NCBI RefSeq assembly: GCF_001194135.2
Contig: NC_068987.1
Coordinates: 37,274,912-37,335,598, forward strand
Length of the DNA stretch: 60,687 bases
Direction: 5' to 3'
DNA from: Octopus bimaculoides
Lineage: Eukaryota
Shown: positions 1 to 60,687 of the stretch, piece by piece
Layout: each line of letters opens with the position of its first letter
Position numbering within the stretch: the stretch's first letter is position 1
Notes under the pieces: generated by a model
Database searches by the model: none
What the model was told of the DNA's origin: nothing
What the model saw: the letters and a program-made list of their open reading frames with translations, nothing else
Program-made: the position numbers and the translations under genes

Positions 1-745
1 ATCCAGACAGTTAGGTGATACAAAAAAGGAACAACAAAACATCCAGATAGACGATACAAAGAAAAGAAGGACAGGTCATTCGGAGTTTTCTTTCCTCAGT
101 CGAGTTCCAGATTATCTTTGCAATTTCGACTGGTTATACTCGAGACTGCTCCAGTTCCCTCTCTCTCACATTGCCCTGCCTTCTCTTCTTGCTCACTTTC
201 CCTCCTGTTTTTACTTCACTGTGTCCCTGTCATTTTTTCTCATCCCTCCTTAGTTCTTCTGTCCCTCTGCCTCTACCTCTCTCTCTTCTCTCCCCACGTG
301 ATAGGTGTTCAGCCAAGCCTGATCTTCGTTTTTTGGTTTGGCCCTCGTCCGTGCAACATCTATATTCCCTCCTGTGCCTGTGAAGTCTTGTATCCCTGCT
401 GTAAGGCTTTATTTCCACACACGCCAGCTTAATTTAATTCGTCTTTAGTCGAAAGACACCTGTTGTTATGTCCTGTTATTTGTATTTGTGTAACATTCTT
501 GGTTTTTTCCGTCTTTGTTTTCGTATACATTCGCTGCTTTCTTCCAAGGAATCTAATGCTCTTAGCTTAGTTTTTCCTTGGGGCTGGCCAGATTGGAGTA
601 ATCCCAAGTATAACTAGCCGAAATTGCAACGATAATCTAGAACTTGACTGAGGAAAGAAAACTCCGAATGACCCATCCTTCTTTTCATTGCATCGTTTAT
701 CTAGATGTTTTGTTGTCCTTTTTTGTATCACCTAACTGTCTGGAT
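1..745. repeat. Long imperfect inverted repeat (arms ~1-155 and ~591-745), probably a non-autonomous repeat
   Basis: ATCCAGACAGTTAGGTGATACAAAAAAGG... at 1 is the reverse complement of ...TTTTTTGTATCACCTAACTGTCTGGAT ending at 745. The arms align over ~155 bp with scattered substitutions. The left arm may extend beyond the window. Confidence 0.9.
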
Positions 746-747
746 GT

Positions 748-915
748 TTAGATATAGCATGCCTAGCTGACAACAAAGTATGCGATAAGGAAGAAAGAAA
801 TGTCGGTAGTTATGACAGGTTAGCTTGGGAGGTAAAGCAGTTGTGGTCGATGAAAAAGGTGGTAGTGGTACCAGTAATTGTGGGAGCCCTGGGAACAGTG
901 CTGCAACATCTTTCC
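748..915 (+). mobile_element. R4/Dong-type LINE fragment (restriction-like endonuclease C-terminus)
   Basis: Translates as DIACLADNKVCDKEERNVGSYDRLAWEVKQLWSMKKVVVVPVIVGALGTV, matching the RLE end seen at 4726-4908. Confidence 0.75.
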
Positions 916-1229
916 AAAATCATACAAAAATAATTCATACTGAAAATACCCAACAAAATGAACAAAATCAACATGTGCCATAGAAGGCCGACACTCGACA
1001 GAAGAACACAACCTGCGCTACGCAAACAACACAATATAAAAACTAATACAACAGAAGACTCAAGAAAAAGTCCATAACAAAACGTACTGATGCAATACCT
1101 TCCCCCTAATAAAATGCAGCACACACCATCCCACCAGCATAAAGCTGCAAATGATGCAATAGAAAGTTGCTTGAAACTTTCAGTTGTCGAAAAATAATAG
1201 TGACGATAACGATGTTGATGAACGTTACC

Positions 1230-4200
1230 TTATCTCAGTTTGTGAGAGACGACAGTTTCCGAGGAAACTCTGATTGTAACAGCGAAAATTAAACTGGACC
1301 ATTAAAGGAAGGCCTCTCATTAAAGGAAGGTTCAGCAGGCAGTGCTTCAGTAAAGATGCAGACTGACCACAGCTGTTATCCTACTACAGCATCAGCAGAT
1401 AATAGAGCAAGCAGGAAGAAGTGGACCAGAGAAGAAAACAGGATAGTAATGCAGTGCTACTTAGAAAGTGAATCTAAAAGAAGGGGCTATAGAAAACGGA
1501 TGTTAACACTTTGTGTAGAGACGGGTATGTTTAAAGTGACTGAGCAGAGATTAGTTGATCGAATTAATTCTATTAGAAGAAAATGGATGACAGAATTAAA
1601 GGTAGAAGAAATCACAAGAGAACTGGAAAAGAAAGACCAGGCAGTGGGAAAGACAAACAACAACACAAGAGATACAACTCAAACCAAAGAAGAACCTAAA
1701 GGAAAATAATAATAGTACTACCAATAAGGAAGGGATAACCTAAGTGATTAAAGTGAGGAAAATCAGAAGATTTTAGATGAGTTGCAGGAAGTAATGAGTA
1801 AAGAAATTAGAAAAAGATTGCCAGCATTAAAAGGCACCAACAGAAGGAAGCTGCTAGAAATGACTAGGAAAGTAGATTCTGTTATCAGTAGGGTAGATTT
1901 AGATATCTCACAGGGAAACATTTTGAAAGAGCAAATGTGGAAAAGGAGACTACAAAATAGAGTGAAGACTTTAAGACAAGATCTGAGTAGAATAGAAGCC
2001 TAGAAAACAAACAAGTTAGGAAACACAAGATACAAATCCTCCCTTGAGAAAAGATATTTAGTTAAAGAGAAATGATTTGGGACAGTAATAGAAGAATTGA
2101 AACAGCGTATCATAGCCGTAGCAAGCAAGCTCTCCAGATATCAGAAAAGAATAGATCAGTATCAACAGAATAGATTATTTGAGACACACCAGAGGAGATT
2201 TTATAATCAAATAAATTGTGGAGAACGAAGTACTGAAGATGAGAAACCGAGTGCAGAAGAAGCTAGAAAGTTCTGAATATGTAGGATAAGCCAGTCAATC
2301 ATAATAGAGATGTAGTGAGTGAGAAGCAGCCAGATTTAAGATTAACTAGTGCATTAATGAGTAAAATGTTAGGAAAAATGCCGAATTGGAAGGGCCCAGA
2401 ACCAGATTAGTTCAAGGGTACTGGCTAAAGAAATTTAATAGTTTACATGGGAGGCTGATGGAACAACTTCAGGATTGCTTTAATGGAGGAATAATACCAG
2501 ATTGGATGACTAGAGGGAGGACAATACTCATTATGAAAGATAAGTGCAAGGGCAATACAGCTAGCAATTGTAGACCAATCACTTGCTTACCATTAGTGTG
2601 GAAGCTGTTAACAGGAATACTTCCAGAAAGCATTTAGAAGCACCTTGACAACCAGAATTTACTACCACAAGAACAGAAAGATTGCAAGAAGAAGGCGATA
2701 GGAACGCATGATCTATTATATATATAGGCAAATGAAGTAAAAGCCAGAAAGAAAGATCTAACAATAACATGAATAGATTACAAAAAAGCATATGACATGA
2801 TCCCGCACTAATGGATAAGTGAATGTTTGAGTATATTCCGTATAACAAATAAATAAATAATAATAAATAAATTTATGAATCCAATTTACATCGAATATTT
2901 TTTTTTTGATTACAATGAGAAAGATTACAAAAAATGTTTTTGGTAAATTGCATTAAAAATCAGATTAAGCCCCTTGGGAGCTTTGCTGATTTGGGCAAGT
3001 TGTTAGTAGGTAAAAAAATTAAAAAATATATAGGCCAATGGTTATAAAAAATCCCTTGCATGCAAGCAAGGCGGCCAAAGTAAATCTGTTTAAGTCTAGA
3101 AATATAAAATATTACGAATGTTATAAATACTGTAGGTCTATAAAAAATGATTTATAAATGAGTTTGGTTCAGTAGAAGATGGAATTTTAATGAATGTTTG
3201 TAATTTGACAGATAACATAAGAGAATTAATTAGCTGCAATATAAAGAAATGGAAGGTAGATCTCTACCAAGGTGACACGCTCTTAGGGAAAGTTAATATC
3301 AAAAGACGAATTTTTCCTGGGGACTCGTTCTCCCCTTTAATATTTGTCTTATGTTTGATCCTCCTTAGTTTAGTATTCAGGAAAGCAAAAGCAGAGTATC
3401 AGTTCAGAAATAGTAACGAAAAAAATTAACCATTTTCTCTACGTGGATGATCTGAAGATTTTAGTAAGAATGAAAAAAGGATAGATTCCTTAAGGCAGAC
3501 TGTAAGATTCTTCAGCAAAGATATAGGCATGGAATTTGGCATAAATAAGTGTGCAATATTAGTCATGAGAAGAGGACAGGTAGTCAACAGCGAAGGCATC
3601 GAATTACCAGATGGCCAGGCATTAAAATCTTTGAAAGGAGAAGAGTATCTAGGAGTATTAGAATCTGACAGAGTACTAACTATAGAACTGAAAACGAAAA
3701 TTGAGCAGGAATGCATCAGAAGGGTGAGGAAGCTAAATGGTCCGAATCAAGTGAAGGCTGTAAATACTTGGGCAGTATCATTACTTAGATACTCAGCAGC
3801 TTTTGTAGATTGGACAAAACTAAATTAACAAAGCTAGACAAAAGAACTACGAAGGAATTCAGTATGAATGGAGAACTCCACTCAAGGGCAGGAGTAGCAA
3901 GATTATACCTAGTTAGAAAGGAAGGCAGAAGTTGGTTAATGTTAGTAGAAGACTGCGTGGAGTTTGTTAGAGTAGATATAGACTCCTATGTAGGTAACAG
4001 TGAAGAAAATTCATTAAAAGCTGCTAGAATCACAGCAAGGCATAGATAAATCAAAATTCCAAACGAACATAAAAAACCAGAAAAAAGAACAGAAATTATC
4101 TGACTGGCAGGAGAAGGCGTTGCATGGTAGATTCCCAAAGATAGTTGCAACATGTAGTAGTAGTGAGACATATGTTATGGTTGCAGAAAAGAAAGCTAAA

Positions 4201-4544
4201 GAGAGAGACAGAAATTTTTTTAGTAGCTGCACAAGATCAAATATTAAGAACTAACTGAATAAAAGCCAAGATTGACAAAAACTAAGTATATTCCCAATGT
4301 AGATTATGCAAATAAAAACAGGAAAGCGTTACTCATATAGCAAGTGAATGTATCGTGCTGGCACAAAGAATACAAGAAAAGACATGACAATCTAGGGAGA
4401 GCAATGTAGAAAGCTAGGATTTGAACGTACTGATAAATGGTATGAACATCAACCTAGTAAAGTACTAGAAAGTAAGAAATACAAGATGTCGTGGGACTTT
4501 AACAGTCAGACTGACAGAGTAAAGAAGCTAGAAGGCCTGATTTG

Positions 4545-4594
<50 letters not shown>

Positions 4595-5024
4595 TGTAGT
4601 AGTAGTAGTAGTAGTAGATAAAGAGAATAGAAAGTGCCAGATAATTGACTTTACAGTCCCAAATGATGAAAGAATTAATATGAGAGGTATAGAAAAATAG
4701 CAAAGTACCAGGACCTAGCTTTGAATTGCAGAGACTATGGAATGTGCGGGTAAAATATATTCCAGTAGTTATAGGTGCAATGGGAACTATCCCTAAAGAT
4801 CTGAACAGATGGATAGAGGAAATAGGCATAAGACCCAGTTTAGTACAGCTCCAGAAAACGGCATTATTAGGGACAACTAGGATACTCAGAAGGGTTCTTG
4901 GCATCTAAGGTTACTTGTTGTAATCCAATAGGAGGGTTCTTGGCATCTAAGTCTACTTGCTTTAGGATTCCTTTTTTTTATTACCAACAGTCTAATCTGT
5001 TGAGTATATATGAAAATAATAATA
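1230..5024 (+). mobile_element. Near full-length decayed R4/Dong-clade non-LTR retrotransposon
   Basis: N-terminal RKKWTREEN...CY...RGYRKR motif. RT motifs RPITCLPLVWKLLTG, FPGDSFSPLIFVLCL and YVDDL. CRLC...RHD zinc-knuckle remnant. RLE RPDLVV...IIDF...IPVVIGAMGT...QKTALLGTTRILRRVLGI*. Short (AAT)n tail at ~5012-5024. Many stops and frameshifts; 5' boundary approximate. Confidence 0.93.
4545..4616 (+). repeat. (GTA)n microsatellite inside the RLE coding region of the R4 element
   Basis: 24 in-frame Val codons (23 GTA, 1 GTT) between RPDL and DKENRKCQIIDF. Confidence 0.95.
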
Positions 5025-5030
5025 ATTATT

Positions 5031-5243
5031 GTTTCTACTAGAAGCACAAGGCCTGAAATTTGGGGAACAGGATTAAGTCAATTACATCGACTCCAATGCG
5101 TAACTGGTACTTATTTAATCGACCCCGAAAGTATGAAAAGCAAAGTCGACCTTGGCGGAATTTGAACTCACAACATAAAGACAGACTAAATATTGCTAAG
5201 CATTTCGCCCGGTGTGCTAATGATTCTGCCAGTTCGCCGCCTT
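5031..5243 (-). mobile_element. tRNA-derived SINE, family A (head GGCGGCGAGCTGGCAGAATC, ATT-type tail)
   Basis: Reverse complement shows an A-box-like TGGCAGAATC and a B-box GAGTTCAAATTCC. Homologous to more than 10 other copies in the window. Confidence 0.9.
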
Positions 5244-5270
5244 AATAATAATAATAACAACAACAACAAC

Positions 5271-5311
<41 letters not shown>

Positions 5312-5392
5312 AGCATTTCGCCCGGTGTGCTAATGATTCTGTCAGTTCGCCGCCTTAATAATAATAATAACAACAACAACAACAACAACAAC

Positions 5393-5451
<59 letters not shown>

Positions 5452-5453
<2 letters not shown>

Positions 5454-5674
5454 GCCCGGATGCAGTACCAGGCAGTGGCTCTCATGGCTTCTGATCTTAA
5501 CTGATTGGAAGTGTTATCATGTACATTGTTTTGTCTTGGTATAAAAAGATGGGCTACAGCAAATATTCTGCTCAGTACCACAGATTTGCTTGTCAGTTGT
5601 TTGACCTTAACCAGTTGAGCATGTCCCTTGGTGGCTGACGATATGTGCATCTCTGATCACGAGCAGAAGTAGTG
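5452..5674 (+). repeat. Unclassified interspersed repeat preceded by (AAT)n; other copies at 9180-9410 (-) and ~35390-35485 (+)
   Basis: GCTTGTCAGTTGTTTGACCTTAACCAGTT and GGTGGCTGACGATATGTGCATCTCT are shared with the 9180-9410 copy. CAAATATT...GCTCA.TACCACAGATTTG is shared with the 35.4-kb copy. Runs into a gap. Confidence 0.75.
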
Positions 5675-6113
5675 NNNNNNNNNNNNNNNNNNNNNNNNNN
5701 NNNNNNNNNNNNNNNNNNNNNNNNNNNNNNNNNNNNNNNNNNNNNNNNNNNNNNNNNNNNNNNNNNNNNNNNNNNNNNNNNNNNNNNNNNNNNNNNNNNN
5801 NNNNNNNNNNNNNNNNNNNNNNNNNNNNNNNNNNNNNNNNNNNNNNNNNNNNNNNNNNNNNNNNNNNNNNNNNNNNNNNNNNNNNNNNNNNNNNNNNNNN
5901 NNNNNNNNNNNNNNNNNNNNNNNNNNNNNNNNNNNNNNNNNNNNNNNNNNNNNNNNNNNNNNNNNNNNNNNNNNNNNNNNNNNNNNNNNNNNNNNNNNNN
6001 NNNNNNNNNNNNNNNNNNNNNNNNNNNNNNNNNNNNNNNNNNNNNNNNNNNNNNNNNNNNNNNNNNNNNNNNNNNNNNNNNNNNNNNNNNNNNNNNNNNN
6101 NNNNNNNNNNNNN

Positions 6114-6145
<32 letters not shown>

Positions 6146-6930
6146 CTAAAGCATATGTATATAGGTCTATGTGCATTTAAAAGTATGCATTACTCACACA
6201 CACACGCACATATAGCATACACACAGACGCATATATAATTAACAGTGTACTAACACGTACGGTATGTTACAAGCGAATTTGGAGCTCAGTAACTCGTTCC
6301 ACTTGTTCCACATTAAACTCCTATATCCTACGCACTATGAATGCCGTCAACACACCGGAGGATAGGCTAAAGTGCAGACTCCGTGTCACATTATATAATA
6401 AGAAACGCAGCAAACATTATTGGTATTTTTATGTATTAATATACATGTCTCAATTAGTCGGTAATCCAATACCGTCGTTTGCATATCTTATTTCATTAGT
6501 ACACATATACATGCATGCATACATACGTACATAGGTACATACATAAGCGCATACATACTTACAGACATATACGCATACATGCATGCATACATACATACAG
6601 TATGTATATACAGACAAATATGTGTGTGTAATATATACATACATATACATACATATACATATATATATAAGTGTGTGTGTGTGTGTAAGAGTGTGTTTGT
6701 GTGTACAGATGGACATGCACACACACACACACACACACATATATATGCACACATCTATGTACGTATCTGTGCAGATGTCTGTGCGTGTACATGTGAGTTT
6801 GAGTGTGTTTTTGTGCATATGTATATATATCATCAAATAACTCGTGACATGAGCTTTAGGTCGTGTTGCATCTAGCTTTTGTGCTAGTGTGAACTTCAAT
6901 TTAGTAGTAGTAGTTGCTCTTGTTCTTGTT

Positions 6931-7016
<86 letters not shown>

Positions 7017-7936
7017 TGGTAGTAATAGTAGTAGTAACCTCATTCTTTGAAATGACATTCACTTTTTAACTAGATTTAGCACAGTTCATTTTAGTATTAT
7101 TATTGTTGTTAAAGTTGCTATTTGTACTGCATCTGCTGCTGTTGCTGTTGTTATTGTTGTTGTTGTTGTTGTTGGTAGTGGTGTTGGTGGTGGTGGTGGT
7201 GGTGGTGGTGTGGTAAGGTTGTTGCTTAATTTTTGTTATTGTTCTTACTGTTATTGGTTCCATTATCATCGTTGCTATTCTTTTTGTTTATATTCCTGCT
7301 ACCATCCTTATCATCATGATCATGATCATGATCATCCTCATCTTCATCCTCCTCCTCCTCCTCATCATCATCCTTTTCCTTTTCATCGCCATCATCAATC
7401 ACCTATATCATCTTCCACTAAATGAATGTGAGACGACGACGACGACGACGACAACGACGATGATGATGATAATGATGATGATGATGATGATGATGATGAC
7501 GATGATGATGATGATCATCATCATCCTCATCCTCTAGATATTACGTTAGAGAATTTATAATTCATCCCAAACCGATCGATGTCTTTGCTATTGATTGATT
7601 TATCCGTGGTCAAATTTGATTCGCTTTTAAAAAACATTGATTTTATTTGATGTTGATTTGTTTCATTTCGTTTCGGTTGTATACAAACAAAAGTTCGTTT
7701 TGTCTTGTTTGTTCCAAGAGTTTACCTGTTCTTTCTTCCCGTGCTTGTACAAGGATGTTATTTAAAAAGTAAATTTTTGTATATAATACTGACGTGTTAT
7801 AACCTACACGATACAAATATCAGTAGTACTTACTGGGATAAATTCCTTCCGTTTAGTTTGTACTCGAAAGGTCATTGTCCACTGTTATATTTCTCTCACA
7901 TGCTCACCTCATTTACGCATTTTTATTAAGTTATTT

Positions 7937-8262
7937 CAGGCGTAGCTGTGTGGCGAGGAGTTTGCTTCTCAACCACAGTTCAGTACTACTGCTTGATACC
8001 TTGAGCATGTGTCTTCTACTATAACCTCGTGTCGACTAAGGCCCAAGGCTATAACAGAAGACACATGTGTGAATTTGGTTGATGGAAATTGAAAGTAGCC
8101 CATCCACTTAACAACCAATGTTGTTCTGTACCCCATGACTTAGCCGTTCGGCAAAAGAGATAAATACCAAATTTAATAGGTACTGGGGTCGATTTGTTCG
8201 GCTAGACTATTCAATGTGGTGTCCCAGTATGGCTGCAGACCAATGAATAAAACAAATGATAG
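7937..8262 (+). mobile_element. tRNA-derived SINE, family B, degenerate
   Basis: Homologous to the complete copy at 42320-42714 (GTGTCTTCTACTATA, GTTCGGCAAAAGAG, GGGGTCGATTTG). Confidence 0.8.
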
Positions 8263-8292
8263 AAGAAAATGAATATTTTGAATGTAATATTG

Positions 8293-8508
8293 GTTTCAGA
8301 TTTTGGCACAATGCCAGAAATTTTGTGGGTGGCAGTAAGTTCATTACATGGACTCCAGGGCTCAACTAGAAATTGTTTTTTATGAATCATGAAAGGGACG
8401 AAAAGCAAAGTCGACCCCTGCAGAATTTGAAATCAAAACATAAAGACGTACGTAATGCTGGTAAGCAGTGTTCCTGGCATGCTAACGATTCTGCCAGCTC
8501 GTTGCCTT
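8293..8508 (-). mobile_element. SINE family A
   Basis: AAAGTCGACC...GAATTTGAA...GCTAACGATTCTGCCAGCTCG match the family. Confidence 0.85.
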
Positions 8509-9179
8509 CAACCTTAAATGTAATATTCACGTGTAATACACGAAATAACTAAGTTTTGCATACGGAGTCCACGAGACGCGCACACCGCGACGAACGTCCT
8601 GCATGCACTCATCCAGTGCCTGAGCATTGTTGATAGGTGGGTGGATCCGTTTATCAATTGAATCCATCGTGAAGATCGCCCCTGCCACTTTCTTTTAACC
8701 GAGAAGGGTTGGCAGTTTTTATATGCCAGGTGGACATGGCGAAAGAGCTTGTATGGTAGACGAGATTGAAAGGGGCTGATGACAAATACTTTCCTCTTTG
8801 GTCAATTCCTCATCAACTTCGTCAAATTTCCCTTCAAGAGGAAAATAAGGATGGAGAGAGAAGTGCTACCTTCCAGCCATTTTGTTGAAAGGGGCATGAG
8901 AGTGGCGTACATGGAGCGAGTGAACGGGCCTGCTCTGGGCATGCGCCTATAAATCGGAGGTAAGGAACTGAAGAAAGGAACCTGCCCCAAAAGTCAGGGC
9001 AACTGTAGTTTTATGAGGTTTTTCCAAGAGCAACCCTCGAATATCTCCTCCTCCTCCTCCTGCTATTATAATATTATTATTGTTAAAATGTTATTACTTT
9101 TTTCCGTTAAACATTTTCACATGCAAAGCCTTCCCAGCAACGCGCGCGCGCACACACACACACACACACGCACACACAC

Positions 9180-9410
9180 GATCTCATATCAAGATAAGCA
9201 GCGCATGATCTTGCAAATGGGGCCCAGTTAGAATTTTCTTCAGGTCGAGTAACACATCCCACTCAAAAGGTCCCTGAATAAAGTTTGTTTATGGATGATG
9301 AACGAAACATGTTTCCAGAGGTGAACTGCTACTTCTGCCGGTGATTAGAGATGCACATATCGTCAGCCACCAACTGGTTAAGGTCAAGCAACTGACAAGC
9401 ATTATTATTG
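9180..9410 (-). repeat. Second copy of the (AAT)n-associated unclassified repeat
   Basis: Reverse-complement match to 5590-5670. Confidence 0.75.
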
Positions 9411-9419
9411 TTGTTGCTG

Positions 9420-9507
<88 letters not shown>

Positions 9508-9517
9508 CATCATCATT

Positions 9518-9600
9518 AAGGCGGCGAGCTGGAAGAATCGTTAGCACACTGGGTAAAATGCTTAGCGGCATTTCGTCTGTCCTTACGTTTTGAGACCAAG
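9518..9600 (+). mobile_element. SINE family A, head only
   Basis: AAGGCGGCGAGCTGGAAGAATCGTTAGCAC directly after an (ATT)n tract. Confidence 0.85.
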
Positions 9601-11776
9601 TTTCGCCTGTAGAATTTACCTCAAACCGGCAGCAGCCCCTGGTAGCACCCCCTGGTAGCAGTGCCAGATCAAAGCCAACTAGAAATTGCCTTTTGGTGTG
9701 GAAAAATGCAACTATTCTGAAAAATATCCAAAAATTAAGTTAATATCAACGTTTTTAATATAAGGAACATCAAACATCTGACCATATTGAGGAAGACACA
9801 ATATTTGACATTGACCAGTAGTGTTTTGATTATACCTTTTCAGCTAAAGATAGATTTCAACTATATGTATTTAATTATTTATTTGTCTAGTATTGTTATA
9901 TCTATTATTTATTGATTATGGTTAGGAAGTTTGCTTTACAGTTGCCTAGTTTTGCATTCAATCCTACTGCACTGAATCCTTGGTAAGTTTCTCCTGCCAC
10001 AGCTTCGGGCCGCACAAGTCTTGTAAGTGTTGAATTTAAGCAGACGGGAACCATGTAATAGCCTGTTTACCCACTAAAAGAGGAACATCCTGCCGGACAT
10101 TCTTGTTTTCGTGTTGTAGCTGATCGTTTTAACACTACCACCTGATTCATGGTCACTTTCATCAGACTACTCTGTTGTAAGCATTCAAGCTAAGGTCTCA
10201 CGTCTGAGAATAACCTTCTCCCTTGTTCCAACTTGTCTTATAGGTTTTGAAAAAGGATCAAAAGTATTCCTCTTTCTCATCTGACAAAGGCATAAAAAAT
10301 TGTTTTTGTTGTTGGACAATGCTTTGACTGATCGAACAAAATGCTCTCTGGTATTCAGTTATGGCTCTCGATGTTCTGAATTCAAATTACATCTAATTCT
10401 ATTTTATCTTTCTTCCTATCAGGCGTCGATAAAATAAAGTACCAATAAAGTACTGGAGCTCTCCTCACAAATGTCGTACTGTGAGTCTGGGAAAATCGAC
10501 GATCTTGTGTGGTGTCAGTAGTCATTACATCTCCAAGTATTCACTCATTATTCCATGTAGGAATAAAGTTAGTTTGAAATTTTGCAAGGCATTTTAGAGA
10601 AAGCAATTCTTTGGAAAAAACGACGTGTCTAGTATGCTTGATTTAATAATGAAAGTGGAGAGAAGAAAGTTGTATGAAATGAATAGTCTTACATAAGTCA
10701 GTCAAAAACGTTTGCTGGTGTATCAGTTGCTTTATCCCATACATATAAAGAATGGTCTAGTGTAGGACGTTCCTGTGTTTCAGTTATTGCCAAATGTTGG
10801 GAACTATTATCTTCTGTTCTTGAAGAGCCAGTTAAGCTTTTGTGTTTTAATGGTGAACAATGTTGATCACAAGAGGACAGAAAAATCTCTTGACTACCAT
10901 TTAGAAAACGAGAATGTTTGCAAGTTGCACGATGCACTACAATATCTATCATCACATTGCATGTGTTACAATTGTTGGTAAATGAATTTTACTTGTTGAA
11001 GATTGTGATATTTCCTCCGTGTGTTATTTCCATGCATATCTGCTCAATATTTGACGGCAAACCACTTAGCAGGGGATCTGAGGCTGAGTATTGTTTTTTG
11101 AAAAATGAAAAAGGGATGTTTTCATTAAACAATTTCAAACGATTCCATGGGCGGATAGTCTTGTAGGACTAAATAGAGGACTCTAAGTTACCATATTCGG
11201 AGAAAAAAATGTTATAATACTTGAAAATACCGACACAGACCACAACCCAACAATGGAACAATAAAAGAGAAGCGATATCTGTTCTTCAGACATTTGGATT
11301 GCTTGGACTTAGTACTTTTTAGAAAATTATGTACACAATAATTACAGTGCATATGTTGGGAGTATTATGTGATAATTGTTGCAATGCAGGCCGAAGCATC
11401 TCCTGGTGTGGTACAAAGAGTGGTGGATTATATTATTTTGTGATACATTCCTTGCATCACTATATGTTTGGTCAGCGTTAGAGGTAATCTAAACAAACAA
11501 GTACAAGGATTAGTAACCGCTATGAGGATTTTTTTACTGTGTTGTCATCCATCTTTCGTTAGGTTTTTCAGTTGTGGGAACAGTTATCTTGCAATATCTA
11601 ATGTCTTTACTTTGCTTCTGCTGAATGTAACTAGGTTAGTATGATTACACAGATCGCTATTCCTGTTTGACCAGAAGTGTAAGGGTTTATGCGCAGAAAA
11701 GGAAAATGAGAAGTGAAGTAATGGCATCGACAGAAGCATGTGTGCAGTTAGAGCTGATATCAAGTGGCCCATTAAA

Positions 11777-11813
<37 letters not shown>

Positions 11814-11985
11814 GTGATGGTGATGATGATGATAATGATGATTGACGATGATGATGACGAAGAATGTGGAGGAGGAGGAGGATAATAATGATAATAGCGA
11901 TGATGAATTAAAGTGGTATTTGTATTTACAGTGAGTACCACTATGACTCTCATCAACTATAACGGGATTATTGTTGTTGTTGTTG

Positions 11986-12043
<58 letters not shown>

Positions 12044-12633
12044 ATGTGTTATGTACTTGTAGCATCCGTAACTATCATTCCTCCGTCAATTACAACCATC
12101 CTTCTCCCACAAAACAAAATGAAATCTACACCAAAACNNNNNNNNNNNNNNNNNNNNNNNNNNNNNNNNNNNNNNNNNNNNNNNNNNNNNNNNNNNNNNN
12201 NNNNNNNNNNNNNNNNNNNNNNNNNNNNNNNNNNNNNNNNNNNNNNNNNNNNNNNNNNNNNNNNNNNNNNNNNNNNNNNNNNNNNNNNNNNNNNNNNNNN
12301 NNNNNNNNNNNNNNNNNNNNNNNNNNNNNNNNNNNNNNNNNNNNNNNNNNNNNNNNNNNNNNNNNNNNNNNNNNNNNNNNNNNNNNNNNNNNNNNNNNNN
12401 NNNNNNNNNNNNNNNNNNNNNNNNNNNNNNNNNNNNNNNNNNNNNNNNNNNNNNNNNNNNNNNNNNNNNNNNNNNNNNNNNNNNNNNNNNNNNNNNNNNN
12501 NNNNNNNNNNNNNNNNNNNNNNNNNNNNNNNNNNNNNNNNNNNNNNNNNNNNNNNNNNNCATCATCGTCGTCACCGTCATCATCATCGTCACCACCACCA
12601 CCACCACCACCACCACCACCACCACCACCATCG

Positions 12634-12696
<63 letters not shown>

Positions 12697-14372
12697 GGAA
12701 GACTAAAGCTATCAAGTTGCGGTACCAAATACCGTAGCAAAGAGGGTGTGTGAAGACAATTACAGAGATAGAGCTGTGATAAAGACGACATGAAATTTCG
12801 CTACAATATAACATCTCTGACATTTTGTCTCTAATAGCTATTGGCCGACTCTTTATTGTTGTACGAACAGGACAGGGTGGGTGGAGGAACATTCTTTCAG
12901 CTAGTTGCACCGTAGAAGAAAGAAAGAAAAAATAGAAAGAAAAGAGCATTTCATCAATTCGCATGCGCGCATACTTACAAGTACATACTCACACACACAC
13001 GTACACACACACGTACACACACACACATATATATACATACACACATGCATATACATACATATACACATACATATATGTATAAACATATACATATATGCGT
13101 CAATATATGCATATATGCATGCATCCATGCAGAATGCAGACATGCACACTTACGAGAATACATACATGCAGACGCACTGTTTCATCGGTTAAATGAAACA
13201 GTTAAAGAAATAGTGAAACGAAATCCACTCAAATTTAATCCGATTTTCAATTAAACAATTTTGGTTACAGACATCTAAATTTTCCAGGAAAATATCTGTT
13301 ACAGATAGCACTTGTTACTAATATGATGTTGGTTAAGTGTTTACAGATATTCCAAAGTAATGAAAAGTTGCCATAGGAGAGAGTGACAAAAATGTATAAA
13401 ACTACTGAATTCATGGCCAACATTACCACAATAACTCAGATCTCATACATATAAGTTAGGTCTTAAACATATTTATATGTAAGACAAATATTAAAAAGGA
13501 CTTCATGTCGGTCATAGTTTCTTATAAAATGCTTTGTTCCGTTTGCAATTTCCTTACAATAATCAACATCAAAATAATCAAAGAATAAATTGATTTTGAT
13601 AATGTAAAGAGGGTTGGCTTTCAAGCCTATGGGAAGCAACTTGAGCATGATCGATAGATTAAAATTAATTGATTTTTTGTTTACAAATGCAGTGGGATAA
13701 GTGTTCTGGGCGTTATAGATCAAGCTTCTTAAGTCATCCTTCAATGATGGTCTTTTGCTTAACAGATACGCTTAGAGAAAGTAGTGAAACACTCTAGTTG
13801 GCGTTGACAGAATGAGAATAGGAAAACTTCAACAACAGAAACCATAAAAGCAAATAAGAAGAAAAGCAACTTAAACTTGATGGGTAGAGAGGACATTGCG
13901 ATGGTAGTAGAAAAGGAAAAAGCAGAAAGAACAATTACGAAAAACAAATAAAAAAAAACCAAACAAAAAAAAACCAAACAAATAAAACAGTCCAATCTAT
14001 AAAAAGTTGTTAAACATGACAAAGAAAAAAGGATTAGCTCAATATACAGCTGCGATATACACATTTAATACCAGACGCAGATAGACGGTATAGAGTATAT
14101 ATGAAAAAAGAATAATTTCAAAAATTAAAGAAATTATATAACAAAGCGATTGAGAATCCGAGCACAGTAAGGGAACAATGCCAAACAGACTGGTAAATAA
14201 ATCTGATTATGCAAACAACAGAGCCATACCTGGATCTAACGAGAGAAAAGACTGAATATTTAATACATGTGACTCTTGACTAGTGTCTCCTATTTAGATA
14301 GTACGATAATGCCAATAACAACGACCACAAAAGTTACAACATCAACAGTAGTAGCAGCAATAATGACGATCA

Positions 14373-14804
14373 TTTCTATTATAGGCACAAGGTCTGAAAT
14401 TTGTGGGGACTAGTCGATTACATCTACCCCAGTGTTTCACTGGTACTTAATTTATCGACTCCGAAAGAATGAAAGACAAAGTCGATCTCGGCGGAATATG
14501 AACCCAGACCGTAGCGACGGGCGAAATACTGTTAAGCATTTCGCCCGGTGTGCTAACGATTCTGCCAGCTCGCTACTTTATTTGAAATTTTGGCACAAGG
14601 CCAAAAATTTCGGGGAAGGGGACAAATCGTTTACATCGAACTCAGTACTCAACTGGTACTTATTTTTTCGACCCCGTGGGAATGAAAGGTAAAGTCGACC
14701 TCGGCAGAATTTAAGTTCAGAAGGTAAGGACAGGCGAAATGCCGCTAAGCATTTTGGCCGGCGTGCTAACGATTTTTCCAGTACAACGCCTTAGCAGCAG
14801 CAGC

Positions 14805-14856
<52 letters not shown>

Positions 14857-15068
14857 GTTTCAAATTTTGGTACAAGGCCAGCAATTTCGGGGGTGAGGCT
14901 AAGTCGATTACATCGACCTCAGTACTCGACTGGTACTTATTTTATCGACTCCGAAGGATAAAAGGCAAGGTCGACCGCAGAGGCATTATAAGTCAGAATG
15001 TGCTGACGGACGAAATGCCGGTAAGCATTTTGCCTGGCATGCTAAGGATTCTACCAGCTCACTGTCTT
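14373..15068 (-). mobile_element. Three head-to-tail SINE family A copies (14373-14578, 14581-14792, 14857-15068)
   Basis: The same ~205-bp unit recurs three times in one orientation, with different substitutions in each copy. Confidence 0.92.
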
Positions 15069-15102
15069 ATCTATGATGATGATAATGATAATAATAATAA
15101 TA

Positions 15103-15164
<62 letters not shown>

Positions 15165-15171
15165 TATTGCC

Positions 15172-18100
15172 TTTGCACAGCTTCTAACGCTGGAGATGTA
15201 CTACAGTGTCAGCTGTTCACTGCCAGTGAATTAAAGTAACACCTCTTATTTTTCGAGCACCTTCCACAGTATTCGAGCGGTTTCAAGCAGTGCTGTTTTC
15301 TGCAAGTGTTCCACCCTTATTGCAGCTCCTTTTTGTTCCACATACTTCTCGAGATCTTTGCTCACTGTTCCCAGGGCTCCGACAATTATTGGTACTACTG
15401 CTACCTTTTTCATCGACCACAACTGCTTAACTTTCGAAGCTAACTTGTGATATCTCCCGACTTTTCTTTCTTCCTTATCGCATACCTTGTTGTCAGCTGG
15501 GCATACTATATCTATGATCCAGCATAGTTTGTTTTCTTTCTCAATTAAGACTATGCCCGGCTTCCTATTTTATATCTCATGGTCGCACTGAATCATAAAA
15601 TCTCATAGGATCTTTGCATTTCTATTTTCGACGATGCCTTCAGGTTTGTAGTCGTACCATTTTTTGCTCTGTCAAGTCCATACTTGTTGCAAAGCGTCCA
15701 ATGGACAAGCCTTGCTATATTGTCGTGGCGTCTCTTATATTCCTTCTGGGCTAGTGACGTACATTGGCTGGTAATATGCCATATGGTTTCACCGTTTTGT
15801 CCACAAATTCTGCACTTATTACTTTCTGCTGTGTTGTCTAATCTGTATTTTATGTAGTTTATTCTTAGTGCTTGTTCTTGGGCAGCACAGACTAGCGCCT
15901 CCGTTTCTGGTTTTAAATCACTTTTAGTCATCCACAGCCATCTTTTTCTCTGTCTGTCTTATCTTCAACATCCCTATGAAATTGACTATGCATTCTTTCC
16001 TTTACCCACCTATTTTCAGTTTTTTTCGTTTTCAATTTCTTGTATAGTGCTTTATCTTTGCAATCTTTCATCCTACACAAGCCTGACCTTCTTACTTCTA
16101 ATAATAGCGGTTCTGTGGCATTTTTTACATACCATGCTATGTTGTTTTCTTCTCCTCTAATGCTATGTTCGTATCCAATAAGTCCTCTTCCCCCTCTTTT
16201 TCTTGGTACATACAGTCTGTCTGTGTCACTTTTTGGGTGGAGTGACCCATATCTAGTTAGCGACTTCCTTGTCTTTCTGTCTAAGCTGTTTAGTTCGTCT
16301 ACTGTCCATGTGATTACCCCTGCTCCATATCTAAGGAGTGAAACCGCCCAGATGTTGATAGCTTCGATCTTATTCCGTCCGCTTAATTTTGACTTAAGGA
16401 TCAGTCTCAGTCTGTGCAAGTACTCCGCCTTAAATTTTTCTGTCATTTCTTTCTCCATCAATTTATCCATTTCCAAAATCTGATATCAGCACTGAAGGTA
16501 TACACCGTATCANNNNNNNNNNNNNNNNNNNNNNNNNNNNNNNNNNNNNNNNNNNNNNNNNNNNNNNNNNNNNNNNNNNNNNNNNNNNNNNNNNNNNNNN
16601 NNNNNNNNNNNNNNNNNNNNNNNNNNNNNNNNNNNNNNNNNNNNNNNNNNNNNNNNNNNNNNNNNNNNNNNNNNNNNNNNNNNNNNNNNNNNNNNNNNNN
16701 NNNNNNTTGAGGTCATCCATGAATAACAAATGGTTGACTTTTTGTTGGCAGCTTTTGAATACATACCCAGCCATTGCTTTCCTCAGAATCAGTGTTAGTG
16801 GTATCAAACACAGTACAAAGATTAGTGGGGACAGGCAGTCCCTTTGGAAGATGCCCCTCCTAATTTCTACTGTACCTAAACTTCTTCCGTATGCTGTCAG
16901 GTCCGTCCACCAATTCGCCATACGTTTTACTTTTTCCAAGCAATCGCTCAACATTCGATGCAATACCAAATAGGTTCATACACTCCATAATCCAAGAATG
17001 TGGGATCATATCATACGCCTTATGATAGTCGATCTATGATATGGCTAAGTTACTTTTCCTCCTCTTGCAGTTTCTAAGTACAGTTTTGTCTATCAGAAAT
17101 TCATCCTTGGTACCTTTGCACTTACGATTGCAACCTTTCTGCTCATGTGGCAGGACTCCATTTTTTCCAGATGTTCGTACATTGACTCTGCGAGTATTCC
17201 AGTCAATAATTTCCACATAAGTGGCAAGCAGGATATCGGCCTATAATTGTCTACCGTATTACCTTTCTCGATGTTTTTCAAGCACAACACTGTCCTACGC
17301 ATTGTCAACTACTCTGGTGTTACTTGATCGGCATTTAACAAGGTGCTGAGTTGCGCAGCTATTCATGCATGACATTCACCAAATCTTTTGATTCAGTAGT
17401 CTTGAACTCCATCTGGTCCCGCGGCCTTCCAGTTGCTCATTTTTTTTGCCGATTTCCTTCACTTCCCTAACTGAAATGACTAGTTCTGCCTGTTTTGGAC
17501 AGACTACTGTTTGTTTCAGTTCCTGCAACCATTCAGCATCCTTCTTATTTCTTTATTTCCCACAAGGGGCTAAACATAGAGGGGACAAACAAGGACAGAC
17601 AAAGGGATTAAGTCGATTACATCGACCACAGTGCATAACTGGTACTTAATTTATCGACCCCGAAAGGATGAAAGGCAAAGTCGACCTCGGCGGAATTTGA
17701 ACTCAGAACGTAACGGCAGACGAAATACTGCTAAGCATTTCGCCCGGCATGCTAACGTTTCTTGCTCTCCTTGTCTTTATCCAGATGTCACTCCAAAACC
17801 TTTGACTTTCATTGTTATCTGGTATCAACTTTTCATCTGTACACTCTCCATTTATTTCTTTATAGAATCTCTTCTGATCTACTCTGAATAACCTATTCTG
17901 GTGGTAACCCTTCATTCTTTGGTCGTATCTTACCATCTTTGCCTTCTTCACAACGAGGCGCTGTTTCAGTTCCTCCACTACTACTTTCAGGCCCTTTCTT
18001 TCAATATTATACTTCCTTTTCAGCGCCCTGTATTTTTGTTCGCTTTTAAGCTCCCCTTTTTCTTTTCAGTCTAACACAGAGATTTCCTACGCGATCATGT

Positions 18101-18960
18101 CTAACCCTGCCTAAATTCTTCTTTTCCACCATGGATCTTTTCTTTTGTCACTTCAATCATGTTTCTTTTTCTTGACATCAACACCCACGTTTTCTGCTAC
18201 AACAATACTTGCTGCCTTGATCAAATTATTTGTTTCTGTGATGCTGTTTGTTCTGATCTATTTCAGAATTTCATTGACATTTCTCGTTTCTTGGTTCAAT
18301 TTCCTTCGATCAACCTTTTTAAGTTTGCAAATAATGTCGCTATCGTTCTCCTGTAGTCTTGCCTTTATTCTATCGTAGATTGCCTTTTGTTCATCTGTCA
18401 TGTCGCCATTAGTTTTATTGTCTTCTTTTAGATCATCTATATGTCTCTCATCAAGTAAACTACCACTGCTCCTTTCCTGTGCTATGGGATTACTCTTATC
18501 AGTAAGAACTGTATTTTCCTTGTTATCTCTGCTGCTATTTTCCATGACCCGTCTTTTGATAGCTTCGAGCTCTACTTCTGTGAACTAATAATTTTTTCTT
18601 ATTGCTCTAGCTTGATAACACAATCTCTGTTCCGTGAATTGAAAGAATCTCTTTTCTCTCCAATGGTCATACTACGTTGTCGGTAACCCCTAATCTGAGC
18701 ATCATTTTCTTCTACCGGGCTGCTCAGGTAGTAACACTTCCTGACCACAACGTTAATTTGCTTGCTCCATCTACGCCGAGTGTGGTAGTCCCTTTCTGGA
18801 TATCGGCAGGCTGGAGCGGGACCAGAATCTCTGAGCCTACCGGGTGTATCACTGTCACCATCATTGGCTTCAGTTTCATTCTCAATATTTTTTTTTTTTT
18901 TCATTGTCACTCAAATGAGGTAGCGATCTTCAGGTTGCGCAATTACCAGAATTTTTATTG
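15172..18960 (-). mobile_element. Near full-length decayed R4/Dong-clade LINE (gap inside the RT)
   Basis: N-terminal RRRWSKQINVVVRKCYYL...[65 protein letters not shown]...RRHD. Ends RILWKVLEK*, then a 3' UTR and AATAAT. Confidence 0.93.
17551..17770 (-). mobile_element. SINE family A variant nested in the R4 ORF
   Basis: Interrupts the LINE frame between QRFWSDIW and KKDAEWLQEL. Carries the family core AAAGGCAAAGTCGACCTCGGCGGAATTTGAACTC. Confidence 0.88.
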
Positions 18961-19232
18961 TGACATCATTACTAGATGTATCATTATTACTTAGCCCCTT
19001 GAGGCTCCACTCGTTTCCTTTCATTATTGTTATTATTATCATCACTGATATCACTGATATTATTGTTTTTATGTGTAGTAGCAGCAGTGGTTGCAGCAAC
19101 AGCAACAATAGTAGGGGTGGGGTAGTGGTAAGGGTGGCAGTTGGGCTTCAGATTCCTGTGCTATCATAATAGTAGTAGTTGCTCCAATCTGGCCAGCCCC
19201 GTATGTATGTATGTATGTATGTATGTATGTAT

Positions 19233-19295
<63 letters not shown>

Positions 19296-19690
19296 TTCTC
19301 GTCGTTGAATTTTTGAGTTTCTGAATTCAGTTATGGTGTTGCAATAAAAGGTGTGTTTACGTATTTGGGTAATATATTAAAGCTTTTAAGTTTTCTTGAG
19401 ATGTTCGTTTGTCTGTCCAGTTGGAGAATACAGTAGGACTTTTGCAATGAAAAGGATGTTTACATTTTCGAATACTCAGGGAGAGTCAAAAAGAAAAAAA
19501 AAAAGACAAGTTGTAGATAGTAAAGTTTTAAGATTTACTAAATATGGTTTTTTGTATGACCGCACAGAGAGAAATAGTAGTGTTCTTAGAATAAAAAGAA
19601 GGATGATGTTTACAGTTTCGAATACTTAGGGAGAAAAGAAAGGATAGGTATTCACACAGTAGTCGTATTATTATTATTATTATTATTATT

Positions 19691-19964
<274 letters not shown>

Positions 19965-19975
<11 letters not shown>

Positions 19976-21991
19976 GTTTGATAGTGTTCCACATAATTGG
20001 ATTCTCAAAGCCTTTGAAATATATAAGAACTCTCCCGTCGTCTCCAAATTCTTACAAGGTAGCATGGCTAAGTGGAACACACTTCTAAACCTTCTAAACC
20101 GTAGTAATGGGATGAACCAAACTAACAGCATCAACATCAAATAAGGCATCTTTCAAGGAGACTCCCTCTCTCCATTACTCATTTGCATGGCACTGATCCT
20201 ACTCTCAAACTAACTAAACAACACCAGGTATGGGTTCAAAGTTTACAATACGGCAATAAACCATCTGGTTTATATGGACGATCAGAAGCTGTTTGCAAGA
20301 AAGGACGAAGAGCTACTAGGGCTGCTAACAACTGTTAAAGAGTTGAGCAATGGCATCGAGATGGACTTTGGCCTTGGTCAGTGTGCTAAAGCAACTTTTG
20401 TTAGAGACAAGCTGAGGCAAACAGCTTCCACTAAATTAGATACCGACACTACCTTCAAGGAGCTTGATTCACAAGAAAATTACAAATACCTGGGGATAAA
20501 CGAAGGAGATGGTATACAGCATGCTACTATGAAGGGAAAAATAAGAAAAGAATAAGATTCATACTACAAAGAATATGATTCATATTAAAAACTGAACTCA
20601 ACTCCAAAAATCGCATCGAACCCATTAACACCCTGGCACTTCCAGTAGTCCAATATGTTTTAACATCATTAACTGGAATCTTACAGAGCTCCAACGCCTG
20701 GATAGGAAGGCAAGAAAAATACTAACTTCTGAGAACATGTACCACCCCAAAACAGATGTTGATTGTCTGTACCTACCTGGAAGTAATGGGGGAAGAGGAA
20801 TGATGCAGGTAGAACTTTGCTGTATGGTGTCCGCAATAGCAATGAATTGGTATTTATCTAATAAAGAGGACTGGACGCTGCAACTTGAGTGCAAACATGA
20901 AAGCAGCAAAAAATCACATTGGATTGTCAAGGAAGCTTGCAAATTCGCAAGGAAACTTGGAATTAACCCTGAAATAGTTGAAGAAATTGAAACCACTACC
21001 ACAATACAAGCAAAATGGATCAAGCAGACTGCAAAAAAGAACGGACAGACACAAATTGAGGAGCAATGGAGCCAGAAGCCTCTTCAAGAACAATATATTC
21101 TTCGAAGTTGAAATACTGATGTAGATCAAGCAACAACCCGTCAGTGGCTGAGAAGTTCAGGACTGAAAGCAGAGACTGAAGATTCCATATTGGCGGTACA
21201 AGACCAAAGGTTTCTCATAGAAAAAAACTACCAAGCTAACGTTCTTCAAAACGGTTCTGACCCTAAATGCAGATTCTGCGACACATTTGATGAAACAATA
21301 GACCATCTCGTTTCGGGATGTCCTGTGCTGACACCAAACGAATATAAAAATCGCCACGATAGGGTAGTACAGTATTTACATTGGAAAATGTGTAAGAACT
21401 ACAAAATCAGCACTCCTGCTTACTGGTACGAACATCATCCTGAGCCAGTCGTTGAAGGTAAAAATTTCACTATCCTCTGAGATTTTCCAGTCAACACGGA
21501 TAGAACAATCGAGGCTAATCGACCAGATATAATTATTAAAGATAGGGAAGAAAATACTTGTAGACTAATAGATGTAAGTGTTCCCATTGGTAAGAATATA
21601 TGTCAAGGAATTTGACAAACTAAATATAAGGACCTGGAAACTGAAATACAAAAGATGTAGCATCTTAAAACGAGAACTGTTCCTGTTACTGAGGGTGCCC
21701 TAGGTATTATAAAAAAGGGATATCAGAAAAACCTAGATAAGATCTCAAGAGAACCATGTCTCAGAGAAATCCAAAAGATTGTGCTGACAAGTACTGCCCA
21801 CATCCTTAGAAAAACCCTATCCATTTAAATGTCTGCGTTGTATTACATGAAGATATTTCACCACCTCCCCTCCCCAAGCTTTCAGTCATACTGTAACATC
21901 TCTTATCCTTCACTCGCCCCAGGACACTGGGTGTGTTTAGGCAAGTGACTGTAACAAAGCTGCGGATTAAAAGTAAATAATAATAATAATA
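19965..21991 (+). mobile_element. 5'-truncated R4/Dong-clade LINE (RT C-terminal half, CCHC, RLE)
   Basis: RKAFDSVPHNWIL; IFQGDSLSPL; YMDDQKL; CRFCDTFDETIDHLVSGC...RHD; RPDIIIKD...IDVSVP; tail AAATAATAATAATAAT at ~21974-21991. Confidence 0.92.
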
Positions 21992-22161
21992 ATTTTTATA
22001 TAGACACAAAATTTAAACTAAGGGGAAGAGGAATTGTTGATTATATCGATACCAGTGCTTAACTGTAAGCACAGGTGTGGCTTTATATATATATATGTGT
22101 GTGTGTATGTATGTGTGTGTGTGTATATATATATATATATGAATGCATACATCTCTCTCTA

Positions 22162-22215
<54 letters not shown>

Positions 22216-22229
22216 CTAATTTGTATAGT

Positions 22230-22269
<40 letters not shown>

Positions 22270-23227
22270 ACACATATATGTATATATATATTGTTTTATT
22301 CTTCGACGTATTTCAGACATAAGGCTGTGACCATGCTGGAGCACAGTCAGTGAAGAAGTATGGAATGTTTCACCAATTTGTGTAACATTGTTGCGCAGGG
22401 GCCATTCTAATCTTCACTGCATCATTCCAGTTTTTGTACATGTACTGCCGAAGCAGTATATAGTTATCCTATTTAAGCTTATGTCTCTTCAAAAATGGAG
22501 TTATCTCAATCGCCTTGTTGACACTCTTTTGATGCAAACCGAATGAAAGAAGTATGTTCTTTGTTTATATATAGCATGCAGTTATATATTTGAATACTGA
22601 TGCATACAAAATTATAGTCAAGGGACGCAAGCTGATATATAGAGGTATAATAGAAATGTAATGTTAGTATTATGCATATGTTAAAGCAATGGGCATATAT
22701 ACGCAAATATGCTCCACTGATTTCTTTTCGGCTTAAGTTCTACAAAACTTTCCTATATATAATTTTCTATAAATATACTTCAAATGGTGTAGATTCCAAT
22801 TATATCCGAAATATGTTGGAAAAACAAAATGTATTTGGAGGGCGTGTGGAGTGGAGATTCAGAAAATTCACACGGGTCGACTTAGTTTCCTCACAACTTC
22901 CGGGAAAGAAGTTATTTTTATAGATTTCGACAAATATTTTTTAAGAGTGTATAGATTACGATTATTTTAGAAACTGATACGCAAATAAAATTTGGTGAGA
23001 TAGCAAACATACATACAGATGCTCGTTGCATTCCCCCACCCCCCAAAAATTATAATCAAAACAAATTCCAATATAATCCGAATCTACACCATATCTAAAC
23101 AATCTGAAGCGCATTTGTAGAAAATTTCATTGAAAAATATTCATTTTTCTGAAAGTTATGAAGAAAGAAGTTCATTTTTCTGGAAGTTATGAAGAAAGAA
23201 ACGTATTCCGAAGGACGTAATCCAGTG

Positions 23228-23267
23228 GTAGAGTATTTGGTGGACGGAAACTGAAAGAGACCCGTCG

Positions 23268-23306
<39 letters not shown>

Positions 23307-23487
23307 ATATATATGCATTTGTGTCTGTGTTTGTCTCCCACCATCGCTTGACAACCGATGTTGGTGTGTTTACATCCCCGTAACTTAGCGGTTCGTCAAA
23401 AGATACCGATTGAGTAAGTACTAGGCTTACAAAGAATAAATCTTGGGTCAGTATAGCCGCAGTCAAATGACTGAAACAATTAAAAAA
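23228..23487 (+). mobile_element. SINE family B, 3' two-thirds
   Basis: TTTGGTGGACGGAAACTGAAAG...(TA)n...CATCGCTTGACAACCGATG...GCAGTCAAATGACTGAAAC. Confidence 0.9.
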
Positions 23488-23855
23488 TATGAATCAATAA
23501 CAAATGTAAGCTTTGCCAAACAAAAAAAATAATGATGTCAAGCACATTATTATCGGCTGCTAGTGAATATCTTCCAGATACTATCTTTTTATGGGCATGA
23601 TGTGGTGGCCAGAACAATCTAGAACAGAATAAGAAAAGAGAAGATTATAGTAAATTAAAATGGCTATATTGACTGATGGGTCAAAGAATATTGGTGGAAA
23701 TTGAAAGACTAAAATAATATTGGTGGAAATGGAAAGACCAAGTTAAAACAGAACCGACCAGATAGTGTCGGGCATTACCACAAAATAGAAACAAAAAAAA
23801 AGACAAAACATTATTTACATTTGACGGATGTTTGTCCTCATCTTGTTTGTTGTTA

Positions 23856-23902
23856 GCACAACGTTTCGGCTGATATACCCTCCAGCCTTGATCAGGTGTC
23901 TT
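23856..23902 (-). ncRNA. Type I minimal hammerhead ribozyme with a mutated core (CUGAUCA), probably inactive
   Basis: GACAC CUGAUCA A GGCUG-GAGGGUAUAU-CAGCC GAAAC GUU GUGCU. G8 is changed to C. Confidence 0.7.
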
Positions 23903-23948
23903 GGGGAAATTTCGAACCTGGGTTCTCATCCCTAAGATATTTTTTCGA

Positions 23949-23980
<32 letters not shown>

Positions 23981-23995
23981 TTGTTGTTGTTGTTG

Positions 23996-24097
<102 letters not shown>

Positions 24098-24161
24098 TCA
24101 CTGCCTGGAATCGAACTCGGAATCCTGGGGAATGAGAACCCAGGTTCGAAATTTCCCCCAA

Positions 24162-24207
24162 GACACCTGATGAAGACTGGAGCGTATATCAGCCGAAACG
24201 TTGTGTT
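24162..24207 (+). ncRNA. Type I minimal (PLE-type) hammerhead ribozyme, intact core
   Basis: Helix I GACAC/GUGUU; CUGAUGA at 24167-24173; helix II GACUG/CAGCC with one A-C mismatch; GAAAC-GUU with palindromic ACGU helix III. Predicted cleavage after 24202. Confidence 0.8.
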
Positions 24208-26049
24208 AACAACAAACAAGATGAGGACAAATATCCGTCAAATGTAAATAATGTAAATAATATAAATAATGTACATAATTCCTTATCTCTTAAATATAGA
24301 ACTGTAGAAAAAAAACCTTTGTTGTGGCAATCAGATGCCCTTTAGACATCAATAGTGTCAGAAAAATACAAGAGAAAGAAAACATCTATGCACCACTGTT
24401 AAGGAATTTGCATATTCAGTACCCTCACTTTCAGTTTCTGGATGTTTACTAACTCGCCCGAAGCAAAGTGTGGCTGAACTTGGGTTTTTTCGGTGGTGGG
24501 TGGGATGCAACTCCCTAATTCAAACACTACAAATGACCACGATCCCAGACAAAATAAAAATTGGGAAGACATTTTAAGATGAATACAATATGCTTTCTTT
24601 CACAGAATTGCTACCAAGCAGGTGGTCAGTCAGAATTAACTCTAAATTTAAAAGAGAAAAAGAAAACATGGATACATACATACCGCTCAAGCAATGGTTA
24701 TACTCATTACGGATCCAATCTCACTCTCTCTCTCTCTCTCNNNNNNNNNNNNNNNNNNNNNNNNNNNNNNNNNNNNNNNNNNNNNNNNNNNNNNNNNNNN
24801 NNNNNNNNNNNNNNNNNNNNNNNNNNNNNNNNNNNNNNNNNNNNNNNNNNNNNNNNNNNNNNNNNNNNNNNNNNNNNNNNNNNNNNNNNNNNNNNNNNNN
24901 NNNNNNNNNNNNNNNNNNNNNNNNNNNNNNNNNNNNNNNNNNNNNNNNNNNNNNNNNNNNNNNNNNNNNNNNNNNNNNNNNNNNNNNNNNNNNNNNNNNN
25001 NNNNNNNNNNNNNNNNNNNNNNNNNNNNNNNNNNNNNNNNNNNNNNNNNNNNNNNNNNNNNNNNNNNNNNNNNNNNNNNNNNNNNNNNNNNNNNNNNNNN
25101 NNNNNNNNNNNNNNNNNNNNNNNNNNNNNNNNNNNNNNNNNNNNNNNNNNNNNNNNNNNNNNNNNNNNNNNNNNNNNNNNNNNNNNNNNNNNNNNNNNNN
25201 NNNNNNNNNNNNNNNNNNNNNNNNNNNNNNNNNNNNNNNNNNNNNNNNNNNNNNNNNNNNNNNNNNNNNNNNNNNNNNNNNNNNNNNNNNNNNNNNNNNN
25301 NNNNNNNNNNNNNNNNNNNNNNNNNNNNNNNNNNNNNNNNNNNNNNNNNNNNNNNNNNNNNNNNNNNNNNNNNNNNNNNNNNNNNNNNNNNNNNNNNNNN
25401 NNNNNNNNNNNNNNNNNNNNNNNNNNNNNNNNNNNNNNNNNNNNNNNNNNNNNNNNNNNNNNNNNNNNNNNNNNNNNNNNNNNNNNNNNNNNNNNNNNNN
25501 NNNNNNNNNNNNNNNNNNNNNNNNNNNNNNNNNNNNNNNNNNNNNNNNNNNNNNNNNNNNNNNNNNNNNNNNNNNNNNNNNNNNNNNNNNNNNNNNNNNN
25601 NNNNNNNNNNNNNNNNNNNNNNNNNNNNNNNNNNNNNNNNNNNNNNNNNNNNNNNNNNNNNNNNNNNNNNNNNNNNNNNNNNNNNNNNNNNNNNNNNNNN
25701 NNNNNNNNNNNNNNNNNNNNNNNNNATATATATATAAATACACACACATACATATATACATACATACATGCATGCATGCATACATACATACATACATACA
25801 TACATACATACATACATACATACATACACGCACACATATACAGTATAGGCAAAAAGAACTAGTGGAATATTCATAGATAAGTACTGATTATGACTGAAAA
25901 TACACCCCAATCCACAATATAACATTAAGGATCTTAAAGATTTTGAATGCAAATGTGTCAGTTTGTTAAAAAAAAAGTGTATGAGTTAGACACCGCATTA
26001 CCGTCTTCCTAACGAATTACATAAAGCCATTGAAAATATCCCTTAAAAA

Positions 26050-26435
26050 TTCATGTACTTTCACACGCAATATATCATAACACACTTTCAACTCCAGACA
26101 AATAACATTGCCAAACCGTACAAAATTTCTCAAACTCCTTAAATCGTAAATGCAAATGAAGTAGCCTTCCATTAAAAGTATAAGGTGCATAGAGCGCAGT
26201 GTTTACTATGTACAAAACGTACATCACCCGTAAAGATCATAAAACCTGTTTCTCTACAATCCTATATGCAGGCTAAATAAACCACTCCAAAGTGAATTGA
26301 CCTTATTCAGTATTCATATTCTTATAAATACTACGATAGTGACATAATAGAACTGCAGCACCGTCGCCAGTAAGTGTATGGAATACCTTGGTGTGTTTAT
26401 CCACTTGCCTGAGGGAACCCCAATGAACTAAGGAG
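26050..26435 (+). mobile_element. Possible highly decayed Penelope-like RT fragment
   Basis: Weak motif resemblance only (F.KLLK...P, K.CFSTI, EGTPM), with many stops. Confidence 0.3.
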
Positions 26436-26449
26436 ACTTAGCAGTGTTG

Positions 26450-27600
26450 TATCTTGCAAATGCCTATATGTCAATGCTCTATAAGCTGGCTGGAGAACTT
26501 TGAACAGGAAACAAATCACAGAAAGGTTCGGATATCGCTTTCTGGTCTACTAGAACAACTTCAATCTGAGAGTCTGTGCTTGAAGAACATTAGAGTGGCA
26601 CAAACTCAATAAGAGCACATATCATTGAACGTACCATTTCATTGATACTTGAAATAACACACTAATAAAGTTTGTTAGTGCAGTACAGAGGGCCACTCAT
26701 GTGTCTATCAGTCGTCCCCCACCACCAATGAGGGTCTTTATGGATGGACTGACTGCAACAGCAACAGCAAGAAGAGATCCCAAAGAGCATTGAGGAGTTG
26801 ATGATCTGGGATTGCATGAGTTCAAAACCAGGTCAAGTTCAGATCTCTTATACTGAAGTAAGTCAGAGTTTGTAGCAAGTTCGGTTTCTCCGTTGCTAGC
26901 ATGCAGGTGCCTTGGAAAGGTATTTATTGGTAGCCTGAAATCCTCAACTTTCCTCTGTGAAACCAGCAAAGAACTGGAAGCCTGGTAATCCACAATGAAT
27001 TAATCAGGTCTACCTGATAAATTTAAGGCCTGGATCTACCATGGATTCTTTGAGAGATCTTGGTATATGAGGTAACAATATCTGCACTAGAGAGCTTTGA
27101 GTGGAGAATCAGTCAGCAGATTCTTTGGGGAATGGTTAGGACTTCCTCGGATCCTGAGTAGCATCGTCCTGTTTAGTTTGAGTAAAAGATTAACGGTTCT
27201 ATTAGGAGCCCAAGAGAAGAATTCATGGTGACACGTACTGCAATACTTAGACTTTTTCAACGCAAAATACTCTCAGGCTGAAATTTAGATCAGGACAGGA
27301 CGAAAGTGAAGAGCAGCGTAGACTACTGAGTCTACAAAGTCGTGGCTAAGACAGGAGTATGGGTGGATTATGTACCTCATGGAAGGTGTGGGTAGCTGCA
27401 CAACTCATTGCCTGACAAGGTGCAAGGAAAGGAGAAAATTAGAATAATAATTGCTGAAAAACATTCAAATTCCAACAAAGAAGTATTATTCAACATACCT
27501 CATCGAGAAAATATTAAGTGTAGTCAAAGGCATGTGCTGGAAAGCCTTGTTCGTTGAGGATCCAACAGCCAATACATCCGGAGCCTTATTTAACATATTT
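26450..27600 (+). mobile_element. Decayed Hero-like (R2 superfamily) LINE RT fragment
   Basis: PPMRVFMDGL at ~26722-26751; EELMIW..M..KP; FRSLILK; EWLGLPRILSSIVLF; IRTGRK. Confidence 0.7.
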
Positions 27601-27629
27601 TATTAAGGAAAGAGAAAGTGTAAGTCTAG

Positions 27630-29420
27630 ATCGTCAAGCTCTGACAGAAATTCAACTTTAAATCACGAAAATACCCTGCTAGGATAGAAAACTTTGAGAA
27701 TTTCAAAGTTAATTTACTAAACATCATCTAAATGGTAAGATTCCGGAATCGTTCCAACCCATTGCCAAACTCTTTAAAGAGTTACATAAAATACTTTAAA
27801 CAAGCACCTACCTAATGCATACGTCTTCGCTGACGAATCAAAGAACATTCATGAAACAAACGCTCCCCCAAACATAAGACTTCTTACAAACACTGTCACC
27901 AAGACACACAAGAAATCAACTCTCCTAAAGATAGAAGATTGTATGAACTGTCTCGCAATGGTCCGACCTTCTATGAAGCTTAACGACCACAAGTCCAACA
28001 AGTTTTCAGTCTTAAATGTCAGCTACTGAACTTTTCTGGGAGCATGAGTGGCAATGTAATTATAGTTTTAATAGTATCAGCTTCAGTATCAGAAGGCTAC
28101 ATGGCTGAGCCTGTGAAAGTGCAGCACCGCGGTAATCAACTGGAATCGAGCAACCTGCAAGTTTACTCACGGATTTCTACACTTCAGTATCGAAATTCCA
28201 TCTCTAGAAGTAGCGACCTCAATGTCAGAATCGTTGTGAACGCTAGAAAATCATTCCCGATTCACTATGATTCTTATATGGTAGAAAAAATGGAAGGTGA
28301 CACATAGTTCGATGTATCCATGGGGAGTTATGACGGGACTGAGGTTGTCGATCCTGTCGTGATATTCATCTTGGATGCTCTAAAATAATATTCACACCCC
28401 ACAGTTCGGCCTTGTATAAGGATGGTGATCTGGCCATCTCAAACCATATGATCGGCTACTCCATGGACAAATTCAAGTAGAATGGTGTAAACAACTTCAA
28501 AGAATTTGGCCTAGCAGTAAACTGTTACTACCACAAGTTAAAAAAAAGTCAACTTACTGAACGTATGCTTAGATCTCGAAACAGGCATGCGCTACTCATA
28601 CAGAAATATCTGTAAACTTGTCCTGGGGGTGATTGGAGTGTCAAAAATACTTCAACCACACTCTAGCTGCAGTTAGAAAATTAGTCTCTGTCACCAGCAG
28701 AAGAATCTTCAGTCTATCGGTGGGTAGAGAGATTTCCAACAGGACCACACCGTACTATAACGAATCACTAACGAAGAATGGCTTTACCGATACGTTTGTG
28801 TATACGTCATTCCCAAAATCTGAAAAGATCCTTTATCCACAAAATCCGAAGAGATTAAGAAATAAAAAACTAATCTGATTTAATCTTACATTTGATCTAG
28901 AGGCTTAAACTAATATAGCTTGGTACGTCTTCATACTAATTTGAAAGTATTTCCCAACGGCATATCGATGTATTTTTTAAATTTTCATAACGTCAAGGAT
29001 AGCTACTCTTACTTAGATAGCTTCGCTTCCATTATTGCGCACTAAAACAGAAGAAATCACACACATAGCCTTCAACCTACACTCCAGGTTGTAACTTCCA
29101 AGATTTTACAAACTGCCCATTGAGATTGAGCTTGATTCACCAAAACCCACCCCCACACCATCCGATAGCATCCCAAGACACTAGATGGATAGGAAAGTCA
29201 ATGACTTTAAGCGAAGATACACGTCACACATGTGCTCCTTTTGGTGTTGGAAGAAGGGAAATACCTATTCACTTTTCGGTTTCATCATGAGGGTCAAGCA
29301 CTATTAGAACGACGTCCTCAACTTCACATCTCGAGCTCGTAATTGCAAAGTCTACCACCGCGAAAAACTTCACATGATCCATCAGCCTGCTGTATCTATC
29401 AATTGAAAAAAACAACCAGC
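27630..29420 (+). mobile_element. Decayed Penelope-like element, Naiad-type RT with a downstream GIY-YIG remnant
   Basis: FDVSMGSYDGTEVVD at 28308; frameshifted GLY(K)DDLAI-like remnant of the YxDD motif; LI*FNLTF...TN...KYFP; later CN...CPL and FKRRYTSH. Confidence 0.8.
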
Positions 29421-30841
29421 AGTATTGTCACGAGAGGAACATCGTCCTGTTCATGAACTTCAAGCCATTGGCTGCTAATAAGCTGGGTATACACCCTCAG
29501 TCTGGCCTGCCCACACACAATGGCAGGGTTTATCGGTAGATATTGCAACCAACTCTCACGCAAACTCACATATAATCTAATGTAATCAAATCAGTTTCCT
29601 CTCGATGAGATAATTGTTATTACTGAAATACCACACTCTGCAGATTGATGAGTAACTGATACCAACATACTGTCTGCCCTACTACTTGCAATATCCAGTC
29701 TAAAGATCTGATGTTGCTACATTCTGCACAATGTCAGCAGAGTGGTGCCAACATCTTGTGTACTCCAGTACGGGGACCTGTCATTATAATAATTGATGTT
29801 GCTATGGTAGCAAACACAGCCAAGTAACCAGAAAGTTAACCACTGGAGGCTTATATACTCTCACCAAAAATCTATCTTAAATTTCTTTCAAATTCTCTCC
29901 CTCGCTCTGAAAATTTTATGATGTAGATGTGAGCTACGTTCACGAAATTTTATGTAAGGTGAGTCAGACTGCCAGTAAATACAAGTAACTCAACCAATTG
30001 TCTTGAGTGCTACTTTCATTGATATTGGTATCGTGTGAGAAATGTACTTTTATACAAACAGGAATCACTCTTTTCTTATAAACAACAGAATTTCTCCAAA
30101 AGAAACAGTATGCTGCTTTTCTAATATATTTATATATGTAAGTGTGTGTGTGTTATTTATCGATCACTAAGATATGAAAGGCAAATTGAAATATTGATAG
30201 GATTTGAACTAGGAAAGTAAAAGCAGTCATCAAATTGAGTACGGTATTTTATCGGTCGTTTCACCGATTCTGCCAAACAAAATCAACAACAACAACTGCA
30301 ACTACTACAAAAGCCAACAACTACAACTATAAAAACAACAACCGTTACAATAATAACAACGTGGTGGCTCAACGTTAAATTGGCATGAAGATCCTTAACA
30401 TTAAAGATGGGAATGTTAAAAGAAACAAACACAAAAGAAAAGACAGGAATAAGAAAATAATGCCAAAATATATTTCAAAACTGGGGTGATGTATTCGGAA
30501 ACATCTGAAAAGAAGGTTAAACTATGGATTGAAAATAATTCTTGAAATGTTTATATGGGGGCGACTTTCTGTTTGTGGAGATGGGTAAAAGGGTAGGTGG
30601 ATATTGGTTCTTTTGTTTTCTTCGGAATTTCTGCATCTTGAGATTCCTTGCATTGTTTCGCGAGCAGAAGTATAAGCGAAACAACTGAGTGATTAACTAT
30701 TAGAATCTTGTTTACTTGTTTAACTGATAGAATCAGATAGCGGACAGTGAAAGTTACTGTTGCATTCAGTGTCAGATAACAGGCAAACAGATCAATAAAG
30801 CGTGTGCGTGTGTAGAGAGAGGCGTATTATAAGAAGGGAGA

Positions 30842-30893
<52 letters not shown>

Positions 30894-31316
30894 CACTATA
30901 TGTGAGTAAATTTTTATGTTTGTATATGCGTATGTGTGTATATATATATATATGAGTGTGTGTGTTTGCGCATGTGTGTGTATTATACGAATACATATAT
31001 ATATATACGTTATGTTATGTGTATATATGTGTGTTTGCGTGTGTGTTGGCACACACACATACATATATCGTTGCTATTATGTTAAACTGTCGAATGTCCA
31101 AATTTGTCCAAATGCGTTTATTTTTCAATATACATTTTTGATTGCAAAAGCCAGTTCTTTTGGTCAAACTATCGTAACTCCAGCTGCTTCAGATGCTAAG
31201 ATATAAAAAAATTGTCAAAGTGTAGTACAACGATTTTGATATGGAATGGTGAAACTATTTTTCGTTTTCTGAAGAAACAACGTTTTGGACTTACGACATT
31301 TTGCATAAGAGCAACG

Positions 31317-31390
<74 letters not shown>

Positions 31391-31435
31391 ATACATGCAC
31401 ACGTATATATATATATATGTATATATGTATGTATG

Positions 31436-31471
<36 letters not shown>

Positions 31472-31735
31472 TAATCAAGGGTTCAAGGGTACTGATATAC
31501 ATCACCTACACGCTTGAGATAAACGTCAAAAGACTCTAAAAACCACTTCAAAGTCACACTCCATTAAGCACAAAGCTGAAAGCGTGCAAATGAATAAAGG
31601 AGTATTAGTAAAAATGTGAGGTTAATTCTAGATCTAGAATTAACCTCAAAATTTTACTAAATCTCCTTTAACGTGGTTTTTAGAGTCTATCTCTAGCGTA
31701 TAGGTGCTGTTTCTCAGTAGCCTTAATTACAATTA

Positions 31736-33600
31736 CTAGCTGAATCGCTGCCCTCCGTGCGGTCGATTCAGCTAATACATATCTAATCTCCTGATCGTAG
31801 TTTGAAAGTAAAAAGTGAAACTTACTATAATTTCCTTTCATACCCTTATACCCTGAGTCCAAAGCCAATATATGCTCATTGTTCTCAGAACCAACACTGC
31901 TGTTGGCAACATAGAACTGAACATGGCTGATATGTGTTGGCAGATAAATTCCAACTTTTTTGGATTTCTTTGATGTCATTCCAAAAGCCGGCTTTACAGG
32001 AAACTACTTCCTGGAAAATGAGAACAGATAGTCTTCAGTGGTGGTCAGTGGAATTCTTGGTGTCATTATTCGGATTCCAGCATGGGTCCCATTGGCTACT
32101 TCTGCTTCAATAAGGTGATTGTACAGATTCAAGAATATATATCTTGTTCCGTTGCAATGACCTGATAGATCAAGGTTTCTGAGCAGCATAATGGAAGAGT
32201 ACTTCTTCAAAACCAAAATGTATGGTGGAAACCCTGATGGATTGAGATCATTGATCAGTTCCAGCAGGAACTCAGTCTCGTTTTCGTGTAAAGTGACACA
32301 ACTTATAGAAGTTTCGACATGAAATACTGTATTCACTTCTTCAGCAGCCTTGTTTGTAGGAGTAATGATGGCTCTGCTACTCATCCATAGTTCCTCTCTA
32401 TATTTCTTACCAATACCCCTGAAGGCCATTTCACAATGGTCCGTAGCCTTGTAGAGGCAATCAAATGCAGTGGAGGAATAAATATTTCGTATTCACCAAT
32501 TTCTTGATTGATAAGAAATGTTCCATTCCCAGCTGGTCAAGATAGGATGAGAAAGCAGTGTCATCACCGCCAGAATTTTGGACTGCCATATTGACAGACA
32601 AATTCAGGCTTTAGGCATGGTTTCAAATATAAGACTGTTTTAATGTGACATGAACAGTCTGGGCCCTGGAACCTCTTTGCACCACGACCAATATCTGCTT
32701 CCAGTCTCCAGAAGACAAAATATTCAGACTGCCAAACAGCTTAGCTGATTCTTGTCTAACTTCTCTGAGACAGCGATCAACGCATTCATAGACACGCCTA
32801 TGGCTCATCGTAATCTTGTCAATAACCAGTAGCCTTGCCTTTTGGAAAAGTTTTCCACTGGAATCAATTACTTTCATGTGGTATACAGATTCCTCTATCA
32901 GGGCATGTTCTGTTAAAAATGTTTTCACAGTAGTGCAACACAAGGCTTGGGTTTCGTTCTTTCTCATGAAAATCTTCCACTTCAACTTCCATAACCATTC
33001 TCTCAGTGTCAGTTCTTTGCTGACGAAGTCTTGATTGGTATCATCCCTGGCTGTTTGCTTGTAGCTGCTGAATTTGTGGCAGCGATGTGTTTTCCCTAGA
33101 GTTCTGTTTCCTCAGTCGATCGGTATTCCTCCGTGCTTCTGTTTCATGTGGTGTTTTCATTGCACGGCTTTTCTGTGTTCTCAACCGATTCGCATTCCGC
33201 CATACTTCTGTTTTTTTTTCTGTTTTTTCTATTGCACGGGTTTCTTATGTTCTGATCTGATTCGCATTCGTCTGTGCTTCTGAACCTTCTGGTCTTTCCA
33301 TTGCACGGGTTTCTCGTCTCTTCAGCCGATCTGCATTTCTCTGTGTCCCTGTTTCTTCTGGTGTTTTCATTGCACGGGTTTCTTGCATTTTTCGCTTTAT
33401 TTCGAGACACTGAGAAGAGCTAGGTCCTTGTCTGTTTTCTTCAGTTAGCATCTGTTGACTTTGCTCAGCGATCTTTGGTGAACGAGAATTTTTTAGGGAC
33501 AGGTTGTTGCCCTTTCTTTTTCTGGGCATAGCGTACTATTGAAAGCGTGAATATTTATGATAATTATAAAGTAGAAGTCTTGAGACTATTCACCTAATAT
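31736..33600 (-). mobile_element. Internally deleted Helitron (N-terminal repeats fused to a PIF1 helicase remnant)
   Basis: MPRKRK...repeated ETRAM units; LVIDKITMSHRR...GDWKQIL; ITPTNKAAEEVN; PSGFPP...IMLLRNLD...CNGTR; FPVKPAF.MT...SHVQFYVA. Terminal CTAG at 31736-31739. 5' end uncertain (gap). Confidence 0.88.
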
Positions 33601-34960
33601 TTGAGCTAATTTCTCTGAACGGGAAGTTTTCACGATATTAATCGTAAATGTTTACAATATATANNNNNNNNNNNNNNNNNNNNNNNNNNNNNNNNNNNNN
33701 NNNNNNNNNNNNNNNNNNNNNNNNNNNNNNNNNNNNNNNNNNNNNNNNNNNNNNNNNNNNNNNNNNNNNNNNNNNNNNNNNNNNNNNNNNNNNNNTCTCT
33801 TTCTCTCTCTTTCTCTCTCTCTCTCTTTCTCTCTCACACATATTTACTACTTCTTTTACTTCGTTCTTTCTTAACCGGTTGCGTTCTTTCAAATGTCTCT
33901 ATCAGTGTCATTTTGAAAAAAAACAAAACAAAAAAAAAACAGATTGCAATTACACCATACTCGCTAAACACTATCTTAAAGTGCAATTTTTTTATGTTAT
34001 TGAATTGCTCTAAACGAATTTGACCATAAAAATGTTGGAAACTTAGTATTTCTTTTTTAGATATTAATAACATTTGTCGGCCGTCGGAGCTATTGTTATG
34101 CCTGTTTACGTCGTTGCATGTATAAATATGTTATTGCATGTACTTTCGTCTGATGTTTCACGCATGTGTAGAAATTTGAAATAGCAGACCTAAAAGATAT
34201 GAAAATTTCGGAAACTTTGCGCATTCGACTGCATGAAAATAGGTTCGACTAATGTTATTATTACCTTAACAAATACTAAATTTCTACTTTTATAGTCAAA
34301 TTGGTTTAGATTAATTCAACAGCATAAAAATCGCGCTTTAAACTAGTGTTTAGCGAGAGTGGTGTAATTGAATATATATATGTATGTGCACATGCTTACA
34401 CACATTCACGCATAAGCATATATTTACACGCGTCTATGTGTCTATATATGCATACGTACTTATGCGTGAGCGCAGCGTTTGTGTATACCTCTATACTGTA
34501 TATGCTTAGGAAGGTAGGTGGCTGGTTAGACATCTGTGAAAAGTTTCTACTGTATAGATGGTTCTCAGGTGAACAACACTTCAACTGACATAATGATGGA
34601 TAAATTACCACTGAAGAAGAAGCTGTCTTGTCTTGTTTATTTGACTAATCTTTCAGCCTCGTGTCTGCTTCCGCTCACCATAGACTTATGTATGCACTTA
34701 GGCTGAATGGCATCAGCGTTGCATACACACGCGCGAGCACGCACACACACATCACGCGCACACACACACATACACTACATTTGCACGCACATATGTACAC
34801 ACATATATATGGAAGAAAAGGAAAAAAAGAAAATTGAGTTCAGTGATGTTTCAAAAATTCCTATTTGCCCTACAACTGTTTCCATGATCCACGCACAGAC
34901 ATTGTCAACCAAATAGTAATTACATAATTATCAATTGTAGTTATTAAATTAATTCGGTTG

Positions 34961-35017
34961 AAAGTAATGTGGAAGTCGTTTCATACGTTCCGTATGGAAC
35001 GACTTCCACATTACTTT
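34961..35017. repeat. Near-perfect 27-bp hairpin with a 3-nt loop
   Basis: AAAGTAATGTGGAAGTCGTTTCATACG-TTC-CGTATGGAACGACTTCCACATTACTTT; 26 of 27 pairs are Watson-Crick. Confidence 0.95.
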
Positions 35018-35173
35018 TTTGAAATGTGAAAATCAAATCATTGTTTCGGGTTTAAATATAACATACAAAATGATTATAGAAAGAAAATAAGTACGTATAG
35101 TAGAAAATATATGTAATAAAAATGAAAAAATTACATTTGAAAATATATATAAGAGAGAGAGAGAGAGAGAAAA

Positions 35174-35220
<47 letters not shown>

Positions 35221-35223
35221 AAA

Positions 35224-35293
<70 letters not shown>

Positions 35294-35795
35294 GTGTTCT
35301 GAAGGCAACATTCAACTAATCCAAAAATTTGCCATTTTCCGGAAAGCAACAAATCTGTTCAAGTCTCTTAATCAAATGGTAACTCTTTAAACCCATCTGC
35401 TAAATATGTTGCAATATAACAGAGCAAATATTTTGCTCAATACCACAGATTTGTTTGTCATTTATTTGACCTTAAGAGGAATTGACAATTGCTACTTGAA
35501 ATGACAATGTCAACGTCAAAATGTAGTATATAAAATATACGATGTAGTAATACTTCTAAATTGGATGAACTGCAATTTTTAAAAAAGATTTTGACATTGT
35601 CACTCATTCTCTTATGAAAAACTCAAATTTTCCACTTCTTTTGCTTAACATACATTCAATCTAAAATTTAAAGGTACGATTTATAACTTAGAATGATCTT
35701 CAAACATATTGTCTTGCATTCCTCAGCAGTTACAGTCAATTTCTCAAACGTAGATGTAAACTCTGCCGTCTTTCTTTTGTTTCCCTCTAGTCAAC

Positions 35796-35833
35796 TTTAC
35801 CTTGAAGAAGGGAGATGTCCGAAACGTTGGATA
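35796..35833 (+). ncRNA. Degenerate minimal hammerhead-like motif; sister copy at 60581-60620
   Basis: CCUUGAAGA AG GGA-GAUG-UCC GAAAC GUU GGAUA. The upstream context GATGTAAACTCTG..TCTTTCTTTT is shared with 60557-60580. Confidence 0.45.
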
Positions 35834-36179
35834 CTCAACTTCCAGCAGCAGTTTTACCGGGTGCCATATATTTGGTTTTCCACAGAGTATTGTTCTAGAG
35901 AATGTCTGTCAAAACATAAGTAAATTAAAAGTCTGTTTTAAAAGCAATCTGATTTTAAGATGACAGTAAAAGATCTCTACTGTTATGTACATTTAAAAGT
36001 ATTCTGACAGTTTGCGGATTAAAATATTTTGGGGGATTGCATAGACAACATTTTACGTAGGATATGAACAGTTCCCATAAGCACTATTTTTTGAATTTCT
36101 TCCCTTTTTAGATTTCCTGGTAAGTAGCAACCAACCATTTACCAGTAAGAATATCTAAGGCAGCAGTTTTAGCACGGGT

Positions 36180-37095
36180 TTTCATACGCTTAGCTGTTTC
36201 TGTGCTTGTTTCCAGTCGATTATTCTGAGATTTGTTGTATTTGGAATTCACTTAGCTATTCCTTTTCCTGTTTTGTTACTGAGTATGATGTTTTCTCGTT
36301 TTCATGCCTTAAGACAAGTTTTAACAGTCATCAAATTTTTTCAGGTAGGTGTTTAGGCCAATTGTGAGAATTTTCATTGTTAATTCCAGTTGTAAAAGTC
36401 CACGGCCATCCTCTTTTTTTGGCAGGTAAAGTCGTCCTATATCTGCCTTACAGTGGTGCATTGTCAACAATTTTCGTATTTTTCTGTCAAAATTACAGAT
36501 TTCAGTAATTGACCAGTTAATAATATTGAAACTGTGAGTCACGACCGGTATGGCTAAAGTATTGATCACTTCGATCCTGTTTCTTGCATTTAGCTCTATC
36601 TTGAGTATTGCCCTTACCCTGCGAAAACATTCTTTTCTGATCTTTTCCCTCATCATTGAATGTTTCATTCTATCACCTTCAAATATTGCCTAGGTATTTA
36701 TAGCCCTGCGCTGGTTCTAAGTCCTTTATGACATTCTATTGGTCAAGATTAACGTTGGATGTTTCTATCATTTTTCCTCTAAGAAAGGTACCTTTTGCAC
36801 ATTTATCCATCCTGATGAACTGTTTAACAATTGCCAGTTGTCCCTGTAGTTCTTGGTCACTTGTTTCAAGGTGCTTTAAATCATCCATGTAAAAGATATG
36901 ATTTATATTTTTATCGAACATTTTTTAGCCGTATTGTACATCGTCGAGCAATTTCGAAAGTGGTATTAAGGGTAGACAATAAGAAGAGTGGTGATAGAGA
37001 ATCACCCTGGAAAATGTCACAGGAAATTCTTACATCAATATCGAAAGATTCATTGTCAGTGTTCAAAGTTTGTGGGGTTCTCCATCGTTTCACTT
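36180..37095 (-). mobile_element. R4/Dong-type LINE RT fragment
   Basis: IFQGDSLSPL; INHIFYMDDLK; IRKECFRRVRAILKIELNARNRIEVINTLAIPVV. Confidence 0.88.
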
Positions 37096-37104
37096 ACAGA
37101 TAAG

Positions 37105-37909
37105 AAGTTTCGCAGAGCAGAGTCAGTTGGGCACCGTCTGTGAGAAAAACAGAATCATGACGCAATTCACTCTGCCAGAAATTTGGAAACGACATGCTGT
37201 ACTGCTTGGCATTCGCGCCGAAGCGCCAATACGAATATTTTAGAGTGTTTGGGTGTCAATCTGAGGACAATGCAATGTGAGGACATATACCGAGAGTGAT
37301 AAAAATCAAACATCCAGTCAACATCATGGTGTTTGGAGTGATCACTAGTGATGGCGACGTTATGCCTCCATTCATCTTCCCACACACCATCACACTCAAC
37401 ACGGAGGCCTAAATTAAGTGCCTGGAGGAGGTAGTGCTACTCTGAGTCATGAGGGTGACTGCTGAAAGACCATATATCTGACAATAGAAATGTGCACCAT
37501 GCCACTCAAGCAGGAGAACCCAATTATGGCTGTCAAACAATTTCTTCGATCACATCATCCCTAACATTTGGCTACCTAACTCCCCAGAATACAAACCCTT
37601 TGATTATTATGTGTGGAGTGCAGTTGAGCGAGAGACCAACAAAATTTCTTGTAACACCAAAGATGAACTGAAAGCACGGATTATGGCAGCATTGACCAAC
37701 TTAAACAAGGAGACTGTCCAGAAGAGTTGCAGGAGATACTGAAGTCGTCTGGAGGCCGTGGTTGAAGCAAATGGTGATTTTATTGAATAAATTTACTCTA
37801 CTTTTTCAAGATATTTATATAATTTTGCTAAATATATCTGTTAAAATGAGATGTTAGTGTTATTTTCATTTTTGGTTAATTTAGACGACAGTTTATTCAC
37901 CGCACCCTG
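37105..37909 (+). mobile_element. Tc1/mariner transposon of DD37D (maT-like) type, 3' part
   Basis: HPVNIMVFGVITSDGDVMPP; 37 residues between the decayed QQD position and the D of PFDYYVWS; ends ...CACCGCACCCTG followed by TA. Confidence 0.85.
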
Positions 37910-38331
37910 TATATATATANNNNNNNNNNNNNNNNNNNNNNNNNNNNNNNNNNNNNNNNNNNNNNNNNNNNNNNNNNNNNNNNNNNNNNNNNNNNNNNNN
38001 NNNNNNNNNNNNNNNNNNNNNNNNNNNNNNNNNNNNNNNNNNNNNNNNNNNNNNNNNNNNNNNNNNNNNNNNNNNNNNNNNNNNNNNNNNNNNNNNNNNN
38101 NNNNNNNNNNNNNNNNNNNNNNNNNNNNNNNNNNNNNNNNNNNNNNNNNNNNNNNNNNNNNNNNNNNNNNNNNNNNNNNNNNNNNNNNNNNNNNNNNNNN
38201 NNNNNNNNNNNNNNNNNNNNNNNNNNNNNNNNNNNNNNNNNNNNNNNNNNNNNNNNNNNNNNNNNNNNNNNNNNNNNNNNNNNNNNNNNNNNNNNNNNNN
38301 NNNTATATATATATATATATATATATATATC

Positions 38332-38708
38332 GTGGCACTCCGTCGTTTACGACGACGAGGGTTCCAGTTGATCCAATCAAGGGAACAGCCTGCTCGTGAA
38401 ATTAGCGTGCAAGTGGCTGAGCACTCCACAGACACGTGTACACTTAACGTAGTTCTCGGGGAGATTCAACGTGACACAGAGCGTGACAAGGCTGGCCCTT
38501 TGAAATACAGGTATTGCAGAAACAGGAAGAAAGAGTGAGAGAAAGCTGTGGTGAAAGAATACAGCCGGATTCACCACCTCACGCCAGAGCTTCGTGGAGC
38601 TTTAGGTGTTTTCGCTCAATAAACACTCACAGCACCCGGTCTGGGAATCGAAACCGCGATCCTACGACCACGAGTCTGCTGCCCTAACCACTGGGCCATT
38701 GCGCTTCC
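38332..38708 (-). mobile_element. tRNA-derived SINE family C, full length
   Basis: Head GCGCAATGGCCCAGTGGTTAGGGCAGCAGACTCG...GGTTTCGATTCCCAG with A and B boxes; tail ...CGACGGAGTGCCAC. Confidence 0.92.
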
Positions 38709-38723
38709 ACACGTGTGTGTGTG

Positions 38724-38767
<44 letters not shown>

Positions 38768-39041
38768 TGTATGTATATATGTGTATGTAAGTATACACAG
38801 ACACAGGCACACAGACACATATATATATAGTGTACAGAAAATATATGTAGTTATTTATTCATGTGTGTAAATATTACAATGAATGCAGTAATGTACGATG
38901 GTAGCTGGATATTTATGATGGTATGTAGGTATCTGAGTAGCTGGCTGTGAAGGTTGGAAACAACTAAGTGGGTAGGAATGCGTATCATTTATAAGAATGC
39001 ATATATGTGTCTATGTATATATATATATATGTGTGTTTGTG

Positions 39042-39077
<36 letters not shown>

Positions 39078-39826
39078 TGTGCAAACATACATACGCACAT
39101 GCACACACACATACGCACGCACACACAAACACACACACACACAGTCACACACACACAAACACACATGCAGACTCTTACAAACAAAGAAAAGATAAAGAGT
39201 CAGATAAAGCAACGTGGATGACATTACTCAAGCGGGCGTATTGACTGTTATTCAAAGGTAAAAATGTTGTCATACAAGGGGGACTGAGCTTCGATTTCAA
39301 TCTCCATTTGTAGACATGCCTTCTGTTCTATCACTAAAGAATTTGGGTGGGAGTCACTCGTTTTCTCAGCCTTAAAGAATTCTTCTCGCCTCGTTCTGAC
39401 TGTATGGTAAGGAGTCTGCTTTCCAACCACATAGTTCCGGGTACAGTCCTGCTGCATAGCACCTTGGGCAAGTGACTTCTGCTATAGGTCCGGGTTGATC
39501 AAAATGTTTACGTCAATAATTTGTCTTACCAAAGGCATGGAGGCTCCACTTCCCATTTTTTGTCTGTTAATATCAGATCTTTATAAAGATACCAGTAACT
39601 TATTTGATATGTGTCTGGGAGAAATTTTTGGATTATAGCTATTTTTTTATTGCTTAGTTAGGTGTAGATTACTGTCCATGAGCCTTTACCGGGATTTCGA
39701 AACGATTAGGAAGGATAGGTAACGTATCCGCAACAGCTGGATTGTTTGTAACAGAGGGAACTCTTCGAAGGGTACCTAATGACCAGATACTGGTGTCAAA
39801 CTGGAAGTCATTATCTAGCAGCCAAG

Positions 39827-40040
39827 GAGGGCGGTGAGCTGGCAGAATCGTTAGTACTCCGGGCAAAATGCTTAACGGCATTTCGTCCGTTTTTACATTC
39901 TGAATTCAAATACCACCGAGGTCGACTTTGCTTTCATCGTTTTGGGCTCGATAAATTAAGTACCAGTGAAACACTGGGGTCGATGTAATCGACTAGTCCA
40001 CTCGCCCAAGATTTCAGGCCTTGCGCCTTTAGTAGAAACG
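39827..40040 (+). mobile_element. SINE family A with a 17-bp target-site duplication
   Basis: ATTATCTAGCAGCCAAG (39810-39826) and ATTATCTAGCAACCAAG (40041-40057) flank the element. Confidence 0.93.
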
Positions 40041-40850
40041 ATTATCTAGCAACCAAGTGGGTCATGACGAAATTTGAATTCAGTACACAAAGAGCTGGAA
40101 CAAATACTGTCAAGCATCTAGTCCGATGTTTCAGCCAGTCCACCACTTTAGATTAGTACTTTATTTGCCGACCTCTAAAGTGTGACATTGTGAGTGCAAA
40201 CACATACTTAACAACTAATGTACAAATCTAGACAAGGTTTGCAATCGAAGAAACTATCGTATAATTTCATTACAAAATTAAATAATATACACTTGAGAAT
40301 AGTGAGTATTTCCTTACGCAGTCAAAATATCATTTGAGTGTTGATTACTCTTATGGATGCACACATGCTTCGTAAAGAATGTCAATGTCTGCGCACAAGC
40401 AAATTTCCAAGTGCACCCACAGAAAAAAAAAATGAGAAGGAACATGGGCCAGAAAAATGTTAGAAAAAAAGACCCCGGCGGTATTAAATTCGGTGGGATA
40501 TAAATGCATTAACGAATGTTTACATTACTAGAGCTGCTTTTAATTTACCTTCAAATGTGCTACGCCGCGGAACAACAGCGAATAGTTTTCACTCTATTTG
40601 TATATAAGTTATAGACCAGAGATTCGATTCGTTTCGGTTTGATCCGAATGGGTGATATTGATAATCCACATTAATAGTGAAATATCGGTATCTATCACTC
40701 TCCTCTGGTGTATGATATTCAGATGTTCTTTAACACTCAGTGTAGTGTGGGGACCTATCCTAGACGCTATCTCACAGCAAATTCGGGGTATAAACAAAAC
40801 ACATACACTGTATGAGCAATCGATAATGATTATTCACACACGCGCACATA

Positions 40851-40944
<94 letters not shown>

Positions 40945-41173
40945 TATATAGTCCGGGAACAGTCTAGACTGTTGATTAACAGCTCAGTCAAGATGGTATT
41001 TTCTTCATCTCTTACTCTTGTATTTGCACACATCTACAAAATGAACTTCCATTATGTAGCTGAGGAGTACATTTTCATTGCACATCTTATGTGGTGTTCT
41101 CACAACATAAATAAACGAAGTTTGTACGAAACGTACGTACTGCTATAACCTAATGCATTTTTGTTGCTTTCTT

Positions 41174-41223
<50 letters not shown>

Positions 41224-41378
41224 TACATATAATAGGGATAACTACTAAGTGGACATCCATTATGCTAGAAGTAAATCACCAATGTTCTGACCACTAAAGA
41301 TTGTTCTCAAGACGATTCAGCAAGCACCAGAACGTAAGCGAGCAAGGACAAATGAAAATATACAAAATATAAAGAATT

Positions 41379-41445
41379 AATCGTAGACCGGTTTCGCTAT
41401 CGACAAAATTACTTACGTAATAGTCCGTAGCTCATCAGTACGATC
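41379..41445 (-). ncRNA. Type I hammerhead ribozyme, intact core
   Basis: GAUCGUA CUGAUGA GCUA[CGGACU AUUAC GUAA GUAAU UUUGUCGA]UAGC GAAAC CG GUC UACGAUU: 7-bp helix I, palindromic ACCGGU helix III, GUC cleavage triplet. Confidence 0.9.
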
Positions 41446-41980
41446 GTTCTTTTCAATATAATATGTAGAACTATACAGGAGACGTCCGCATAAAATCAGA
41501 CATGTATATAGTTCTACCAATTACATTGGGGTTATATTTCAAATGTCTTTGTTTTAGCGCGCCAAATACCGGAAATAATTCTACAGAAAATAATTCACTG
41601 CAGTGAATATTGACGGTTAGAGAACATATTTACTTAAAATTTAAATAATAAGAGTAACAAATTGAATATTAATTTGATTAATATCAATTTAAAACCAGTG
41701 GCCTAGCATATTGAAAAAATCTTAAGATTCAGAAAAATTATATTACATACATATAATAGGGCTAACCACTAAGTGGACATCCATTTTGCTAGAAGTAGAT
41801 CACTTACAATCTGACCCATTCACTACAGTGAATTATCTTCTGCAGGATTATTTCCGGTATTTGGAGCGCTAAAATGAAGACATTTGAAATATAACCTCAC
41901 TGTAATTGGTAGAACTATATACATGTCTGATTTTATGTGGACGTCTCGTGTATAGTCCTACATATTATATTGAAAAGAAC

Positions 41981-42047
41981 GATTGTACTGATGAGCTACG
42001 GACTATTGCGTAAATAATTTTGTTGATAGCGAAACAGGTCTACGATT
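41981..42047 (+). ncRNA. Type I hammerhead ribozyme, intact core
   Basis: GAUUGUA CUGAUGA(41988-41994) GCUA...UAGC GAAAC AG GUC UACGAUU. Predicted cleavage after C42040. Confidence 0.87.
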
Positions 42048-42319
42048 AATTCTTTATATTTTGCCTATTTTTATTTGTCTTGCTCGCTTACGTTCTTGTG
42101 CTTGCTGGATTGTCTTGAGAACAATCTTTAGTGGTCAGATCGTAGGTGATCTACTTCTAGCATAATGGATGTCCACTTGGTAGTTATCCCTCTTATATGT
42201 ATATAATATAATTTTTCTGAATCTTCAGATTTTTTCAATATGCTAGGCCACTGGTTTTAAATTGATATTAATCGAATTAATATTCAATTTGTTATCCTTA
42301 TTATTTAAATTTATATATA

Positions 42320-42714
42320 GGCGCAGGAGTGGCTGTGTGGTAAGTAGCTTGCTTACCAACCACATGGTTCCGGGTTCAGTCCCACTGCGTGGCATCTTGG
42401 GCAAGTGTCTTCTGCTATAGCCTCGGGCCGACCAAAGCCTTGTGAGTGGATTTGGTAGACGGAAACTGAAAGAAGCCTGTCGTATATATGTATATATGCG
42501 TGTGTGTGTATTTGTGTGCCTGTGTTTGTCCCCCCAACATCGCTTGACAACCGATGGTGGTGTGTTTACGTCCCCGCAAGCTAGTGGTTCGGCAAAATAG
42601 ACCGCTAGAATATGTACTAGGCTTACAAAGAATAAGTCCTGGGGTCGATTTGCTCGACTAAAAGGTGGTGATCCAGCATGGCGGCAGTCAAATGACTGAA
42701 ACAAGTAAAAGAGT
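42320..42714 (+). mobile_element. tRNA-derived SINE family B, full length
   Basis: Head GGCGCAGGAGTGGCTGTGTGGTAAG...GGGTTCAGTCCC, internal (TA)/(TG) tract, tail GACTGAAACAAGTAAAAGAG. Confidence 0.93.
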
Positions 42715-42794
42715 ATATATATATATATATATATATACCGTTTATATATTTGTTTTGCAAGGTTTTTGATGTGAAATCGTGTGTTGAAACAGAT

Positions 42795-42946
42795 GTTGTA
42801 CTTGGGGGTTGGTCATATTGCCAGTTCAGCCAATAATACTTAACGTTAATGTAATATAAAGTAATATAAAGCTGAAGCAAATTAACACCAAATATACAGT
42901 GCATGTGTTTTTATTGGCTAAACTGGCAATATGACCATCCCCAAAT

Positions 42947-42951
<5 letters not shown>
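42795..42951. repeat. Short MITE-like inverted repeat (~41-bp arms)
   Basis: GTTGTACTTGGGGGTTGGTCATATTGCCAGTTCAGCCAATAA versus TTATTGGCTAAACTGGCAATATGACCATCCCCAAATACAAC. Confidence 0.85.
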
Positions 42952-42977
<26 letters not shown>

Positions 42978-43038
42978 GTGTGCCGAGTGAAATTTATGTT
43001 TTTGTGATTATGTGTATGCTGTAGTCTGCGATTTTTTC

Positions 43039-44040
43039 ATGGACCGGACAAAGAGCCAACGTGAAATTTTCCGTTAAACTTGTGAAGTCTGCTACAGAGA
43101 CATTGAGCATGCTTACGCAAGCGACGAGGCAATGAGTCATTCGCAATGTTTCGAGTGACACGGGCGCTTCAAAAGCGGAAGAACGTCCCTGGATGATGAT
43201 GAATGATCTGGAAGACCAGCCACGAGCATCACACCCTGAAATGTGGAGAAAATTCATCAACTTGTGCATGAGGATCGTCGTAGGACAATCAACGATTTGC
43301 TGATATTATTGATCTGTCGTGTGCAATCCTAACGTATGAATTGAACACGTGGCGTGTCTTTGCCAAGTTTATCCCCCACCTGCTAACCACTGAGTAGAAA
43401 AACATCGCATCGAAGTCTGTTAAGCTCTCCGTCAGCGTTGATGACCCATTCTTCATGTCGAGAATCATCAAAGGTGACGAGTGTTGGATCTACAGGTACG
43501 ATCCTGAGACGAAGCAGCAGTCGTTACAATGGAAAGGGCCTTCATCTTCACGACTGAAGAAGGCACAGCTGAGCCGCAGCTCGATCAAGAGCAAGCTGAT
43601 CGTTGTTTTCGACATCTGCGGTATTGTGCATCAAAAATTCCTCCTCCAGCACCAGACCGTCAATCGAGAGTTCTACTGCGACGTTTTGAAGCGTTTCAAG
43701 GAGGACATTCGGCGATTGTAACCGGATCTGTGGAGTGCGAAGAACTGGATTCTTCACGACGACAATGTACCCTGTGACCGAACTCTCATCACTCGTAAGT
43801 TTCTCGTCAAAAAACAACATGGTCTCACTTCCGCACTCGTCCTATTCGCCAGATTTAACTCCCGCGGGCTTCCATCTCTTCCTCAAGAGGAAAATGCAGT
43901 TCAAAGGTCGCCGTTGTAACATCGTTGTCGAGCTCTACAGCGAATCGCAGAAGGTCCTCGACCCGCCTACGGCAAACGACTTCAAGGCCGGAAGAGAAAA
44001 AATAGGTAATGGGTGTGTATGCATATTTCAGGAGTTATTC
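43039..44040 (+). mobile_element. Decayed mariner (DD34D-type) transposase
   Basis: RANVKF...SATETL; GDECWIYRYDPETKQQSLQWK; WILHDDN; HSSYSPDLTPAGFHLF. Frameshifted; TIRs not seen. Confidence 0.92.
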
Positions 44041-44146
44041 TTCCATCTTTTGCATTACACTCAATCCATTAACTAGCCCCGAACATAATGCTTAAATACA
44101 AACTAAGTTTAACCCTGTAACACTATTAGCGTTCTGATAGTGTGTG

Positions 44147-44181
<35 letters not shown>

Positions 44182-44429
44182 NNNNNNNNNNNNNNNNNNN
44201 NNNNNNNNNNNNNNNNNNNNNNNNNNNNNNNNNNNNNNNNNNNNNNNNNNNNNNNNNNNNNNNNNNNNNNNNNNNNNNNNNNNNNNNNNNNNNNNNNNNN
44301 NNNNNNNNNNNNNNNNNNNNNNNNNNNNNNNNNNNNNNNNNNNNNNNNNNNNNNCACCATGAGAGATCGTTAACCACTACACACATCTTTTTTCTCTCCT
44401 TGTTTCTCTTCTTGTTTCTTTCTGTGTTC

Positions 44430-44465
44430 CTTTCTGTGGAAGAGCGTAGGCTCGAAACGTTAAAG
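44430..44465 (+). ncRNA. Minimal hammerhead-like variant (core CUGUGGA)
   Basis: CUUU CUGUGGA A GAGC-GUAG-GCUC GAAAC GUU AAAG. All three helices pair, but position 6 is U instead of A. Confidence 0.55.
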
Positions 44466-44838
44466 ACTTTTTCAATTCCCGAGCGTTATACTAATAGATC
44501 TGTTTGTTTTCAACACCACCTGTCTTCTTCTGTAGTGATTTGAATGAAGTCGATAATATAAATATTGGAAGGCATTTCCTCCGACGCCCAAATATTTCTT
44601 CTAATTTACTTACAGCATAAAATTTACCATGATATGAAAAAAAGAGTTTAGCTGCTTCCATTAATGTGCTTATATAGAATAACGCTTCTTTCTTGATCAG
44701 GACTTACTTAGGGCTATACAACTACAACAACAACAATTAACTACAGCAACAACAGCAGCAACAACATTTAGTTGTATGTAAGTTGGACTATTGCGAAATT
44801 GCTATTTTGAATATTATATTTCACATGCCGAAGTCGAT

Positions 44839-44998
44839 TATAAGGAACAGGATTTGTATTTATGATTTATTATATGGGATGGGATTTTTATTTGAAGTTC
44901 ATTATATGGAACAGAGCTTGTGCTTGGGGTTCGTTATATGGGACAGGGTTTGTATTTGTGGCTTATTATATGTAACAGGGTTTGTGTTTGAATGTGGA
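44839..44998. repeat. Degenerate 32-bp minisatellite, 5 units
   Basis: TATATGG..CAGG.TTTGT.TTTG units start at 44839, 44871, 44903, 44935 and 44967. Confidence 0.8.
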
Positions 44999-46108
44999 GT
45001 AGTTGACATTTGTCATATCGAAATAACTATCGTTTAAATATTAAAATGTAACATTCAAGCAAGAACAGGAACTGTAAGGAGTGAACGTGGCGGAATGTCG
45101 CAGTCCAAGTTCTCGACATCAGGGTTATAGTTATATAGGTCCCAGGAGACCAATAGCTCCAACCCTAATGGTACTGATCTAATAGTAGCGGGTCTCTATC
45201 CGTTTCGATTATGAGTGTGAAATTGTTCGATCAGTTGAATTACCTGTTCATTGAATTAGCGTATATATGACCGAATATTCCACAGAAACGGCTACCCTTT
45301 ACGTAAATTCTAAAACAGATTCAGCGTGACATAAGAAGAACCTTTGAATTACAAGTATAATTCATTTGAAGGGATTCCATACTATTTTCGTTTGCCCGGC
45401 TTCACCTACAAAGCTTTGGTGACTCGAAGCTATCGTAAAAGGCACACCCAAGATGACACACAAAGGCATCAAACCTGGTACCTCGCAACTGTTGACAAAG
45501 ATTAATCATTCAACTATACTAACATTGTGATTTAGTTTCACTGGCTACTCTATTAATCAGCTAACTGAGGAATCTACCATTCTAACTAACTGTAAGATTC
45601 TATATACAAGAGTTATTAAAATTAAGTAAAGACATTATACATGTGAGTTGTCTCTTTAAGTTTCAAGCTGAAATTCTGTCAGGTTCAACTTCTTTTTTCA
45701 ACATGCTGATATCTATTTAAATATATATATATGTCATAATATATTCGTATTCTCTTTAACTGCTGTCTTTTTAGATTATCTGTGACTGATGAAGAGTGAC
45801 TCGTGGAAAAGAACGGAGTTGAGGGAGTAAGCGGCGAGCTTTTATAGTATTATATTTTCTTTCGACCGTCGCAGTTGAGTTAAAATTCCATGTTGGTCGA
45901 CTTTCTCTTTCACTAATGATCGAATATTTAAGAGTAAAATACACTGAACTGTTTTATTTCTATACATATTTTCCCTTNNNNNNNNNNNNNNNNNNNNNNN
46001 NNNNNNNNNNNNNNNNNNNNNNNNNNNNNNNNNNNNNNNNNNNNNNNNNNNNNNNNNNNNNNNNNNNNNNNNNNNNNNNNNNNNNNNNNNNNNNNNNNNN
46101 NNNNNNNN

Positions 46109-46154
<46 letters not shown>

Positions 46155-46973
46155 GCAACAACAAAAGCATCAATATATCGACAGTGTGCTTGGAAATACA
46201 TGACCAATAATAAGTGAAGAGTAAGGGAGGATTGTTCCAGATCTGATCTACTTCTGCCTGTAAGTGGCCCTGAACTTGAGGACAGAGCTATAGTGTGCCG
46301 AGAGATGTAAATCTGTCGGACTGACTACCTACTTTGACCCGACAATGAAAAGAATAAAAGGCAATTAACTAAAAACAATAACAACAACGACATGAACAAC
46401 AATATATTCTACAACTAAATTAATGAAAATTACATCACTGTTAACCTCAACTACGGAAACTTGAACCACAAAAACAGCGATAACAACAATAGTAGTAATA
46501 AATACATGAAAATTCCACAAAATACCTGTCGCCTTGCAACATCAATCTGTCAGAAATAGCAACCAAATATTTCTCAGATCACACACTCTGTCGTATAAAA
46601 GGATGCATACAACAATAATTCTAGATATACTATATTTGGAAGACACACGAGAGGACTATTAGTGGAATGTTATTGATCATATAGGTCTGTTGGATCAAGA
46701 CTTAGCAACAGTTGCTCGGATATCATCAAGAAATTCCTCCTCCTCTCCTCCTTCCCCCTCTCCTTCCTCTTCATCCTCCTCCTCTTCCTTCTCCTCCTTC
46801 TCCTCCTTCTCCTCCTTCTCCTCCTTCTCCTCCTCCCCTCTCCCTCCTTTTCGTCGTCATCGTTGTCGTCGGAATCACCTTCGTCGTCGTCGTCGTCATC
46901 ATTTTCAGCAAAGTTTCAGCAATATCCACAACAGCAGCAACTGCAAAGCTCTTTTCCATGCACTGACAATAAA

Positions 46974-47041
<68 letters not shown>

Positions 47042-47151
47042 ATAATAATAATAATAATAATAATGATAACAACAGCAACAACAACAACAACAACAACAAT
47101 AAGAAGTAGAAGAGAAGAAAAAAAGAGAAAAAAGGAAGAGGATAATGATAG

Positions 47152-47188
<37 letters not shown>

Positions 47189-47627
47189 ACAGTACTCAGA
47201 GAAGTAAATGTTAAAGCTATTTTCCGTCTCGTTTGCCGACAAATACTAGTTCACACTTTGCGCTCCTCCAAGCCAAACAGATGGATTATTCGTTACAAAT
47301 CAGCCAATAATAAAATTCCTATTCCTAAACACGCGGAGTATTCTTGGTATCTTAATTGCACAGACTGACTTAATTTCCTGGTATTACAAGAGTGTGAACT
47401 GAAGATAGCCAAACTGATACGGTCTTGAATTACCGATCAAACAGCTAACGGTTCGGATCGTGGCAGAACTCACCAATGCTTTTCTCCCGAACAGAAATGA
47501 AAATTAAATTAAGGTGTATGTTAGTGCTTGTGTGTGTGTGGAGAGAGAGAGACACAGAGAGAGAGAGACAGAGAGACAGAGAGAGAGGGAGAGAGACAGA
47601 CAGAGACGGAGAAAGTGTGTGTGTGTA

Positions 47628-47796
47628 CGAGAGGATGCTGAAAACTTCCTGGTTTTATGGGTGTTCTTTTACAGGGCCGAGAAAAACAGAAGGGCTGTTG
47701 CAATAAGTGTATGAATGTTAGAGGAGAATATGTTGAATAAAATCATAATTAACAGAGCTTTTTACCTAAAGCCAGGAACTTTTCAGCACCTCTTCG
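47628..47796. mobile_element. Mariner-derived MITE with TA target duplication
   Basis: TA|CGAGAGGATGCTGAAAACTTCCTGGTTTTA ... TAAAGCCAGGAACTTTTCAGCACCTCTTCG|TA. Confidence 0.88.
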
Positions 47797-48149
47797 TATA
47801 AAGACTAGCACATTCTAGAAGGATAAGACTATTTTGGCAGGAGGAGGACAAATGGATTGGTACAGAGAATAGAAAATAACGAAAACACTGTAAATTTGGT
47901 GACCAGTGCATTTACTACCACCCGCCTTATTAAGGGTGAACCCGAGGCGATGGCTCAGAGTGCGTAGGCTCTGGGAGTGTAATCCCTATATACCTTTTAT
48001 ACGGTGACTGTAAACAAAATCCTTCTTCTAAGGCTCTGAGTAGGTCAAGGATTATAGGACTACCATTAGATTACTGTATATTTCCAGGAAATTATGATAC
48101 ACATGATTCGAAGTATTTAATATTTAACATAAAAAACCCAGGCCCTATG

Positions 48150-48620
48150 TAAGGATTTAAAGATGAACAACGTTGTACACGTACTGCGGTTACTGTTCTT
48201 AACTACGAGAACGAGTTGCACTCCTCATGGTGAAATAACGATAAAATCTATAATTTCGCAAGATGTGTCGCTCCCTAGAGTAATAAAGAACTTTATAATT
48301 CAATTATGCAGAGTTAGTTACGTTGGTCACTCGTACGGTTTATGACAAATTGCTGCTCACACGACTGTTTCCATAATATTCTACTCACTTGGCCATCAGC
48401 ATGTGTCGGATGTAGCCTTACTTCTGTCGTTCTTCACGTTCTTCTTGTTTTCTGTACTTACGTTCAAGTTGTAAGTCCCAAACTAATTTTCTTCTCTGCG
48501 TTACTCCATATCTTGCTGACCGTTTTCGTTCCAGTTGAAAGGCCTACTGTATTCCTTGTTTTGTCTTGTAATTTTCCTGTTATCATCTTATTCTGTAAAT
48601 TTCATGTAAACTCATCATTG
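48150..48620 (-). mobile_element. Possible decayed APE-endonuclease fragment of a LINE
   Basis: RPFNWNENG and IIDFIVISP resemble APE motifs; many stops. Confidence 0.35.
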
Positions 48621-48829
48621 TTTTGTTTTTTTGTTTTGTAATTTCGTGATTTCAATGCTATTGACACCACTAGGAGACGAGGACAGTCAAAAGGTATGGA
48701 GATTACATAGATGTATAACTGAGAGCTGATGAAGGGATTTTACTTGTTCACTTTTATGTTATTATCTTTCAAAAGATTTAGACATGCACTGTTGCTCCCG
48801 CTTCTTCACAATTTCTTCCATTCGTCTGT

Positions 48830-50065
48830 ATCATCAAATCGTTACCCTTGATGACTGGCCTTTATTGGACCGAAGAGGTGGATGGAGAGGAGTTCCAGTT
48901 CTAGGCCGTCTGGTGGATGGAGACAACTAATGTATTGCCAAGGATAGTGTGGTTGCGTTTTGTAATGGTGAATGTATATAGTTTTCACTTTCTTGTTCTG
49001 TCTCTTCCTCATAATGGCTTTTCTAGGATTTTTAAATGTTTTAATGTATCGCCTGCTGTTCACAGTACAGCCACGTTTCTGGAAATTGAAGAGAATGACA
49101 ACCATATCATCCTCCAAAGTTGTTACCATGACATCTTGTATCGATCGCTGACTCTTGAAATTTTTGAGCCTTGAAGAAGAGGCGTGTTGGCCATACTGTA
49201 GACTGATGGACTGACCTCCATTTTTGAGTCATGCAAATACATCTACGTTTCACCTCCTGTCACCGGGTTGAGAAAAACATGTCTTCATTGACTCCAAAGC
49301 ATTCATCAGATCAGACGTTCATGCTTCTCTCCTACAAATCGAATATCAACTGCTGAGGTATCCACTTTGTTTACAGTTTCCGGTGGAGGCGCAATGGCCC
49401 AGTGGTTAGGGCAGCGGACTCGCGGTCATAGGATCGCGGTTTCGATTCCCAGACCGGGCGTTGTGAGTACACGTGTCTGTGGAGTGCTCAGCCACTTGCA
49501 CGTTAATTTCACGAGCAGGCTGTTCCGTTGATTGGATCAACTGGAACCCTCGACGTCGTAAGCGACGGAGCGCCAACAACAGTTTCCGATACTTAGAGTC
49601 TTTCACCACTTTCTACCATCTTCTGTATCCATATTGACCACATTCCAGTTGTCCAACAGGCACATGGATCGTGATTTGTCTCCCTGCGCTAATCAATTCG
49701 CCAACTACCTGGTGAACCGTGTCAGTCAATCGTCTTCCACTGAGTGTTTTGTATTAAATGCTAGCTTCTTTCTTTAACCTTCTTCAATCATCTATGCACA
49801 TTGTTTTTGTTAGTAGTGGTATCTCTGTAAACAATCTGTAGCCTTTCCTGGATTTCGGACAGCCTTCCCCACTACCACCTCCATCAAGAACACAATGACG
49901 GCACGTTGCCTCAACGTGGAGCCCATTACTTATCTGCAATGAAGAGGTAGCATAGAGGAAGAGTTACTCTTCCAATTCTCCAACATATAACATTTGAAAA
50001 ATCTATGTCAGTTAACCGAAAAAAAAAATCACGCTCACTTCTTGCATTACTTTTGGGATAACTCT

Positions 50066-50068
<3 letters not shown>
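48830..50068 (-). mobile_element. Decayed mariner interrupted by a SINE
   Basis: Terminus ACGAGAGTTATCCCAAAAGTAATGC at 50068; TVNSRRYIKT...KAIMRKR...IHH...PH...HPP...IHLFGPIK. Confidence 0.8.
49385..49578 (+). mobile_element. Internally deleted SINE family C with target-site duplication
   Basis: Head joined directly to the 3' part at GTTGTGAG|TACACGTG. ACAGTTTCCG is duplicated at 49373-49382 and 49579-49588. Confidence 0.92.
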
Positions 50069-50127
<59 letters not shown>

Positions 50128-50271
50128 TTTGTGTATGTGCATGTGAGTGTAGATATATATAATGCCACACCACTCGTTAGTTGGACAAGCCACTCCTTCA
50201 CTTTCTTTCTCTCTCTCTCTCTGTCTCAGTATATATGTGTGTGTGTGTGTGCAAGTGTATGTGTATGTATG

Positions 50272-50303
<32 letters not shown>

Positions 50304-50815
50304 ATACGGATATATGCGTGATTTTTTATATATTTAAGAAATGACAATTTATTCGAGTATCATGACAACTACTAAAATAGAAGGCCCTGCGGTATTTAGG
50401 ATGTGAAGAGAGCAATAGAAGATTCAGTTTCAATAGGTTGTTAATTGTGCTACAAAATTTGAAATATATGAACGAATGGAAGTTAGAGTATTTCAAAGCA
50501 TAAGTTGTTCTTCCTTTCAACATTTAGGGCAATAGTTTTGCAGGTGTGCGTTGGGACTAACATCTACACGTGAAGACGCACAGGTAAGCACACACACATA
50601 TAACTACATAGAAATTATACAATTCGTTCTGAGCCATTCATACAAATACATCTGCTTCACAGATATATAAACAGACTCCCATATTTGCATATAAATATTT
50701 GAAAGACATAATTTAATACTATTGTGTAACAGTCTTTATATACTTTGTTTTTGGATTATTATTCGTTTTCTGTCACTGAACGAGTGCCTATAACAAAAAT
50801 TATTTAAGATAGGTT

Positions 50816-50992
50816 AGCACAGGTGTGGCTGTATGGCAAAGAATTCTGCTTCCCAACCACATTGGCCCGGGTTCAGTTTCATTGCGCGGCACCTTGGGCA
50901 ATTGTTCACTACTATAGTTTCGGGTCGGCAAAAGCCTTGTGAGTGGATTTGTGCAACTGGATTTGGTAGACGAAGACTGAAAGAAGCCTGTT

Positions 50993-51044
<52 letters not shown>

Positions 51045-51045
51045 T

Positions 51046-51084
<39 letters not shown>

Positions 51085-51316
51085 CTCTGTATGTGTGTCT
51101 TCTCGTCTCTGTGTTTGGCCCACATCACCGCTTGAAAACCGGTGTTGGTGTATTTACGTCCACGTACCTAGTAGTTTGGCAAAGCAGACAGGTAGAATAA
51201 GTACAAAACTTTAAAAAAAAGTGCTGGGCTCGATTCATTCGGCTAGAATTCTTCAAGGCGGTGCCCCACTATGACCGCAGTCTAATGACAGAGACAAGTA
51301 AAAGTAAAAGATAGAT
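50816..51316 (+). mobile_element. SINE family B, full length with an expanded internal microsatellite
   Basis: Collinear with 42320-42714. Confidence 0.9.
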
Positions 51317-51438
51317 GAATACGAAAAGGCATCTATAATATATACATATATGCTTCCATACAAATATGTATATATTCACACCTATATGTGTACATGCATA
51401 TACATACATACGTACATACGTACATACATACATATACG

Positions 51439-51490
<52 letters not shown>

Positions 51491-51605
51491 TACACACACA
51501 CACATACACACACACTCACGAGTGAGTGGTACTCAACACATTAGGTAGGAGTTACATGATGGTTTGACTCACTTCCATATAACAAAATTTGATGGGCGCG
51601 TCTAA

Positions 51606-51661
51606 TTATGTCTGATGAGATGGGCGAGTCCTACGCGCCTACGAAACTTTAAGTCACATGA
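51606..51661 (+). ncRNA. Solitary type I hammerhead ribozyme with a fully canonical core
   Basis: Helix I UUAUGU/ACAUGA; CUGAUGA at 51612-51618; helix II G(A)UGGGCG/CGCCUAC with a 9-nt loop; GAAAC-UUUAA-GUC. Predicted cleavage after C51655. Confidence 0.85.
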
Positions 51662-52184
51662 AAACGAGTCAAACTGTTCTTAGAAAATATATATGCGCGC
51701 GCCTGTGTGTGTGTGCATTTGTGTACGTGTCTGTATATGTGTAAATGAGTGTTTATCTTAGTGTGTGAGTGACTCCGTATGTTTGTGTATGTCTGCGTGC
51801 ACGCGGTTCGCTAAAAATACCAGATTTTAAAATAGAAGTACTGGGTTCGATTTCCTCGACTAAATCCCTCAAGGATGTGCCCCAGAATGGCCGTATGAAA
51901 CACAGAAAATGTAAAAGATAACGATAAAATATATAAATAAGTAATCACTTCTGTCTCTTTCTGTCTGTCTCTCCCTATACAGAGAGAAAAACATATATGT
52001 ATGCTTGTTTACTTTTTATTTGTTTTAGTTATTAGACTACGGCCATGCTGGGGCACCGCCTTGAAGAATCTTAGTCGAATAAATCGACCACAGTATTTCT
52101 TTATTTTTTAAGTTTGATATTTTTTTATTCTATTGGTTTCTTTTGCCGACCCGCAATGTTACGTGAGAATTCTGTTCTCTGCAA

Positions 52185-52655
52185 TGCGATCAGAAAACAT
52201 CTAAGAAATTGCTTCGAGAATTATAGACTGAAAAAATTGATCCAGGCTCAAGAGAAAAGGAAAAGTTTAAAAAGATGAGGAGAGAGATAGCACTCTATAA
52301 ATCAGGGATGACGGCGCTTAAGAACAAGGATGGGCTCACGGTGAGGCGAAGGAGATATGCAAAACCTGCACCAATCTTTTTAAATCACCAGTGAAGCTTG
52401 ATCCTCCACTTCACTAATGTTGGAAGAAGTGTCACCTATTCTGATCAGTGAAACTGAAAATGCCTTCGAACTTATGAAGACAAAGAGAAAGATGGTATGA
52501 CAAGAGAAATATTAAGACGCAGAGGTGAAGAGCTTGTGGAATATCTGGAAGAGAGCAAAATACCCTCACTGTGAAAAGAATCAAATACCAACCTACTTCA
52601 TAAAAAGGGTGATTAAAAATGTTAAAGACTATTGCCTATATGTCTCCATATGCTC
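52185..52655 (+). mobile_element. RTE-clade LINE fragment (pre-RT and RT start)
   Basis: RKSLKKMRREIALYKSGMTALKNKDG; PILISETENA; DGMTREIL; LLHKKGD...DYCL. Confidence 0.75.
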
Positions 52656-53114
52656 ATGAAAAGTCTTTAGGTACCAGTCGATCTTTTTTTGTTTGTGGTT
52701 TGATATGTTTTCTCTTCTTTGCAGGCACATATAAATAAAATAATTGTGCTTTTAGATTAATTATAACTTTAATTTGGTAAAATAATTTGGTTGGTGCTAG
52801 GACGGGTATTCGCTCATATGAACCATGTATAAATGGAGTTCTGTGATGACTCATGATTCGTCGGATCCTGGAAAATGGATATTAAATGAGAATGATAATG
52901 ATGATGAGGATATTTATCTCCGGGTGTATGCGTTTATAAATTAGAAAGCAAAGATAATCAACACCAAACACACACACACGCACACCACTACGATTACAGC
53001 ATGAAATGCAAGGTGAAATCGGATGAATTCGAATTGGGAATGTAAAAGAAAGCAGCTCAGGCATATCGCCACACCACCACCATCACCACCACCACTATGA
53101 TACAATGATAACAG

Positions 53115-54885
53115 TAGGAAACATGTTTTTTGTTGTCTGCTGTTTGAGACATGTTTCCTAATAATTTTGGGGTGCTGATTTCAAAAATGAAATCCATTTT
53201 GCTCAATCACATCAGGATTTTTCAAGAACTCAAATGTTCCTTTTTTTAACATTTCCTGTATTGTTCCTATTTCTAAAGATAGATTTTGCTTCATCAAATA
53301 CAGACCTGTGCATCGAGCTTGACATAACTTTGAAAACAGTTTTCCAATATCATTTAAAGTAAATGCAATCAGAAAACTGAAGTCATGAGTTAAATATATT
53401 CAGTAAATAAAATGCATCAAACTTGAGCAACTTCCATGATTTCCAATATAACCAGTTTCAAATGTCATGATGACGACAATTAGAGGTTAATAAACAATAG
53501 ATTTCTGTTGTCTTTGTCATCATAGATATCTTTTATTTGCGGAATTTGCCAACAAATATGCCTACGCTGTGCTTGATTTAGTGCAACTATCATTGCAAAC
53601 CTGATTAAATATGTTTTGCTGAACCTTTTAACTATTTCTTATGAAAATTTTTATTTTGAATGCGCCCTTAACATTTTAATTGTGAGCTCACATGGGTCAG
53701 GGTCACTTTTTATCAAGCATAGTCAAAGAACTGTAGAAAGAACTTCATGATATGTACGCTCTTTATAGAACTTTGCCACCACATTTGCTTCCTTTTATAA
53801 CTGTTGATAAGTCTGAAAATATTTTCCCAGGTGACAACTGGCTTGAATATATGCTTTGTATTTCAGAAATATGGCCAACTGTGAGAAAAGAAAATGCTAA
53901 AACAGCCCCGATGTCTTCTGTCATATTTGTGGATGTTACACTTTACCTAGGAAGCAAAACAACGTTACTTATTTTGGCATAAAACAGGATGATCAACACG
54001 AAGCCTGTGCTCTCCATTTAGTGTATAAAAAGTGTTGAAACACTGAAACAGTAACTGCTTTAAATACTTAAGCAGAAAGTTTCCAGCTTTGTCTTGTCAG
54101 AAAATTAAGTTTGGTGTGTTTGACGGGCCCTGTTAACCAGTTGTCAAGCATTGGGTTGCAACATGAGTGTAAAAGTGCATTTTCTGCACAGTCATCTGGA
54201 CTACTTCCATGAAAATCATAGTGCATAAGTGGAGAGCAAGGAGAAAAATATTCCACCAAGACATCGAGACCATGGATACTAGGTATCAAGGCAGGTGGAA
54301 CACAAACATGACGGCTGACTACTACTGGTCTCCGCAGAGTGATTGTTGCAATGCAAGTTATTCACGCAAAGCAGCAAATAGAAAGTTCACTCCTTGAATA
54401 GCTGAAACTCTACTTTGACAGAAATATCTATCCTAAGATATACTATTTGGCTTGTGCTATTTTTTTAAATTTCAGTATAGCATTTAATAGCAAATTTGAC
54501 ATTTTTTTCGTAAAAAAATTAATTTCTCTAAAAATTTGACGTGGTAGAAAATTTCTGAGGGCATTTCTGAACTCAGTGTCATCAAATTAGGTAGGACTAA
54601 TTGCAAAAAGCAAGACAACTAAGCAATTTTTTTCGAAAATGGTCCCCAGTGTTATCAACAAAATAAAAGCATCTGACCAGCCCTATTACTTACGGACAAA
54701 AGAAAAAAAAAATACAGTTGTGCTTATTCAGAGAAACTGTAGAAAAACGAAAAAAAAAAAAAGAAAAGAACTTGACGTGATGGAAGAAAACTGACTGTAG
54801 TTTTGAAATCAGTATGTCAATTTTAGTCTAAATGAAATGAAAAAACAAACTCAACAGAAATAATATTCAAAATTGTTCCCCTGTG
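53115..54885 (+). mobile_element. Internally deleted DNA transposon, CMC/Chapaev3-like (class from recollection)
   Basis: KNSPDVFCHICGCYT; VKVHFLHSHLDYF; FHQDIETMDTRYQGRWNTNM.ADY.W. Candidate termini ...CCCCAGTG (54651) and ...CCCCTGTG (54885). Confidence 0.6.
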
Positions 54886-55041
54886 TAATATTTGCTAAAA
54901 TAGGTTCAAAGTAACTCCTTTTAGAGTCGGGTATAACCGAACAGATATTCGCAAAACATCACTGGTGCTTAGTAATGTATTATCTTTGGAATTTAAAATT
55001 GATTTTGACGGGGTTTGAACTCAGAACGATACTAATTATTG

Positions 55042-55252
55042 GCTTCAAATTTTGACACAAGGTCAGCAATTGTCAGAGAGGGATAAGTCGATTACATCGA
55101 CCGTAGTATGCTACTGGTATTTATTTTATGGACTCCCAAAGATTAAAAGGCAAAGCCGATCTCTGCGGAATTTGAACTCAGAACGTAAAGACGGACGAAA
55201 TGTCATAAAGAATTTTGTCCAGTGTGCTAACGATTCGGCTAGTTCTCCACCC
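55042..55252 (-). mobile_element. SINE family A
   Basis: GGATAAGTCGATTACATCGACC...GCGGAATTTGAACTCAGAACGTAAAGACGGACGAAAT. Confidence 0.88.
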
Positions 55253-55488
55253 TGACGACACTAAATACCACATGGTATTGTGTCCACCGATCTAATTATT
55301 CTACCAGTGTCCTACCACCACCGCTGCCGCAACCGCACAGCCACAATCACCACCACCACTACCACCACCACCACCACCACCACCAGAATGATGATGATGA
55401 TGGTTTCTAATTTTGGCACATATTTACTAATTTGTAAATGAGTGTACATATTTTAACACCACCATGACCACCACAACTAACTACTACC

Positions 55489-55519
<31 letters not shown>

Positions 55520-55846
55520 CTACTACTACTACTACTACTACTGTTACATAAATGACAAAGGCCACGTTGCTTAAAAAGAAATACAGCAGGAGCGAAGGTA
55601 ATAAGACTACTTACATACCACATCACTGAGCCATCTTATATTACCACCACCACCATCACCACCCCACTGCCATAACAACCTACACCACCACCACCACCAC
55701 CACCTCCAGCATGAGCACCACCACCAATACCATAACCATTCATATTACCACCACCAGCCATCACCATCACCACAAAAATGTACTACCACTACCGCAAACC
55801 ACCAACCCCCAACACACTCATCACACAAAACCATCACCACAAACGC

Positions 55847-55908
<62 letters not shown>

Positions 55909-57169
55909 CCATCATCATCATCACCATCATCATCATTATAGTCATCATCGTCATAAGTACAACTACCTATACAAACTAACACCAGTCCCTGGTAAGCCTC
56001 CTCTCCCATCACACAGCAAGCACAACACCTCTCAGCACGTCAACTCACCGTACACTTACCTGAGATCCCAGCACAAAGCTGTATCTTAATTTGATACATT
56101 GGCACAGCATCAAAGTAAGACCTTCCGAAATATTTACAAGATTCAGTGGAGGTGAGTGGAGCAGAGAATGGCAGGTGGAAGGGATGGAAATAATTCTTCA
56201 CATTCTTTGGACCTCTCTCAAGACAAGGCATGTCTATAATGAACAGAAATATGTGTTTGTATGTGTGAGCGGCCATGACGATGGGGGTATGTATATTCAA
56301 AATTTTTACGTTTTCGTATATGTACTACGTATATATATATGTGAATGTATATATATATATATATATNNNNNNNNNNNNNNNNNNNNNNNNNNNNNNNNNN
56401 NNNNNNNNNNNNNNNNNNNNNNNNNNNNNNNNNNNNNNNNNNNNNNNNNNNNNNNNNNNNNNNNNNNNNNNNNNNNNNNNNNNNNNNNNNNNNNNNNNNN
56501 NNNNNNNNNNNNNNNNNNNNNNNNNNNNNNNNNNNNNNNNNNNNNNNNNNNNNNNNNNNNNNNNNNNNNNNNNNNNNNNNNNNNNNNNNNNNNNNNNNNN
56601 NNNNNNNNNNNNNNNNNNNNNNNNNNNNNNNNNNNNNNNNNNNNNNNNNNNNNNNNNNNNNNNNNNNNNNNNNNNNNNNNNNNNNNNNNNNNNNNNNNNN
56701 NNNNNNNNNNNNNNNNNNNNNNNNNNNNNNNNNNNNNNNNNNNNNNNNNNNNNNNNNNNNNNNNNNNNNNNNNNNNNNNNNNNNNNNNNNNNNNNNNNNN
56801 NNNNNNNNNNNNNNNNNNNNNNNNNNNNNNNNNNNNNNNNNNNNNNNNNNNNNNNNNNNNNNNNNNNNNNNNNNNNNNNNNNNNNNNNNNNNNNNNNNNN
56901 NNNNNNNNNNNNNNNNNNNNNNNNNNNNNNNNNNNNNNNNNNNTATATGTGTGTGTGTGTGTGTGTGTGTGCGTGTGTGTGTTTATGTGTTGTATGCATC
57001 TATGTTTATGTGTGTGTGTGCATCCATGTTTGTGTATCTATGTTTGTGTGCCTGTATTTGTCCTCCACCATCACTTGATAACCGACATTGGTGTGTTTAC
57101 GTACCTGTCACATAGCAGTTCGGCCAAAGAGACCGATAGAATAAGTACTAGGCTTACAAAGAATAATTA

Positions 57170-57484
57170 ACAGCTATATTTAAGAGATGAGGAATTATGT
57201 ACACTATTTGCATTATTTAGATTATTTAAATTTGACGGATATTTGTCTTCTTGTTTGTTGTTAACACAACGCTTCGGCTGCTATACCCTCCAGACTTTAG
57301 CAGGTGTCTTGGGGGAAATTTCGAACCTGGCTTCTCATTCCTAAGGTATTTTTCCCCGGGTCTTCTTTCCCTGCCGATCCGTCCAAGCCCGTTCCCCTGG
57401 CTGTGGCTTCGCTAGACAGTCACTGCCTCGAATCGAACTTAGAATCTTGGGGTTAGTAGCCCACGCTGTTAACCACTTTGCCCA
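57170..57484 (-). mobile_element. Composite SINE family D, full length, with a 28S rRNA-derived middle
   Basis: Head GGGCAAAGTGGTTAAC...GGG-CTACTAA-CCC...AAGTTCGATTCG (57420-57484). Tail 57170-57355 is homologous to 24130-24306 and includes a decayed HHR at 57263-57308. Confidence 0.85.
57358..57419 (-). rRNA. ~62-nt 28S rRNA fragment (not a gene), peptidyl-transferase-proximal segment
   Basis: CTGTCTAGCGAAGCCACAGCCAGGGGAACGGGCTTGGACGGATCGGCAGGGAAAGAAGACCC versus the recalled conserved metazoan 28S CTATCCAGCGAAACCACAGCCAAGGGAACGGGCTTGGCGGAATCAGCGGGGAAAGAAGACCC. Confidence 0.85.
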
Positions 57485-57492
57485 TATATATG

Positions 57493-58640
57493 TTAGGTCG
57501 TCAAGTAGGAAATTTGTAGAGAAGGAAAAAATTTGCTAATGTTTTATAAATACAAAGAATAGTTTTATTCCTCAAAGTATGCACCCATATTGTCTATACA
57601 CTTTTGCCATTTCAGCTGTAGCTTGTCCAGCCTGGAACTGTAAAAGCTTGCCAATCTAGAGTCAATAAAATATTGGAAGGCCTGCTTTATAGCATCATCG
57701 GAATTAAATTCTTTTGCTATCAAAAAGTTTTCCAAATTCTGGAAGAAGTGGTTGTCAGTGGGGGCAAGATCAGGTGAGTATGGTGGATGATGGAGAACTT
57801 CCAACTCCAATTCCTGCTGTGTCGCCAGTGTCATTTTTGCGATGTGTGGTCTGGCGTTGTCTTGCAATAAATTAGAAATTAGGAGTGGATCTGTTGACTA
57901 ATCTAGGCTGTTTTCTTTTTGTAAGTTTCTGGATCATTCGGTCCAGTTCGTTGCAGTATACTTTGGCCGTGATTGATGAGCCAGCTTTAATGAAATCATA
58001 ATGGATCACACCTGCACCAGACCACCAAATACACACCATCTGCTCCTGTTGATGAATTTCGCTTTTTGGACTGTATTTTGGTAGCTCGTCTTTGTCCAAC
58101 AATTGTGCTGAACGTTTACGGTTGTTGTATTGGATCCATTTCTCATCGCTTGTTACAATTCGATTAAAAAATTATTCATTTTTGTAACGAGAAAGTAGCA
58201 TAATGCAGGCTTCCAAACATTGCTGTTTCTGATTTTCATTGGAACCCACCTATCCAACTTTTTCACTTTACCAATTTGAACTAGGTGACTCAATATTGTT
58301 TCCTTGCTAACACCAAACAACAACGATAATTCACAGGCACTTTGATATGGATCTGACTCGACGGTGGTTTTCATTTCGCCATTATCAACTTTCGTTTCTG
58401 GTCGACCGCGTTGCTCATTTGTGAGGTCAAAGTTACCAGAAAGAAATTTTGAAAAACAATTTGATACTGTCTGCTGTGTAATAACATTAAAATGAAATAC
58501 TCCATTAATATTATGATTTGTCTGTGATGCTGTATTTCCAAGAAAGAACTCATATTTCAGAACTGTACGAATTTCCGACTTATCCATCTCTACACAAACA
58601 TAGCAAAAAACGATTTATAGGTTCTTTATAAAGCGCAAAA
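57493..58640 (-). mobile_element. Decayed mariner, cecropia/Hsmar1-like
   Basis: MDKSEIRTVLKYEF...GKVKKLDRWVP; WWSGAGVIHY; QDNARPH...HPPYSPDLAPTD; GAYFEE*. Terminus TTAGGTCGTC at ~57492. Confidence 0.92.
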
Positions 58641-58708
58641 TGAGTTAGAATAAGAAATAGATGTGTCAGCTTTCTACCAAAAAATAAAGATTGTCAAAAT
58701 ATAATAAT

Positions 58709-58900
58709 GTTTCAGTCATTTGACTGCGGTCATGCAGGAGCACCGCCTTTAGTCAAACAAATCGACCCCAGGACTTATTCTTTGTAAGCCTAGTACTTAT
58801 TCTATCGTTCTTTTTTGCCGAACCGCTAGTTTACTGGGATGTAAACACACCAACACCGGTTTTCAAGCTATGGTGGGGTGACAAACACAGACACACAAAC
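58709..58900 (-). mobile_element. SINE family B, 3' part; a further degenerate copy lies at ~59671-60015
   Basis: Reverse complement of the 42520-42710 segment. Confidence 0.88.
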
Positions 58901-60687
58901 ATATACACATATATCTGTATGTATATGCATATATATAATATATATATATACATATGCATANNNNNNNNNNNNNNNNNNNNNNNNNNNNNNNNNNNNNNNN
59001 NNNNNNNNNNNNNNNNNNNNNNNNNNNNNNNNNNNNNNNNNNNNNNNNNNNNNNNNNNNNNNNNNNNNNNNNNNNNNNNNNNNNNNNNNNNNNNNNNNNN
59101 NNNNNNNNNNNNNNNNNNNNNNNNNNNNNNNNNNNNNNNNNNNNNNNNNNNNNNNNNNNNNNNNNNNNNNNNNNNNNNNNNNNNNNNNNNNNNNNNNNNN
59201 NNNNNNNNNNNNNNNNNNNNNNNNNNNNNNNNNNNNNNNNNNNNNNNNNNNNNNNNNNNNNNNNNNNNNNNNNNNNNNNNNNNNNNNNNNNNNNNNNNNN
59301 NNNNNNNNNNNNNNNNNNNNNNNNNNNNNNNNNNNNNNNNNNNNNNNNNNNNNNNNNNNNNNNNNNNNNNNNNNNNNNNNNNNNNNNNNNNNNNNNNNNN
59401 NNNNNNNNNNNNNNNNNNNNNNNNNNNNNNNNNNNNNNNNNNNNNNNNNNNNNNNNNNNNNNNNNNNNNNNNNNNNNNNNNNNNNNNNNNNNNNNNNNNN
59501 NNNNNNNNNNNNNNNNNNNNNNNNNNNNNNNNNNNNNNNNNNNNNNNNNNNNNNNNNNNNNNNNNNNNNNNNNNNNNNNNNNNNNNNNNNNNNNNNNATA
59601 TACTTACACATATGCATTTTGGGATATATGTTTGTATTTATGTATGTATATGTATATGTATGTGTATATCCTTTATCTTTCACTTGTTTCAGTGATTAGA
59701 CTGCGGCCATATACTTATTTTTGTTAAGCTTGGTACGTATCTTCTTTTTTGACGAGCCGTTAACTTTCGTCAACGGCGACGCACCGGTATCAGTTGTCAA
59801 TCGGTGCAAGTGTCAAACACAGGCACAAAGACACACACACACATAGGTATGTACATATGTATACGACGGTCTTCTTCAGCTTTCCTCTACTAAGTTCACT
59901 TACAAGGTTTTGCCCGCCTCCTGTCTATAGTAAGATATTTGTCCAAATTATCACGCAGGGAGTCTGAATTTGGAACTCTGTGGTTGGGAAGCAAAGTTCT
60001 TACCACAAGGCCATTCTGCATATTTATATATGTTGCAAAGCGGTCTTTTGCCATTGTTGTATCTGTCGTTAGACGACGGTTGTGGTTATGACAGATATTG
60101 TTATATTCCGAAGTCGTCGATAGAATGTTTCTATTTCGCGCTGTACGACTGGGGGTCGTACAGTATTATTATCCTTAAAAGTTTGGATCGATATAACGTC
60201 CACGCAGTATCACAATATAATTATGATATCAGCACAGACACAACTATCAACACAGTCTACACACACTCTCGACCTTCTGACCTTCTCCCTGTCGACCGGC
60301 TACTGGTCTATTTATAATGGTTGTCTACTACCACTTTTTACCGGGAGGAGTGTACAGTTTCACTTTACAACATCTCCCCTTTTAATTTTTTTTTTTATTA
60401 ACAATCAATTTATTTTATTCACCTTCCGTATTTATTCTTCTTAGGATCTACTTTTAGGAATTCAATGTTCTTCCTTTTCTTTGTACGTGTGGTTTCGACT
60501 TATAACAGTGTTGGAACCTGAAAAGTGACAGAGAGCCAGTTTTTCAAGCTGAGAGGATGTAAACTCTGTCTTTCTTTTTCTCTACCCACGACGAAAGATT
60601 GCATCCGAAACGTTGGATATTCCATTCCTCACGGCAAGTTCACTGTACTCCTTTCACTTTTTTCGATATGTATATATATATATATAT

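What the first reader, a model, noticed from the sequence alone, without database searches (positions are those of the whole stretch)
41221..42312. 524-nt hammerhead monomer stored as a permuted tandem plus an inverted copy: retrozyme/circRNA-like element
Seen: a 524-bp unit (41221-41744) restarts for ~73 bp (41745-41817). An inverted copy follows (41818-42312) that runs across the unit junction, so it is circularly permuted. The inverted arm begins at an internal 16-bp palindrome, ATTCACTGCAGTGAAT (41593-41608). Each arm carries one type I HHR with an intact CUGAUGA/GAAA/GUC core and a long helix II (capped by AUUAC-GUAA-GUAAU in the 41379 copy). Several differences between the arms are wobble-preserving (C-G to U-G in helices I and II), so this is not an assembly mirror. 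No ORF. Flanked by (TA)n. Established: PLE pseudo-LTRs carry HHRs, and animal non-LTR retrozymes are tandem HHR monomers that give circular RNAs (Cervera and de la Pena, from memory). Inference: both arms were copied from a multimeric or circular RNA by a PLE reverse transcriptase. This looks like a cephalopod retrozyme-type family that may be undescribed.
Basis: partly seen in the sequence, partly recalled or inferred. Interest (0 to 1): 0.88.

Follow-up and report, generated by a model that had tools for sequence, protein, structure and literature searches.

The report
Decayed hammerhead retroelement copy in (TA)n
This is an old, non-coding, 524-nt repeat unit carrying a hammerhead ribozyme motif, inserted into a (TA)n microsatellite as two head-to-head copies, a layout typical of Penelope-like retroelement machinery, so it is an ordinary relic of a known kind of mobile element and not a new system.

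Summary
A 524-nt unit (41221-41744) restarts for 72 nt. An inverted copy (41818-42312) then runs across the unit junction. Each arm carries one type I hammerhead motif with a complete core. There is no ORF, and (TA)n lies on both sides.

The layout is a partial tandem plus an adjacent head-to-head inverted 5'-truncated copy in a (TA)n target, with 3' ends facing outward. This is the published insertion signature of Penelope-like elements (PLEs). It fits in vitro data showing that a PLE protein nicks and extends both DNA strands at AT-rich sites from unprocessed multi-copy RNA. The 524-nt periodicity with no coding remnant makes it a non-autonomous, non-LTR-retrozyme-like unit, not a truncated autonomous PLE.

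Four limits apply:
- Rfam does not call the arm ribozymes.
- The "wobble-preserving" differences are ordinary transitions. The ribozyme diverged as fast as the rest of the unit (7%).
- Each arm has only one dimer-dependent ribozyme, so this locus cannot release a monomer or a circle.
- No arm terminus coincides with the cleavage site.

Copy number, circular RNA, the PLE partner and the host lineage could not be tested.

A third, unrelated hammerhead relic lies just left of the (TA)n tract.

Verdict: new member of a known kind, of modest interest.

The parts
41221..41817 (-). Arm 1: 1.14 units of the 524-nt element (sense strand is minus). In sense coordinates (S = reverse complement of the unit) it is S452-524 followed by S1-524. 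Its 3' end is at 41221, against the left (TA)n. Its 5' end is at 41817.
   Evidence: Direct repeat with 524-nt spacing. The hammerhead strand defines the sense.
41818..42312 (+). Arm 2: 0.94 unit in inverted orientation (sense strand is plus), S137-524 followed by S1-108. Its 5' end at 41818 starts with the palindrome copy. Its 3' end is at 42312, against TA repeats.
   Evidence: blastn 92% and 96% to the unit, crossing the unit junction. Pairwise alignment shows 35 of 496 differences.
41379..41445 (-). Hammerhead motif of arm 1: type I, complete core, helix I 7 bp, extended 36-nt hairpin II with a GUAA cap, helix III as the 6-nt palindrome ACCGGU. Cleavage is predicted between 41386 and 41385.
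   Evidence: Descriptor match with 0 of 200 simulations. Fold z = -2.4 to -2.55. Two copies cofold into a double hammerhead. Same design as axolotl Ax330. Not called by Rfam.
41981..42047 (+). Hammerhead motif of arm 2: same core, but decayed. Loop 3 is CAGG (palindrome lost), one helix II pair is broken, and three pairs are now G-U. Cleavage is predicted after C42040.
   Evidence: fold z -0.6 to +0.2. No Rfam hit.
41593..41608 (.). 16-nt perfect palindrome ATTCACTGCAGTGAAT inside the unit. Its copy (one mismatch) at 41818-41833 is the 5' terminus of arm 2.
   Evidence: It is predicted as a local hairpin in the monomer fold.
41178..41219 (.). Left (TA)n tract, the target microsatellite, abutting the 3' end of arm 1.
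42313..42319 (.). Right TA repeat remnant abutting the 3' end of arm 2. The tract continues at 42714-42737, beyond a later SINE insertion.
41054..41146 (+). Third, unrelated hammerhead relic: CUGAGGA core, 61-nt hairpin II, 8-nt palindromic helix III ACGUACGU, A17. Its 3' side faces the same (TA)n tract. It is probably an older insertion of a different family.
   Evidence: Descriptor match. Rfam Hammerhead_1 aligns over the full model at 17 bits, E = 0.18, below the gathering score of 34. No sequence similarity to the 524-nt unit.

Best explanation
The locus is one old retrotransposition product of a short (524-nt period), non-coding, hammerhead-bearing element. It was made by Penelope-like element (PLE) machinery acting in trans.

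Proposed steps:
1. A transcript longer than one unit served as template. It was a linear multimer from a tandem source array or, less specifically, a circle.
2. The PLE endonuclease cut a (TA)n microsatellite.
3. Both DNA strands were used as primers for reverse transcription. Each started at an internal, TA-rich site of the RNA downstream of the ribozyme: S524 for arm 1, and S108 of the next repeat for arm 2.
4. The two cDNAs grew towards each other. One stopped at S452. The other stopped at S137, just after copying a palindromic hairpin.
5. The two cDNAs were joined head-to-head at 41817/41818.

Since then both arms have decayed neutrally (7% apart), and a SINE has landed at the right edge.

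At this locus the ribozyme has no function. Each arm has a single hammerhead whose 1-bp helix III with a palindromic loop needs a second copy in the same orientation to form the active double hammerhead.

Shown: the geometry, motif architecture, orientation, (TA)n flanks, absence of coding capacity, and equal decay of the ribozyme and the rest of the unit.

Inferred: the RNA intermediate, the identity of the reverse transcriptase, a single event, two-strand priming, and stalling at the hairpin.
For: Geometry and permutation.

Orientation: the sense strands point outward, with 3' ends on the (TA)n flanks and 5' ends meeting at 41817/41818.

Published PLE features that match:
- Craig et al. 2021 (PMC8557442) describe PLE insertions as partial tandems, often with an inverted 5'-truncated copy adjacent at the 5' end, and a (TA)n insertion bias.
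- Cervera and de la Pena 2014 (PMC4209133) report dual hammerheads 100-700 bp apart on opposite strands. They describe helix III of 1-2 bp with a palindromic loop that implies dimeric action.
- Frangieh et al. 2024 (PMC11167929) show that a purified PLE protein cleaves and extends both strands, prefers AT-rich DNA, starts reverse transcription internally downstream of the HHR, and uses unprocessed multi-copy RNA.

Ribozyme motif:
- 0 of 200 simulated windows matched.
- The same descriptor recovers 3 of 4 validated retrozyme ribozymes.
- The double-hammerhead cofold forms.

Non-coding and non-autonomous.

RNA-like structure: the sense monomer has z = -4.6 and is 23 kcal/mol more stable than its complement.

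Size: 524 nt is within the 51-972 bp reported for animal non-LTR retrozyme families.

Second relic: an independent hammerhead relic borders the same (TA)n tract, which marks the tract as a repeated target.
Against: - Only one locus was available. No other copy, source array or PLE with a matching pLTR could be retrieved.
- Rfam covariance models do not call the arm ribozymes.
- Cleavage was not tested.
- No target-site duplication can be read inside a microsatellite.
- The offset between the two 3' ends is 108 nt, not the 30-40-bp 'tail' described for PLEs.
- No PLE ORF is present in the window, at least among ORFs of 110 aa or more and in the gap-free flanks.
- The 7% difference between arms could predate insertion (different monomers of a source array), or could reflect two separate events.
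Confidence: 0.7

Rival explanations
1. A small piece of hammerhead-containing satellite DNA (524-bp tandem repeat) was rearranged at the DNA level. Replication template switching or break repair produced the inverted duplication, with no retrotransposition at this site.
For: Tandem periodicity. Type I hammerheads were first found in satellite DNA. No target-site duplication is readable. A microsatellite-rich, insertion-rich neighbourhood may be fragile.
Against: - Only 1.14 units are present.
- The symmetry centre is not at the palindrome, and no microhomology is visible at 41817/41818.
- Both outer ends fall exactly on TA repeats, with ribozyme sense strands pointing outward. The PLE model predicts this and random inversion does not.
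Confidence: 0.1
2. Two independent insertions of the same family occurred. Arm 2 landed next to the 5' end of an existing arm 1, because the (TA)n tract is an insertion hot spot.
For: The tract has been hit repeatedly: a third hammerhead relic, a SINE and a MITE-like element. The arms differ by 7%. The two 3' ends lie at different unit positions.
Against: No TA repeat separates the arms. The junction sequence (…TCTGACCC|ATTCACT…) is not the AT-rich kind of site that PLE endonucleases prefer. The three copies of the overlapping 72-nt segment are about equally distant from each other, as expected for one event.
Confidence: 0.12
3. A 5'-truncated remnant of an ordinary autonomous PLE (pLTR only), not a distinct non-autonomous family.
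For: Hammerheads sit in pLTRs, and most genomic PLE hammerheads are isolated truncated copies. Retrozyme consensus sequences resemble pLTRs of PLEs.
Against: A truncated autonomous copy would run from the pLTR into ORF sequence. Here the sequence returns to itself after 524 nt, and no frame has a protein relative. No RT or GIY-YIG remnant lies in the flanks.
Confidence: 0.06
4. An assembly artefact, or chance motifs inside a foldback or TIR DNA element.
For: The window is a draft assembly with 10 N gaps. Craig et al. note that PLE tandem/inverted structures often cause problems in whole-genome shotgun assemblies, especially short-read ones.
Against: - The arms are 7% diverged and no N gap lies within 3 kb.
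- The outer termini are not inverted repeats of each other: 41221 pairs with 42204, which is 108 nt inside the right end.
- The motif match is far beyond chance.
Confidence: 0.02

Closest known systems
Animal non-LTR retrozymes (Cervera and de la Pena 2020, PMC7229834; Li, Clavereau and Pollet 2026 preprint, 10.64898/2026.07.22.740005)
   Same: - A non-coding, AT-rich repeat unit with one type I hammerhead per unit.
- Helix I of 6-7 bp, a basal helix II of 4 bp, and helix III reduced to a short palindrome. ACCGGU here compares with ACAUGU in axolotl Ax330.
- A strongly self-paired monomer.
- A unit length inside the reported 51-972 bp range, and dispersed sub-dimer 'offspring' copies are common.
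   Different: - The locus holds no two ribozymes in the same orientation, so it is not itself a functional retrozyme.
- Hairpin II is 36 nt, not 13-14 nt, so the usual loop 1-loop 2 contact is doubtful.
- 524 nt exceeds the 150-450 bp range of the original description.
- Copy number and circular RNA are unknown.
- The head-to-head inverted pair is not part of the retrozyme description.
Penelope-like element insertions with pseudo-LTRs and minimal hammerheads (Cervera and de la Pena 2014, PMC4209133; Craig et al. 2021, PMC8557442; Frangieh et al. 2024, PMC11167929)
   Same: - A partial tandem, with an inverted 5'-truncated copy adjacent at the 5' end.
- A (TA)n / AT-rich target.
- The hammerhead lies in the repeated part, with an enlarged helix II.
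- Dual hammerheads sit on opposite strands a few hundred bp apart.
- 3' ends lie downstream of, and not at, the ribozyme cut.
   Different: - There is no RT/GIY-YIG ORF, and the period is only 524 nt.
- Helix III is present as a short palindrome, whereas it is absent in the min-HHR.
- There is no unpaired nucleotide between A9 and G10.1.
- The offset of the two 3' ends is 108 nt, not a 30-40-bp tail.
Twin priming inversions of LINE-1
   Same: Two cDNAs are primed from the two strands of one target, which gives an inverted 5' segment joined to a sense 3' segment.
   Different: In L1 the two segments come from non-overlapping parts of one RNA. Here the arms overlap by almost a whole unit. That requires either a multimeric template or two template molecules.

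Membership tests
Hammerhead ribozyme, type I | Conserved core C3-U-G-A-N-G-A9, G12-A-A14, A15.1-U16.1, H17 (not G) | tested here: met
   All positions are present in both arms and in the third motif. H17 is C in the arms and A in the third motif.
Hammerhead ribozyme, type I | Three helices around the core with helix I open, and a G10.1-C11.1 closing pair | tested here: met
   Helix I is 7 bp and helix II is closed by G-C. 0 of 200 simulated windows give such a match.
Hammerhead ribozyme, type I | Score at or above the Rfam gathering threshold (RF00163 and clan CL00010) | tested here: not met
   No hit for the arms at gathering score or at E<=10. Arm 1 gets only RAGATH-1-hammerhead at 14.9 bits, E = 2.8. 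The third motif gets RF00163 at 17 bits against a gathering score of 34. The alignments show a 33-nt (arm 1) and a 53-nt (third motif) insertion in hairpin II where the models expect 6 nt.
Hammerhead ribozyme, type I | Compensatory base changes across copies | tested here: inconclusive
   Only two copies exist. They differ at 5 ribozyme positions: three give G-U through transitions and two break structure. The rate equals that of the whole arm.
Hammerhead ribozyme, type I | Self-cleavage at the predicted site | not testable with these tools
   This needs in vitro transcription of monomer and dimer constructs.
Animal non-LTR retrozyme | Head-to-tail tandem units, each with a type I hammerhead (at least two in one orientation) | tested here: not met
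   Arm 1 is 1.14 units and arm 2 is 0.94 units. Each has one ribozyme, and they lie on opposite strands. The permutation implies only that the template was longer than one unit.
Animal non-LTR retrozyme | Non-coding, low GC, no LTR/PBS/PPT | tested here: met
   GC is 31%. The longest open stretch is 56 aa and there is no protein relative.
Animal non-LTR retrozyme | Unit size within the family range | tested here: met
   524 nt lies within the reported 51-972 bp. It lies above the earlier 150-450 bp range.
Animal non-LTR retrozyme | Stable, highly self-paired monomer RNA | tested here: met
   The circular sense fold is -123.1 kcal/mol with z = -4.63 and 67% of bases paired.
Animal non-LTR retrozyme | Multi-copy family expressed as linear and circular RNA | not testable with these tools
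   The host genome and transcriptome could not be reached.
PLE-type insertion | Partial tandem plus an inverted 5'-truncated copy adjacent at the 5' end | tested here: met
   compared with the description quoted.
PLE-type insertion | AT-rich or (TA)n target | tested here: met
   (TA)n lies on both sides. Published bias is quoted.
PLE-type insertion | 30-40-bp 'tail' at one end | tested here: not met
   The two 3' ends are 108 nt apart in unit coordinates.
PLE (autonomous element) | ORF with a telomerase-like RT and a GIY-YIG endonuclease | tested here: not met
   None is found in the unit, in the flanks 38304-44181, or among the window ORFs of 110 aa or more that were scanned.

The most novel reading that the evidence does not exclude
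The 524-nt unit represents a still undescribed, multi-copy retrozyme family of its host. Its hammerhead would carry an unusually long, interrupted helix II. Elsewhere in the genome the family would exist as same-orientation tandems that give about 524-nt linear and circular RNAs, mobilised by a (TA)n-targeting PLE. This locus would then be a natural footprint of two-strand target-primed reverse transcription on a periodic RNA.
Probability: 0.35. Interest if true: 0.4.

Novelty: new member of a known kind. Interest (0 to 1): 0.3.

Why it matters
If the family proves to be multi-copy and expressed, it would extend ribozyme-bearing non-LTR retrozymes to a lineage for which the searchable literature reports none. 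The hammerhead variant would have a hairpin II two to three times longer than in validated animal retrozymes.

The locus is also a clean genomic example of the layout expected from the two-strand priming seen in vitro for a PLE protein. Because the template is periodic, both cDNA start and stop points can be read in unit coordinates.

As a single decayed copy, it changes nothing about how such elements are understood.

Tried and rejected
Searches for sibling copies. All failed, so copy number, tandem arrays and a PLE partner stay untested:
- blastn of the unit against the window found only the locus itself.
- Exact-pattern scans with a ribozyme pattern found nothing in the metagenome, GTDB genome or viral contigs. 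A 24-mer identical in both arms found nothing in the metagenome or GTDB contigs.
- A six-frame pseudo-protein of the unit against 5.8 billion proteins gave 0 hits.

Reaching the host genome through repeat-derived ORFs:
- LINE ORF relatives come from ENA metagenome assemblies, one of them a jellyfish metagenome. Their loci L001 and L002 contain neither the SINE nor the unit.
- The window's ORFs are not in the collection.
- The PIF1 ORF had no hit.
- A text search for the SINE sequence found nothing.
- The host lineage is therefore unverified.

Other points tried:
- Rfam at gathering score and at E<=10 gave no hammerhead for the arms.
- Foldback or TIR DNA transposon: rejected because the outer termini do not pair.
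- Snap-back at the palindrome: rejected because the symmetry centre is not at the palindrome.
- Selection on the ribozyme since insertion: rejected.
- Homology between the third hammerhead fragment and the unit: none beyond the motif.

Full report
**1. Observation**

Repeat finding and blastn confirm the geometry.
- A 524-nt unit U (41221-41744) restarts for 72 nt (41745-41816, 88% identity).
- From 41818 an inverted copy runs as rc(U388..U3) at 92%, followed without a break by rc(U524..U417) at 96%, and ends at 42312.
- The inverted arm therefore crosses the point where arm 1 ends. This is possible only if the copied template was longer than one unit or was circular.
- The 16-nt palindrome ATTCACTGCAGTGAAT lies at 41593-41608. 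Its one-mismatch copy forms the first bases of the inverted arm.
- No other copy is present in the window.
- The arms differ at 35 of 496 aligned positions: 24 transitions, 10 transversions and 1 indel.
- The nearest N gaps end at 38303 and begin at 44182. An assembly mirror is therefore excluded.

**2. The ribozyme**

On the minus strand (41445-41379) the sequence reads GAUCGUA-CUGAUGA-GCUA…UAGC-GAAA-CCGG-U-C|UACGAUU.
- Every conserved hammerhead position is present, including G10.1-C11.1.
- Helix I is 7 bp and continues beyond a small internal loop.
- Hairpin II is 36 nt long: 4 bp, a 2x2 loop, 3 bp, a bulge, then 5 bp capped by GUAA.
- Helix III is only A-U around CCGG, so ACCGGU is a 6-nt palindrome.

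The plus-strand copy (41981-42047) has the same core but is decayed. It has CAGG in place of CCGG, one broken helix II pair and three G-U pairs. Its fold is no better than shuffles.

Tests of the motif:
- A descriptor of my own found these two motifs plus a third one, and none in 200 Markov simulations of the whole window.
- A relaxed version that requires a palindromic helix III gave 0.05 matches per simulated window.
- The same descriptor recovers three of four experimentally validated retrozyme ribozymes from the supplement of Cervera and de la Pena 2020.
- The closest of these in design is axolotl Ax330, whose helix III is ACAUGU. That paper reports it as weak alone and efficient as a dimer.
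- Two copies of the arm 1 motif cofold into the classic double hammerhead, with an intermolecular ACCGGU helix.

Against a confident call:
- Rfam reports no hammerhead for the arms, at gathering score or at E<=10. The best is a 14.9-bit alignment to the RAGATH-1 model.
- Cleavage is untested.

**3. No selection signal**

- The ribozyme carries 5 differences in about 70 nt. That is the same 7% as the whole arm.
- Three are C-to-U or A-to-G transitions, which always leave a G-U pair. Two of these lie at CpG sites.
- The other two destroy a pair and the helix III palindrome.
- This is neutral decay. It still shows the arms are not an assembly duplicate.

**4. Context**

- The composite sits in a (TA)n tract. 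(TA)21 lies on the left. On the right there is ATATATA, then a tRNA-headed SINE (42320-42713), then more (TA)n.
- The unit has no open stretch above 56 aa, and a six-frame query found no protein relative.
- The gap-free flanks hold no RT or GIY-YIG remnant, only a mariner transposase fragment.
- Elsewhere the window shows LINE, Helitron and mariner debris.
- The monomer RNA is predicted to be strongly self-paired. The circular sense fold has z = -4.6 and is 23 kcal/mol more stable than the antisense.

**5. What it is**

Take the ribozyme strand as sense and S as the reverse complement of U.
- Arm 1 is S452-524 followed by S1-524, with its 3' end on the left flank.
- Arm 2 is S137-524 followed by S1-108, with its 3' end on the right flank.
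- The 5' ends meet at 41817/41818.

This is the structure described for PLE insertions:
- Craig et al. 2021 describe partial tandems, often with an inverted 5'-truncated copy adjacent at the 5' end, and a bias for (TA)n.
- Cervera and de la Pena 2014 already noted dual hammerheads 100-700 bp apart on opposite strands.
- Frangieh et al. 2024 showed that a purified PLE protein cleaves and extends both strands of AT-rich DNA. It starts reverse transcription internally, downstream of the ribozyme. It does not need ribozyme cleavage, and unprocessed multi-copy RNA is the main substrate.

Two-strand priming predicts exactly the outward-facing 3' ends seen here.

Consistent with that work, no arm terminus lies at the cleavage site (S359/360), and both arms read through it. 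A circular template is therefore allowed but not indicated.

The 524-nt periodicity without coding capacity separates this from a truncated autonomous PLE. It places it with the non-LTR retrozymes. A 2026 preprint argues these are non-autonomous PLE derivatives, with consensus lengths of 51-972 bp and many dispersed monomer offspring.

**6. What it is not**

- It is not a releasable monomer. Each arm has one dimer-dependent ribozyme, and the two lie on opposite strands.
- It is not a TIR or foldback element. The outer termini do not pair.
- The 108-nt offset of the two 3' ends does not match the 30-40-bp PLE tail.

**7. Extra finding**

A third hammerhead motif lies at 41054-41146 (+), 30-50 nt left of the (TA)n tract.
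- It has a CUGAGGA core, a 61-nt hairpin II, helix III ACGUACGU and A17.
- Rfam Hammerhead_1 aligns to it over the full model at 17 bits, E = 0.18.
- It shares no other sequence with the unit.
- The same microsatellite has therefore probably been hit by two different hammerhead-bearing elements, a SINE and a MITE-like element.

**8. Limits**

- Every attempt to obtain other copies or to identify the host failed.
- Copy number, tandem source arrays, circular RNA, the PLE partner and the cephalopod attribution are therefore untested.
- The literature held here lists PLEs as abundant in octopus and other coleoids. It does not mention hammerheads or retrozymes in cephalopods.
- A rough age estimate is possible only if the host is an octopus and all arm differences arose after insertion. 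The calibration (a Jukes-Cantor distance of 0.065-0.09 corresponding to 18-25 million years) would then put the event at roughly ten million years ago.

**9. Verdict**

This is a decayed, dispersed copy of a non-coding hammerhead element, inserted by PLE-type machinery. It is a new member of a known kind, of modest interest.

Noticed in passing
window 41054-41146 (+): Third hammerhead motif of a different family. It has a CUGAGGA core, a 61-nt hairpin II, the palindromic helix III ACGUACGU and A17, and its 3' side faces the same (TA)n tract. Rfam Hammerhead_1 scores 17 bits, E = 0.18, over the full model.
   Followed up: partly
window 42320-42713 (+): A SINE of about 394 nt with a tRNA-like head (box A- and box B-like sequences) inserted into the (TA)n tract at the right edge of arm 2. 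ARAGORN does not call it a tRNA. A spurious 153-aa ORF runs from it into arm 2.
   Followed up: partly
window 42802-42945: A 35-nt inverted repeat (91% complementary, 74-nt spacer) lying between two (TA)n tracts (42714-42737 and 42955-42977). It looks like a small MITE inserted in the same microsatellite.
   Followed up: no
window 22354-22459 (-): U6 snRNA match: 72 bits, E = 2.8e-16, full length. This is the only Rfam hit at gathering score in the window. Whether it is a gene or a retropseudogene was not examined.
   Followed up: no
window 32004-32985 (-): Two adjacent ORF fragments with PIF1 helicase and Pif1 2B domains, probably a Helitron remnant. A search of the protein collection found no relative at E<=1e-15.
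   Followed up: partly
window 15593-16969 (-); loci L001, L002: LINE-type reverse transcriptase fragments. The closest protein relatives (55-71% identity) come from ENA metagenome assemblies, including a contig labelled jellyfish metagenome. None comes from a named genome.
   Followed up: partly
window 43000-44100 (+) and 58153-58587 (-): Mariner-type transposase remnants: a Transposase_1 partial DDE domain and the HTH_48 domain of Mos1-like transposases.
   Followed up: no
window, 10 N runs (e.g. 37920-38303, 44182-44354, 45978-46108): The window is a gapped draft assembly (4074 N in total). Many gaps are bordered by microsatellites, so repeat structures next to gaps should be read with care.
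   Followed up: no
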